Shown here: piece after piece, positions 1 to 64,000 of the stretch | Layout of the letters: every line of letters starts with the position of its first letter | How positions within the stretch are numbered: position 1 is the stretch's first letter | Source of the DNA: Oculina patagonica | Lineage: Eukaryota | DNA length: 64,000 nt | Direction of reading: 5' to 3' | NCBI RefSeq assembly: GCF_052425735.1 | Contig: NC_135764.1 | Span: 27,280,001 to 27,344,000, forward strand | Translations under genes and position numbers: made by a program | Notes under the pieces: generated by a model | Database searches by the model: none | What the model was told of the DNA's origin: nothing | What the model saw: the letters and a program-made list of their open reading frames with translations, nothing else

Positions 1-1489
1 TACTTTTTTTTTGGTTTTTTTCCCCTTCCCCAGGGGAAAAATCGGGAACAGTTTCAGATTAGCAAAAAATACCTTTGTTTTTGCTTATCTAAATTACGCC
101 GTTCCTAAAAGCTTCTGATTTTTTACCCAGCATTTTTACGAACCCCTCATTTTTTCCTCGAATTAACTCTGATAATATTTTGCCAAGCAAAATCCTTCAA
201 AGACTTTGAGGTCTTTAGTTGAGTCACAATTTTTTATCCACTTTAATTGGTAAAAGTTCAATCACGTTACCGACCTCTTTTAATTTTGTACGAGGCTTCG
301 AAATAGCAATACAGTTAATTCCTCTGCGGTCCATCTTAGCGGTACGCGCATTGAAAAGTTCGGACGGCACTGAGAGAACCAATCAAAATGCTTTTCATCA
401 TCACACGAAAGATGGACTGTAATAAAAAAAAGAGGTGTAATGCGATGAAAAATGAAATTAAAAGCTGACGGTGCGAATGTAAAGCCGACAACACCCGAAA
501 AACACCCTATAGTGCGAGTGCGATCTTCTTGAAGTGCACAACAAATTGTTAAAATCTTCATTCCGTGCACAACGAAATGAAAAAAATATGACCTGATAGG
601 TAATTATTATTCTGCGGTTTGCTTCCCTGAAAAAGAAGCTTATTAAAACTTAGCCGGTAGAAATAGCGCCCACGTAAGTTGGCTACAAAACATTTGCTTG
701 CATTATTTATTGCCTGGTTTATTTTCTGTCGCGGCTATTTGGTTTTATAAAAAAGAATGTCTTCTACTCTCGCAGTGGAAATAACCTGATGAAATTAAAG
801 CTTGCAGACATAGCCGCGCGATGAATTGAAACCATTTTCATTTGCAGCGACCCTCATGCAGGTTGAAACAGCCACGAAGAATACGAATAAGGTAGGGCGT
901 TAAAAAGTTAATTATCAAGTTAGGTCTTCCGTGAGTTCAGCCTTCGTTGGTTTAGAATCGTTAAACGGGGCTTTGCCCACGGTGTAGTTTAGTAATTTTA
1001 TGAAGCGCAAAATCCTCTAAAAGTTAGCGAAATTCATCTCAAAATAATGGTACACAAAGGGAAAAAAGGAACCAAATATTCTTCGGGTCATTAAAGCGGT
1101 GTTCCAGTTAAATAGAAGTTCTAGCTTTACTTGCGCTGTATTCTTGAGAATCAGTTGGTAAAAACAGGTTGCCGTTCCTCCTCACCAGGGAGATCTAGAA
1201 TAAACGAGTATGGACACGCGAAGAGTCAGAACGGAAACTTAACAAAATGCTTGTGAATAACCTGAGATGTAAGCATGGCATTCAATGTGGAAATATAGGT
1301 CTTCATAACTCTCTTACTTTCTTAAGGTGGCCCGAGCCTATTGCTTTTTTTTTTTTATATACCGCGGGTTACAATTTTCGCTTTTTGGCAGAAAAAATCA
1401 CCGATTTCATTGATTTTTGGCATCCAAAAGAAGAATGTTCGTGTTTCAAGGAAATTGTGTGTTATTTAATAAGAATTGGTTCATGCTAA

Positions 1490-2655
1490 GCGTGCGTATA
1501 TCGAGTTATGGATGCACGCGGGAAGTTTGGAGAGCACGAAAGAAGCGTAAGAGTTGCTCATGGCGAAGCCGAGAGCAACTCTAGCTTTTTGAGCGATATC
1601 CAAACTTCCCAAAAAGCTAGGGTTGCTCTCGGCTACGCCTCGAGCAACTCTTAAGTCTGGTTCTCATATAATCGCCCCTCTCGTTTCTATGGCATCGATC
1701 GATCGATCGTTCGTAGGCAATTGAAGCGATCGGAAGCGATCGGGAGTTCTCATATGATCGTCCCGATCGCCTGGTATGAGCGAAGACCTACGAAAAACAA
1801 TCATGAGGCCCTGTTGGGGTAGGTATACATGTCTCTCGTCTCAATTTCAAAGCTTGCCATGTCGCAACTAAGAATGGTCCGCATGCCGCTGTCGTAATTT
1901 CGTCATTTTGCCTAAAGACGGACGCGAGTAACAGAGCAGAAGTTTCTCAGATATTTTAATTTTTTCAACCAATTAAAAAATGCGTGAGTAACCTAAGTAC
2001 ACAGAGCAGGAGTTTCTCTGGTATTTTTAGGGGCACCCAACGAGAAAATTTTACTATAGGTGGCGGAACATCGTTTTTACGTTATATTAGTGTCCTTTTT
2101 GTGCAATTTTTAAAAAGCCTTATTTTTAAATACTACGAAAAGTGTATCTTTTCGAATACGCTAGCTAGAACTTTCAAACTTCAGAAAATTTTAGGGACAG
2201 AAATACTATTACCCGAATTTACAACGAAACGGTCTGCTTGGTGCCCCTGTATTTTAAAAAGGCGGTTCATTTTTTTTAATATCTGGACCAATTAAAAACG
2301 AGCAGTAGTTTTCGAGCAATTAAAAAACGACGTGACTCTAAACTAAGTACACAGAGCAGAAGTTTTTTCGTGCATTTTGGAAGAGCCCTTAAAATTAATT
2401 TAATTATTTGACACATAAAAAGATCTAAATAAAAGCTAGAAGGATGGAAACGGGCGATCCAAGCGATCGTGATCGCCTCAATTGCCGAAAACGTGAGCGA
2501 TCGTCTGTGTAATGTTCTCATATAATCGCCTCGATCGCAAGAAAACTTTTGAAGTGACAGAGGCGATAGAAACGATCGGGGCGATCACAATTAAGAGAAT
2601 CACCCTTTACGCTTCTTTTGTGCTCTCCAAACTTCTCACGTGCATCCATAACTCG

Positions 2656-2692
<37 letters not shown>

Positions 2693-2701
2693 TATGCACG
2701 C
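1490..2701. mobile_element. Harbinger-like MITE (TAA TSD) with nested insertions and an (AAT)n microsatellite
   Basis: gcgtgcgtatatcgagttatggatgcacg pairs with cgtgcatccataactcgatata[(aat)n]tatgcacgc; taa on both flanks; CGATCG-rich insert at ~1652-2594. Confidence 0.7.
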
Positions 2702-3610
2702 TAAGCATGCAAATCTAATCATTAAATCTATCGTCGGGTTTCAGAATATTTTTTTTGGAAAAATGAGGTTTTTGATAATGATATCTCAAGACGTTTTACC
2801 GCGACTAAAAAATAAAATTAGAAGCATTTTCTTCAAATTTGAACAATTGCCAAAACTCGTTGAAATTTTCCCTGGCGAAAAGCCCAACTCAAAACGTAAC
2901 CCATGCGTAAATACATAGATAGACCTATATACATTTTATGAGATCAAGCTATTTGTGAAGCTTTGAGCGAGTCATCGACAGTGGCCAAGAATTTAACTTT
3001 TCTTCATTTAAACAGAAATATCGACATAAGTTATTGCCTTTTTATGGTAGCGGAATTCTCAGTACGTTCCACCGATTTTCCCAGGGATTTCATGCTACTG
3101 TAGTTGACGACATATTTTTCCATTTTTATGTTAACCTGGTTATTTTACAGACTTGTAACCCTCTAAAAGAATTGGACTCATGCATAATTCACACTTAGAA
3201 GGCTGAATATAGGACCCCTCCACACTGATCCGGGTAAAATTGAAAACGGAGAAATTTGAAAACGCCGCGTTAAATGTTTTCCGTCCAAATTAACCCGGGT
3301 AAATCTGAAAACGATACCCACTTTGGAGAGCATTTTTAGAAAAGTACCGTTTTCGGTGACCCAAAACGCCGTTTCAGTGTGGACGGTTGGCGTATCCGTG
3401 TGCAAATTTTTCAGTCAAGAGCAATAATGTATTAAAAAGGGGATTATGCATGTCGAGTGCATGACAGTTAACGAAGTCATTCATTTTTAATATTAATCGC
3501 TGCCATTTCATTTTATGATCGATTTGTTTTGGATAATGAAACAAGGAGGAAAATGAAACAAAGACCGTAGCCGAATGCGAAAGCATGATTTGGCGAAGGT
3601 TTTTAAAGCT

Positions 3611-4103
3611 TACCGTAAAGCTCCGAAAATAAGCCCTGGGCACACATTTGCTCACGGCGTCCGTTTCAGATGGACTTATCCACGGTCAGGGAAGGGCTTT
3701 ATACTGGACGTTTACACGAAATGTTAAGAAATGTTAAGAAATGTTTAGGCTGGTATTTGGATGTGAAACTGCGTCTGGAAATTTTTAGGTTTATACAAGA
3801 ATATTACGCGGCATAAAGTCTTTAAACATAATTATATCTAGATTAAAACCCAAAATAAGCCCTGCAGGCGTTAAATGAACATTACAGTCTCTGAGCAATG
3901 GTTTTTAAACTATTCTAAATATAGTTTAACCGTCGTAAGATACAAAAACAAGCTCCTACCACAGGGATATTTTCAGTCGGAAACGTCTTCTATTTCTGTG
4001 AGCGCTAATAATATTTATCAGCGAAATTTTCGCGTCTGAGATTTGAGGGACTTATTTCCCGGGGTGGGGAGACTATTGATTTTGTTTTCGGAATTTTACG
4101 GTA
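3611..4103. mobile_element. Tc1/mariner-type MITE (TACCGTA...TACGGTA)
   Basis: Termini taccgtaaagctccgaaaa and ttttcggaattttacggta. Confidence 0.65.
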
Positions 4104-4354
4104 CATTATATATCCGTAAATAATCTTATTACGCCTAGCGTAAAAAGATAGTCTAAACCGCCAGAATAGAGGATTTTGTGACACGTCCGGCTGCAGCGCA
4201 GGCTAGCCCAGCTGCGGCTTCTTATAACTACCCTATCTTCTGGTGCAGTAAGTGAGACAAGTAACTCATTATAGCATTGCTCAAAATAAAGAAAGGATCT
4301 AATGATATTCTTATCCGCTTTTCTTGAAGGTCTAATCCAAGGTTATCTGCACAA

Positions 4355-7009
4355 ATGGGCAGATATCAATTGCCCAGCATCCGGGTTTTCTTCATGATTT
4401 GTCAGCTGTTCGTCATCACCGCTAAGAATTGTGGGAGTGAATCGTCAGTTTATGGCATGATGCTTCGCGGTCACATCTTTAAAACTCTACAGACTGAAGA
4501 CTCTTTGGAGTGTGTGCAGGAGTGTAATACTGACAAGAAATGCCAAAGTATAAACTACGCCATGTTTCATGGGATTTGCGAGTTGAATGACCGCACAAAA
4601 GAGGCTAGGCCGGAGGATTTTGTCGCAGACATAGACCGTCTTTATATGAGGCGATGGGCTAAAAGAGGTAGAGGCAATTCAGTCTTATGAAACCTATGCA
4701 GCAAAACTAACGTTTGACTGAAGGCCAGTTTATACAAGCAATTTTGTATGTGACAATTTTTATGTGATTTTTTTTATTTGCTCATGCAGACGAGAACAAT
4801 TGGCCAATTTTTATGTGACAAATATATTTGCAGAGTAGCTGGCGTGGCAGCTTTTTTGTGCAAATAAAAGTTTTCACATGCGAAAATTGCTCGTGAAGAC
4901 GACTCGTTATATAAGATGTGGCAAATGGTGGTGGTCCCCAATCTCCCACTGGGAACCGTGCACCCCTTGTCTGTGCGTATCTCTGCTGTCCAAAGTCATT
5001 ACTGGCGCACTGAACTGTGAACTGCTGACAAATAATTGTTGTGACATCTACACAAACAAATATATTTGTCACATAAAAAAAAAATGCTTGGTAAACCCGG
5101 CTTAAACGCCTACGAATAGGAAGTTGTTAAATTTTTCTGTATCATTATGTCTCCCCAGTCCCCCTTGGTTCTATTCCTGAGTTGCCCGCGGTGTCCTGCG
5201 GAGAGATAAAACACAGTGAAGGAGCAGAGACTGTCAGCGGTATGTACTGGTTGTATTCTGACATTACGCCAGGAGAAGTGCGTTTGGTTCACTGTGACAT
5301 GAGCGCAGTAGATGGTAAGTGCACAAGATGGTAAACCTTTTCTTTATCTTTGACATTATTTTAAATTATTATTTAAGGGGGAACTCACTGTTGGGCGTTA
5401 TGCCATCCTGTCTTATCTTCATCGGCTTATAAATTCATAGTCCTTCGCTTATGGGACTTTGGTCGAAGAATGGTACTACATGATGTGTTATTATCTTTCA
5501 CTAAGTTACTGTCAACAGAAAAAGAACTTAAAATCTTAAAAAGAATTTAACTCTTCGTGTAACAATAGTAAAAATTCGTCGAAACAAGGAAGCATAATCC
5601 TCAGTGATAGGAAACAGACTCATTTAGGCCCATCACTTTCTATATATAATTAACATATAATTTATTTATAATTTAATTTATTCTCTACTTCTTGGCTTTG
5701 ACACCCTTTTTTGCTTTTCAGATATAGATGAGTGCCAAAGTGATCTGTTGTACGATTGCCATAGTGACGCGTTGTGCCAGAATATGGTGGGCTCATACAA
5801 ATGTGTCTGTAGGCAGGGCTTCGTTGGAGATGGAAAAACAAGCTGCATTCCAGCAGGCAAGTACTGGTGAATGCGTTAGCTTTCTGCCAGTTGGAGTTTT
5901 TGACAAGTTTGTGTTCGATTTGCAATTTCGTTTTATATGTTTACAGTGTCCACAATTAGCACAACAGTGCTAAATACATTGACACTTAAATATAGTGATT
6001 TATTTTATTGTTATTTCTATGCGCACATTAATTCCATGCCCCAGTTGATCGGTGACAGACTGTGCGGCGTCACCTCCGAAAATGTTTCAGCACCTTCCCC
6101 CCCCTTCATCCTTACCCCACCATAAAATAAAATAAATAAATTACCTTTATTTAGACACGGTGAGGATTAAAGCTATAAGCTTATGAAGCCGTGTATTCCT
6201 GATCAAATTGGAATTTGGAAGTGTTGGTTTTTGTGGAGGGAGGAAAATCGGAGAACCCAAAGAAAAACTCCTCGGAGCAAGGACGTAGAACCAACAACAA
6301 ACTCAACCCACATATGAACCGACACCCACATAAGACGCGAGCACTGTCACCACTGCGCCATTCCTGCTCCCACATCGAGGATTTCCCCTGTGTTAGACAA
6401 TAAAAGAGCTATCGTCACTTGGGTCCTGCCTGAATCCATTTGAGCACCCCTGGTTCCATTACTGTACATTCACAGCCACCCCTGAGGTGCTAATTGAAAT
6501 CATCATAAAGTTTGCAAGCATGCTAACAAACAAGGCAAAGTTCAGAGACTAACCATAAGTAATTAGTTATTCCTCGGACGTTTTTTAAAACATAACAATA
6601 GTTAAAACTATTTCCCACTCCTAATCTTGCAGATTTAGCAGAAGGCTGCACTGGGTACAAGTGGCTAACAGACGCTGACAGACATCACTCGTTTGCGGCG
6701 CCCCAAATCAAATGCGACCGTAATGATATTACCGAGAAGTCCTGGTACCGATTCGGCGGCGACTCTGGGACCCAGATGCTGACGACATGCATTCCCCCTT
6801 ATCATTGTAACACGCATGCGCCAGGCTGGTTGTTTAATGGAACGCATCCAGAAATGTATGAAGGCATCGTGCAAAGGCGAGTTTGTTTCCATTGGTCAAA
6901 TAATTGCTGTTACTTCAAAACTGACATCAACGTGAGAAATTGTGGTTCGTTTTATGCCTACGAGCTGGGCCCTCCTACCGGATGTTGGCTTCGCTACTGT
7001 GGAGAGTGA
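4355..7009 (+). CDS. Secreted PAN/apple + short fibrinogen/COLFI-N-like segment + Ca-binding EGF + D8C (uromodulin/GP2/OIT3-like) protein; exons 4355-4667, 5159-5314, 5722-5856, 6633-7009
   Basis: Signal-like N-terminus and PAN pattern (CVQEC..CQSINY..CELND). Exon 2 reads PLGSIPELPAVSCGEIK..SGMYWL..VHCDM. Exon 3 reads DIDEC..CHSDALCQNMVGSYKCVCRQGFVGDG. Exon 4 reads CD..WYRFGGDSGTQM..CNTHAPGWL..VCFHWSNNCC..VRNCGSFYAYEL..CWLRYC. All three introns are phase 1; AATAAA at ~7061. Confidence 0.88.
4722..5103. mobile_element. Harbinger-like MITE in intron 1
   Basis: aggccagtttatacaagcaatttt..tgtgac pairs with gtcaca..aaatgcttggtaaacccggctt. Confidence 0.6.
6126..6371 (-). mobile_element. tRNA-derived V-type SINE in intron 3 of the D8C gene
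   Basis: Head gggagcaggaatggcgcagtggt, V-like gggttctccgattttcctccctcc, (TTTA)n tail. Confidence 0.65.
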
Positions 7010-8240
7010 AAGTCATAAGAACTTCGAGTACCTGCGTCAACTACAGACAATTCACTTGTAAATAAACACTGTTTCATAAAGTTTTGTAATTTATCGAGCA
7101 CAGTCTTTTTGCAGGGCTGTACTTGCATTCAACAACAGAAGGTAGTCATTGCTTCTGTAATACACGTAACTAAGAGACATGCGAAAAACGATCGAAAATT
7201 AAAATGTTAGTAGTATATTATTTCCACATCCCTTTCTCATCTTTAAACTATTCTTTAAACTGAAAAAAATCTAGAAAGAGACAATATTAATGATAAGCAG
7301 ATTAATAAAACATATTTGTACTTAAAGCATAGAGCTAGCAAGGTAGAACTCAGACAAAGAAAATCCAACGAGATGCACTGCTCTGGGAATTATAGCTCCT
7401 GACAGGAGAACCTTTATAGTAGCAGAAAATTGTCGCTGTTCATGGCTTTTCATTTATGTAAACATTAGACTGTTTGATTGTTTCGTGGTCTTCTTAAAGT
7501 TTGGTTTTAAAAAATGGTGGGGATTTGCCAAAAACAACCTTTTCATTTTTGACATAAAAATCTTCATGAGTGGACATGAGAATATCATGGTTACCTTATT
7601 TCAATAATAAAATGTCGCTGACTTCGCATTCATATAAAGGCATACTGTGTTGTCAGTGTTATCTAGATCTCTCGAACCTACGATATTTCAAAACTTTCTT
7701 TCAGGTATATAAAAGGGGTACCTTTTTTCAGTAAAAGGTATACAAAAGGGGTCCAATTTCTGTCAGAATGGCATATAAAAGGGTAAGGGGTTTGAGCTCG
7801 GGGCGGAACCTCCCCTATAAAACTTTTTTGGGTACCCCCCCCCCCCCCGGAGGTGATGCTGTTTAGTGGAGAAAATGGAAGTTTTAAAAGTTGAATACAG
7901 AGAATAGGTTCCCGCCCCTAATATTTTAAACAAATTGAGTCATCAAACAGCACCACTCAGCAGTTCAGTTTCTTTTAATCACATCGTCCAGAATTGTTTA
8001 CATGCGTTTAAAACAGGTCAAATAACACCAACTTCGTCCGTTTATCTAAGCCCGATAGGCGCCAGTATTTTGGCAAAGGATATAGGTTGCCTGAGATATC
8101 ACGACAGACAGCAATTAACGCGTCAAACAGATAGTGTATTTTTTTAATTGCTTCAATTTAAAGTTAAGATTGATGTGCGACAATGTTAGATTGCTTTACG
8201 AGTGTATTCTTCTATTTGGAAGTTAATATTTTGGTTTTAA

Positions 8241-10283
8241 TTATAGAATAATACAGCGCTTCCCACCACCTGTTGAAACAAATAAAATAATATTAAACAT
8301 GTTAAAAGGGGAAAGTAATCATTTCATGTAACATTACTGTGTGGCCAACTGTTTGATCCTCTCAACCATTCGAGGTAATGCATGATGATCAACCAAGAAT
8401 TTGCAGTGATGTTGCCGTCAGGTTAAGGATAAATTAACTGGGAAAATGCAAGTCGTCACGAGCCAAGGAGCAAGTAAAATGCTTTTCTTGCTGCTACAAA
8501 ATAAGCGGATTATGCATAATTGTATTTCCCAAAATCTAACATACTACCACATAGAGCTGGTTTTCTCTTGAGTGTCAAAAGTTTAGCTTGCGTTTGCTTT
8601 GAAATTGGTTTTGTCATTACTACGCTTAGTGATTGGCTTAAAAATCTCGCGCTACTTTCTCAGCCAATCAGAAGTAAAACCAAAACCAATTGTGACAAAC
8701 AAAATCGCTCGCGCACGGTTTTTCCCGCGCTTCGTGCCACGTACATGTATTTGCTTCGAGTTTTGATTGGTTCACTGGATTGGGCCTGTGTCGTATTGTT
8801 ATTGGTGTAAAGAAAATAAATGGCTTTGGGACTTCTCTTAAATAAATTGAAAGCGGCAGAGTAATTGCTTTGGTTTTGGTTTTACAAAATAAGGCACTGG
8901 CAATTGATTTCCCAACATACTGCTCTAAGCACTACGTGTAAAAATTAATTGCTTGATTGTAAATGTGAAATGTTGTTTCAAAAGTGATCATGCACTCAGC
9001 TTCCAGATACCTAGTTTTTTGTTAGTTTCCTGGTATACCACTGAAACAAGGAAACAACCAAGATCGATCGATCGATCGATTGATGGATTGATTGATTGAT
9101 GCCAGCTAACGTTTTATTTCTCTACTCACGACATATATCTGTCGAAAAAAAAACAGCTAGTTAAAACCGGTACTCACCACTCTTTTCCCCCTTCGGGACC
9201 TTTGTACCCTTGGGGTGCACATTCTCCGGAAAATGTCCCATTACATTCCCCGCGGGGCTGTATCTGGCGACCACATATTGAGTTCCGGATCCTTCGCCGG
9301 CCTTAGCAACACCCATTTCTAGCGAACCGGCCCACACTACTTGAGTGAAATGCCCCGTGCCCCCAAAGCTCCCAGGGTTTTTGAAGTTGTAGTCTTTAAT
9401 CTCATCGTACCACATTTTCGTAGCTCCGGCCCCGGTCAATTCATAACCTAAATTTGAGAGAAAGCAAATAATTCACAGACTCTTTCTAATCTTCTTGACT
9501 CTTCTTGGAAAGGGACTGCGAGGGAAGAAGGGAGGGAGGGAAAGGGGGGAGGTAGCAACGGAGGTAAGATGGGAGGTAGGTAGGCAGATAGGTAAGGAGG
9601 GAGGGAGGGAGGAAGGGAGGAAGGGAGGGAGGGGATGATGCGTAAAACGGCTGCTAAGGAGACTAGTACAATCTGAGAATGATAAAAAAGAAAGTGTTAG
9701 AAATCATACTGCCACAATCATCATTTTATCGTCAGTTAGAGCAATAACCGAAACGCCTGTCTCCAAAAAAATAGCTCCTAAGAAAACTATTTTGCTGGCA
9801 AGTGGAGAGGGACAAGTAGAATACCTATCGAGCTGTCGCTTTAAGTTACTACCTCTTCCACAAACTTCTAATCCTCCTTTATTCTTGCACGTTTGTTATA
9901 GAGCTCTTACAGTCCCCTGTCCTTGTACCTCTATTTTATTTACCCCCTTAATCGTGTACCTCTAATGCTCGTTAGGACCAAGCGAACAATCATGACCTTT
10001 TTGCTGTTGTTTTGTGAACCAACGATGAGGCCCGTACAAAGAGGCAGAACCCGACCCAATTACCCTGCTCCCTAACATGTACGGATATCTTACCAGAGGC
10101 GAAAGCTAGATTCTCTCCGTAGTCACCAGAGCTGTGTTCCAACTTGTTATTGCGTAGCAACTCCTTTGCCCACTTCTCGCAATCTGAGGCAAGTTTTGCA
10201 GACCACTTTAACGCCGGGGCGCCGTGTTGAGCACGGAGCTCGTTGTGGTTGTCAAGGCACTCTTTCTGGAACTGGTTTGGCAT
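8241..10283 (-). CDS. CAP/SCP superfamily protein, GAPR-1/GLIPR2-like; exons 10283-10094, 9447-9178, 8269-8241; C-terminus ...[13 protein letters not shown]
   Basis: Motifs [26 protein letters not shown] and ARYSPAGN. Phase-1 GT-AG junctions join in frame. There is no signal peptide. An acceptor lies just upstream of the ATG (10299), and a possible 5'UTR donor is at ~13627. Confidence 0.9.
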
Positions 10284-12205
10284 GATTGCTTATAAGAACT
10301 AAAAGATAGGAATACGCGTTATCAAAGGATCTAGTCTGAAACGTCAGTCTTCCGCCCTTTAATAGCGCTTATAGCCTTATTCCTGGGCTGAGGACGGGTG
10401 ATGACTATCGCGGTTTCAGGCTATGACGAGGGACCTGAAAGGAGGGGGAGGGGGGAGGGTATAAAATCCCATTTCCCGGCCTATTGTTTTCCCAATTTTC
10501 CAAATCCTACTGTTTTCTGCTTGTGATTACCAGTCCCAGTTACCCAAATCTTATTTACCCAACGAAGATTTGCCCAAATTTCAGTTCCGATTTTACCCTT
10601 TCAGGTCCCTCTATGAAGGGTCAAGAAGACGTCAGGAATTTAAAATCGATGACGTATTTCTATCGCGATTTTAACTTGGTGTCTCTAAAATGTTGTCACG
10701 CGCGCGTGAAAATTCAAAGGCGAGCAACAACTAATCAGACACAAGATACAGATCTCTACATAGCTGCACCATGGGAATTGATTTTTTTGGGGGGAGGAGG
10801 AGCGTATTTCAGATTTCTCTAAGACAGAGAGGGAATAGAGCGAGTGACGAGAAGCGTCGCAGTATAACCCTTAATACGCTAAGTCCGGATTATTCAGTGA
10901 TTTTGAGGAATGGCCATTCAACCACTTATGACGTCACCAATTTACACGTCAGCAGATGTTTGTGACGTGCAACTTATAGAGTTTGGATAGATCTTTCCAC
11001 AGGACTGTCTATCTTGAACATTGACTGCATTCCGACAGAGCTAATCGAAAAAAACGTGATCAGTTTTTAGTGTAAAATTGGTGCTAAAACAGGCCAATAT
11101 ACCCGTATTTGATCATGGTCTCCTTTCCAGGTTTTTCTATTGATTAAAATCAAAACTTTTCCGGCCAGTAGAAGGCGTGCACAGAGTAAAAGATAGAGAG
11201 AATAAGAAAGCAGAGAAAAACGAAAAGGAAAGGAGCAAGGAAAAAAAATCGGAACGGTTCATGTTTATGCGCATGCGCCAAAGTAAAAAGATGTACATTT
11301 TTACATGGAAATGTCATCATAAACTTAATGCAGTGTCAAAATGTGCATTCTAGCAAAGTTAGAGAAATTTAGGACCGTAGAGCCAAGAAAATCGATTAAC
11401 GGTTAAAAATAACGCGTTTTTTGGAATAATTTCAGCATATTAAGGGATGAGATGCTGAAGGAGACTTGATCTCGTCCGATGGTATTTCAACTTGCGAGAT
11501 ACAAGTCCACCTTTTGAGAACTGAAATTGGATAATTCATTTGCAGCAAGCCTGTAATCGAAAACTTGTTGCCTTTTGAGATTGCACTAAAGTAAACTTCT
11601 TATCGGTCAAAAAAAAATATTGTTCGAGAATTTTTTATCAGTTGAGATTTTTTCATAAGCGGATAAATTTTCATCGGTCGAGAATTGACTTTAAAATTTT
11701 GACTGCTTTATAAAAAGACCTGAGAAACTCCTGCTCTAGTCCCGTCATTTTTAACCTTACCGGTAGGGAAATTAAAACCGTGTTATTTACTTTTATAAGA
11801 TACCTGCATGAAACTCCTGCTCTGTGTACTTATGTAAGTACTCACGTCGTTTTTAAATCGGTCGAGAATTCTGACTAGCTAAATGAGGTGCTCAATTCCA
11901 GTTACTCCCGTCTGTTTTAGTTTGTAGAAGGAATAAAACAGTTTTAATTGCTTAATCGAAATGTCTGAGAAACTCCTGCTCTGTGCTCTTGCGCATGCGA
12001 TGCTCACGGTCGGACGAAATATTCTAACAGCGACATATACGTACCTTTGATCACCTTTTGGAATTGTGGCATCGCAAGATTTAAAATTTAGACGGGAGAC
12101 ACGCTTATCCCCAATCCCCTCCGCAAAAGAGCCTCTTGCATGCAAGAGTCACGTCTGCCTTCTCCTATTTGGGCTTGGGTTGCTTGTTGCTTGTGCGTGT
12201 AATGG

Positions 12206-12500
12206 TAAAAAGTCTGTCTCCGAGCCATGAGGCCCATACAGCCGGAGCTTATCCCGGTTTCCGTAGTATTAAGCGACTAGGAGTATTGCTACTCCCCCCT
12301 GGATGGGATGCTAGTCCATCGCAGGGTTACCCCCTAGCAGTAAATTCGCCGGTACCCATTTATAGACCTGGGTGGAGAGAGGCACTGTGAGAGTAAAGTG
12401 TCTTGCCCAAGAACACAACGCAGCGCCCCGGCCAGGCCTCGAACGCGGGCCGTTCGACTCGCAGTCGAGCGCGCTAACTATTAGGCCACCGCGCCTCCCA
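12206..12500 (-). mobile_element. tRNA-derived CORE-type SINE, full length
   Basis: A/B boxes (ggtggcctaatagtt / gttcgaggcc) and CORE-like tcttgggcaagacacttt; 13-bp TSD gtgcgtgtaatgg. Confidence 0.85.
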
Positions 12501-15500
12501 GTGCGTGTAATGGACACCACCGATAATGTGACCCCGCCCCTTCAAGAACACACAGTTTGCGTTATACGTGACAGAAATATCTAAATAGCGTGTCTACGCC
12601 TTATGTGAGCCGTGCTGTCTAATTAACCGCAACTGATACTTTCGAGTATGTACATCACACTGGTCTGTAGTTCATGGTCCATTCATCCAGATTTTAGCAC
12701 GTGTCACCCGTTCAATTGATGAAAAAGTGTTTTTATGGACTTTGAAGCCAGTCTTTACTTCACGTATTGACCGATCAGTAATAAAAAAAAAAATAACAGA
12801 CGCCTATCATTGGATTAGGAAAATGTTGACCAAAAATATTTTATTACGTGATAATAAGCAGAAAAGGGTGGTTTTAAAAAACAATCTGAAGAAATAAAAA
12901 TGCTTTCGGTGGTATTGAAATTAGATGTATTAAAGTAACCCCGGCATGATCGTAATGGCATTGCATTGTGATATTTCAATACGTGTAATAGGGTACAACC
13001 AATGATATAGGACTACCCAGAAAGCGACTGGTCTTTTTTCAAGATGAAATAAATATTTTAAAAAGGAAGATATAATACAGCGAGTAAAGGACCTGGCCAC
13101 TTCGATAACCACGTTCAAAATGGATCAGGAAAAGCCAAATAAGTACAAACAACATGGGTTAGGGATTTCGTGAGCCCGACATGCTGTTATCGATAATGAT
13201 TCAAAAAAGCAAGTTTATAGGCGATTACCCCGGTTTATTAATTTTGTCCCAATGCCGTTGTCGTGAACTCACACCTCAACTCACTTTTTCCTCGCCAAAT
13301 AGAGGCTTGTCTTAGTATTCAGGTGATTTGTTCGCTACTTTCAAGTACACATGGCTCTCTTATTATCGAGAGTGATTAATGACCAAAACCTAGCTCTTCT
13401 AGCTCCACCCCAACAAGTGCTCAAACCAGCTCAATTTAACGTTCCTTTAAAAAAATTCGTCCACAAATATTATGCATTGAAATTCCGGACGACATTTGAC
13501 GAATATTTTATGTCTGCATAGACGCAATGAGGCGAGATAAAGCGGGGCTATAATTTACATGTTTTGTCTCTAATTTTGCTGGTATAAAGACGATTTGTTC
13601 TGAAAAGACAAAAATTATTTAACTTACCTCGACTCTGTAAATTCTCAAACGGCAATCAAACGGCAAGGCTCTCCGAATTCAACTGACAGATTCTACCTAT
13701 TAGAAGTTATTATTTTCTTTATCAAAGGGATTTGAATGCAAACCTCTTCGGCACGAACATTCAAAGGTCATTTAGGGTTCATCTCACGAGATTGGCGGCT
13801 GATCATTGGTTAGACGCAGAAAAAACAAGTTCTCGATTTCATGTTTTTTCACGTACAGATATGATATCAGCCGAGGAATGCATATTAATGGCATAATTAG
13901 AGGTAATAAAATACACAAGAAGATAAATATATCCGGTTGAAAACATCCAGGTAAAATTTCGGTCTCTCTCTTGACGCTTGCAGAGGCGTTTCTGGGGAAT
14001 GGTTTTCTAACCTCAAAGGAATAAATCGGCAAGAAATAATTTATTAGGGCTCCAATCCCGAAGAACCTAATACCTTTTTTTTATCCACATTGACGTCGGA
14101 TCTTGCAGACCAGCAAATTTCACCCTCGAGGCTCGCTTTCGAAGTCGGTAAACTTGTAAATTTTATCATTATCAAATTCCCAAAGCAGCAAAGATTAAAA
14201 AAATGCCCACGTGAAAACAGCTTGAATGTGCCAGGAGCTTGAAATGAATTTCGCGCAGACTCCGGCGTTACTAGTTTGACATTTCGTGGTTTTGGGGAAC
14301 ATCTTGACCTCAACTATGTGCATCGTTCATTTAAATTCCGGTAATAGATGCTTCGTTTCTGATTTGCGTCCTAAAGTTCCCACGTTCGCCCTTCTTAATC
14401 ATATTTTTAATCTTTAACGATTTTTATTCCGCTGGTTTTTTTCCTACCATAATTAAATATTATTAAAAATTTCCTTTCGTGACAAATAAAACTTCTCTCA
14501 GAAAAACGCAACTTGTTTGATGATTGATGAAACAAAACAATAATGAATGGCTTTTTGAAGCTACTGTCACCGTCGTCCAAATAGTATCTAACAGTTGAAC
14601 TCTAAACCCGTTCCAAGAGCCTTCGTTCTTACTGCTCAGTGACAGTACGATAATGCAGACTGCGGAGGCCCTGAGGAACTAGATTTGCTCATACACGCGC
14701 GCGCAAGTTGTGAAATGTTGCGATGTGTATAAACCACAAAAGCCGAATCCCACATGTCTGAATAGCTGTGGATTGAAGTTCTCAGCGGTTTAACATACAA
14801 ACGAGGCTAAAGGGTCATTCTGCTTGTGTTCACTTGTTTGCCCTTTCGCCTCGTTCGCATACATTTTTAAAGAAAGAATATATTTCGCGGGCCAACGCAG
14901 GTATTATAAACGTGTGTCACATTACGTAGCAAAATGTTTCGCGTATTTTCTATTTTATTTCGTAAAATAGGAGAGTAGAAATCTCGGTTTCTACTATCAA
15001 CTAAATGATCACTTTATTTTAAGCAAATCCGTGAAAAATATTCGAAGCCTGAAGTTGATTAAAACTTGTCGTTCGCTCTGACAGCTGTGGTTAAGCTTTT
15101 TAAATTTGAATTCTCCATCTGTTCATCCTATAGCTTATATTATGAATTTTAATTTAGTGCGTTGCGATGCACAATCTGAGCTCAACATATGATTGTGGGG
15201 GTCTTGTGTGGTAAATATGTAACTCGATAGGTGCTATTTGTTTATTTTTACGTAAGAAAATTAGGAACTCAAAATCACAATTTTTAAAAGAGAATTTACA
15301 TTTCTTTTCGGCTGGCAAAAGCTAATGACGTTATCAAAGTGATTTATCTTTCAGACTACAGCCATAAATTTAATTTTTCATAGCCCTTGAGCTTAATAAT
15401 CTTAAATCTGAAAATAAAAGACGAAAGATCGATATCTACAGCAAAGCTTCTTCAATCGACCTTCAAGACCTTTTAAAAATTCGCCAAAGTTCACGAAATC

Positions 15501-15571
15501 CCACGCCTTCGAAAACTCAACCTTTATTTGGAAAGCGCCGAAGTTGTGCGGCAAACACAAAGGCTTTCAAG

Positions 15572-15814
15572 ATGAATATGGTGGAATCGCTTGAACAGCT
15601 GTCTTCGGCCAGCGGGAAGAAAAGCAAAAAAGCCAAGAAACAACATTTCAACGATGGAATGGTAGACGCTGGCGACAGGGAAGCGAAGAAGCGAGCTCAT
15701 TCAACAACAGGTCTGGCGGTGGCAGTGACATACAATGTGCTTATTTTCGCGTACGCTTGGTACACGAGAAATTATTTGGTTATGATGCTGGTTGTGGCAA
15801 CGTGGATGGTCTGA
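15572..15814 (+). CDS. Possible small membrane protein (basic N-half, hydrophobic C-half)
   Basis: 80-aa ORF in good ATG context (aagATG) with KKSKKAKK and two hydrophobic stretches. Candidate upstream donor at ~14900 and acceptor at ~15354. No family recognised. Confidence 0.35.
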   Translation: MNMVESLEQLSSASGKKSKKAKKQHFNDGMVDAGDREAKKRAHSTTGLAVAVTYNVLIFAYAWYTRNYLVMMLVVATWMV

Positions 15815-17981
15815 AGCGTGATTACGAATAACACACGGCCTCCACTGAAAAGCATGTACAACTAGGAATTTTCTCGCAATATTGACGGTGAAACTCATAT
15901 AATTTACAATGATGTGAACCTGAACAGAAAGACTCTGAACATTTGATTGAAGTTGCATGCGGTAATTATTGCCGTATAAAAACACCAAAACTGACAAACA
16001 AAATATTAACCTGATATAACGAACGTCGATTTTTGTTGCCAAAACTTCCATTGGCGCGCGCGTTGTGTCTGCCTAGCTAAGATTTATTCTTAAGGTACAC
16101 TGGTGCACACGGAAAGTTCTAATAACTTCTTAAACGTACGATTCCCGTTAAAGGACACCATGTAAATACCGAATATTGTATTTATATTAAAAGCTCCCAA
16201 CCATGCGAATAAGCACCGCAGCGTTGAATAAGCGCCCATCACTATTAGCGTGAGGCAAAAGTTAATAAGAGCCCAGCCTCGAATAAGCGCCCAGGCCGAC
16301 CCCACTCCTGAGTATTGACCTTAGTGACAATTGGGTAAACATCTAAGAATGTTGTTGACTACGTTCTAAAAGATTCTTTCAAGACCAAGTTTACTGTTAG
16401 CTCATTTGTGTACTAGAAACATTCAATGAACGAGTTAATATCTATTAGCCAATCTTTAGTACATTTTTAAAATAAACTAACCACTTACTAAGAATGGTGA
16501 AAAATTTAATAAGCGCCCTTTAGCCTCGAATTAGCGTCCACTCTCAAGGTCCAAAAATTCTCTTTAAGTGCGATTCCAAGGCGCTTAATCGAACCATATA
16601 CAGTATATTTTACGTGTTTTAAAATGGTGTTCATTGACTTTACTGACTGTTTCAAACAGCCGCAACTGGAAAAGCAGTGGTCGATTTTAAATTTTTTGTA
16701 GACAGATCGCTGCTAATTAGTAGGTTGGGGCAGGAGCCCATTACGTATACCGGCTGGTTGGGATTATTATCGTAAATTCTTCGGTCTCTGGATAGAAATT
16801 GGAATCACTATCAATAGTTAAGCACGAGGTACTATAGTAAAAAAGCATACCAGAAACTTTAGGAAAACCACAGTATGTAAATGATACCAGACATACAGTT
16901 TGCTGTAAAATTTAAAAACATATGTCCCCCAAAAGCAAGTGACCTCCCCTTTTCCGATACAGTAAAATACCCGCGTAAAATTAGAGAACAAGAGGAATAA
17001 GAACACTCAGGCTGAAATTTGGTCAAAGAACTATCATATACATAAAAACACATTCAACCTTTAAAATAAAAATTGTTCTTTTATAAAAAAAAATGGCTCC
17101 TTTTTTATAATAGCTCTCCCCCTCCCCCTATTTATTTTTTTTTTTTTTTTTTTCCTCATTTAATAAATTTTTCTCCCCTTCATTTTTTCTTATATGCAGT
17201 ATTTAATTTAGAACACCTAAAAAGAGCAATGTCACGATATTTGAAGCCATTTTTCTGATTACTTCCAAATTGAAGCGAAAAACCTCAAAATAATAGTTTT
17301 CTAACATAGAAAAACAACAAAGGAGTAATAAAAACTAGAAAATAACCAGGGATGGTTTCGACTGACGAAGATTAAAACGGATTACGTACGACATACTTCA
17401 AAAAACTTGCCAGTTTTTTTTTCAAGATGGGTTGTTTATGACGTAGCTCCTATAAGAACATTTTCAGGCTGATTTTGCAGAAAATACCCAACATAAAAAA
17501 AACAAAATCAGTCTAAACCCCCCGAAACATGTGCTCTCCAACCAAATCATTCCCAGATGAATTTTAGATAAACTCGCAAAGTTTGGCAGCGTTTGGTTGA
17601 ATCTTGAAAAAGTTATAAGCGTTCAAAGACAGCACGCAGGCACTTTCCGTCCCCCCCCCCCCGGTCTAGATAGGGTTAAACAACGAATTGTACAACGACA
17701 AAAGCACCCTCTCTCGACGACGACCATATATTCGATAAAACAAAAACATACATTCTTAGTAGCAAAACCGTTATTCAAAGATAAATGAAAACAGCAGACT
17801 GATAGCAGACTGATCTATACGGCACAGAAAGGACGGATGCAAGATGAACAAAACTAAAATATATATTCTATTTCAGTTTGAAGCACAAACCCTCAACAGG
17901 AAGTAAAGCTTGACAAATATGAAATTTATTAATATGATTGGTAACAATAGTGACAGGTAAACTAAAATATGGTCCGTTTGT

Positions 17982-18128
17982 GTGTTCTAGTGTTCTAATA
18001 GGTTCTAGTGTTCTAATAGGTTCTAGTGTTCTAATAGGTTCTAGTGTTTAATAGTTCTAGTGTTCTAATAGGTTCTAGTGTTCTAATAGTTCTAGTGTTC
18101 TAATGTGTTCTAGTGTTCTAATAGGTTC
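17982..18128. repeat. Minisatellite, ~19-bp unit gttctagtgttctaatag(g)
   Basis: About 7-8 tandem copies are directly visible. Confidence 0.9.
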
Positions 18129-19334
18129 TCGTCTATGCCAGACATTTGGCATAGACGAGGCAAGATCTTGCTAGAAGGTTCTGGGGGCATGCCTAGGCTT
18201 TTATAGATTGTGCTCCTAAAAGTGGCATTATGCTACTAGCAGGCCAAATGAAATCAAATATGCCAGAACCTTCTTCTGATTCCATATGCCAAAAAGACGT
18301 AGATCTATACATAGAGGTGCGTCGACACAATTTCAGTTTTTAATAAACTGTTTTTAATTTTTTGTGTTTATGGCAGTTTATCACGGCCGTCAGCTGTCCA
18401 ATAGCGCTCGCATCTCTAAACCGTTGTAAATGCCTCCAACGACTTAACAATCACAATTGTATAGCTAAAACACGCATTGCAAGAACAAACTACCTAAATT
18501 TCATTTATTTCTGTAGAAAGTACACCATATTTACTACATTTTATGAATTTATGCTCCAAAAAGTGCTAAAAATTGCTAATTATGCCGTGGCAGTGCTCGT
18601 TTCACAAATTATGCTTTTTAGCTCCAATTATGCCAAAAACTATGCTAGCACAATCTATAAAGGCCTAGCCGCATGCCCTTCAGAAAAAGTGTGGAAATTA
18701 AGAATCTCTGAAACACTTTTTTATCTTTTTTTACAAGGTATTTCGTGAAAGAAATCAAACTTGTTCAACTAGGGATTATTTTCTTTACTAAGCATATCTT
18801 GTTTTCAATTTTGGGGTAAAATCAAGATGAGGCAAGTGCCTCGTCTTGCCTCTTGCTAGTTACGGCCCTGGTGTTTTCGCATTATCAATAATACGGGGTT
18901 TTACGTGCCTTTTTACCATGAACAAAATCGACATCAGTAAATTATTTTCATTACTCCTTATTTACTTTATTTTCTATCAATTTCCAATATTCATTTGAGC
19001 TGGATGCTCTTTACACGTTACAAAGGATTCTCCAGTACTTTTAAAAGACCCTGTAAAAATTTTTTAAGCAAATGGTCCCCAATTAATTGCCGTACGGATA
19101 ATATAACTGTTTCGGATACAAATTTAGGTACAAGGAGACGATTAACATTTCGGCCTAGAAATAAAAAATATATATTTTTCTAGAACTTCAATGACTTTTT
19201 ATTTTCAATCACGAAAATTTGTCTTACGAAATCTCATAGATTTCCGGTCGACTAAACTGTAGGAGAAATAATTGCATATTTCAAAGAGATAAAAAATGCG
19301 TTCTTCTGCCCTCCCCTCCCTCCCTTTCCCAATG

Positions 19335-19580
19335 AAGCCTTTGAGCCTAATGGTAACATAGAGCGTAGCATAGACCCACTGAAAGTTTTTCTACTCCCTC
19401 CCCCCCCCCTCGCCGGATTGGATACCAGTCCGTCCGGCCCCAAAATTTTTATTCACCCGACCCATTTATACACAAAATACAACGAACCCGGCAAGGATTC
19501 GAACCCCCGGAACGGTTGATCTGCTGGATCCGGAGTCCATGATCCAGCTCATTAAACATTAGACCTCCGCCCCTCCCCGC
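19335..19580 (-). mobile_element. Degenerate CORE-type SINE
   Basis: Patchy similarity to 12206-12500 (ctactccctccccc..ggat..agtcc, acccatttatac, gattcgaaccc). Confidence 0.45.
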
Positions 19581-20063
19581 TTTCTGCAATATCTCGAGTA
19601 TTCACCGGAAAATTTGATTCGCCCAATATAGAAACTGCAGAAAACTTTAAAGCCCCAGACAAAATTTTGAAATCGCCAAATTCTTGTTACATGGGAACCT
19701 GGTAATATATATAATTATAATCTGTACTTTATTATATACAAGAGCGGATCCGATCCACTGAGAGTATGAAGAGAGAACGTCTCCCCATTCTCTTTCCAGT
19801 TCGGTTCACGACTAGCGAGTTTCTTGGTTTGTTCGGGAATCTTTGGTAGTCTTCGGAAATCTTCCGAAATGATCGGCAATCGTCGGAAAATGGCCGAAAC
19901 GTTCTTGATATACTAAACAAAATAATATTGGCCTTTTTGGAGCCGTGTTAAAATGCCTAAAATTGAACTGTTTTATGTTACAGAGCCAAATAATTAAGTG
20001 TTTAGTGTTATCGAGGTACCCCCATTCAGGCCCTCGCGTAGGCAAGAGACTAAGCAATGTCAT

Positions 20064-21419
20064 TCAGTATTCGTACCATTTCATATTATCGCCTCTGCTG
20101 TTGGCACGGTCTCGGCTTGCGGACTCAGACATAATCAGTTCTCTGACAAGCTCGGCATTGTCAAAGCAATATAAAAGTTTCATACATGCATTTATAACAT
20201 ATCCAGGTCGAGGCGTCTCCACTCCACTGTAATCTCGCTTGTAAATCCCTCCCATGGCTGGGTCATGTAACGAATCCAAGTTTCCGATTTTGAAACCGAA
20301 ATCGATTGTGTCCTCATCGATGAAGGTCTGGATAATCCCGATCTTCACTTTAACCAGCTTGGCATTTTTCATTTTGGGAATGTATTTGGAAACACCGGCT
20401 AAAATTTTTTGGCCCTTGATATTTTTCTCATTTTCCGACAGGTTGAAGTGAATACGAGAAAATTCCGGTTCCAGCTCTCCAGAGGAACTCACGGCAATGT
20501 TTGTTTCAGGCGCATAGGTAATCATCCCAACCCGATTCCCCTTGTTGGAGAACATGCAAAAGGGCCCCATGCAGAAGAACATCGAAGGCATGTTGGCAAG
20601 ATCTTCTGGTAGACGCACTGTGGCGATTGCTTTAATCCGGTTGCATCTTTTTCGAGTCCACGCCGAAACGCCAAGCATCTTGTTGAATTTGGCAATGTTG
20701 TACCACGAGGCGTTCACGGTTACATCGGCAAAAATCTTAACGCCACCACCGTTTAACGTATGCACTGCATCCACGACATAGCCGCAGTGATCACTCACAG
20801 CCGTAATCTCAACAACTTCAGTGTTTGTCCTAATTGCAACCGTGTTGTCCTCTTGGAATTGCTCTAGTTGACTGATAATAAATCTCCTCAGTCTGGGCCA
20901 ATCCAGCAACTCTTCTGCTGTCTCGATTCCCATTTCAACGTTTTCCACTGCAACGTCTTTTTCGAATTCACAGGGTTCCAGAATTCGATAAAAGTGTTCA
21001 GGTGGGCCAAAGACTTCGTAACTTGCATCTTTACGGACCATCTTGGTGTACTCCTCCTTCAATGCGTCGTAAGTCTCGAGAATCTCTTTGATAGGCACCA
21101 TGGAATTCTTCATAATGAAGTATCTGCCTCGACGTAGCGGATGCGCTAGATCTCGACCCACCTCTTGCCGAAATCGACCGAACCTTCTGGTAAACTCTAC
21201 GGTGGCATGCAGATAGTAAAAAGCAGTGTCCTTGTCGGCGTAATGGAAGCCCAGCCCCATGCGTCCTGGTGTAGCGTCACTGCTTTCTCTCATCAATTCG
21301 TCATTTTTTTCTAAGAGATGAATGTTGAATCGCCTAGTCCGTGCCAATTCCAGAGCAGTGCAACAACCACCAGCTCCTCCACCGATGATGGCAATAGTTT
21401 GACGCTTCGACGGGTTCAT
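20064..21419 (-). CDS. Intronless FAD-dependent oxidoreductase (DAO/GR2-like Rossmann fold)
   Basis: 451-aa ORF with N-terminal IAIIGGGAGG..LLEKN dinucleotide-binding motif, SSDATPGRMGLGFHY, ADVTVNASW and GPF. Acceptor-like ttttcag at ~21482 suggests a 5'UTR intron. Confidence 0.85.
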   Translation of the reverse strand: MNPSKRQTIAIIGGGAGGCCTALELARTRRFNIHLLEKNDELMRESSDATPGRMGLGFHYADKDTAFYYLHATVEFTRRFGRFRQEVGRDLAHPLRRGRYFIMKNSMVPIKEILETYDALKEEYTKMVRKDASYEVFGPPEHFYRILEPCEFEKDVAVENVEMGIETAEELLDWPRLRRFIISQLEQFQEDNTVAIRTNTEVVEITAVSDHCGYVVDAVHTLNGGGVKIFADVTVNASWYNIAKFNKMLGVSAWTRKRCNRIKAIATVRLPEDLANMPSMFFCMGPFCMFSNKGNRVGMITYAPETNIAVSSSGELEPEFSRIHFNLSENEKNIKGQKILAGVSKYIPKMKNAKLVKVKIGIIQTFIDEDTIDFGFKIGNLDSLHDPAMGGIYKRDYSGVETPRPGYVINACMKLLYCFDNAELVRELIMSESASRDRANSRGDNMKWYEY

Positions 21420-24349
21420 GTTCTACTTGATGTCACGGTCGGCGGTTAATGCTGCTTATACAAAACAGCCTCACTGTAAACCTGAAAATGTGCAGATCAG
21501 ACTTTGAATAAATTAAAGAATCTTATCACATCTTAAAACTGGTCTCGTGCTGAAAAATATGCGTTCTAACAACGACTGTCTAATTAGTTTTTTGAGCGAT
21601 CCGAATTTGCAAAACGGACCGCTAAGATGGAAACCTCAATAATTATAGTTTCACCGATTTCTTTTCTTTTCTATATTTCTCTTTTTCTTTTTAAGCAAAA
21701 GAAAACTGTTTGCTTCACTTCGTAGAAATCTTTTTTCTAGTAATGTCTGGTCGGCAATCTTGGTTCAATTTCCAAGAAGTGCCTTACAAATGCATGGATA
21801 TTAACAATGGACCTCAACTCCAGCACGTCCATAAACTTAAAGAGGGGAGGTGAAAAGTGGTATGCAAATCCGCCGATCTGTTCTTTTTTTGGGGGGCCAA
21901 ATCAGTTAATCTCCCACTATTTTCGTTCAAATCCGGATCCGCATTTCTCGAGCTCGAAAACTTTGTGTGATATAGTTCAGTTCACTGCGACTAACGGTAG
22001 ATGCTGTTTTATGTCAATTTTTCAAGAGGTTTCGTTTAATAGCTGCTTCTTTTTGCGACAATTTCGCCAACATACCGCCGAAGACCGACCAAAGTGATCC
22101 GAACTTCGTTTTAGTATCCACGATCAGAGCTCCTTGACATGCCAAAATTCTCAGCTAATGCGCGATCCGCTGTATTTTTGTTAAGTCTGCGAATGCGCTC
22201 AATATATCAGAAACAAACCGCAGTGCGGGCGCATTCAAGGCCAAATCGATCCGCGAATCTATTCACCTCCCCCCACCCTCCTAAACAGATATATGTATTT
22301 TGTTTTAATAACGTGCATCGGCCCGGCTAAATTTAGTTCACGTTTTAGCCTCCAGAAAGCACCCTGGTCGCAGTCGAGTCTTTCTCCTTTCTGTGAAAGA
22401 AAAACAGTTCCACTCTTCGAGGCTCAAATTTGACTGGGAAACAGAAAAGAGAGAAGTAGAAAGTAGCGATAGCAAAAAGGCTGCGAAATGCGAAAGTATG
22501 GGTCCCTTTTGAAATTTAACTGTAATCTATATAACTGCCCAAACCAAATGGCCTACAAAACAAAACGTGCGAGAATGGAATTTTTAAAAGGCGTTTGAAT
22601 CCAAAAACTCGTAGGCGGATCAGGTCACAAATGGGGCGTCTAGAAAACTTTATTGATATACGGAGCCTGTTTAGGATTTAGTTTCACTTTTCCATCTCGA
22701 GAATGTCCTAAAGGATGTTTATTTAACCCTTTTAGCACTAAATAACTGAGGAATTTGTCCAATTTAATAAATACCCATGTATGATATACAATGTGAAAGC
22801 TTTTGACCTGTGTATTCTAAAAATCGCATCAACAATCACGGAAAAACTAATAGATTTGAAAAAAAGATGGTTAAAAAGTAAGAACGAAAAAGTCAATATA
22901 CCCCTATAAACTATTCCTTATTTTCAGCTCTCAGGGAATAGGTTCATAACAAATGCATTAGCGATCGTAAAATTATTTCATAAAAAATGTTGCAAAACTT
23001 CAAGGGGTGGTGAACCCTATCGTATATTTGTTTTGGCGTACGGCGTATTGTATTATTGTGTGAGCATAAGTTTGTGAGCATAAGTCATCTCGAGGATCTT
23101 GATGGACGTTTCTTTAAAATTACTTAGAACGGTCACCTCAGATCAATGCAGCTAAGAAAGAAATGTAATTCACCATACCACATCGACAATGTAAATTAAT
23201 TTTATTTTAGAAAAATCTTTGATTGATGATTTCGGTGTTTCTGGCCACTCAACGAATCCCTAATAATAGTATCAGTGTTTCGTAATGTTAATTACAGTTA
23301 CATCATTTGTCACGACGTGTCGAGTATTGTGTGAATAAAGTGTTAAGTTTCGTTCTTTAAGTGGAGCATAAGTTTCTTTTAGAATCCGAATTGCATCATC
23401 TTCCAGTGGAGCATAAGCTTCCTATAGAATCGAATTGTATCCTCGGCTTCCAGTCGGGCATAAGTTTCTATAGAATCGAATCGTCTGTCCTTAACTTCCT
23501 TTAAAATCACCAAACATCGCTTCAAACTTTTTATTAAATTTTTGGGGCCCTAGGGGAGGCGTTTATTAGAGAGGGGCGTTTATTTCACTATAGCTGTAAC
23601 AACATCAACAAAACAAATAGGATGCGTAGTTTGCTAGCGGAGTAAGATACAAAACAGAGTTGGTGAGTAGGAGACTAATCTATTCTGCGCTAATACAAGA
23701 CCTAAAGATGTCGTTCAAAGTTCGATATCGACGTTTTCATCGTCATGGGGGTCAACCATGTTAGAGTAGTTGGCCTCTTCGATGTCGGAGTCGAGCAAGA
23801 AACTAACTATATTGCGTGATTTTATTCTATGGAGCATTTCCTTGGTTGTTGAGGTGATTCTTCGAGGGGGCGTCTATTAGACCAATGCTGCTACACTACC
23901 TTTCATATATACAAACGTCTTATTTTTTGTTCCTAAACCAAGTGAAGAATGAATGTTGTTATTTTTGCCATGACTTGAGCCTGAAAACGTTCTTGACATG
24001 ATTGTTTTCAACTCTGTGTTTCGTTTAGCTATTTTTAAAAAGAGATGTGGAGTACATCGTATTTTGTACTGATGATAAGTGCTTTTCCTTCAGTGGGTCT
24101 TTGCTATAAAGGTATGCTCTCAGTATGTTCATAAAATTTTGGTCAATCCAATTTATCGCATCGGCGAGTCAAATATATTTTTGGAAAAACTTCTTTGATG
24201 ACTGCGCTGCGTTTTTTTATATACAAAACAAACCTTATATAATTTGCGTGATGTATATTGTATATTTTTCACGACCGTGTGTTGTGGGGCTTCACCCGTT
24301 GTCATTCGAGTTGATGTACATTTTAGACTGCTTTTAGAATGCTGCCCAT

Positions 24350-24850
24350 AAACCCGTAAAGGCCGTTGGTTTCATCGGCATCTTAACAAAGTCTAAGCTA
24401 AGACACGTTTGATCAAGACCTATCGACGGAAGTTGTTTTAAGAATTAACTGCAAAGACTGTGAGAAATTTTATATCAGATCAGACAAACATCACAAGCAG
24501 CGTCAAGATCTAGAACAAAAAAGCACAAAAAAGCTGCTTTTTACGGGTGACAAAAACTCTCTATTGGCGCAACTTTGTATGCAAAACATACAGGCAAAAC
24601 AACCACGAATTCGAATTCGCAATATGTACAGATTATAGATCGTTGTTCTTAGTGGACACACAGATTGTTTTTAGAAGGTAGCATTCTACTCGTAAACCGA
24701 ATTCGATTATCGAACACATGCACATTTCAGACATGTACAAAATCTTGGTCAATCTCTAGTAGTGGGTTCTAGCCTTTTAAAAATACCTTTGGACGCCGTT
24801 TCCAATTATTGCTGAAAAAGGTTACAGTATTTTTTAACGGAAACGTCCCA
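24350..24850 (+). mobile_element. Degenerate Penelope-like element (GIY-YIG remnant)
   Basis: Decayed ..INCKDCEKFYI..QT..RSRTK.HKKA, followed by a ctgaaaaagg..gaaacgtc terminal motif. Confidence 0.55.
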
Positions 24851-25705
24851 TTTTTTCCAATTTTAGTCTTGACAACAATTATTTTTAGTTTTAATGCATT
24901 TTAGACAGACATTGATAACAAGACATTTGTGTAAACCGCTTTGTAAAAATCGCTGGGAAACGTCCAGGAACTGCCTTAGTTTAGGAAATGTCTATACAAC
25001 TAGTTTCCTAGCACGAAAGGAAAATACCCGATTCAATGGTTTTGGTGGTTCAAAAATGCAATATATTTGGAAGAAACTTCTTTGATGACTGCGTTTTTAA
25101 GCTACTAAACAACAAACCCCATATAATTTTCGTGATGTAAATTGTATATTTTTCACGACCGTGTTGTGAAGGGCGCCACACGTCGTCATTTGCATTTTGG
25201 ACAACATGCACATTTTAGACAGGCATTTGTAACAAGACATTTGGGCCAACTGTTAAGTAGAAAAAAGCTTACGAAAAACATATACAGCTTGTTTCCTAGC
25301 TTGAAAGGAAAAATGTCCGATGTATTGTTTTTGGGTTGAAAAATGCCACTATTAAGACGAACTGACGTGCACCTAGCTGTTGCATGCATTGTGGAGATTA
25401 TGATTCATTCCTTACCTCGGTGTACAAAGACTTTGCACGTCTGTGTTGTACCTCAGCTGGTCTGTAGAACTGCGGCTGGAACACAAAATCGCGCCCGGTA
25501 AGCCACACGCTTTTATCCTTATATTGGACAATTTAGCCCGTCGTAGATTTATGTCCAATATATATACTTGACTCATTCGATCATAGTCCGTTTCACGGAT
25601 ACGAGCGCCATCTTGAATAATTTGATTTCGCAATGCAGTATGAGTCAAAAAGGGGGCATAAAATCCAAGATGGCGTCGCGAGGGTACACGAGTGAAGAAC
25701 AGATG

Positions 25706-26408
25706 TAGCCAGCGTAGCTTGGAGTTCTAGTCAGTCGGGGAGAGCGAGAAATCGCGCGCGCGAGCAAAGCGACGGCGGAAGGCAGAAGGAAAGAAAGAAC
25801 GCCAGCCGCCAGACGCCTCTTAAACGGGAGAAATCTTTTCACGTAATTATGTAAATAATACGCGTAATTTGTGAAGACCGGAAATAAAAAGGTGACGTGT
25901 TCTGTCAAACTCACGTGTGGTACAGGATGTACAAAACAAATAAACCCCGGGAAAATTATCAGGCTCATATTAATTTTTGCAAAATGTCTGCAAATTCGGG
26001 AGGTCCAAAGAAAAATTCATCTGCGAGTCGAAGCGGGGGAAGAAAACCAGTTAAAGTTTCAAATGATCACTGCCGAGTTTGTTTGCCTGCAATAGCATCC
26101 ATTTGTAATTCACACTGCTTTGCTTCACTCGTCACTTGTCAAATGCTAATTGAGCGGCCTGAATTTTGCGTGCATGCGAATGAGTCATTTGGAATAAATT
26201 AAAGCCAACAAACCAATCACAGGACAGATAAGCAATTTTAGCCAATGGGAATTAGCGGCCTCTGGAGGCCGCTAATTCGAAAGATTTCTCCCGTTTAAGA
26301 GGCGTCTGGCGGCTGGCGTTCTTTCTTTCTGCCTTCCGCCGTCGCTTTGCTCGCGCGCGCGATTTCTCGCTCCCCCCGACTGACTAGAACGCCAAGCTAC
26401 GCTGGCTA
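25706..26408. mobile_element. MITE with ~130-bp TIRs (TAGCC...GGCTA) and 9-bp TSD
   Basis: TSD gaacagatg at 25697-25705 and 26409-26417; TIRs 25706-25839 and 26280-26408. Confidence 0.9.
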
Positions 26409-27445
26409 GAACAGATGAAGATTTTTTCAAACACTGGGGATTTGAATGGTTGAAGTCGTACTTGTTGGAGAGAGAGGTTCCAGTGGCAAATACAAATAAG
26501 CAAGGTTTAATACATCTTTGTCCATTTACGCATAGATTAGGGCTCAGTGCAATACAAAATGTTGAGGAAAGAACAAATAGAAAAGTAATGGAAGATGGAT
26601 ATGGGAGAATCATTCTCCCCGACCCATCTGGTTTAGTTTTTAATGGATGGGAAGGTGATAAACAGGGGATCGGCTATTTACCGAGTTAGAGGTTGAGTTG
26701 AGTTTGAGTTGAGTTTGAGTTGAGTTTGAGTTAAGATTGAGTTAAGATTGAGTTACCGTATTTCCAGTGTCTTTTCCTTTTTTTACAATAGAAAGTTCAA
26801 AATCGAAGGTTCTCATTATATTTACTGAAATAATACTTAACATCTTACTGACAAATTTACACTATTTCGCGTTTTACGCTAAGAACAATTCAGCTCTCGT
26901 GTTTTGTTGCTTGCAAATCATTACCTTTTATCGCGGTGTTGACTACAAGCAGTCCATCATTAATTTTCTTTCAGAGATAGTTTTATTCAGGCTATTCGAG
27001 AAACGCGAGAGGAAGAAAATAGGAGAGGCTAACATAATATTTTTTCTTTTGTCTCGCGCGTCGACTAGCTATGTTCAAACCGACATTTCAATTTTTGAAA
27101 CCCTCTATCCACCAGCTACTAAACTATTTTTTTTAAAGGCAAATGGAGACCCGATTAGAAAAATTAGTCTTAGCTCAGGGTTCTGGCTACAAAATTTAAT
27201 TTTGTGATACGAAACTGATTTCACCATTATCCCGCAGTTTCTCTGTCTAGCCTTTCTTCGGGCTAATGCGAATTCTTTCCCACGGCAATCGCACGATCAG
27301 ATCGGAATTCGTCTGAATGCCATGGTAACTCCACAATGGACAGAGAAATAATTCGCCTTTTCGAATTCTGGATATTTGGAGAACAACGTGTTTTAAGTGC
27401 GTTGAAGATCATTCTTATCATTTGTTTTGTCCATTACGGTCGATC

Positions 27446-30400
27446 ATGGAGTCTATAAGTAGCGATTCGGATTGTGACTCTGTTGCCTCCTACGCTGATG
27501 TAGTCAAAGGGGAGTCTCTTTTTAGTTCTTCACCAGCGCGCCTTACCAACAGCTGTTGGTTTAAATTCCAAGTCGAAAGTGAAGAAGAAGCAATGCAAAT
27601 TGCCTTAAAGAAATCTGCCAGTGATGCACAGGTAACTGTCCGTTTGCCGCATCGTTGGTTTTCTGATACGAGAAAAAGGAAAAGCCTATGTTTTATCTGC
27701 TTTAAAAATTTAGGGTGACGAAATATCTGATGATGACAGCCTTGAAACCACAACCCCTGGATTTAAAGAAATCAGCAAGCCACGCGTGAAGGTAAAAACC
27801 TTTCGTTTCGAAAACGTTTATTTATAATTGTTTGCGGTTGTATAGGCATGTGCATAGGATTTGTCATAAAAGAAGTTAATAACTTTGAAGGTTGACGGCT
27901 TTCAGTCTGTAAGGCTAGTTTACACGGGCGATTTTTGTCGCGCTTCCCAGTGCGCTTCCCAGTGCAACTGTTGTCGCGCTCGAGCTCGCAGTGAAAATCG
28001 CAAGTGTAAAGTAGTGGCAATTTCGTAATGTTCAAAGCTTCTGCGATATCAGGGCGATAGAATTGCCGTCTGTTTACACTTGCAATTGCGCTTTCGTGCA
28101 ATTTTCTTCGCGAGCTCGATCGTGACAAAAGTTGCACTGGGAAGCGCAGGAAAAAAAAATAGAAGGCCAGGTTCGGACCATCGGAAAGATTATGAGGGGG
28201 GGGGGGGGGGGGGTGGGGGTTCTCACGTTGAACGCTCTCATCCGTACGGATTTCTTTTCTTTTTACGGTAAGATGTTATACATGATTTTTGCAACTAATT
28301 GTCCATCCTGAAAAGGGTATAGGTTGACAAGCGCGACAAAAGGCAAGTGTGATGGTTTGGAAAAGTGGTCACAGGAGTCAAGTGACAAGTTTCAAGTGAC
28401 AAGTTTTTGTTTTGCAACATGAAGTATATTTCACCCTAAATATGGGGCAAATTATTATTAAAAAATAGAAATGGTGGCGTTTGGGAAATTTCCAGTTTCT
28501 TCAGTTCAAATTTGTGCACCCCCTCCTAACAAAAATCCCGGATCCGCCCCTGAATTTTAATCACTCTTGAGTCCGTGAATTGATACTGTTTTTTTTTTCC
28601 TTTCTAGAAAACACCTGAAATGTTTGAATCTTGGGAGGAGGAGGATTACTGTCCTGGAGAACCTCAAATACCACTGGGAAGTTACAAATACAAGAATGTA
28701 TGTAGAAATCATTACTTATAATCATTATTTTTTATAATGGCCATTGGAAACCCTCGAATTCTCTTCTATATGTCCAGGTTTTTCTCTGTATATTCTAGTC
28801 CAATTATAAAAATGAGAATTTAATCCGTGTCAAAGATAAGTATCTTTAGTATCGAGACAGAATCTACCATGGCATGGGGAAAAGAGCAGAAGTCTGGGTT
28901 CTAGTATGGTCTGTCCTTGGCCACAACAGATATATTCTGGATAGCGTAGAGGTTTTTTTCTCTCTAAATTTCGGCAAAATTAATTAAGGAAGACATCATA
29001 AATAATTCTAATATGGTATACTGACACAGTATTGATGTTCAATCGTTAGGTCAAAGACTTTCCGAAAACCAAGGGAGGATCCTCTCTTTCGGAAACAAAG
29101 AAATTAGGTGACGTAAAGGGAAAGAAAAAAGTGGTTTCTACAAATAAGGTGAGCCACTGTTTACATTTTTCTCCGTTCAGATCGTTGACTTGTAGATTCG
29201 TTTTAGCATTTTGAAGCGAACACGATTTAGTTAGCAAGCACGTGCATCTAAGTGGTGAATTATTATGCTAATAACTTTGCCATATTTTTTGCCTCTTATC
29301 GTTTTTTTTTCATAGAACATTCATAGAGCAGATGGGAAAGCAATACCAGAGGTTTTCATTGATCTAACGTGCGACTCCCCGGAAAAGAGGTATTTTGGGC
29401 TTGAAGCACTGGAGCACGAGCTTGTAGCGGGATCCAGGGGTATTCCCCGCCCCCCACCGTCGAAAACATATTGAAAGCTAAGGTTGTCTGAGACAGTATT
29501 TCGTGTTTTTGAAGGCAGTTTGATACGAGAGAGGGCAGGCAAAAGCAAACGCAAAAACATGAATACTTCTAGAATTTACAAGATCATTTTGGTGACTGAA
29601 TCATGTCGTGACTTACTATTTTCTTTTTACACAGTACATAAAACAAAAATTGACACAAAATAGGTAACGTTTTTTTTTTAAATCAAACTGATCTGAATTG
29701 ACCTTAGCCTTTCCCACGCAACTTCATTTATGGCTGACTAAAACTCATGATGTACTTCCAAGGTAATATCAGTTTCAAATACCGGCAGTTGAGTTTGTCT
29801 GCAGTGCAGGCTAATAGTAATAAGTGGTCTGTGCAAATAATTAAAAAGTGGCCAATGACGGGAAATAACGTCCATGTCGATAAACTACCTCTAGAACTGT
29901 AGAATATGTAACGTGCATTTAAACAATTGTCTTCTTATGTCCTAGGCCGAAGAAGGAACGAAGGTCAACAGAAAGCTCAGACGATGATGATTCCGGCAAC
30001 GCAGACTTCATTAAAAAAAGGTGAGTGGTGGTACTTTCATTCGTCATTTAAAATAAGTGAAACGCCACAAATAACAAACATCCTCTGCATGGTCACAGCA
30101 AGCAAGCTCAGAAGATAACTTACTCTTACCTAAATTTCAGTACATGTAGAATTACTAAATTTGTTTCAATCCTTATTGTTGATCATTATAGGAAGAAAGT
30201 CAAGCTGGATCCGTCTTTATGGTACGGAGTTGACGTTGAAGCGGTGAATGAGTTACCCTATGATATCGACGGCACTAGGGTATTTCAAGTTCGTTTTGAC
30301 AGAGATGAGCGTAACGTTCGAGATGGCCGCAGTTGGAAACCCTGGGTCACCTCAAGCCGGAAGGGTTTTCGTGGAAAGCGTAACGTTCAATCTTGTAAGG

Positions 30401-33400
30401 GCTCTTAATTACCTTTGCAAAAACAACAGGTGTCCTTACGAAAAGCAATTCGGAAAGGCAAACAACGTTCAATTTGTTAAAGCTGGAGGAAAATATCGTT
30501 GCAGATCTTGCAATGGCAAAGGCGAGTACATTTCCTGTCCCGCTAGAAAGGTCAGTGAGTATCCACAGGATTCTGCCTTTGCAACCATTTACCATCTTGG
30601 AACTCATACTTGCACAGCTAAACGTAAGCCCAAGTTATATGCAACCAGCGATATTGAACAATTTTTTAAAACACATTCAATGGTTAAGCCCTCCGCCGTT
30701 CCAACTGCAAAACTGACAACCATGATCAGAGAAGGCAAAACGTGGTCGGAAGTTGAGGACGTCGCCGAAGCTATGCTGGACAAAAACAAGGTGAAAAATA
30801 TTAAAGCCAAAGTGGTTAAGAGGAAATCCGCCTGGACTTCGAGTAGTTATTGGACAAAATTATGTACCAAAACTATTTACACCTGATTGCAAGCTTTTGT
30901 GTTACTGCTTCAAATATCTTATCGAAAGAAATCTTTTCTAACAACACCACACATCGAAAACACATTTTGAAGTTCCGCTGAATTCCACTGAATCGCTTAA
31001 GACGAATTTACAAAATGGCTACACGTGAGATTTTGCCTATACCTTGTGAACTTTGAAATTCATTTTCTCAGACTCTGATAAGAAATTGTTGTTGGTGTTA
31101 TCACGGATAATTACTTACATCTTTACCTTTTATTAAGGGTAGGAAATAACGCAATAGGATTTAAATTATTCTTGAAATTGATTTTTGTCCAACTTTAATA
31201 AATATTACTCGACTTCCTAGTGGATTCCGTCTTAATAGCATGCATCCCCACGGGCACAACTTTGATGCTGTTGCAGAAATTAAGAAAAAAACAGATGAAA
31301 AAGATCCGTACCTGATTTGGAAGATTAATAATCGTCATTTCAATAATGGGCTTGGAAGCTTGGTCTTTAAGATGAGCAAAGAAAAAGCCGAGATGTGCGT
31401 TCAAATGGACAAAGATCAAAGTGAGCATCCACTCTCAAAAGAGTTCTGTTTTCTTGATGCAGTACACAGCAGATGCCAGGGCTTCAAAACACTCACCCTT
31501 TGGGTGTGGCATCCAACACTGAATGAGCTTGTCAACTTAGCTACAATGGAGTGTGAGGCGGAGTCTAGTCTCGTAATACAGTCGTTTTGGAATAATGTAA
31601 ATGAGGTAACTGTGATCATGTTTTTACTTAATCAACGAGCGCCCAGTAGCTTCGATGCAGTTTTTTTATCGGATACTTATCCATCCTTTGTAGAGACTGG
31701 GGCCTGAATTGAAAGTTCGAAAACTAGGATATTTCATATTATAATCCATCAAATATTTTTGCGCGCGCAATTGGTCTAAACACGTCACGTGATGCAGTCA
31801 AAACTGGTGACTATTTAGTAAATAAACCCCTTCAGGCGGCTGGTATGTCGGAGGATAATGCCCGTGGCGGGTAGATTGTCCGAAAAATAAACATTTCGCT
31901 TCTCGGGCAAATGTGAAATTTTAAGGACAATCTATCCGCCAAGGGCATTATACTCCGACATACCAGCAAGCCAGAAAGGGGTTTATTTATTTTATAATTA
32001 ACCTTCCCATTAATTTTCTTCAACGCGCTTCATTGCGGGAAAAAGGCAAAACCTACAGCGTGCGATAATCACGGCATAATTTAGTTAAAATAAATGCAAG
32101 TCGATAGGTTTCGAATTTCTTTTTTAACACTGTGATTTTATTAAAACGTTAGACTTTTACGTTTGTTTTGCACTGCGGATTTCAAATCGGACGGGGTATA
32201 TTGGCTGATACCCGTCGTCAGATTTTGTACCACGTGATGTGTTTTGTCCAATGAGCGCGCACGGAAATTAATCGGTGGGTTATAACAGATGATATTCCCC
32301 AAGTGATATTTCCCAGTTTTCGAAGTTTGCAATTTACATTCGCACGTTTAGTTTTTATCCCAAGTAAATTGTTAAAATGTATAGAACTAAACATTTTGAA
32401 CAGACTAACAATATTTTGAGCGCCGACAGAATTACTTTGACGTTTAAACCTTTAAGAAAAGGTCTCCCAAAATGCGGCCTTGTGAAAAAATATTTGAAGG
32501 ATAATAAACACAATAGCATCCATTTGGCTTCAAAAATATGCAAGGATATTGTCCTTGGACAAATCTGTTCCTCGAAGTTCACAACTTTCCTCGAGCTTCG
32601 CTCTCGGAAAACTGTTCACTTAATTCTCGGAACAGATAATGTCTGCGGACAAATATCCGTGCATATTTTGGCGCCAAATGAAGGCTATTGTTTATTTTAA
32701 GGGATGAGTATCCTTTGTGAGTCTTTATACCAAAAGAATTAGAACACTTTTGAATCAGTTTATCTTTTAATACTGAAGCATTCTGAACTAGGATTTCACT
32801 GGACAGTTAAGAAACAGTTTAAAATGGGTATTTGCCCAAACGTGGCATGTTGAGGTCGAATACTTGAAGCCTTCATTGAAACTGAGATTTTTGTCGCTTT
32901 AATTTTACTCATCTTTGTTGGAACACTTAACAGTTTTTAGTGTACAACCCCACGACCAAAATCGTCAGTTGAATTAAAAAGTTAAACGGAGGAGAAAAGG
33001 AAACAATGTCAAGGATACTAATGCATGGGTCCTTCCCTTTTCTAACGTACATGTCGTACGCCTTAAAGTCGTACCATTACCGGGGTCTTAATTGTAACAG
33101 TTTGAATGTTGTTTTCTAGGTTTTACGAGATTTTACTGGGGACGAGAACTACCTATTTAATCCAGCGGGATGGATGTTCGATGAAGCTGGCGGAAACTGG
33201 GATGCAATCGAAAACGTGTTTGGCAAGGAAGCTTTAGAACAATGTGTATCCTGTGAATTCCATTTTTTTCAGTGCTGCAATAGGCAGGTACACACAGACT
33301 GGAGTGATAAGGCAAAGCACAGGTTTAAAACTCTCGCCAGGAGTATTTTTGAGGCGCCAACACCTTATCAATATGATCAAGCCAGGAAAGAACTCATAGC

Positions 33401-34668
33401 ATTTTCACAGGAAAAACCTGGAAAACGAGGTCAGGTCGTTAGCTGGTTCAAATGGTGGCATAAGAGAAGGACCCACATATTTAAGGCATTCAAATGTGGC
33501 GCACCACTTGCACCAAAACGTCAATTTAGCAGAGGTTGGTCACTCTCAGTGGGCCAAGAAAGGATCCTACAGGTTAACCCTTGCAATGGCCGCTGAGGAG
33601 GACGTGGCAGAAGCAATTATGCTGTCAAAAAAACTAGAATCTTACGGTTATGGAAATTATAAAGGAGGCCAACATCGAAGCCAAAGCGACAGACTTAAAG
33701 CTAACTATTTTCAGCAAATGGCAAGAGCGAAAGCCTTCGCAGAAGAAATTTCCGCTGGCGTTGTCGACAATACCTTATATGTAGCTGCAGAGTCTTCTAG
33801 AGCTTCTACTGTTGATGCGAACTGCTCCCATAGAGCGACACGCAAACGAAAACGTCAAGTAAGTGTTTTCAGCGATGGAACTCACCTAGAGTCTTCGTCT
33901 TCTGAGGATGATTCACAGCAAACCGCAGACAAAGATGGTGCGAAGGAGGATAAGCGTGACGGCCGTTTCAGAACAACTGCCAGCAAGGCATTTCAGCGCT
34001 CACTTGAACTTGCCAAAAAAGAAAAATTAGTAGTTGTTGACTCCAATGAACTTGGAAGAAATGAAAGGGAATTTACGATTAGATCTGGACTAAACACCTA
34101 CAATGTAACGATTTCTGAGCATCCAACCTGCGATTGTCCCTACGCAAATAGTGCAAATATCTGTAAGCATGTTCTTTTTGTATTGCTGAATTTCTTTCAA
34201 GTTAAAGAGGGCGACTATCGTCTTCATCAGAAGGCACTAACAAAAAGTGAAGTTGATGCGTTGTTCAAGGGACTGGACTTAAAATCTCCAACAGGGACTA
34301 AACCTACAAATGCAGCCATTTTCAACAAGCACAAAGAAGCAAAAAAGAAGCAAGTTTGGCAAGTACAGCGATGTAATACACAACCTGGTCCCAAACCGAG
34401 GTGTGCAAAACCAGGCTGTCAGAATCAGTTTTCAGCGGGAGATATTTGCATTTCAGTAGAGGGCCTGTATGTACCTTCAAATGAAACAGCTGATGGAAGG
34501 AGCTTTGCGGTGGAACGTACTTTTCGATTTTGTGCAAGAAAAGAATGTATTAACACACAACCAAAACAAAGCAATTTGATTGTGCCTCCAATGACTGTCA
34601 TGCTTCCAGAAAATGTCAATGTTACACCTGAAGAATATCAGAATTTAATTAACGAGGAGATAGTTTGA
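27446..34668 (+). pseudogene. Spliced MULE-type DDE transposase (UIM-SIM-NLS-ZnF-DDE-SWIM-ZnF) with two frameshifts; exons 27446-27631, 28608-28697, 29050-29148, 29316-29389, 29946-30020, 30192-~30821, 31239-31605, 33120-34668
   Basis: Exons are phase-compatible, except that the exon-6 donor is unclear. Catalytic-type motifs CFLDAVH, MFDEAGG, SCEFH (CxxH) and NLAEVGH; SWIM CDC..CKH. Frameshifts at ~30406 and ~33515; AATAAA at ~34847. Confidence 0.8.
31730..32700. repeat. Composite palindromic non-autonomous repeat within the transposase intron
   Basis: Hairpin 31821-31990 (aataaacccctt...aaggggtttatt) nested in an inverted pair 31741-31791 / 32231-32285. Confidence 0.55.
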
Positions 34669-37269
34669 TCATACATTAGAGAATAATGAACGGTATAGTG
34701 GACAACACAAGATCGAAGTAGAGCTGATTGTTTTATTTACGTTAAAATTTAGTATCAACCACCATGTTGCGTAACATTTAATATTGTTGGATTCAATTTA
34801 GACATTGTATTTTAGTTTATTTATTTTTTTATTTTAACAACACGGAAATAAACAAAAATGTATTGGATTGTTTTTGGAAAATGTTTCGCATTTTTTTCTT
34901 TTCTTTCACCGGCCCAGTGTACCAGCAGTTCGTTCAATGCGCTTTCACTGAATAATGAACAAAAAAAAGTTAGAAGGGGACTGGGTGGGTGGGGGGGGGG
35001 GGGGGGTGTGGTGGGTTAGGACACGAAATGAGGATAACATAATTCTCTAAAATACAAAAGTATCAGTTTTCTTGCTTATTTGGTCGTAAAAAGTGATTCG
35101 CATCTTAAATTAAACACTTTTTTAGCAAATACAAATGGAAAACGGTAACTCAATCTTAACTCAATCTTAACTCAAACTCAACTCAAACTCAACTCAAACT
35201 CAACTCAACCTCTAACTCGGTCATTATCTTATCTCGATAAACAGAGCTTCCCGAGTTGTCTCAGATCAGCATGGAAAAATATTGGGATGAAAGTGAGTAA
35301 ACTTGGAGCTGTATTAAGACTTGAATATTATTGTTTTGAAATGTGTCTTTGTAAAACTCTGTAAAACTGCATTCCAACCGTCCAATATAAGGATTCAAAC
35401 AATATTCTATAAAAAAATATTGTCTGTTGAAAAAGTGTCTTAAGTTATACTTACCCCAAGGCCTGAATGAAAGATCCATTTTTACTAATGGTAACATGCA
35501 AGTACTTTTCAATAAAATATACAAGTTTGATTCTTCACCAGTTTGTTTTGTGTAGACTTTGTACCCCTGAAAAACATATAATTCTTACTTGATAGACAAA
35601 CATTCAAATTAAGAAAACAAGGCCATCAGCACTAAGAGATGGGAAGTCTGTTTATCTTGCAAAATATCATGGTATAAGTGCCAATATTGTATATTGCTTT
35701 ATAAAAGCAAAGGTTTGTGGTGTTTCTATCTTTTTGATTTGCTACATTTACAATGCACATAAACCTCATGTTTTCTGAAACAAATACAAGCCAATTTTAA
35801 ATGAATCATACAAAGAGCAACATAACTTATCAGGACATCACCTCACACTGTGATTGTAGCTTTCTTTGTTTTGTAAATGAATATACTGTTATCAATAATG
35901 ACATACCGGTATATTACAAACCTCACACGGTGTTTGAGAAACGATAACATCTGCTGCGCCATATGCAGCTAGGATAATCCTACAGAAGCAGTCTGGAAAT
36001 ATTTCCGATGCCCTATAATAAGTTTGACTTATTTTGACTCGATTTCTCATTGATTTTTTTAAGCCGATGTGCAGCCAAAAAACATACTGAGTGAACCTGA
36101 TTACATTGCAGGGTAAGAGGGAGCTGTAAACATGTGGCAAGGATTTGCCACTATGATATTGAGAAAAGTGCTAGAGGGGAAAATATGTTGGTGACTTCAA
36201 GGGAGCAGGCATGGGGTCGGCCTTCTATCAAACATCAACATGTTGATATACATGTAATTGTAGTGACAAGGCTTGGTGAATATCCAAACATGCACCCAAG
36301 AAACTGACTGTTTAAGGGACTGGTCATTATTTATGTTGAGTTGGGGGAGGGAAAAATTAATTTGAAACATAAAAATTTGCCAGAACCCTCCTCTTCAGGC
36401 CTGAAAATGGCAAATGCCTTCCCCCTCTCATATCAATATTCTTAATATTGTATGTATTTAGGGTTTTTTTGGTAAATTTTGCATACATAGATATGACAAG
36501 CCAATGCCACAATTGACAAAATGGACTTGGCGAATGTGTGGTACGAGCAAAGAATAAATTACCTTGTAGATAATAAAAATGTCATTGTCTCTATCAGCTG
36601 GCGTAATAAGTTACATAATTGGTAAAGCGCATAGACCAGTCTCCAGTTTTTCGCCCACTTCTGGATGTTTGCTGAATAGGTAGATCATTATCTTCTTTGT
36701 TGTCAGTACCACTGCTGTCACTTTCACTGGTTGGAATCCCAAAATTTGCAATCAAGGTGCCACTTTTCAGATGTTAGACACCAGCTATTGAACCTTGGAA
36801 GATAATTATTTTTTCAAATATTTTTTTCCAAGGTGGAAAGCAATTTTTTCTGTGTTATGTTATTTTAAAGACATGTTTTGCCACTTTGCAGGCTATTGAA
36901 CCAAGAAGTATTTACTAGTTAATTTTGATTATGCAGATGAAATCAAACATTGAAACAGGCTGTTCTGGATTTATTCTTATTAAAGTGTAAAATATTAAAG
37001 CAATGAAGTTTATGACAATGTTTTGTTTTACTCTCAGCTGTTGTCTGTCTGTTGTCCATCTTCATCATCTGGATCCTTGAAATTATTTCATTTCTTAAAA
37101 GTTATCCCATTTACCAAAGCACAAACCAGACCTCTTAAAAAACCTAAAAAATATATGACCCCCCTCTATTAATTCTTTTTGAAAAGAATAAGCCCCCATC
37201 CAGCCAATTTAAAACAGCCTTGACCCCCCCCCCCCCCTCTTTTTCCCTCCCTCCACCACTTTCCATATC

Positions 37270-38198
37270 AATGTTAGACGAAGCTCGTTTTCAGGTGACA
37301 AAAAACGCTCTGGACCAGGTTTTTTACACTTGTTTACCTAATAGCGTTTGACGGTTTGGGACTCAGAACCCTTATAGAATTGCATGTATGGCACTTTGTC
37401 CTTCACCTGGTCAATGACCCACTGAAAAACTTTGAAGTTGTCAAGACCTGTATGAAGCTTGACCAAACAGTGATCTTTGAGATTGCAGCATGTGTGATCA
37501 TTTCCAGGTAAATTAAATACACACTGCTGCATTAGAAACCAAACTGGGGTTGGATTTGGGATGTGACTGCTCTTCTAAATGAATTATGACTGATTTCAAA
37601 TGGGGTATCTTCAATCATTTGACTTTAGAACTTGTTCTTTGTTACCCTAAGATCTTTCCGGGTTTTTTTTGTCCCTAAGCTTAAAAAAGTGCCTTTCTGG
37701 TGGTCTGTACCACTACAAACAACATGTGATTTAATGACACAATTGCATGTACAATTACACAAACATATTGTAATATTTAACTTACACATCTTAAGATATT
37801 TGGCTGTTTGGTAAATCGAGCTTACATTCGCAATTAGAACTTGCTTGGTCGAATAATATTAGCATAAATATTATCCTTTTCATAAATATAAGCACAGATG
37901 GATATTAAGAGTTTATGCTCAAGTTATTGTTCAAAGACTATCTGTATAAAACAACGGCCGGAGCTACGGCTGTATTTCAAGTTAGGAATTTGTTTATGCA
38001 GTAGGGAATAAATCTGTGACAATAAACGTTTTTATTCCCATCAATCTAGTATCAGCTTACTGTATCCAGGCCAGGCACAGATGACAATATTATTGTAGCT
38101 TCCGCTAGCTTTATTGACAAAAATATTTACACGATACCTGTCAGGTTTCTTCTGCTAATAGAGCAACCAAAAACTGCACAGTAATCACCGCCACCCAT
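37270..38198 (-). pseudogene. THAP + Harbinger/ISL2EU transposase N-terminal remnant
   Basis: MGGGDYCAVFGCS (THAP start) in exon 38198-38138. Later VKLHTGLDNFKVFQWV..KPGPERFLSPENELRLTL (HTH_Tnp_4-like lead-in) with stop codons. No DDE core is recognisable. Confidence 0.7.
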
Positions 38199-38425
38199 CC
38201 TCGATCGCTTCTTATCGCCGCAATTTAAAGAAGTAAAAACGTACAATTTACCACGTGCGACGGGACGCCATGTTAGATTTTATGCCCCCTTTTTGACCCA
38301 TACTGCATTGCGAAATCAAATTATTCAAGATGGCGCTCTTATCCGTGAAACGGACTATGTGATGACTGGAAAATCCATGCCCCTCCCCCAAACGTGATTT
38401 GTGCTTGTATTTTTTAATATGAGGT

Positions 38426-39956
38426 CATGAGCTATAGGATAAGTGGAGTTTTTTCTAAGTTAAAGGCCAATATCTCACCAATAAAGTATTTTCTTTACTA
38501 CTCTGTTTACTACTTTGGTTGTTCGATCGCAACACATGGGTAACCAGGCTTTTATTCAACCGAGAAGACCTGGATGCTAAACTAATTTGCATTTGGAGTG
38601 CCCCTGGCCATTCCCCGAAAAAAAGCACCATTTCATGCCTTTGGGGGTAGGTATACCTACATGTGGACCACTAAGCTAATTTGCATTTGGGACTATGTGT
38701 ATAATACCATGGGTAGGAAGATAATCCCTTCTTTCGTGTGAAGCTCGTAAGATCCAAAGGTGGCCATTTTCCTTATAAGGAATGTAAAGGTGGCCCACCT
38801 GGGGGCTATACATAAGAAACCATTCATTCACACAGGGAGTGGGATGAGGTGAACATGGGTTTACCCGAAGTCGTTGGAGTCTTGCTTAATTAAATGGTTG
38901 AATTTTGCGACTATGAATTGGAGTTAACAACTATTAACATCACCTTTGAAGTAAATTGAAATAATACGGGCTCGCCCGCTCTTACTACTTTTTTTTATTT
39001 TACTGTCATAATCTTAAGATAATCTGAGAAGTAGTGAGTGGAGAAAATAAAGTTTTATCGGCTACATTCCAGAAACAGTAGTGGATTCTCCGACGATAAT
39101 AAATTGCACGCCGCATGTAAATAATTGTATTATTTATACGAGTCGAAAACATTAAACAAAGAAGCGCTCTTACAAGCTTAAATTCGTCAAAAAACCTGCA
39201 TAAAAACTAACTCACCCTATGCGGACACTTTTCTTATTTATTTTATTTCAAAAACTTAGTCGTAAAAGCCGATTTTTCGAAGCGTAAATATTCACAACAA
39301 CAATTAGTGAATAGATTTGAATATTCATATTTGTAAGTTGTGACCACACAAACACACGCAAAGAGTTCAACGCCTGTGTTTTCCCGTTCATGCTGCACCG
39401 GTAAAAAGTCACTCGTTGCTTTTTTAGGCAATTTAAGACAACTCCAGCTTACTCCATAGCGAAAGCCTGCAAAAATAACGACAACGACCACAAAACTATC
39501 CGAAATTTACATTTTTTTTTCACCGTTGAGTTGCGAACACCTCCAAAATAAACCAAAATTCATTTCCGGTTGCCAAACCTTTCTTCGTCCATGTGGGGAA
39601 AGGCTCAAGTTTGTCGCCTTTTTCATACCTCACTAGGGGATTGAGAGTGCTCGTTGATCTTACGAGCTCAACACGAAATTAAAAAACAATACCCATTGTT
39701 TGTTCGGTTTAGTGATTGGCCAAAAACCAAAATCTCCTAGCAACAGTAAAAGTTTTTCCTACCCAGTGTTTTTATTATTCGCCGTAACACCAAATGCAAA
39801 TTAGTTTAGCATCCAGGTCTTCTCGGTTAAATAAAAGCCTGGTTACCCATGTGTTGCGATCGAACAACCAAAGTAGTAAAACAGAGTAGTAAAGAAAAGA
39901 CTTTAGTGATATTGGCTTTTAATTTAGAAAAAACTCCACTTATCCTATAGCTCATG
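38426..39956. mobile_element. Non-autonomous P-element/Galileo-like foldback element
   Basis: ~170-bp TIRs starting CATGAGCTATAGG and ending CCTATAGCTCATG; 7-bp TSD atgaggt at 38419-38425 and 39957-39963. No ORF. Confidence 0.8.
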
Positions 39957-40515
39957 ATGAGGTAACTGTTTTCGGCTCTTTTATCACTTTAACTGGGCTT
40001 GTTTAGAACAAGTCTCCAACGCGAGGTAAGATTGCAAAATGAGCCAAAAGAACGTCTGCGAAGAAGGCAGAAGTTTAGAACGGATTACACCCTCTTAATA
40101 CTTGTACCAGCTGATCTATAAAAAAAATACCGAACTCTGACCATTGAAAGTAGCAATTTCATTGCAATTATGTTATTGTGTATGTTCTCTAAAATTTAGT
40201 CGGTATTTAGCGGGGCTTTGTCGCGAATTTTAACCGAAATATAAAGCCTAAATCTATACTTGTGTCGTTGGAAACCTAAACATAATGATCCATTTTTATA
40301 AAAATTGCTATATTAGAGCACTGAAACTGTTAAAATGCGACTTTGACTGCGGATGACCACGCTGAAAAATTGAGGCTTAACCGTTCAAGTTGTTCTATCC
40401 ACAAATCAAAGACTAATCAAGTTTATATCTTCCATTAAATGGGGGGATGACCCCCAATAAGTAGTTGGCTTTGTTTTTATAATTGGTATTTTAAAACACG
40501 CCATTGCCACAACCC

Positions 40516-42065
40516 CAGGGGCCGCACAGGAAGACTATGAGTAGGGGGGGGGGGGGGGGCTTAAACTCGAACGCGGGAGCGTGAGCCAACTCAGGGGGGT
40601 CCGGGGGTATGCTCGCCCGGAAAAATTTCTCTTAGATATCGAAAAATGCATTTGAAATTAAAAATTTAAACGTTCAGCTGTGAAATGTTTTTGTAAAACT
40701 ATTGCTTAAAACAGCTGGACGTCTTCCAGCCTTCTGCCTCCGGCGCATCAAACGCATCTTTTGGCCAAACAAGATCAGCAACAAAGACCTATTGTCATCA
40801 AGCAATCTTGAACCAGTTTCAATTGTTGTGCAAAAGAGAAGGTGGAGATGGCTGGGACATGTCCTACGGATGAGAGCAGACTCAGTGCCAAGGGTTGCAT
40901 TGAGATGGACACCCCAAGGAAAGCGTAGCAGAGGTAGGCCTAAGGAGACCTGGAGGAGAACAGTGCAGAAAGACTTGTTGGAGCGTGGCCTCACAATGGA
41001 AGCAGCAAGACAACAGGCAGAGGACCGGCAAATGTGGCAAATGTCTTCCAGCCTTCTGCCTCCGGCGCATCAAACGCATCTTTTGGCCAAACAAGATCAG
41101 CAACAAAGACCTATTGTCATCAAGCAATCTTGAACCAGTTTCAATTGTTGTGCAAAAGAGAAGGTGGAGATGGCTGGGACATGTCCTACGGATGAGAGCA
41201 GACTCAGTGCCAAGGGTTGCATTGAGATGGACACCCCAAGGAAAGCGTAGCAGAGGTAGGCCTAAGGAGACCTGGAGGAGAACAGTGCAGAAAGACTTGT
41301 TGGAGCGTGGCCTCACAATGGAAGCAGCAAGACAGCAGGCAGAGGACCGGCAAATGTGGCAAATGTCTTCCAGCCTTCTGCCTCCGGCGCATCAAACGCA
41401 TCTTTTGGCCAAACAAGATCAGCAACAAAGACCTATTGTCATCAAGCAATCTTGAACCAGTTTCAATTGTTGTGCAAAAGAGAAGGTGGAGATGGCTGGG
41501 ACATGTCCTACGGATGAGAGCAGACTCAGTGCCAAGGGTTGCATTGAGATGGACACCCCAAGGAAAGCGTAGCAGAGGTAGGCCTAAGGAGACCTGGAGG
41601 AGAACAGTGCAGAAAGACTTGTTGGAGCGTGGCCTCACAATGGAAGCAGCAAGACAACAGGCAGAGGACTGGCAAATGTGGAGATCCCTGACGGAAGCCC
41701 CACGTGCCACCAGGCACTCTGGGTCCTGAAGAAGAAGAGATTGCTTTAAAACGAAAAAAAAAAACGTTGCGATAAAGAGACATTGCTCCACAAACGTTCG
41801 ATATAACTACTCACTGACCCTTTAAACCTTACATCAAGGCACGAATTTTTCTCACCAAGCTCAAGTACCAGCAACTGAGATGTTATCAGAACAAATGGAT
41901 GGACACAGATAATCAACTATATCAATAATATGGTGTCAAGAAACGAAATATTTTCATTAATTTTTTTTTTCTTAATTCATTATAATTTTTTTCTTGTAAC
42001 TGTAAAAAAGTGGGTGGGGGGAGGGGGCTAAAGCCTCCCTCGCCCCTCCCTCTCCGTGGTCCCTG
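40516..42065. mobile_element. Probable hAT-like MITE (CAGGG...CCCTG) hosting the RTE insertion
   Basis: Termini caggggccgcacagga and tccgtggtccctg with G/C-run subterminal boxes. No clean TSD. Confidence 0.4.
40708..41739 (+). mobile_element. 5'-truncated RTE-clade LINE 3' end in three tandem 322-bp units
   Basis: CLRRIKRIFWP..RRWRWLGHVLRM..GKRSRGRPKETW motif. Units start at ~40721, 41043 and 41365; (GAA)n tail at ~41728. Flanks attgcttaaaac / attgctttaaaac are a probable TSD. Confidence 0.88.
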
Positions 42066-44697
42066 TACCCAAACCACGCGCGGTACCTCACGCCGATTCA
42101 TGAATGAAACTCCTTGAATGAAGTCAGCGCCAGCGTCAGTGTTCCCGTTAGAAATATGGACGGTGGTGGCGGGTAGTTTGCCTTAATGTTTTGGTTAATT
42201 TTTGGCAGAAAATTATTTACCACCAACACAATGTATATAACTCATTTATAACTTCTTTTTAAAACAAAAAATTAAAGCATGATGTACAACGCTTGAGTGG
42301 CTTTTCTTCATGACATGTATAATAGGCTTTTCGATGCAAGGAAACACATTTCACGAAGATCCTAAACTTGGTGATGCATTTTAACAGAAAAATATTTAAC
42401 TTGTCTTTTCAGTCAAAACAATATTTTTTAATCTCTTTTTATTTTTCTTATAGTCACACAAGCTAGCATTATTTTCAACATGGTGGTTGTTGAACATGTG
42501 ACTGATCATGAACCTGAAGCAATTTATTGAGTGCGCGACGCCGGAGAATGTAAGCTTAATCAGTATTCACCTAAACTGGAACTTAAATTGTTTGCCCTGA
42601 GTGGAAGCAATTTTCTTCGTCTATAGTTTACCTTTACTTAAGTATTACGGCCAAGCGACTTGGAAAATAACTTATTGCCCTGGATAGGATACTAACCAAT
42701 GGCCGGTTAGGTCCCCCACTACAGCACGCACACATTGACGTCCTTGAAGAGTACTCGACCTTTGCAGTATTTAATTTTCTACATTACACGCCGAATAATT
42801 TACAGTGGAGTGCTTTAAGCTAGTAATTTTAGTGCGTAGCAATTGCGGTTTTTTCCCCCATTCAGTTTTCCTCTTTTTCATTGATGATACTTCGTGAAGC
42901 TAAAGGATGATCTTCCTAACTCATGTCGGGGGACGTGCTGTGTCGACGCTTCTTTTTGCTTTTAACACAATATCATCCAGAGAAATCGTGTCGCAATGAT
43001 GAATCAGCTTTGTTAGCCTTTCAATAAGTAACATTTGACATAAGTTAACAGATCAAAATAACTATTCAAGCACTCTATAATGCCAAGGGAAAACGTTTTT
43101 TAAACTTGAGACTACGTCAAAGAAACAGTCAGAATTGGTCTGCAGCTAAGTGTCAAAAAGCTACGAACTATTATACTACATGAAAACAAAATACAGTAGA
43201 GCAAGGATAATTTACAGTTACACTGTGAGCTCGAGATTTCTATGGCGTGACAGTGCGTTGATGAGGCAGAAGATAAAAACGTTTTTCAGGGTGATGTTAA
43301 GTTTAAAATTTTAACAAATCAACGGAACGTGTTCCTTTTCACTCTGTTTAAATTAAAAATAAATAAACACTCATATAGGGATTACCTTATTATAAGAAAT
43401 TAACACTTCATAAAATTAACGCGAATTATCAAAAATCGAGTTAATTCTTGTGCGCGTTAATTTCCGCGACATTATTTAAGGGGAGCGTTTAACTAAATTT
43501 CCAAGACCTAAAATTTCATTCCAAATACTGGATACTGTACAAACACATAAATTATAGAAACTAGGAAACAATATCCTTCTCTCCTCCGTACACTATTTTT
43601 CAGTCTTTTACAATGTAAAAGCTGTTATGATATGTAATCTGCAATATTTCCGGTTTATTTTTGTTTTCAGAAGAGCAGTGCAGCAGTCAGAATATCTTTA
43701 GAGACATCAAAAATCGCGTTATTTTTTTTTCATTTTGAAAAATGGCCCCGTCCCTCACGTTATTTCCGTATTTAAAAGAAATTTTCTCTCCAATTCGAGT
43801 TAATTTGAGTCGCGTTAATTTCAAAGACGTTAATTTAGGTGCGTTAATTTCCTATAAATTATGGTATGTTAAGTAACTCGTTACATGCGCAACTCATATA
43901 AGTTAAACAGGTAATTAGCAGGGAAAATCATTTCAAAGTTCGTGATATTATTTAGCAAAACCTGAACAGAAAAAGCGTTATATTTCGCCTTTAATATTCT
44001 ATAAATCGTAATTTGCTCTTTGTTAACGGAGTTATATATAAGGTTTTAAGTGTGTTTTTAGAAAATTGGCCGAAATTCGGGGTAAACGAGAATGGATTAC
44101 ATGTATAAATTATGATTTCAGGCCAGTCGTGAATAATCTTTTATCAACAACACGCTTTTGCTCAAGTCGTACAAATTCGACTTTTTAATTTGACAAAGTA
44201 TCAGTCAAATACATGGCAATCATATGCCTAGTACCGAGATAGTGAATTTTACATCACATCTTAATCAATCAAATAAATTGACTATCCTAACTAGTTAACG
44301 GAGAAACGTGTGCAGAATTATAGATTGCTTTAGCTTCGCCTGGAGTTCGATTAGAAATTATACGTGTTTGTATAAAGTTTCCAGGCTGTGCAAACAACGA
44401 GCACATATTTAGTGTCAATTGCAAAGCTGTGTACATCCATTATTTCGTCGACTGTATAATCGCGTTGTTAATTATATCATACTCGCGAATAACTATCTTA
44501 TCATCTCAAACTAAATTACAATCGTAGGTCTAGTGCGAGTACGGACCAACACATTTTGTGAAGTGTGCGCTGCAGTTGTTACCTCATCATGTTGGCGGCA
44601 TTTTTCTTCATTATTTTAAGTGCTGTTGGTTTAAAGGCTCAAGGTAATTAGCTAAATTGTTGGTGTAAAAAAGTGAAAAACGTTATCCAGAGCAAAC

Positions 44698-44868
44698 TAC
44701 AGAAGAGTCCCAATTTCTTGAACCTCGAGGGGAAACGAAAATTGGTTCGATAAAACGGAGGTAAATTTACCGAGAAGTACATATATTATCCAAGGGGAAC
44801 AAAAATTGCTTCGAGAAATCGGGAGTTTCAAAAAAGCCAAGGGTTTGAGAATTCGGGATTCTACCGTA
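44698..44868. mobile_element. Small mariner-type MITE
   Basis: tacagaagagtccc..ttcttgaacc pairs with ggtttgagaattcgggattctaccgta. Confidence 0.55.
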
Positions 44869-45294
44869 TATTTAAAAGTTTTCATATTTTTTTTGCAATG
44901 TAGTTTGTAGGGTGACGCTGAAAAATTAACAGAAAGCCAGAAAGCTTTTCCAATCAAAATTTTTAAATACATTTATTTTTTAATTCATGTACACGAAGTC
45001 GAATTACCGATATTTATCTGAAATGCGCTCGAACACAACTTCATCGGGTGAATTTTCTCTTAATTTACCAAACAGGCCCGAGGGGAATTTTAGCCATTTT
45101 TTTTACAAATAGAGCTAGAATAAAGCTATCTTCAAAGTAGTTCTTTATCAAGAAGGCCTTTTAGGAATTAGCTAGGGGTCATTTGCACTCTGTTTTTGCG
45201 TGCAACATGCAGTGTCAGGGACTTGCAGGGTGAAAGTCTTCAAATCATTTTCTTAAATTCAAATATCTTCAGATCGGGGAACGTAATTATGGTT

Positions 45295-45794
45295 NNNNNN
45301 NNNNNNNNNNNNNNNNNNNNNNNNNNNNNNNNNNNNNNNNNNNNNNNNNNNNNNNNNNNNNNNNNNNNNNNNNNNNNNNNNNNNNNNNNNNNNNNNNNNN
45401 NNNNNNNNNNNNNNNNNNNNNNNNNNNNNNNNNNNNNNNNNNNNNNNNNNNNNNNNNNNNNNNNNNNNNNNNNNNNNNNNNNNNNNNNNNNNNNNNNNNN
45501 NNNNNNNNNNNNNNNNNNNNNNNNNNNNNNNNNNNNNNNNNNNNNNNNNNNNNNNNNNNNNNNNNNNNNNNNNNNNNNNNNNNNNNNNNNNNNNNNNNNN
45601 NNNNNNNNNNNNNNNNNNNNNNNNNNNNNNNNNNNNNNNNNNNNNNNNNNNNNNNNNNNNNNNNNNNNNNNNNNNNNNNNNNNNNNNNNNNNNNNNNNNN
45701 NNNNNNNNNNNNNNNNNNNNNNNNNNNNNNNNNNNNNNNNNNNNNNNNNNNNNNNNNNNNNNNNNNNNNNNNNNNNNNNNNNNNNNNNNNNNNN
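45295..45794. other. Assembly gap (500 N)
   Basis: Run of N. Confidence 1.
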
Positions 45795-46649
45795 GTGCTA
45801 TCCGAGGTCAATCCGCGGAACTTCAAACAGACGCAAGATATTAGAACAAGTGTTTTCGTATTTGACCCCAAGAACTTTATGTAAATTTTTTCCCCGATGG
45901 TTAGCGAGCATACTTTTGATTACAAACAAAGAAATCGATCATCATTGTTCATAAATATTTGATTCAACATCAGTGGACTTGGAGCATAAATTGAAGCTGT
46001 GTTTGTGGATAATTGAAATTCTTGTCAGGAAAATAAGTCAACAGTTTCAATCTTTATTTACAGTGTAAATGATGCGCGATTCAGGTACTTTCATATAGAG
46101 TTAAAATTCACGCAACTTCATTTAAAATACCAAACACCAAGGGGTCACGATTCTTTAGTTATTTGTGTTTTTCAATTTGCATCTTTAATACCGTTTTGTT
46201 GCATTTATTTCTTTTATCTATCGATTCATAGCAACGCGCCTGAAGATAAAACTCTAATCATTTCAGCGCGTTAGAATACTTTTTTTTTTATAAGAACGTC
46301 CAATTTTCGGCCGACGCTGAACGTTCCTAACGGAGCAATGTCACGGTATATAAAGACATTTTTCTGAATCCTTTCAAATTGAAGAAAACCTCAAAATAAT
46401 AGTTTTCTAACATAGAAAAACAACAAAAAAGTACTTAAAAGACGAAAATAACTAAAATGGTTTCGACTAATAAAGATTAAGACAAATTTCGAAGAACAAA
46501 TTTGAAAACCTTTGCCAATTTTTTCAAAATGTGTTGTCCGTGAAGTAGCTCATTCATCTTTTGCCAAGATTTGAGCCTAAAATGTTCTTATTTTTTTAAA
46601 TTTTAAAAACAAAGAGGTATTGCAATAAATTTATTCCAAACCGACATGT

Positions 46650-46903
46650 CGAACGGCCCGGGTTCGAGGCCTGGCCGGGGCGCTGCGTTGTGTTCTTGGG
46701 CAAGACACTTTACTCTCACAGTGCCTCTCTCCACCCAGTTGTATAAATGGGTACCGGTGAATTTACTGCTGGGGGGTAATCCTGTGATGGACTGGCATCC
46801 CTTCCAGGGGGGAGTAGCAATACTCCTAGTCGCTTAATGCTACGGAAACCGGGATAAGCTCCGGCTGTATGGGCCTCATGGCTCGGAGACAGACTTTACC
46901 TTT
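46650..46903 (+). mobile_element. Same CORE-type SINE, 5'-truncated
   Basis: Near-identical to 12206-12500 in the opposite orientation; 12-bp TSD aaaccgacatgt. Confidence 0.85.
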
Positions 46904-47442
46904 AAACCGACATGTACATCTTCTCGTCACCAATGAGTGATGACAATGTTGGTTACAGGTCGGATTTGAATAAAGATTTATTCATTTATATATTTAATTT
47001 GGCACTCACTTGTACAAAAAAGGGGAAAAAAATAAAAATTGTCCTAACCAAATTTCAGCCTTGGGCACGTTCTTCTGGCTGCTCTTGGGAGAACTTCGAA
47101 CCCAGTCCCCGAGTAAAACAACGACCTCACAACAGTTCTTGTCAATAAATTTATTTTTTCTCGCAACTCAAATTTTATATTTACATCATATGTAGCACTT
47201 TTTCTTGAATTATTTACAACCAGCTGGGGTTTAAGACTATTCATGTGGCTAGCAACTAAAATTGTTGCCCTTATTTTTGCTCCATAGACAGATTCGTGAA
47301 TCAGTTCCGGCGTCAACATCCAAATTATCCATATAAGTATACAAACGTCTTTTTTACAAAACATGAAGGGAGAATTTGATCTAAACAAGTTTTCTCAGCG
47401 ATAACACGCGCAAACACGTAGGGGACAAATTTGGGTAATTTG

Positions 47443-47550
47443 CAGCCTAGTCCCTAGGCGTTCTACTCCTCTGCCCAGTGTCATACGGTGACGTCACGAA
47501 ATTTCGCGCCAAATCGATAAGCGAGAAGGGAATGCCTGGGTACTAGGCTG
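47443..47550. mobile_element. 108-bp MITE with 9-bp TSD ggtaatttg
   Basis: TIR cagcctagtccc / gggtactaggctg; the empty site is present in the paralog at ~58794. Confidence 0.88.
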
Positions 47551-48007
47551 GGTAATTTGCACACGTTAGAATTAAGTCCGCCTAAAGAGAACTGTGTCAC
47601 GAATTTTAGCCAAATTGAAACATAGGAAATAGCCATCAAATTCGGTGAAACATAAAAATAACCGCTTGAAACAGTGAAGGAACATTTCAATTACACAGCA
47701 AATACAAAAGAAGGTACGGATGGCAAAAACTGAAGAAGATTAAAAGGGATTGCGATCAAAGTTAATCTCGTTTGCTGTATCTTCAAATTATAATGCTAGA
47801 GATCACATTTAGTTCTAACGAGATCCAATCTCGGCCACATTAAGCAAATCGCTTCAGCTTGTGCTACAAGGGCTAGCGGAGATGAATTTCTCAGAAAATG
47901 ATCATGAGACACAGTGCATCTCCGTCGGTTATGTTTAGCCGTAGCGTAAAATTTGACGTGTGTCGGGAGGTTTTGCCGTAGTGGATGGCACGTCGAGCTT
48001 GGAGGAG

Positions 48008-48318
48008 CATTCTCGTCCCCATAGCCCTTTCGTTTCTCTTAGCCGGCTTGGCACGAATAAACGAAGGGCTCTGGTGACATAGGATTTTTGAATTAATTCG
48101 AATTTTTTGATTGGCTGTTTGGAATAAAGAATTCTTAAACGTAAGTCGAAAACGAAACAACTCTCTCATACATTCCTTTGAAACGTCATGACTGCATACA
48201 TGAAGACCGGAAGTCCTAGAATCTAGGACTGGAAATCCTGTGTCTCCAGAGCCCTTCGTTTTCTCCTGCCAAGGCACAGCCGGCTAAGAGAAACGAAAGG
48301 GCTATGGGAACGAGAATG
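48008..48318. mobile_element. MITE with cattctcgtcccc/gggaacgagaatg TIRs
   Basis: ~40-bp TIRs; absent from the paralog (gggcttggcggaccacc at ~59791); degenerate TSD. Confidence 0.8.
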
Positions 48319-49563
48319 GGCGGACCACCATGATGCTCTCTCCCCAGACCTCTTCAGCCACCCTAGCCGTAGATGCGCCAAGCCGTGGCGATTTGCTTCT
48401 TCACACTTCAAAAGAACTTGTCATTAGGCAAGCGCTTCGTCAAGTTTCACAAGGAATTTTGGTCAGGATTATAGATTCTACGTACATATTAACTTAAATA
48501 TGCTATAAATTAGATTAACTGATGGACACCTCGGGGTGGCTGTCAATCACTGTCACTCCCAGACTCGCTTAGCTGAAGGTCTTCACCTGTAGAACGTAAA
48601 ACACAGTGATCAGGATTCATTTACTTCTTACAACAACGATACATAACCAAGCCACACGGGACATGAGAACCAAGAAGTTAATCAGAAAAATTGAGAAATG
48701 ATCTTGATTTTTTCACAAATTCCCTTAACTAGAACTATAAAAGTAAATGTATTGATAAAAGAAAGGACAGTCACGTTAATTAAGTTTAGGAGAATTTAAA
48801 AGTTTATGTTAAGGGCAGTGTTCCCTTGAGTTTTGAGAGTAATTTTCATTTGTTTGGATTTTTTTTTTTTTATTGAAACAAAACAAACATCTACAATACT
48901 CACATTAACTACTTACTTACAACAGTTTGATTTTAATTACATAGTTACATTAATTGTTAATAAATATTATTGATACATAAATGTACAAAATTCAGAGACA
49001 GCTGAATTTGGGTTTTGCATTACTACGCTTAGCGATTGGCTCAAAAATCTCGCGCCACTTTCTCAACCAGTCAGCAGTAAAACCAAAACCAATCGTGATT
49101 CGCTCACGCACGTTTTCCCGCGCCTCGTGCTGGCAACATGTATTTGTTTTGTTTTACGCTTGATTGGATGAGAATGTGGCGCAAGTTTTTTCCGTTAATC
49201 ACTAAGCCCAAAGCAAATACGAATTAGTTTCGATACTCAGTTGAAGACCGTTGAAGGAAAATGTAGTAGCTTTATTGCTTATTTTTTTTTTTTTTTTTTT
49301 TTTTATTTTTTTTTATTTTTTTTTTTTTTATTGCTATTATACACATAATACAATTACATTCAGTTGTTTTTACAGAACATTATACATTACAATTATCGGT
49401 ATCACACTAGTTACACTAAATTACAATAAATCACAATTACAATAAATTAGATGCACTATTAAGTTTAGAAAAAAAAAAATGCGAAAAAACAAAATAAAAG
49501 GAGAAGAATCAGGAGAAGGAGCATCTTAAACAATTAGGTATTTAATAAATAAGGTATAATACT

Positions 49564-52500
49564 TTAATCTATCTTCTCTATTTTATACTTGTTGTGTAAT
49601 TTATTAACACAATCGGAGAGAGTAATTGGTCTGTTATGCAGTTTGTTGGTATAAATGTAATAAGGCATATACAGCAAGGTATAATTAAGTTTTCTTATCA
49701 AAGTTTTGTTTTCAAGTGAAGAGGCGGGAGAAATACCGAATAACGTTTCTTTAACAGATGGATGGTGACTGGAGTTGTTCACGCTATTAAACCATTGAAT
49801 AACTCTCCTTTGAAAAGCTTTTGAAAATTGGCAGTGAATGAACGTATGCTCAATAGAGTCTTCATTTCCACAATATAAACAATCCTCGTCATCTTTAATA
49901 CCAAAACGGTGTAGCTCCTTCTTAGTGACTACAATTCTATGTAAGAACTTGTAGTGGAATTCTTTCAATTTATTTTCTTTACAAATTCGTTTTGTCAACT
50001 TAAAAAAGTGCCCCCAATCAGTGGAGTTTAAATTCAAGTTTTTGCTCCATTTCGTTGGGCCGGTAGGAAAAGAATGGTGTACCTTATTATTTAGTAGCCA
50101 GTAGAAATCTTTTGCCTTTGCTTTCTCTAAGTCAATTTCGATGTTTTCCTCTAGTTGGAACTTGGATTGATCTCCCAAATAACTTTCTTTTGGAAGTTTT
50201 CCAAAATTACGTGCCCTTGTTAGGAGCGTTTTTGGAATGGCATTTCTAACTTGATAAAATTTTAAAAAATTGGTTTTACAGTCATATTTCCTTTGGAACT
50301 GTTGAAAAGAAATTAGCTGTCCGTTTTCATTTAAAAGGTCCTGAATAGATATGATTCCTTTGGAAAACCATTCTTGAAGAAAGAATGGCTTTTCTCCTAT
50401 AAGGATAGCTTTGTTGTTAAAAAGAATTGTTTCCTGTCCTTGTTGGTAGTTGTACTTAGACTTTAGTTCCGAAAAAAAAGATAAAATGTCTTTGTAAAAG
50501 ATTGGCAACTTAGGATCAAAGTATTTTGCATCGTAATTACACCTAAGGAGGAAATTTAAACCTCCAAGCTTTGTAAAAAAATAATTTGGTACTGATTTCC
50601 AATTGCGTCTTTCAGGGTTAAGTAGTCTTGAGATCCAAGCTAGTCTTAACCCCTTTATCATAAGGTCAATATCCGTCATACGGATTCCACCTCGATCATA
50701 ATCCTGATAAATGCTTTCTCTTTTAATTTTGTCCTTTTTTTGGTTTCATAAGAAACTGAAAAGCTTACTTTTGATGGTGGATTGGACTTCGGTTGGAGTG
50801 TTTAAATTGGAAGCTGCATAGACTATTTGGGATAGCCCAAGAGATTTAATAATCAAAGCCTTTCCAAATAAGGTCAAGTTTCTTGCTTTCCATAAATCCA
50901 GTTTTGTTTGTAGTTTTTTGACTTTTAAATCGAAATTAAAATGTTTGTTCTTATTATCCTCATATGAGAAATATAGCCCTAGAATTTTGACAGGTTTGTT
51001 TACCCACTGTAATTGTAACGGTGTAATTTTGTTCTTTGACCACTTTCCCAACCATATCGCCTTAGTCTTTTTTACATTTAATTTTAAGCCTGAAATGACT
51101 CCAAAGTTATTGACTATGTTAAGAGACTTTTCTACTGAAATAATATCTGCACAAAATAAGTTAGTATCATCTGCAAATTTACTAATTTTAACTTCATTTC
51201 CAAATAAATTAATCCCATTGATTTCCGTTGTCTGGCGAAGCTTGTTAGATAATATTTCTGCGCTCAATATGAAAAGATATGGGGAAAGCGGGCAGCCTTG
51301 CCTAACCCCTCTTGTTGGTTTAATCCAATTGGTGGTAAAGCCATTATTCAATACCGTACTTTCGATATTTGTATAAAAAATTCTAATCCATCTTTTGACA
51401 TTATCGCCAAAGTTGAAGAGATCTAATACCTTCATTATGAATTGCCATTCCAAGGTGTCAAAGGCTTTCTTAAAGTCCAGTGATACCAGAATGCCCCCTT
51501 TCTTTTCCGACATGGTGTACTCCATTACATCATTTATCAGGCGTATATTTTCTCCAATATAACGACCTTTCATGAATCCGGTTTGATCGGAGTGAACTAA
51601 TTTTGGAAGTATTGATTCTATTCTTTTGGCTAACGCTTTAGATGCAATCTTATAATCAATGTTGAGTAAGGTTATAGGTCTCCAATTCTGAATGTCTAGT
51701 AGGTCAGAGTCTTCTTTAGGTATCAAAGTAATTACACCTCTTCGCTGTGAAATGGAGAGTTCTCCATCTTCAAAGGCTTGATTAAGGCTTTGGATCAGAT
51801 CAAGTCCTATTAAGTCAAAGAAATGTTTATAGAACTCAGCGGTGAATCCGTCTTCACCTGGAGATTTATTATCTTCAAAAGAATCTAGTATCCTTTTACA
51901 CTCCTCCAAGGTAAAAATCCCTTCCATTTGTTCCTGTTCTTCGTTACTAAGTTCTGGGATTTCAATTCCCCGAATAAATTCATCAAAAGCTTCTTGGGTC
52001 ACAGTTGTTTTAGAGCTGTAAAGGTCCTCATAGAATTTCTCTATTTGTTGTAAGATTTTAACCTCTTCTTTTATTGTTACGATATCGCTAGTTTGAAGTT
52101 CGGTTATTGTCTTCCTATTATAGTTTCGCTTTTCTAGATTAAAGAAATATTTAGTCGGCCGCTCTCCTTTCTCTACCCACCTGCATTTCGATCGGAAAAT
52201 TGCAGCGCGCCCTTTTTCTTCGTATATTGATTGAAACTCTGTTTTAAGGTTGTCGTACTCATTTAGCGTATTCTCTATATCTGATAAATTATCGCTGTTA
52301 CATATTTCATGGTCTAGCTCTTCCAGTCGCTTGGAGATTTGTACTTCCCGTTTTAAAGCAGCTCTCGCTTTTCTTTTAGCAAAAGAGATGGTGTTGTCAC
52401 GAATTTCCATTTTAATTAATTCCCATACTAGTCTTTTGTCTTTCAAAGATGCATACTTCTCACGTAATCGAGGGATAAGATCGCGGATTTTAAATATATA

Positions 52501-53295
52501 ACTGTCATCTTTCAGTAAGGTGTTATTGAACTTCCAGAATCCTGGTCCCCTTGGAGAATTGTTTGGTAATGAAAAACAAAGAAAAACTGTTTTATGATCT
52601 GGTGCTATTGAATTAGTAATTCCGATGCTTTTAACATGTTTTGTCAAGTTCTTTGCAATTAAAATAAAATCCAATCTAGATTTGACGTTTAATGCTTTGG
52701 ATACATATGAATATATATTCAAATTGGGGTGATGAACTCTTTGTATATCTATTAGATCAAAAATTTCCATTGTCATAAGAAGAAGCTGACTGAAATGTGA
52801 TGGTTTCCATGGTGTTCCGCCTTTTTTGTCTTTTTTTGATAGCGTGCAATTCCAGTCACCTCCAACAACAAGGTTTGTCAATTCCGATTTGTCGATAATA
52901 CAATTATTAAGCTCTTGTATAAATTCTAGTTGTTCGGATGGATTATTTGGTGCGTAAATATTACAGAATGACATTTTTAAACCATTGATATTGACTGTAA
53001 TGAGAGTAATTCTTCCTGTTTTGTCACTAAATGAGCAGTCTACCCTATAATTAGTCGATGGATCTATTAATATGCAAGTGCCTTTGCTATGTCGGGACCC
53101 ATGGGAAAAATACATTTTGCCTCCCCATTCGTTTTGCCAAGTTGTTTCGTCATTTAGTTCAGAATACGTTTCTTGGAGAAAATAAATACTTGCTTTCTGA
53201 TCTTTTAAATATGTAAAGATGCTCCTTCTTTTAGTTTGATCGCGTATTCCCCTTACGTTTAGTGAAATTACTTTACACCTTGAATTGTTTTGCAT
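49564..53295 (-). pseudogene. LINE ORF2 (APE endonuclease-RT-zinc knuckle) interrupted by one in-frame TGA at 50746-50748
   Basis: SLNVRG, LQET, GGDWN, SRLD, PDH (EN); PGEDG, WRPITLLN, LDFKKAFD, QGCPLSP, FADD (RT); CLYC..EH..HC. The two ORF halves are in the same frame: FL*NQKKDKIKR, where W is expected at the stop. Confidence 0.9.
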
Positions 53296-53494
53296 TTGAA
53301 TGTAATTGTAGAAAAAGAAATCACGCAAAAATAAAACCAAAAACAAACACTTATGAATACAAAAAGTAAACTAACGAAAAAATAAACGGAGATAAAGCTT
53401 TCGCTTCGCCTTCTCAGTCCTCTTAGAGACTTCCCTCGTGTTTAGACTATGTATGTAATAAATGTAATTCAACCTGCCAGCAACGCTTATCTAC

Positions 53495-54355
53495 TTAAAG
53501 TTCATCTAAATCATCTTCTGTATTAATTCGTAACGGCCTACCCTCAGGTGAAGTCTTGACAAAGATTTTCCCGTCTACAGTCCACACTCCTTTCAAAATT
53601 CCATCTTGCTTCATGTCGTTCGCCATTCGCACCAGGTTTCGGCGATGCGCCGTCAAATTTTCATTGATGAAGATTCGGTTCGAGGATGGTCTTGCCGTTG
53701 CCGGAGCACTTGGGAACAGCTGCGAACCGCTGATATTCTTTAGTTTAACTCGTTGCTTGTAGAGTGCCCTCTTCACCTTATGGCTTATAAATCTCACTAT
53801 GATAGGATTCGACTTTTTCCGTTTAATCCTGTGACAGATGTCGATATCTTCTCGCTTCACGTCGACGTTCAAGACCTGTGCGACCTTCAAAACCGCTTCC
53901 TCGTCGTCACAAATATTTTCTGGAATACCTTCAATCTCTAGAGAGTTTTTCCTTGTGTACTGTTCTAACGCGTCCATATTTTCATAAAGATCGTCATTTT
54001 CGACTTCAAGTTCTTTGACTCGATTCTTAGTCGCTTGCAATTCGGTTTTGAGCTGTGCGTTGTACTTGAGTGCTGCGTTCAATGATTCCTTAGCAGTTTT
54101 TAGTTCCGATTCCTGTTGCTTGAAAGAGGTTTTTAATTCTGCAACTTCCCTAGAAAGGTTGTTCATTGACTTCTGGATATCTTTTAGTAATGCGTGGATG
54201 TCCGCTAGGTCTGGTTGGACGTCCTCGCGCTCCTCTGAGTCTTCAGGCTCGAAATCGGCGGACGCCATGTTAACTCGTTTTGGTTCTGCAGTTTCGTCGT
54301 CCGTGGATCCTCTTTCACCACGTTTGTTCTTACGGCCTGACTTTACAGGAGGCAT
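53495..54355 (-). CDS. LINE ORF1 protein (coiled coil + RRM-like + FP25K-like C-terminal domain)
   Basis: Heptad region, LEQYTRKNSLEIEGIPE, IDICHR, PIIVRF, IFINENLT and VWTVDGKIFVK. Confidence 0.88.
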   Translation of the reverse strand: MPPVKSGRKNKRGERGSTDDETAEPKRVNMASADFEPEDSEEREDVQPDLADIHALLKDIQKSMNNLSREVAELKTSFKQQESELKTAKESLNAALKYNAQLKTELQATKNRVKELEVENDDLYENMDALEQYTRKNSLEIEGIPENICDDEEAVLKVAQVLNVDVKREDIDICHRIKRKKSNPIIVRFISHKVKRALYKQRVKLKNISGSQLFPSAPATARPSSNRIFINENLTAHRRNLVRMANDMKQDGILKGVWTVDGKIFVKTSPEGRPLRINTEDDLDEL

Positions 54356-55602
54356 ATTTTTTGAACAATTTTCATGCTGTAGATAGGTTTTTTCGTCTGA
54401 AATTGAGTAATTCGAGGGAAGAGGTCTCCCTTCACAGAAAAACGTGGCCGTCTTCGGCCAGTCCGCGCATGCTCTCTCTATTGCTTATGTCATTACAGTA
54501 TCCGCTCTATCAAGCTCCATGCAAAAGAACCGTACAAAACACGATACCAATCTAAGGTAAAGCGATCTTGTTTTAAGAATCTGATCGGTTTTTGGTGAAA
54601 TTATAAACTGGCGCAACGCAAATAGTCTGTTAACACTGAGAGTAAAACATTAAATGTAGTTATTGCGAATGTTAAAGATGAATTACAGTCCGTACTGCGC
54701 AATCTCGGCTGCAATGTTTATGTGAGCCTCACAAACAAAACAAAACTAAAAATTACGTGACAAACTTACCTGTTTCTTCATTATTAACGCCAGATATCCT
54801 TGCAGAACAAATAATAACAAGTAGAAGAACCTTGACGCTATTTCAAACTGACGTTTCAGCTCATCGGAAATTCTTGAACGATGCGAACTGTAATGGCGGA
54901 CTAAAAAACTTCATGTATGCTGTCAACGAAGTGTAACGTTTCAACGAATTCAAAACAAAAACGAAAACAAACCCCGAGTCTGCGCAATACGGACTGGAAA
55001 TCAGCTTTAAGACAGAATCTGATCAACACCCTTGTAACTCTACAAAAAAAGTGGAATACTTTGTGTACGTTGTCAACCGCAATCGAAAAAACCAGAAATG
55101 CGAAAAAGATTAAACTATATGTATTAACAATGGATTAAGAATGACTTGTTTTTCAAATGTAAACACCACGTCACAATTTTGACTAACACGATTTCTTTAA
55201 ATGACAAAAGCCAATTGAAATAGAAGTTTTGAAGTCAATGGCAGGTTGTACGACAGGCGGTCAAACAAGTGTAGAAAACTTGAATTATAAAATTAAACAT
55301 TTTCTCAGTCAGAGACAGTGACGAATGACAACTGAACAAACACTGAGCTTTTTACAAACAAAACTGAATCAAAGACCCGATAATAAATTCAGATCTCTCT
55401 TCGGATGCGGGTTAAATGACCGCATTTCTTTCGGTTAGAGGTTAGTGATTCCTTGTAGCGTATTGTTTGGTTTTATGAACTGGTACAAGAGAAAACAGCC
55501 ATTGGATTTCTGCTGTGTTTCCCAGAAAAACAAACCATGCATGCACACAAGCAATAACTGTAGCTTTCGGGAAACATAATGAAGATGTATTCATCTGCTT
55601 AG

Positions 55603-55682
55603 TAGCCTGCGTGGCAGGCGTAAAAATTTTCTCTCTTCCCAACTCCCCCACCCTCCCCTTTCGACGCCTGCTACGCAGGCTA
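55603..55682. mobile_element. 80-bp MITE (TAGCCTGCG...CGCAGGCTA) with 9-bp TSD tctgcttag
   Basis: TSD at 55594-55602 and 55683-55691. Confidence 0.9.
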
Positions 55683-55972
55683 TCTGCTTAGCCAAGAAAT
55701 GTAAAGAAGATTTGTCAACTCGACGCGTAGCAGAAAATTTAAGGCAATCGATTGTTTGATATATCTGGCCGAATAGTCGAGGCAGACAAGAAGAAAGCCT
55801 TCGATGGGTCTTTCAAAGGTCCAACGTTGCTAACATAAACACAACCACAGGACGTTTTTTTTTACATAAGAAGCCAAGCACCTTCGCAACCGTCTCTTCT
55901 CCAAGAGACTGCTGCAAAATATCCATGATGCAATCCACGCGAAGGGCACGTTTCAGATAAACACCCCGTCAA

Positions 55973-57184
55973 ATGGCAGCAAAAACAATCAAGCATGAAC
56001 TAACGTCTCCGGTAGAAGCCGCAGGTGTTGAAGTTGTTTACACCAACGATGTCTTTGAGGCGGAAAGCTGGCTAAGGGCTCACATCGTAGAACGTTCAGC
56101 TAGGGTTGTTGGCTTCGATATCGAGTGGAAACCACAGTTTGTCAGCAAGAAAAAAGGCGGTACCGAAAATGAGACTGCCGTTCTTCAGTTAGGAGTTGAA
56201 ACATCTTGCTTAGTTTTACATATTTATCACATGAGTGAGTTGCCAAAGTCGCTCATTTCAATTCTAGGAGATGGAAATATCTTGAAAGTTGGAGTTGAAA
56301 TTAAGGAAGACGCATCAAAACTTAAAAGGCATAGAGGTTTGGTCTGCGAAGGAATGGTTGACATCCGAGTCATGGCGATGAAGTCCCTCGGTATTCCAGC
56401 AAAAGCGCCAAAAATGCCAAAATTAGGACTGAAAGCACTGACGAAACGCTTTCTTGATATCGAGCTCGAAAAAACAAAGAAAGTAGCGACAAGCAACTGG
56501 GAAAACTTTCCTCTACAGTTAAGGCAGATTGAATACGCTGCTCTGGATGCTTGGGTCGGAGTGAATATTTACCAAGCAATTAAACGTCAAGAGACCGAGA
56601 GAACATTTTCTGACGGTCACTGCGCTGCTCTCGATGCTTCTACCGGAGCGAATATTAACCAAGGAATTAAACGCCAAGAGATCCAGAGACCGTTCTATCA
56701 AGATCATAGTCTACGTAGCCGGCGGGACTCGCCGGATGCTTGGCCCGGAGCGAATATTAACCAAGGAATTAAACGCCAAGAGATCAAGAGACCGTTCTAT
56801 CAAGATCATAGTCTACGTAGCCGGCGGGATTCGTGACGGAGTGGTGCTCCGGATGCTTGGGTCGGAGTGAATATTAACCAAGGAATTAAACGCCAAGAGA
56901 TCCAGAGACCGTTTTATCAAGATAACCACGCTGCTCTTGATGCTTCTGCTGGAGCGAATTTTCAACAAGCCCAAGAGATCCAGAGACCATTTTATCGAGA
57001 TCAAGAGGCCGTGCCATCACAGTCTCAGCAGTCTCCTGTATTATTATTATTATATATTTGGTTTATACTTATCATTTGTTTTTTTGCGTTCAGCCTCAAA
57101 TTATTTCTTTTTTGTTGTTGTTTTATGTGGTTGCTGTTGTTTACGGTGGATAGGCGAAATGACTTGACCACACGCCGCACTTAG
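55973..57184 (+). CDS. WRN/EXD2-type DEDDy 3'-5' exonuclease, copy A; stop at 56834-56836 precedes an in-frame repeat + hydrophobic tail
   Basis: ExoI GFDIEW, AVLQL, ExoII KVGVEIKEDA, GLKAL, SNWENFPL..QIEYAALDAW (ExoIII). Intronless. The 56867-57184 ORF is in the same frame. Confidence 0.85.
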
Positions 57185-57545
57185 ACAAGCGACTATCATT
57201 TCAGTATATTGAACATGTTGATACTCTTGTTTCTAATCTTATGGGCAAGCTATGCATGATCAGTAGAGTGAGACATCCCTCTTAGTTATTTTAAACATGG
57301 TACCCAGTACTTTCGTGGATGTAAACGCGCGTTGCGTGGATGTTCTCGTGCGTTTTACTGGAGAATGCAATGACTAAAACATAGCGGGCGGCGGAGTTGT
57401 AAAGTGACGATATCTAGATTTCCACATGGACCATGCGATGTCCAAAAAATGGAAGATTGATTGTTTGAAGAAAACGTGGAAATACTGGGTACCATGTCTA
57501 AAAACAACTTGAGAGGGGTTACCTTTGGAATAAGGTCTAGATAAT

Positions 57546-58420
57546 GAGGGGCTAACGGTTTAACCGTTAGCTTTTTTTACGGCTAACGGTTAATTTATTT
57601 CCATTACGATAAACAAAAGTTAAATATTAATTTACATTGTTTTTAAAAGTTAAAAATTAATTCCCATTAATAAAGAACATATTTTAGGTCTTAGGTCATT
57701 CTGGGACGATGAAGTGATCAATTCTGTTTTATTTATAATTGTAAAATTAATTAATAATTCACGAGGGTGCAAACCAATCCCAGCACAGTATTCAGATCAC
57801 ATGTACACAGCTGTAAACCCCCATACAAATCAATCAATAGAATTAACTTTTGATACAAACTCCTGCTCAGCTAATTAGTATTCATAAACTTTTGATACAG
57901 ATCTCTACTGATTCGCATAACAATACTTTGCATTCAATTTATTGTTTTCATTTCACAAGTACAATAAAATATTCGCGTCCGATCTGTATGGGCGTTTAAA
58001 ATGGCTCGCCTATCGGCTCGCCATTGTAACTGCCCATACAGATCTCCCGCTCATATTTTATTTACTACTTACTGATCGACTTTTTACGGTTAACATAATA
58101 GGCCTTATGCATGATAACGTCATAAGCTCAAAATTCACCACCAAGCCTCGTTTACGCAAATTATTCTCAACCTTTCTCCACCTTCATGTAGTTTTCACGT
58201 GGGTATTCTTTTCATCCTTGCTGCTTTGGAAATTCGTTCACGATAAGATTTACAAGTTAACACTTCGAAAGCGAGGCTTGGTAGTGAAACTAGCCAGTCT
58301 GACGTAAACCTGCATAAGGGCTATTTACGGCTAACGGTTAAACTTTTCAGTCCAATTTTAACGCCTAACGGTTAAATTTTTGGCCGTTATACGGCTTACG
58401 GTTAACCCCACAGAGACCCT
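57546..58420. mobile_element. GAGGG...CCCTC MITE with taacggtt subterminal repeats and a nested small TIR element (~58099-58323)
   Basis: Terminal inverted motifs and repeated ctaacggtta; inner ccttatgca / tgcataagg pair. Confidence 0.5.
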
Positions 58421-60751
58421 CCAATATGGGGGATTCACTCTCTTACCCTTATTCTCTCTTGATTGTAATGAGAGGTTGGAAACCAAAAGCTGCCCTTGGG
58501 AGACCTTCGAACCCAGTCCCTGAGTGAAACAATGACCTCACAACAGTTTTCGTCAATAAATTTATTCTTCTCGCGACTCGAATTTTATATTTACATGATA
58601 TTTAGCACTTTTTCTTGAAATATTTACAACCAGCTGGGTTTTAAGACTATTTATACAGCTGGCAACAAAAATTATTGCCCTTATTTTTGCTCCATAGACA
58701 GATTCGTGTATCACTTCCGACGTCAACATAAAAAATTCATCACAACATGTTTTCTAAGCAACAACACGCGCAAAAAATTAGGGGACAAATTTGGGTAATT
58801 TGCACACGTAAGAATTAAATCCGTCTTAAGAGAACTGTGTCACGAATTTTAGCCAAATTAAAACATAGGAAATAGCCATCAAATTCGGTGAACATAAAAA
58901 TAACCGCTTGAAACAGTGAAGGAACATTTCAATTACACAGTAAATACAAAAGAAGGTACGGATGACAAAAAGTGAAGAAGATTGAAACGGATTGCGATAT
59001 TGAAATACTGTTGGGCTGAATAGTAGTCGCATTGGGTTGTAACGAAGCTATTTTTTGACATTTAGACCAATAGAAGTAATTTCTTTGCAAACATTACGTT
59101 TCATAGCGAGTATTTGGCAAAACGTAATAAAATAAACTCAGCTCAGCCGTGACACAGTCCCTTTAATCTTCCTCTGTCATAACCAGTCCTGGTTTATTTT
59201 CGGGTTACTGTGGTGTTTTCTACCTGAGAAAACTATTATTAACTCAAGACATGCAACAAGAAATGAACTGAGGACAGTAAAGAAAATTTGTATGTTGACA
59301 GCAGGGTCTAAACGGTTAACCAATAAGAAAACATTCACGTAAAAAGAAAGGAAATAAATATATGAGCAACTTTACAAAGACACGATGAACAAAATCGAGA
59401 TTCACTTCCAGTTAACCGAATCAGAGTTTTTCTTATGCCAATCTGTAATCCTGGTCAAACGTCTTGGAATACTTCGCCTTTTTGCCAACAAATGGTCAAT
59501 GTGTTCATCACCCCCACTGTCCTCCCCCCTCCTACCCCCACTATCCGCAACACAATATTAGCTAGACCGATCAAATCTAGACCCAGCATTAGTGTGTTTG
59601 GACAGGGGAGAGGTCGGAACATTGAATAATAGGGAGTTAAAGCAAATCGATACAGCTGGCTCTTCAAGGGCTAGTGGAGGTGAATTTCTCAGAATATGAG
59701 ACACTTTGCATCTCAGTGGGTTATGTTTAGCCGTAGCGTAAAAATTTGACACCATGAGTCGGGAGGTTTTGCTGCAGTGGATGGCACGTCGGGCTTGGCG
59801 GACCACCATGACGCTCTCTCCCCAAACCTCTTCAGCCACTGTAGCCGTAGATACGCCAAGCCGTGGCGATTTGCTTCTTCCCACATCAAAACAACAGCAA
59901 CGAACAACGGCGAGAGAACTGGACGCCAGCGCAAAACAGAAGAAGCAAGAGGATAGGGGGGGGGGGGGGATTTTTTTCGCTCGCTTTGCTCGCTTCCCGG
60001 CCCCCCTCCCCGAGCGCTCACTTCGTTTGCTTTTTCCTTGAAACATCGAGAGGCTGTGGACAGTCTATTTTGGTCAGGATTATAGATTCTTTGTACATAT
60101 TAACTTAAATATGCTATAAATTAGATTAACTGATGGACACCTCTGCTTGGCTGTCAATCACTGTCACTCCCAGATTCGCTTAGCTGAAGGTCTTCACCTG
60201 TAGACAAGAAAACACAGTGATTAGGATTCACTTTCTCCTTACAACATCGATACATAACCAAGCCTGTGGAGAATGAGAATTCGAAAGATAATCACCTGAA
60301 AGGGAAATTACCTTATAATGATATAGGAAAATCTCATTTGCATTTACTTTCAACACACTTAATTAATATCCGCGACCACAAAAACTAGTTTCGTCAGAAG
60401 ACCTCGTTATACTTTCTTGGTTTCGGCGAACAGAATTTCACAAAAGGGAAATTACCTTGATCGCTTTAAAAATTCTCATAACTAGAACTATAACAGTGTA
60501 TTCACACAACAAAAAACAGTCGTGAGGAAAGTTTAGGAGAATTCGAAGGTTACCGTTTAGAGAAGTTGTCACTTGAGTGTCGAAAGTAATTTGCAGTTGC
60601 TTCAGTTTTGCATTACTACGCTTAGTAATTGGTTTAAAAATTTCGCGCTTTGTGTACACTGTCTTTTTTTAAACAACCACAATCAAAGAAAGTAGAAATG
60701 CCAAAAAAATTGTGTGTGCTAACGATGGATTAAGAATAACTTGTTTTTTTT

Positions 60752-60782
<31 letters not shown>

Positions 60783-61266
60783 GTGAACACCACATCACAA
60801 TTCTGACTAACACGATTCCTTTAAAGGACAATAGCCAGTTGAAATGGAAGTTCTAAAGTCAATAGCACATTGTACGACAGGCCGTCAAACAAGTGTTAGA
60901 AAACTCGAATTGTTAAATCCAACATTTACTTAGTCTGAGACAATGACAAATAACAACTGACCAAACACTAAGCTCTGTACAAGCAAAACTGAAACAATGA
61001 CCCGATAATACATTCAGATCTCTCTCCGGATGCGGGTTAAATGACCGCCTTTTTTTGGTTAGAGATTAGTGATTCCTTGTAGCGTATTGTTTGGTCTTGT
61101 GAACTGGTACACGAGAAAACAACCATAGGTCTTCTGTAAATTATTAACTGTGCACGGAATCAGATGAAGATTCAAGACAAAGGTGCTACTTCAGTTGTCT
61201 GGCTAAACACCGCTCGGTAAAATAATTAACGAGCGTTCCACTACAGTAAATTGCTTGTTTATAGCG

Positions 61267-62586
61267 ATGTCTGATACCCAAGCAAGGCGACGAAGCCAAA
61301 CCGCAGTAGACGCCTCGGATAATGAACACTACAGAGGAGAAAATACCTCATCGCCGGGTTGGACAACCTCCTATGAGTACAGTGAAGACTCTAGTCGCAA
61401 AACACGGCTATTATCAACCGTTCCATTGTCACGCCGGAACGAAGATCACTGCAACTCTAGATCGTGTGGCTATGTTAAAAATGGTTCTTATCCTAAGACT
61501 CGAGTTCCCTTCTCACTTTGGGAAGAAGACTGTCGTACGGGCCTTCCATTATGGGTTAGAGAAAAACCTTTTGGCTCATCCTATGTGAATCAAGCGCCCC
61601 TTCGTGAGAGACAAAGCGAAAGCCGTCGAACATGCTTCGAGAGCTCTAACGAAAACACTTCACCGAGACGTGTACATGATGGACCAAGGCAAGCGCGTTC
61701 GCAGCTCCTTTTTCAAGACGTAAGGGCCAAAACTACCAACGACCGGATGGAAAACAAAAATCAACGATCTGATGTACCCGAAGAACGCCAGCTTTTGAGA
61801 AAAACACCCCGTTGTGTCAGGAGAACAGCAACGATGAGACATGAACTAGCAGATCCACCCGAAGCTATAGGTGTCAAGGTCCTTTACACCAACGATTTAC
61901 GTGAAGGAGAAAGGTGGCTGAGGAAACACATCGTGGAACGTTCAGCAAGGGCTGTTGGCTTTGACATGGAGTGGAAACCACAGTTCGACAGCAAGAAAAA
62001 TGGCGGTAGCGAAAATGAAACTGCCGTTCTTCAGTTAGGAGTTGAAACATCTTGCTTGGTGTTGCATGTTTATCACATGGGCGAGCTTCCTAAGTCGCTT
62101 TCGTCAATTCTAATAGACGAAAATATCTTGAAAGTTGGAAGCGACATTCAGCGAGACGCCTTAAAGATCGAACGCGATCGAGATTTGGTCTGCAAAGGAT
62201 TGGTCGACACCCAAGAGATGGCAAAGTCTTTCGGTCTACAGAAAGTAGGACTGAAAGCTCTAGCGAAACACTTTCTTGGTGTGGAGCTCGAGGACATGTG
62301 GTTTACCGACTGGGAGCACTTTCCTCTAGAGCTAAACGAGGTTGAATACGCTGCTCTTGATGCATGGGTTGGATTGAAAGTTTTCCAAGAAATGAAACGG
62401 CAACTCAGTTGTATGCAAGAACGAGATACGACAGCAGAAGCTCTTGATCAAGATCATTACATAGAATCTTTAAATGCATACAATCAAGAGATAGAAACAG
62501 AAACTTCTTTTGTCTATCATGTAGGGTTCATTTTTATTATTGTCTGTTTTTTGTTCCTTGCTTGTCGCTGCTTTGCTTTCCATTGA
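61267..62586 (+). CDS. WRN/EXD2-type DEDDy 3'-5' exonuclease, copy B, with disordered S/R-rich N-terminus and C-terminal TM helix
   Basis: GFDMEW, KVGSDIQRDA and EYAALDAW; ends VGFIFIIVCFLFLACRCFAFH. Intronless; probable ATG at 61267. Confidence 0.88.
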   Translation: MSDTQARRRSQTAVDASDNEHYRGENTSSPGWTTSYEYSEDSSRKTRLLSTVPLSRRNEDHCNSRSCGYVKNGSYPKTRVPFSLWEEDCRTGLPLWVREKPFGSSYVNQAPLRERQSESRRTCFESSNENTSPRRVHDGPRQARSQLLFQDVRAKTTNDRMENKNQRSDVPEERQLLRKTPRCVRRTATMRHELADPPEAIGVKVLYTNDLREGERWLRKHIVERSARAVGFDMEWKPQFDSKKNGGSENETAVLQLGVETSCLVLHVYHMGELPKSLSSILIDENILKVGSDIQRDALKIERDRDLVCKGLVDTQEMAKSFGLQKVGLKALAKHFLGVELEDMWFTDWEHFPLELNEVEYAALDAWVGLKVFQEMKRQLSCMQERDTTAEALDQDHYIESLNAYNQEIETETSFVYHVGFIFIIVCFLFLACRCFAFH

Positions 62587-63204
62587 CACTCCTACTTAAA
62601 AATCATTCCCGGAATTGTTGACGGAAATACCCGCCAGGCCTGTAAGTCATTAAAAAAACAAGGAAATTTTTCCCTCTCTTTCTCAACATAGTTAGACGCG
62701 TGCGATAACTGGAAAAGAAATTAGAGAACACCTCTGGCATCAAGATATTTACCCCGTCTAAGCTTGCGACAACCAACCTAATTCGTTCAGTAATAGGAAA
62801 TTCTATTGATACAATTGTTGTGGTTTGAATTTGTTTATAGTTTGAATTTTGTAAACCAGTTATCACTTATACATAATTCCTTCCTCTCAAACAAAGTGAA
62901 AGAAAATCAAACCAGATGAAATTGATTTCCAAAATCCAAAGCTAATTAAAATCCCATTCAAATGACATATTTATATGACATATACACTTGAATTTAACAA
63001 AGTATTTTAACTAATTCTTCTTGTGAACTGTCTGTGGGTGAAAGGTCATGAAAGATTTTGTTTCGTTGTTCACGTGATCAAACGAGTAAAACAGGTTCTG
63101 ATTAGTTTCCGGGAAAAAAGAATGTTATTTTTGTTTCGTTTCCTCAGAAACGATACGGTATTATTTTGGCTTCGATGTGAACTATTTACACAGTGGGGGC
63201 TACT

Positions 63205-63860
63205 ATCCAATCAGAAGAACGGTCGTAACCACAAAGTAAATACGTTTGACCGATGGCAATTAATTTCGTAAAAACATGTTCTTCAAATATCGGAAAGATA
63301 TTCCTCAGCATGATAAAAAAATATTGAGATTCGTTGCAAACAGAAATATCTGGCGACTGCAATGGTTTTAAGTTTGATAAAAGCGATGTATTGTAAGAAA
63401 ACTAGAGAAAGCTCTCGTAGCGTTTAATTGTTAAGTAAACATTCTAGCGATTTTCTGAAACGGAAGTAAATTTCCACCAATCAGTGTTTGAAAGCGCAAA
63501 CAAAAACGGGATGACTTGTCGTGTTTGCTCGCACGGGTGGCTGCTATCCAATCACAAGAACGGTCGTAACCACAAAGTAAATACGTATGACCGATGGCAA
63601 TTAATTTCGTAAAAACATGTTCTTTAAATATCGGAAATATAATATTATTCCTCAGCATGACCAAAAATATTGAGATTCGTTGCAAACAGAAACATCTAAC
63701 GACTGAAATTGTTTTAAGTTTGATTAAAGCGATGTATTGTAAGAAAACTAGAGAAAGCTGTCGTAGCGTTTAATATTATTCTGAAACGGAAGTAAATTTC
63801 CACCAACCAGTGTTTGCAAGCGCAAAGAAAAACGGGATGACTCGTGTTTGCTCGCACGGT
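63205..63860 (+). repeat. ~340-bp tandem direct duplication
   Basis: agaacggtcgtaaccacaaagtaaatacg...gctcgcacgg occurs twice. Confidence 0.8.
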
Positions 63861-64000
63861 AGAGCTTAAGTGCACTACAAAGAGAAGTGCATATTTACAG
63901 GCGAGTTACAAAGTTAATTTCACTTCATGTAACAGAGGAATGTATAAATGTGGGAAATTGCCCTATTCTATTTGTACAAGAAAATTCACGGCATCGTCGA

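Follow-up and report, generated by a model that had tools for sequence, protein, structure and literature searches.

A probable dead copy of a young Mutator-like transposon family in Oculina patagonica, with a putative SUMO-interacting motif and a predicted PARP-like finger

Mutator elements are well known, and the ties of eukaryotic DNA transposases to host chromatin and repair pathways are, to our knowledge, mostly unknown. In Rehavkus, the transposase carries a PHD finger and a minisatellite is located before the 3' terminal inverted repeat (TIR). Classical Mutator-like element (MULE) transposases and their domesticated relatives (MuDR MURA, Jittery, FAR1/FHY3, and ZSWIM1/3/9) were set out by Babu et al. 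2006 (PMC1702500). Cnidarian MULEs in Repbase include MuDR-6_HM of Hydra, which has an OTU domain and is listed without TIRs, and the Ghost subgroup Cnidaria, the relatives of MuDR-1_NV (Dupeyron et al. 2019, PMC6446971).

The locus described here lies in a window of 64,000 nucleotides of Oculina patagonica (NC_135764.1:27280001-27344000), the whole stretch of DNA that was analysed. It shares with the classical MULEs (PMC1702500) an N-terminal WRKY-GCM1 finger followed by an IS256-like DDE domain with CxxH and a C-terminal SWIM, as well as a 9-bp target-site duplication (TSD), long TIRs and fold matches. In contrast to them, the Oculina clade is undetected by the Pfam MULE model, the gene is split over eight exons, and a SIM-like module is added at the N-terminal end and a zf-PARP-like finger at the C-terminal end; neither addition is mentioned in PMC1702500 or PMC6446971. 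Rehavkus, compared by description only, has the 9-bp TSD in common, but the Oculina C-terminal finger is predicted to fold zf-PARP-like rather than as a PHD, and the short repeats are inside both TIRs. The likeness to MuDR-6_HM and Ghost lies in the cnidarian hosts and in the MULE transposase with an OTU cysteine protease, found among the relatives of the Oculina element. Unlike MuDR-6_HM, the Oculina element has no OTU exon and has complete TIRs and TSDs (Repbase entries compared by description). Four short diagnostic clade peptides were not found in the supplementary files of PMC6446971. The original prediction of a possibly undescribed lineage is upheld in part, as the WRKY-DDE-SWIM core and OTU-carrying MULEs were already described (PMC1702500, PMC6446971).

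The element, its copies and its gene

The element is a DNA transposon of 8,570 bp bordered by 9-bp TSDs (Table 1). The TIRs are about 95 bp long (15 imperfect and about 80 perfect bases), in agreement with the long TIRs of the MULE superfamily, and the perfect bases are composed of 11-bp GAGTTGAGTTT-type units. Matching 9-bp TSDs surround 10 of 13 copies (8–11 bp, typically 9 bp, in MULEs) and differ from copy to copy. A 99%-identical empty site with a single GATAAACAG is located elsewhere in the genome (L027). A DNA search of the genome gives at least five full-length copies at 98–99% identity, plus deletion derivatives, and copies at 98–100% identity are spread over at least seven chromosomes. 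Three sister copies (L013, L014, and L015) have an intact eight-exon ORF of 1047 codons. The ORF is also intact, with all GT-AG sites kept, in L040, an element of about 90% identity in another assembly. We therefore consider it likely that 26666-35235 is a dead member of a young and autonomous MULE cut-and-paste family with many copies, whose intact members encode a 1047-residue transposase from eight exons. The order of domains is a disordered N-terminal region (exons 1–6), a GCM1/WRKY-type finger, a DDE domain with CxxH, an extended SWIM and a C-terminal C4 finger. The family has recently been active in O. patagonica and is probably still mobile.

Table 1. Positions of the features of the element, counted from the first nucleotide of the window
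Feature	Position	Strand	Description
Whole element	26666..35235	+	defective copy of a ~8.1-kb autonomous MULE family
Left 9-bp TSD GATAAACAG	26657..26665	.	identical 9 bp at 35236-35244
Left TIR	26666..26762	+	15 imperfect terminal bases GGGATCGGCTATTTA, then ~80 perfect bases
Exon 1	27446..27631	+	62 codons, from ATG; UIM-like ESEEEAMQIALKKSASD at 27575-27625
Exon 2	27714..27791	+	acidic/Ser-rich; 98.7% identical in L040, AG/GT sites kept
Exon 3	28608..28697	+	motif FESWEEE.Y.PG.P..PLG; conserved in Porites
Exon 4	29050..29148	+	basic/Ser-rich; joints to exons 3 and 5 seen
Exon 5	29316..29389	+	SIM-like VFIDLT, then SP.K site CDSPEK(R), 29352-29387; joint to exon 4 seen
Exon 6	29946..30020	+	acidic Ser/Asp patch; halves of two NLS-like basic clusters
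Exon 7	30192..31605	+	GCM1/WRKY-type zinc finger 30322-30613; first half of DDE domain
Nested repeat insertion, 416 bp, TTAA-flanked	30816..31231	.	missing from L013, L014, L015
First catalytic D, in CFLDAV	31447-31467	+	exon 7
Exon 8	33120..34668	+	rest of DDE core, SWIM and tail, C4 zf-PARP-like finger
Second D	33171-33194	+	exon 8
CxxH	33249-33266	+	exon 8
E motif NLAEVGHSQW	33523-33552	+	exon 8
SWIM and tail	34129-34278	+	exon 8
C4 zf-PARP-like finger (predicted)	about 34327-34665 (Cys finger 34399-34548)	+	exon 8
Right TIR	35150..35235	-	one 11-bp unit fewer than intact copy L013
Right 9-bp TSD GATAAACAG	35236..35244	.	

The exon model was taken from the intact natural copy L013 and transferred to window coordinates. 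A spliced gene with eight exons had been predicted and is confirmed in part: one exon had been missed and the gap 30816-31231 had been taken as an intron. This gap is instead a TTAA-flanked repeat insertion that the intact copies lack; at least six separate copies of the 416-bp repeat (98–99% identity) occur elsewhere in the genome. Both frameshifts of the original prediction are real: compared with the intact copies, 4 bp are inserted at 30405-30408 and a single extra base at 33515. Exon 7 of the window copy is broken by the +4-bp and the 416-bp insertions.

The evidence for splicing consists of contigs, not reads, of four runs guessed to be RNA. The joint of exons 3 and 4, with GT..AG, is seen in three runs, that of exons 4 and 5 in one run (X3), and that of exons 7 and 8 in one contig of 2316 nt (run X3, record 14). 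These contigs show three of the junctions of the L013-based model; the joint of exons 1 and 2 is not observed in the RNA-like contigs of the four runs. All exons are under purifying selection, with the N-terminal exons at the same level as the core (dN/dS of 0.22 for exon 1, p=0.007; 0.24 for exons 1–6; 0.23 for exons 7–8).

The N-terminal region

The disordered N-terminal region contains the UIM-like motif, acidic/Ser patches, the SIM-like VFIDLT with its SP.K site and two NLS-like basic clusters. The peptide motifs quoted in the original prediction are all present at the places given there. The two NLS-like clusters (KRPKKERR and KKRKKVK) each lie across an exon junction, and the SIM-like motif, assigned to exon 4 because of the missed exon, is in exon 5 of the eight.

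SUMO-interacting motifs (SIMs) of PIAS proteins and RNF4 have V/I-V/I-D-L-T followed by acidic/Ser residues. The Oculina motif and its relatives resemble these in the I-D-L-T core, the preceding V/F/V-V and the D-S or acidic residues that follow; they differ in that the Oculina motif is followed by an S/T-P-x-K site and not by a CK2-type acidic Ser run. The SIM pattern, a short hydrophobic core (V/I-x-V/I-V/I or V/I-V/I-D-L-T) beside acidic or Ser residues within disordered sequence, is fitted by VFIDLTCDSPEK in Oculina (29352-29387), VVIDLTCDSPQK in L040 and TIDLTKDSPVK in Porites, and the L040 version is the canonical VVIDLT. The motif is also conserved in L033 and in many cluster representatives, as well as in a metagenomic relative with 33% identity, and two copies lie upstream of P0012. 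Among the N-terminal extensions of 85 relatives, [VI]DLT occurs 9 times versus 1.03 +/- 0.98 in shuffles (9-fold enriched), and all nine matches sit 40–102 residues before the core, upstream of the DNA-binding domain; the 62,775 core residues contain a single occurrence. Of 77 linkers, 12 contain a match to the generic SIM pattern (3.5 in shuffles), and a SIM followed by [ST]P.[KR] occurs three times in the linkers of relatives (0.03 expected). About 10–20% of the relatives' gene models have the motif. An unspliced SUMO ORF was not recovered from the genome. The predicted SIM is thus present beyond chance and conserved, and we lean towards a functional motif, a putative SUMO tether or regulator of the transposase.

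An OTU protease domain is found in 23 of 75 N-terminal extensions of relatives (about a third). The Porites gene models P0177 and P0178 combine OTU, SIMs and core in one spliced model, and OTU also lies upstream of the paralogues L035 and L036. No OTU similarity is found anywhere in the Oculina or L040 elements.

The UIM pattern (ac-ac-ac-x-hydrophobic-x-x-Ala-x-x-x-Ser-x-x-ac) is fitted by ESEEEAMQIALKKSASD of exon 1, by eye and by regular expression. Exon 8 has another UIM-like stretch, which belongs to a conserved helix of the core. The exon 1 motif is shared with the ~90%-identical L040 element only; none of the 163 database relatives has it, nor do Porites, Actinostola or the paralogues. 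Pfam UIM (PF02809) gives no match at E<=10 on the 25-residue peptide, although HMMER filters may drop matches this short. The predicted UIM is therefore present as a pattern, while conservation beyond the closest subfamily, a Pfam match and, in the RNA-like contigs, the splice to exon 2 are not found. It is doubtful that the motif is a real ubiquitin binder.

We assign a minor but appreciable probability to a reading in which the UIM-like and the SIM-like stretch have both arisen by chance within an acidic/Ser-rich tail of low complexity that serves nuclear import and spacing only. The missing Pfam match and the absence of the UIM from the relatives would fit this, as would the presence of the SIM-like motif in a minority of relatives only and the bare [VI]DL[TS], which is nearly as frequent in the antisense direction of the loci (7 versus 9). 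The extended [VI]DLT..SP.K, however, is found again in relatives with no more than 33% identity in the core, and the position-specific 9-fold enrichment, the canonical VVIDLT of L040 and the purifying selection on the N-terminal exons, at the level of the core, all argue against this reading.

A narrower alternative, which we consider unlikely, concerns exon 1 and hence the UIM-like motif. Exon 1 would be an upstream ORF or 5' leader outside the transposase, with translation from the Met of exon 3, which is in frame. All four RNA-like runs have contigs that retain intron 1, with a depth similar to that over the coding exons (in run X3, 21 for the contig spanning intron 1 versus 19 for exons 7–8), and with intron 1 retained the frame of exon 1 meets a stop at 27716-27718 and that of exon 2 a TAG at 27711-27713. 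Against this, the exon 3 Met is not conserved in Porites (KGPSNFESW), and exon 2 is translatable only when joined to exon 1. In L040, the ORF and the GT donor of exon 1 are kept, its indels (3 and 9 nt) are in frame and the read-through frame meets an early stop. The dN/dS of exon 1 also points to a coding exon. One contig ends exactly at the exon 2 donor (run X3) and another at the exon 1 donor (run X7), which suggests branch points. We therefore keep exon 1 as the first exon of the transposase.

Transposase core, SWIM and C-terminal finger

The fold search for the core used the predicted model of the paralogue L035, which is 33% identical. The zinc finger matches the GCM domain (1odh_A) with probability 1.0 and a TM of 0.50 (Foldseek), as in the WRKY-GCM1 class; Pfam WRKY reaches E=0.18 only. 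The core matches FAR1/FHY3 (E about 1e-11 to 1e-12) and the ISCth4 transposase (E=7.6e-4), and further Foldseek matches are Hermes, FRS, ZSWIM1/3/9, K. lactis alpha3 and IS256-family transposases. Alignment A1 shows conservation of the two D residues, of SCEFHF and of N..AE..HS, in agreement with the IS256/MULE DDE domain with CxxH. Pfam MULE (PF10551) and DBD_Tnp_Mut give no match at E<=5 for the intact ORFs and six relatives. On the fold and profile searches, the protein is placed in the Mutator (MULE) superfamily, which bears out the predicted spliced Mutator-like transposase.

The SWIM is recognised by Pfam (E=1.2e-5). Its CxC..CxH and a helical tail of about 35 residues align with the MEKK1 SWIM (PDB 9p40_A; E=3e-5 over 106 positions, profile A1), so that the MEKK1-like tail of the original prediction is substantiated. 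As structural neighbours of the module, Atlas and AFDB give a MAP3K1-like entry as well as proteins of the SWIM-RING and SWIM-ZZ-RING type. The extended SWIM with helical tail is shared with MEKK1 (MAP3K1) and ZSWIM2-like SWIM-RING E3s, but the Oculina protein has neither RING nor kinase, and its SWIM belongs to a transposase, in which it lies on the C-terminal side and precedes a Cys4 PARP-like finger.

The zinc fingers of DNA ligase III and Zn1/Zn2 of PARP1 are DNA-break sensors. The extra C-terminal finger noted in the original prediction is predicted to have a PARP1/ligase-III-like fold. With VIA-align against 48,161 chains, the seven best matches are all zf-PARP (Z 7.1–4.9; the value of 7.1 is in the range that the tool calls middling), and the next unrelated fold is at Z <=3.8. 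In the first six (Z 7.1–5.4), 79–84 residues are aligned to residues 151-256 of the C-terminal model with an rmsd of 3.1–3.9 Å. In sequence, there is a weak similarity at the first knuckle (basic-x-C-x2-C). The Oculina ligands differ in being C-C-C-C with C-x4-C spacing instead of C-C-H-C; four Cys are the only invariant ligands, the C-C-H-C pattern is absent and Pfam zf-PARP (PF00645) gives no match to the finger.

We consider it improbable that this finger is a treble-clef or C1-like zinc module of a generic kind, or a degenerate RING of the sort present in SWIM-RING E3s, which would serve protein interaction and be unrelated to PARP-type DNA-break sensing. C1 domains and RINGs do appear further down the same list (Z 2.6–3.8), SWIM neighbours carry a RING at a similar distance after the SWIM, and the lack of a Pfam zf-PARP match is in line with such a module. 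However, the seven best chains are PARP1 and ligase III fingers covering 79–86 of about 105 residues, with Z 7.1 well above the next fold at 3.8. Independently, Foldseek puts a ligase III finger (1uw0) first, and PARP1 is the best, though weak, sequence-profile match. A RING is unlikely because there are only four invariant Cys. The PARP-like fold is therefore preferred.

Possible roles of the modules

A single-copy host gene domesticated from a MULE (like FHY3, ZSWIM, and MEKK1) and no longer mobile is extremely improbable: the gene is multi-exon and under purifying selection and has domesticated proteins among its relatives, but this reading is refuted by the many near-identical copies with TIRs, differing TSDs and deletion derivatives, by the empty site and by the broken window copy itself.

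For the transposon, the GCM1/WRKY finger would bind the 11-bp subterminal repeats in the TIRs and the DDE core would cut and join the DNA. The SWIM and the PARP-like finger may contribute to holding a partner protein, or DNA ends that are broken or form a hairpin. The SIM would tether or regulate the transposase via SUMOylated nuclear proteins, and CDK might control the SP.K site next to it. Ubiquitinated or SUMOylated chromatin, named as a target in the original prediction, is a conceivable one.

A wider and rather speculative extension is a large, mostly metazoan Mutator clade (thousands of proteins) in which transposition is tied to the sensing of DNA breaks and to the SUMO and ubiquitin systems of the host. 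Through a conserved N-terminal SIM, possibly gated by CDK, the transposase might dock on SUMOylated chromatin or repair factors; ubiquitin might be handled by an OTU deubiquitinase or, in the Oculina subfamily, by the UIM; and the C-terminal PARP-type finger might recognise nicked or hairpin cut-and-paste DNA. The SWIM modules of animal MEKK1 and ZSWIM2 might then descend from such a transposase.

The family offers a concrete system, young, with intact copies, defined TIRs and TSDs and a conserved, putatively SUMO-binding motif. Together with the OTU/UIM modules and the PARP-like finger, it could be used to ask whether transposition is steered by break sensing and by the recognition of SUMO or ubiquitin. 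Through their extended SWIM, MEKK1-type proteins are linked to a living transposon clade, which bears on the origin of a host domain. For coral genome annotation, an element that is probably still mobile is flagged.

Element boundaries, coding capacity and splicing

At the protein level, the last open reading frame of the element has seven matches in the window's own genome, on different chromosomes (98–100% identity), and the DNA similarity between genomic copies spans window positions 26659 to 35241. At an empty site, L027 (G000:C5:30265500-30270000), the window flanks occur on another chromosome at 99% identity with the transposon absent and a single GATAAACAG. In the window, this 9-mer stands on both sides of the element, which is therefore placed at 26666-35235 (8,570 bp). 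L027 is an alternative haplotype that was retained or else a recent segmental duplication older than the insertion. Inside both ends lie about 80 perfectly inverted bases built of 11-bp units of the GAGTTGAGTTT type; the element starts 15 bp outward of the perfect repeat. Identical 9-bp duplications surround 10 of the 13 copies examined, internal-deletion derivatives of 1.76–3.7 kb among them. A domesticated host gene is ruled out by the genome-wide DNA copies and their matching 9-bp duplications. The element has all structural hallmarks of a recently mobile MULE, with sister copies of intact coding capacity. About 260 bp upstream, a repeat of about 700 bp (window 25706-26409; inverted ends of about 133 bp; at least 25 genome copies at 92–97% identity) is probably another MITE family.

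The gene model was read from natural intact copies in place of the broken window copy. Relative to one of these, L013 at G000:C1:31725465-31734617, the window has three lesions, the first and third of which confirm the two predicted frameshifts. The second is a separate repeat found in at least six other places at 98–99% identity (e.g. C4:56826881, C12:4242971, and C8:23368047), and it looks like a TTAA-targeting MITE. The first changes CTTACC of the intact copies to CTTAATTACC and could be what a TA- or TTAA-targeting element left behind on excision. All three lesions recur in a second copy with different flanks (L016, G000:C13:5553130-5562516), which is 5'-truncated, begins at the window equivalent of 27064, and carries a partial internal duplication within the nested repeat.

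Features of the element, forms of the SIM-like motif, and selection on the exons (lesions in window coordinates)
Feature	Position or source	Sequence, change or value	Comparison
Left end		GGGATCGGCTATTTA	
Right end		GAGATAAGATAATGA (reverse complement)	
Lesion 1	30405-30408	+4 bp (TTAA)	vs L013
Lesion 2	30816-31231	416-bp insertion, TTAA-flanked, interrupts exon 7	vs L013
Lesion 3	33515	+1 bp	vs L013
SIM-like motif	Oculina exon 5	VFIDLTCDSPEK(R)	
SIM-like motif	L040	VVIDLTCDSPQKR	
SIM-like motif	Porites element	TIDLTKDSPVKR	
SIM-like motif, two copies	upstream of P0012 (33% identical)	VVDLTISPVKK / VVDLTISPVKN	
SIM-like motif	upstream of Oculina paralogue L036	VIDLT	
dN/dS	E1	0.22 (8 synonymous + 8 non-synonymous changes; binomial p=0.007)	L013 vs L040
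dN/dS	E1-E6	0.24 (p=4e-5)	L013 vs L040
dN/dS	E7-E8	0.23	L013 vs L040

L013 contains eight exons with GT-AG borders throughout and an ORF of 1047 codons, which is kept in two other copies, L014 (1 amino-acid change) and L015 (6 changes). The ~90%-identical element L040 from another assembly (ENA ERZ25067872) has an ORF of 1043 codons with all splice sites intact. The original prediction also had eight exons, but one of its introns is the nested 416-bp insertion and one short exon was missed. Intron 7 (L013:5200-5800, window ~31790-32390) holds about 1.15 kb of nested high-copy repeats, missing from L040, over which RNA-like contigs reach depths above 1000 with many rearranged joints.

Contigs of four runs (four studies, three organism labels) were compared with L013:1200-7199; that these runs are RNA is a guess, and minor variants are lost from contigs. 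The E3-E4 joint (GT..AG) is present in three runs and E4-E5 in one, and a 2316-nt contig of one run joins E7 directly to E8, with 103 further, unplaced bases upstream of E7. These joints bear out a spliced transposase, but an E1-E2 joint was not found in the contigs, and intron 1 is crossed unspliced in all four runs. Contig ends coincide with the donors of E1 (run X7) and E2 (run X3), a hint that alternative forms exist. A multi-exon 5' region is independently supported by the NCBI Porites lobata models P0177 and P0178, which connect short N-terminal exons, homologues of E3, the SIM exon, and E6 among them, to the core. Exon-versus-intron identity between L013 and L040 is uninformative for exon 1 (0.90 vs 0.89), whereas dN/dS did discriminate. 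Because of its dN/dS, the survival of its frame through 3-nt and 9-nt indels in L040, and the early stop met there by the intron-1 read-through frame, exon 1 is most likely coding and joined to E2, a reading based on evolution rather than on observed transcripts.

Superfamily and catalytic core

Across all pieces of the window, the intact ORFs, and six relatives, the one Pfam family reported was SWIM (E=1.2e-5), and never MULE, UIM, or zf-PARP; the catalytic domain thus escapes Pfam in the Oculina protein and these relatives. A 13-row alignment (A1) of intronless Oculina paralogue families, the 33%-identical metagenomic protein, and exon pieces of four elements conserves D, D, SCEFHF (CxxH), and N..AE..HS. 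Fold searches used an AlphaFold model of the paralogue L035 (pLDDT 67). In the PDB, it matches the IS256-family ISCth4 transposase, Hermes, and the GCM DNA-binding domain (prob 1.0); among Swiss-Prot models, it matches FAR1/FHY3/FRS (E about 1e-11 to 1e-12), ZSWIM1/3/9, K. lactis alpha3, the Foldback NOF protein, and IS256-family transposases. With the fold matches, the 9-bp duplication, and the long inverted repeats, the predicted MULE membership is settled; the D/D/CxxH/E motifs agree with it.

Of 1.84 billion representatives, 4,653 proteins match the A1 profile at E<=1e-3, and the clade is therefore large. Four diagnostic peptides of the clade are absent from the supplements of PMC6446971, which is weak evidence, as the alignments there may be gapped. 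The paralogous family of L036 (G000:C2:26913000-26922999, minus strand) is without the SWIM and PARP-like end and instead terminates in a long Q/P-rich repeat (QQYGNPPQQY...) and a different C-terminal CxxC domain. A TARA metagenome contig (L041:1381-2269) holds a 75%-identical element with non-LTR retrotransposon endonuclease-like ORFs inserted upstream.

SWIM module and C-terminal finger

The proposed likeness of the SWIM to that of MEKK1 holds. Profile A1 matches the solved MEKK1 SWIM-RING fragment (9p40, E=3e-5), with the alignment extending from CxH through the tail of about 35 residues, and the structural neighbours are ZSWIM8 and SWIM-RING, SWIM-ZZ-RING, and MAP3K1-like proteins. A protein kinase domain occurs in 3/75 N-terminal extensions of related transposases (P0016-P0163; best E=6.5e-36). 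They may be genuine fusions of a kinase to a MULE or fusions made by the gene models, and the MEKK1-like SWIM makes them interesting.

In the C-terminal ~110 residues, modelled with a pLDDT of about 90, W, C, C, F, C, and C are invariant and a P is nearly so in relatives down to 23% identity. In an exhaustive structural comparison with 48,161 chains, seven PARP1/DNA-ligase-III zinc fingers rank on top (Z 7.1-4.9, 79-86 residues aligned), followed by ZSWIM8, whose match (Z 4.9) is to the SWIM part; on the C-terminal domain, the best other fold reaches Z 3.8. The best PDB match by Foldseek is the ligase III finger, and the best matches of the domain profile are PARP1 sequences, at non-significant scores. 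The resemblance to zf-PARP in the original prediction is thus seen in the modelled structure, but Pfam zf-PARP does not match the finger and its ligands are C4. From the model, we consider a divergent zf-PARP-like fold quite probable.

Putative SUMO and ubiquitin motifs and their possible roles

The N-terminal extensions of 85 representatives contain [VI]DLT 9 times; shuffles give 1.03 ± 0.98, and never more than 4 in 1000. All 9 lie 40-102 residues upstream of the conserved core, and the 62,775 core residues contain the motif just once. Of 77 linkers, 12 match a generic SIM pattern with an acidic/Ser flank (3.5 ± 1.8 in shuffles), and a SIM followed by [ST]P.[KR] is found 3 times (0.03 expected). 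As the SIM-like motif recurs in relatives (table), is enriched, and is position-specific, it appears to be a conserved module of the clade rather than the chance match that had been allowed for. The Porites model additionally contains LIVVSDGDES; L041 has VIDPT at the SIM position. SIMs are known in PIAS and RNF4, and by analogy the exon-5 motif may bind SUMO. The adjacent S/T-P-x-K could, speculatively, be a CDK site. A Rad60-SLD family search of the genome gave no usable SUMO ORF and returned polyubiquitin, ubiquitin-like arrays, a NIP45/Rad60-like exon, and a ubiquitin-ribosomal fusion. Long open frames (up to 843 residues) at G000:C11:19.21-19.35 Mb and 21.61-21.79 Mb and on C1232 consist of many tandem ubiquitin-like (Rad60-SLD-scoring) repeats and are distinct from the polyubiquitin gene C6:2511546-2512898.

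The predicted UIM in exon 1, ESEEEAMQIALKKSASD, conforms to the UIM pattern, and L040 encodes the same peptide with two synonymous changes, but the motif is in no relative examined outside this closest subfamily and Pfam UIM is silent on it. Two further candidates were rejected: AAEEDVAEAIMLSKKLE in exon 8 aligns to a conserved core helix of UIM-less paralogues, and PSQNKNSCYTRYQV, a weak exon-1-like match in Porites with no UIM downstream, is due to chance. An OTU cysteine-protease domain is found in 23/75 N-terminal extensions of relatives; the Porites element contains OTU exons, and others lie upstream of Oculina paralogues, with none in the element studied here. As OTU-carrying MULEs are on record in Hydra (MuDR-6_HM; PMC6446971) and Medicago (PMC1702500), the clade does have a link to the ubiquitin system, though not a new one. 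Finding a UIM-like motif in a subfamily that lacks OTU is no more than suggestive.

The original observations are largely correct and their interpretation is partly supported. Judging from the families concerned, the GCM1/WRKY finger would bind the subterminal repeats and the DDE core would carry out cut-and-paste transposition. Muta1, the animal MULE that has been studied, forms its hairpins on the flanking DNA (PMC5499845). Nicked or hairpin ends, or partner proteins, may be gripped by the PARP-like finger and SWIM, and the SIM may dock or regulate the transposase via SUMOylated nuclear proteins. We found no relevant description of a SIM or a zf-PARP finger combined with a transposase in the literature searched. 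The clade-wide SIM module and the zf-PARP-like finger are the most interesting parts of the element.

Follow-up and report, generated by a model that had tools for sequence, protein, structure and literature searches.

Single-exon WRN/WEX-like exonuclease genes with putative C-terminal membrane anchors in the stony coral Oculina patagonica

The known exonucleases of the WRN/WEX type are soluble and occur in the nucleus or the cytosol. EXD2 is a DEDDy exonuclease that is tethered at the mitochondrial outer membrane by an N-terminal helix. TREX1 is a cytosol-facing 3'-5' exonuclease held at the membrane by a C-terminal hydrophobic segment. PNLDC1, the piRNA trimmer, is another 3'-5' exonuclease; it has its transmembrane helix at the C-terminus and belongs to the CAF1/PARN family, not to PF01612. 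In mammals, such membrane placement of an exonuclease is linked to the control of innate immunity (TREX1) and the maturation of piRNAs (PNLDC1). Then, could an exonuclease of the WRN/WEX type be held at a membrane by its C-terminus? Two tandem genes of the coral Oculina patagonica bear on this question.

The window analysed here is a stretch of 64,000 nucleotides (contig NC_135764.1, positions 27,280,001 to 27,344,000; coordinates below count from its first letter, and the features described lie on the forward strand unless stated otherwise). Both open reading frames that the first-pass annotation had described were located at the same positions. Copy A (55973..56836) encodes 287 aa up to an in-frame stop and is identical to a database protein (P0025) recorded as the window's own. 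Copy B has an open frame of 61255-62586, within which an ATG at 61267, conserved in the related sequences L002 and L010, starts a coding region of 439 aa (61267..62586). The two proteins are 61% identical across 217 aa (E 1e-89), and both match the PF01612 profile far above its curated cut-off of 23.6 bits, that is, with 79.1 bits (E 4.6e-22) for the 3'-5' exonuclease domain of copy A (56096..56587, residues 42-205) and 74.4 bits (E 1.2e-20) for that of copy B (61942..62406). Copies A and B and the five other copies in the genome all have the D and E of motif I, the D of motif II and the Y and D of motif III, so that the DEDDy set is complete in both paralogues, as had been claimed. Across the 126 family domains, for which motif III served as a selection criterion, the motif I and motif II residues are kept in 125 or 126. 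Motif III of the coral proteins reads YAALDAW, with a tyrosine and not the histidine of DEDDh enzymes.

The nearest solved structures by sequence are the WRN exonuclease domains 2e6l and 2fbt (E 1e-18), and the nearest by fold is the WRN exonuclease 2fbv (E 1e-14, rmsd about 2 Å), after which the fold search lists Arabidopsis WEX, in fourth place, and Drosophila WRNexo. EXD2 gives a far weaker sequence match (E 4e-7), and EXD2, RRP6, Mut-7 and RNase D are all weaker matches than WRN and WEX. A feature search gave a nearest cluster named 'Werner Syndrome-like exonuclease'. Consequently, of the earlier label 'WRN/EXD2-like', the WRN part is retained and the EXD2 part is dropped. Copies A and B are WRN-exo/plant-WEX-like DEDDy exonucleases, and they are not kin of TREX1 or PNLDC1. 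RecQ helicase domains are absent from both, since Pfam gives PF01612 alone and the ORFs stop 50-100 residues past the domain; lacking the RecQ helicase part, the coral proteins are not WRN orthologues.

At least seven single-exon copies are present in the O. patagonica genome, with a third copy of the tandem array located immediately beyond the end of the window. The order of this trio, namely an A-like gene with a tail-anchor, a B-like gene with a tail-anchor and a gene with a basic tail, is also found in syntenic arrangement in a contig of another coral. The tail-anchor layout, defined as a hydrophobic 19-residue window ending near the C-terminus together with the absence of an N-terminal hydrophobic segment, occurs in 41 of the 137 family and outgroup sequences, spanning at least three named genera, Orbicella and Porites among them. 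The window ends 1-13 residues (median 4) before the C-terminus in these 41 members, and hydropathy revealed no N-terminal hydrophobic segment in any of them, the maximum Kyte-Doolittle mean over 19 residues (KD19) being 1.2 there. The tails of the Oculina copy L005, of Orbicella faveolata XP_020606340.1 and of two further corals can be aligned, and in the Porites group the tail hardly varies, in contrast to the linker that precedes it. The lineage-specific DEDDy family that had been proposed is thus recovered as a stony-coral family with C-terminal hydrophobic tails kept in homologues.

Other family members have basic tails or dsRNA-type zinc fingers. The zinc-finger forms are basal in the tree, and the tail-anchor and basic-tail forms of the Oculina genome all fall in one clade with 99% support. 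Tail type requires a minimum of only six state changes on the 126-row tree, and tail-anchor-like tails also arose separately within zinc-finger clades (P0070/P0074, P0122, P0131). One named octocoral, known here from protein only, belongs to the zinc-finger group. Green-algal proteins with C-terminal hydrophobic hits (P0190, P0211, P0253, P0263) were considered as tail-anchored relatives and rejected, because they are multi-pass membrane-domain fusions; their membrane domain bears a motif resembling the CPBP-protease motif.

Copy B ends in VGFIFIIVCFLFLACRCFAFH, which contains a 20-residue hydrophobic segment with a KD19 of 2.62. This segment (62521..62583; VGFIFIIVCFLFLACRCFAF, then H) stops one residue short of the C-terminus and is modelled by AF2 as a helix with pLDDT > 90. 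It is the sole segment of copy B with KD19 above 1.6, in line with the hydrophobic C-terminal segment first reported, and hydropathy found no second window of at least 1.6 in either A or B. In the AF2 model, the C-terminal helix comprises residues 204-249, with pLDDT of 91-95 over the last 20 residues. Copy B has the geometry of the tail-anchored topological class, that is, one hydrophobic helix some 20 residues long, placed no more than about 30 residues from the C-terminus, where the transmembrane call rests on Kyte-Doolittle hydropathy and the AF2 model, both indirect measures. Relative to the near-copy L002 and the relative L010, the tail of copy B carries a 1-nt frameshift.

The N-terminal extension of copy B contains an in-frame segment of 504 nt (61302..61805), which the related coral contig L010 does not have. 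An intron was considered here and rejected: the segment is in frame and homologous to the coding extension of L003, and it is an indel, since it lacks GT..AG ends and has AAAC microhomology. The block upstream of copy B (60780..61266) is the counterpart of the non-coding block upstream of copy A (55048..55512), which is 81-87% identical to the blocks upstream of B and L010 and thereby exceeds the identity of the coding regions (73%). Read depth over the block of copy B is low-copy, and therefore it is not a dispersed repeat. The database proteins recovered include A, L003, L005 and L002, but not copy B.

In copy A, five in-phase tandem units of 87-117 nt (56546..57023) repeat the last helix of the exonuclease domain (DAWxGxNIxQxIKRQE...); Tandem Repeats Finder reports the array as 56643-56923 with a period of 102. 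The in-frame TGA (56834..56836) is part of an insert of 15 nt within repeat unit 3, and its location inside a tandem duplication of the final exonuclease-domain helix adds to the earlier reading. It is the sole in-frame stop before a same-frame continuation (56837..57184) of 115 codons and a TAG (57182-57184). Beyond the TGA, where a hydrophobic segment had been reported, such a segment is indeed found at about 57038-57142; it includes VLLLLYIWFILIICFFAFSLKLFLFCCCFMWLLLF, with a KD19 of 2.83. The lead-in motif SQSQQSPV of this tail is similar to S(S/P)QSP.V, the motif that leads into the tail in a 16-row subclade (the copy A-like tail group, with copy A, L005 and the Orbicella protein). Copy A has the tail-anchor layout only when it is read past the TGA.

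None of the sequencing runs listed as containing the stretch is on record as RNA. The reads of X15 and of the 'RNA?'-flagged runs X1-X3 extend over intergenic DNA and repeats as those of DNA runs do, and no read joints across the ORFs were seen in these runs, which behave like DNA. Exact-protein look-ups of A and B matched no outside contigs. Two Orbicella contig ends common to two studies (L014 positions 3690 and 5420) were considered as transcript ends and rejected, as they carry no poly-A or signal and could be explained by unitig break points.

The exonuclease domain is under purifying selection, with dN/dS of 0.13-0.28 among the relatives in the copy A-like group and 0.29-0.49 among the Oculina paralogues. 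For the tail, dN/dS is about 0.9-1.3 over 30 codons and reaches 1.0-3.9 in the B group. With values of about 1, there is no codon-level purifying selection on the tail residues, only selection on their hydrophobic character. Base composition gives a complementary view. T content reaches 51-63% only in the 57 nt coding for the hydrophobic stretch and is 22-35% on either side; in each of nine genes, codon position 2 has the largest T fraction of that stretch (0.63-0.79), and the flanking 3'UTR has normal composition. Since the T-richness is confined to 57 nt and peaks at codon position 2, the hydrophobic tail is very probably translated. The first-pass annotation had staked its proposal in part on conservation of the tails in homologues, and the proposal stands on this point, because the tails are conserved (41 sequences, and a minimum of only six state changes) and the T-rich patch is both confined and phased to codon position 2.

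We consider it probable that A and B belong to a group of small single-exon WRN-exo/WEX-type exonucleases that has expanded in stony corals and carries an exchangeable C-terminal module, tail-anchored forms included. Ahead of this module, each protein would have an exonuclease domain with intact catalytic residues, preceded by an N-terminal extension that evolves fast and is probably disordered. In older branches the module would be a set of C2H2/zf-met (dsRNA-type) zinc fingers; one well-supported stony-coral clade would have, in their place, either a tail anchor in the form of one transmembrane helix at the C-terminus or a tail that is basic and NLS-like. From the sequences we infer that the tail-anchored members may enter the membrane of the ER or of some other organelle after translation, leaving the nuclease on the cytosolic side, and that the membrane-held nucleases would trim the 3' ends of nucleic acids. 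The ER is favoured for copy B because of its high tail hydrophobicity and near-neutral end. Copy B would then be an intact tail-anchored member, whose tail has been remodelled by the frameshift yet stays hydrophobic. Copy A, as it appears in the present assembly, would be cut off by the TGA ahead of a still-open ancestral tail. It may be a soluble form that arose by recent truncation, or an allele that is decaying or polymorphic.

Could the tails instead be by-products of zinc-finger loss, frameshift or stop loss, the proteins being soluble nucleases or the tail a degradation signal? Read-through tails tend toward hydrophobicity. A tail dN/dS of about 1, the hydrophobic peptide that copy B still encodes after its frameshift and the separate rise of similar tails inside zinc-finger clades would all suit such an origin, as would the reported clearance of 3'UTR read-through proteins in metazoans via a BAG6-involving pathway (PMC10364623). 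However, the phased T-rich patch with normal 3'UTR around it is hard to reconcile with by-products, and the 41 sequences, from three or more named genera, keep the position and character of the tail with few changes of state on the tree. In the Porites group the tail is better conserved than the linker. In addition, simulations of unconstrained substitution gave an equally hydrophobic open frame in 0.1-28% per pair, and a new stop arose in the tail with a chance of 23-58% per pair. By-product tails are distinctly unlikely in our view. It is also rather unlikely that A is a pseudogene and B a gene under relaxed constraint, with the functional members elsewhere (e.g., L005, L003 or the zinc-finger paralogues). 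In copy A the TGA does fall within an indel-bearing repeat array; for copy B, the tail is frameshifted, the exonuclease-domain dN/dS against L002 and L010 is a relaxed 0.42-0.49, and there is no entry among the annotated proteins recovered. Nevertheless, all catalytic residues are kept and the frames are long and open in both copies; copy A stays open for 115 codons past its stop, across a T-rich stretch prone to stops, its exonuclease-domain dN/dS against L005 and L003 (0.32-0.36) is similar to that of other copies, and its 287-aa product still holds the complete domain.

The single-exon state may also be explained by a mobile element or virus that carries the family or from which it was recently derived, through retroposition or horizontal transfer. 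All seven copies have single-exon coding regions, a LINE (endonuclease, reverse transcriptase, zf-RVT) is located on the opposite strand, 1.6 kb upstream of A, and the intergenic DNA between A and B is rich in high-copy repeats. However, the copies are few, reads cover the genes at single-copy depth, the trio gene order is conserved in another coral, and besides the upstream block of about 450 bp the copies share no mobile-element-like flank. The nearest outside relatives are ordinary WEX/WRNexo proteins of plants, algae and dipteran insects. Moreover, a single-exon coding region was found in every family member examined at the DNA level, including the basal zinc-finger paralogues, and consequently any retroposition would be ancient. 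The term 'intronless' used before is thus correct for the coding regions, which are its scope, while the retroposition or horizontal origin proposed with it is not borne out; we regard a mobile-element origin as very improbable.

Returning to the stony-coral expansion with exchangeable C-terminal modules, a broader and rather doubtful extension can be sketched. In stony corals, an ancestral WEX-like exonuclease may have had its dsRNA-type zinc fingers swapped for a tail anchor or a basic nuclear tail, giving a small and rapidly evolving set of compartment-specific 3'-5' nucleases, of which the membrane forms might serve cytosolic nucleic-acid surveillance or small-RNA trimming on the ER or mitochondria, as an independent DEDDy counterpart of TREX1 and PNLDC1. 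The tail-anchor clade also holds sister genes with nuclear-type basic tails, and there are older relatives with dsRNA-type zinc fingers; with localisation as predicted, the family would illustrate the swap of a localisation module at the 3' end of a single-exon gene. Predicted candidates for antiviral, transposon or small-RNA roles are Orbicella XP_020606340.1, Porites lutea XP_073236057.1 and the Oculina copies B and L005.

How, then, do the coral proteins compare with the known systems? They share the DEDDy PF01612 fold with the WRN exonuclease, Arabidopsis WEX (Q84LH3) and Drosophila WRNexo, which are the best matches in sequence and fold, and like WEX and WRNexo they are small stand-alone exonucleases, unlike WRN with its RecQ helicase part. 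In contrast to WEX and WRNexo, for which to our knowledge none of these has been described, they add a C-terminal transmembrane-like tail, a basic tail or zinc fingers. A literature search for a tail-anchored WRN/WEX-like exonuclease or for coral reports of the family returned nothing relevant, and the combination of this enzyme type with a putative membrane anchor appears not to have been described before. EXD2 is similar in being a DEDDy enzyme on a membrane, a location that is predicted for the coral proteins; however, they have no counterpart of its N-terminal helix, and solved EXD2 chains superpose poorly on the coral domain. The Pfam search of A and B gave no match to CAF1/PARN, the family of PNLDC1. 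The predicted topology of the coral proteins is analogous to that of TREX1, whereas TREX1 is a DEDDh enzyme of another family, and the coral proteins have Y in motif III and PF01612 as their only Pfam domain. The resemblance to TREX1 would therefore be convergent at most, and, if the prediction is right, a conserved and expanded coral clade would have taken a second, independent route to fixing a 3'-5' exonuclease at a membrane, on its cytosolic side.

Two neighbouring genes on the plus strand of the window, copy A and copy B, encode proteins with the DEDDy 3'-5' exonuclease domain. Copy A is an open reading frame of 287 aa (55973-56836) matching PF01612 (DNA_pol_A_exo1) with an E-value of 4.6e-22, and copy B occupies an open frame at 61255-62586 (PF01612, E 1.2e-20), both as placed by the first-pass annotation. 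The start of copy B is likely the ATG at 61267, giving a product of 439 aa, since the near-copy L002 and the related coral contig L010 keep this ATG together with the residues downstream of it. The two proteins share 61% identity across 217 residues, and the catalytic residues D-x-E, D and Y-x3-D, previously claimed for both, are indeed found in A and B, as well as in five other Oculina copies and essentially all family members. The database searches retrieved the proteins of A, L003, L005 and L002 (‘3'-5' exonuclease-like’, 443 aa) but not that of copy B (61267-62586), which may be unannotated or differently modelled in public annotation.

The Oculina genome (529 Mb) contains at least seven copies of the family, each with a single coding exon, in line with the description of A and B as tandem and intronless; its other PF01612 genes are split into exons. 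A third tandem paralogue, L003 (431 aa), is located just beyond the end of the window (G000:C7:27345557-27346852; L003 811-2106); its long N-terminal extension contains an internal duplication, and at its C-terminus there is a short basic tail (KRGRK) rather than a hydrophobic segment. L002, which is 95% identical to B and lies on a small contig, is likely a haplotig, while L005, on another chromosome, has a hydrophobic tail. The adjacent long paralogues L006 and L007 (G000:C7:32.325-32.332 Mb; a 769-aa ORF and an open frame of ~946 aa) carry the same exonuclease domain followed by several C-terminal zinc fingers, which match C2H2, zf-met and JAZ-type models.

The C-terminal end of copy B, VGFIFIIVCFLFLACRCFAFH, reaches a Kyte-Doolittle 19-residue mean (KD19) of 2.62, with all other segments of B at or below 1.6; relative to L002 and L010 it is shifted in frame by 1 nt and has stayed hydrophobic. 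In copy A, the frame is closed by a single in-frame TGA (56834-56836), then reopens for 115 codons up to a TAG (57182-57184) and encodes a Cys-rich hydrophobic stretch of ~35 residues (KD19 2.83). The hydrophobic segments reported earlier are thus present in both copies, in A beyond the stop. In the linker of copy A (56546-57023), the last helix of the exonuclease domain (DAWxGxNIxQxIKRQE...) occurs five times in tandem, all in phase, compared with once in the close relatives P0065 and P0083, and the TGA sits within a 15-nt insert of repeat unit 3. The tails of A's closest relatives are preceded by S(S/P)QSP.V, and the SQSQQSPV ahead of A's tail is similar, so the tail is ancestral and the stop secondary. 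In this assembly, copy A is cut off before its tail, and copy B is an intact member.

Could such tails serve as anchors? In 41 sequences, a hydrophobic 19-residue window ends 1-13 residues (median 4) from the C-terminus, and an N-terminal hydrophobic segment was found in none of them (0/41). The tails can be aligned residue by residue between L005, Orbicella and two other corals. T-richness (51-63% T) is limited to the 57 nt coding for the hydrophobic stretch, with 22-35% T on both flanks, and T is highest at codon position 2 in 9/9 genes, a pattern that points to a translated hydrophobic segment rather than an accidentally read T-rich UTR. When unconstrained substitution was simulated, a stop arose in 23-58% of trials per pair, and an open, equally hydrophobic segment in just 0.1-28%. 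Two findings count against the anchor reading: the tail dN/dS is ~1, so that selection, if acting, would be on hydrophobic character rather than residue identity, and hydrophobic tails arose a few further times within zinc-finger clades. Taken together, the coral WRN/WEX-like exonucleases with tail-anchor-like ends form a conserved family, whose membrane insertion, topology, substrate and role we infer. The lineage-specific tail-anchored family proposed in the first-pass annotation is partly upheld in this form, with B as an intact member and A stopping before its tail in this assembly. No prior account of such a family was found in the literature.

The database searches yielded ~130 relatives, including those of Orbicella faveolata (‘Werner Syndrome-like exonuclease’), Porites lutea, Porites evermanni, Montipora, Acropora and the octocoral Dendronephthya. 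On a tree of 126 rows, the zinc-finger forms (the architecture of L006 and L007) are basal, and a single 74-row clade (support 99%) takes in every tail-anchor and basic-tail form, A, B, L003 and L005 among them. With at least six changes of tail type on this tree, tail type is largely inherited. For the exonuclease domain, relatives of the copy A-like group (with copy A, L005 and the Orbicella protein) give a dN/dS of 0.13-0.28 and the Oculina paralogues one of 0.29-0.49; with this range of 0.13-0.49, the enzymes are maintained. The order of A-like, B-like and basic-tail genes, all on the same strand, is repeated on another coral's contig. An EAF-family gene model on the other strand spans the Orbicella copy A-like member (L014; MZGG01000959.1, 219850-228716), which may sit inside one of that gene's introns.

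A horizontal origin had also been proposed. The exhaustive profile search gave no hint of it: beneath the coral group there is a score gap, followed by ordinary plant, algal, picozoan and dipteran WEX/WRNexo proteins. As for retroposition, a non-LTR (LINE) retrotransposon is located 1.6 kb upstream of copy A on the minus strand (49564-54355), with a coiled-coil ORF1-like ORF (53495-54355), an ORF with endonuclease and reverse transcriptase (50746-53346) and a zf-RVT ORF (49564-50679); it provides only context for this idea, and the single-exon family is an old one. Read depth over the genes is single-copy (~10-35), so they are not repeats themselves; between A and B, the depth climbs to thousands in each of the four runs, all of which behaved like DNA, and the intergenic stretches at 57420-58420, 58820-59220, 59820-60220 and 60420-60820 are high-copy dispersed repeats. 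A (TG)17 microsatellite is present at 60752-60785. Upstream of both genes lies a non-coding block of ~450 bp (55048-55512 and 60780-61266), whose identity between A and B (87%) exceeds that of the coding regions (73%) and is 81-84% to the related coral's contig. The block may act as a promoter or leader common to both copies, or result from gene conversion.

Concerning enzyme type, the WRN exonuclease domains of mouse (E 1e-18) and human (7e-18) are the nearest solved structures by sequence, followed by EXD2 (4e-7), with RRP6 and Mut-7 weaker still. By fold, the AF2 model of B (pLDDT 88.8) fits the WRN exonuclease at ~2 A (E 1e-14), with Arabidopsis WEX and Drosophila WRNexo ranking next. The earlier label ‘WRN/EXD2-like’ is consequently retained in its WRN half; identity with EXD2 is rejected on the weaker match. 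A and B have no helicase part, and they are not WRN orthologues. Kinship with TREX1 or PNLDC1 (DEDDh or CAF1 enzymes) is likewise rejected in favour of a WEX/WRNexo-like type. By sequence and model, A and B are stand-alone WEX/WRNexo-like proteins. Two green-algal proteins, P0253 (Chloropicon mariensis) and P0263 (MMETSP transcript), join a WEX-like exonuclease domain to a multi-pass membrane domain, which has an EExxxR-type motif reminiscent of CPBP proteases; this fusion is another, unrelated route of the nuclease type into the membrane.
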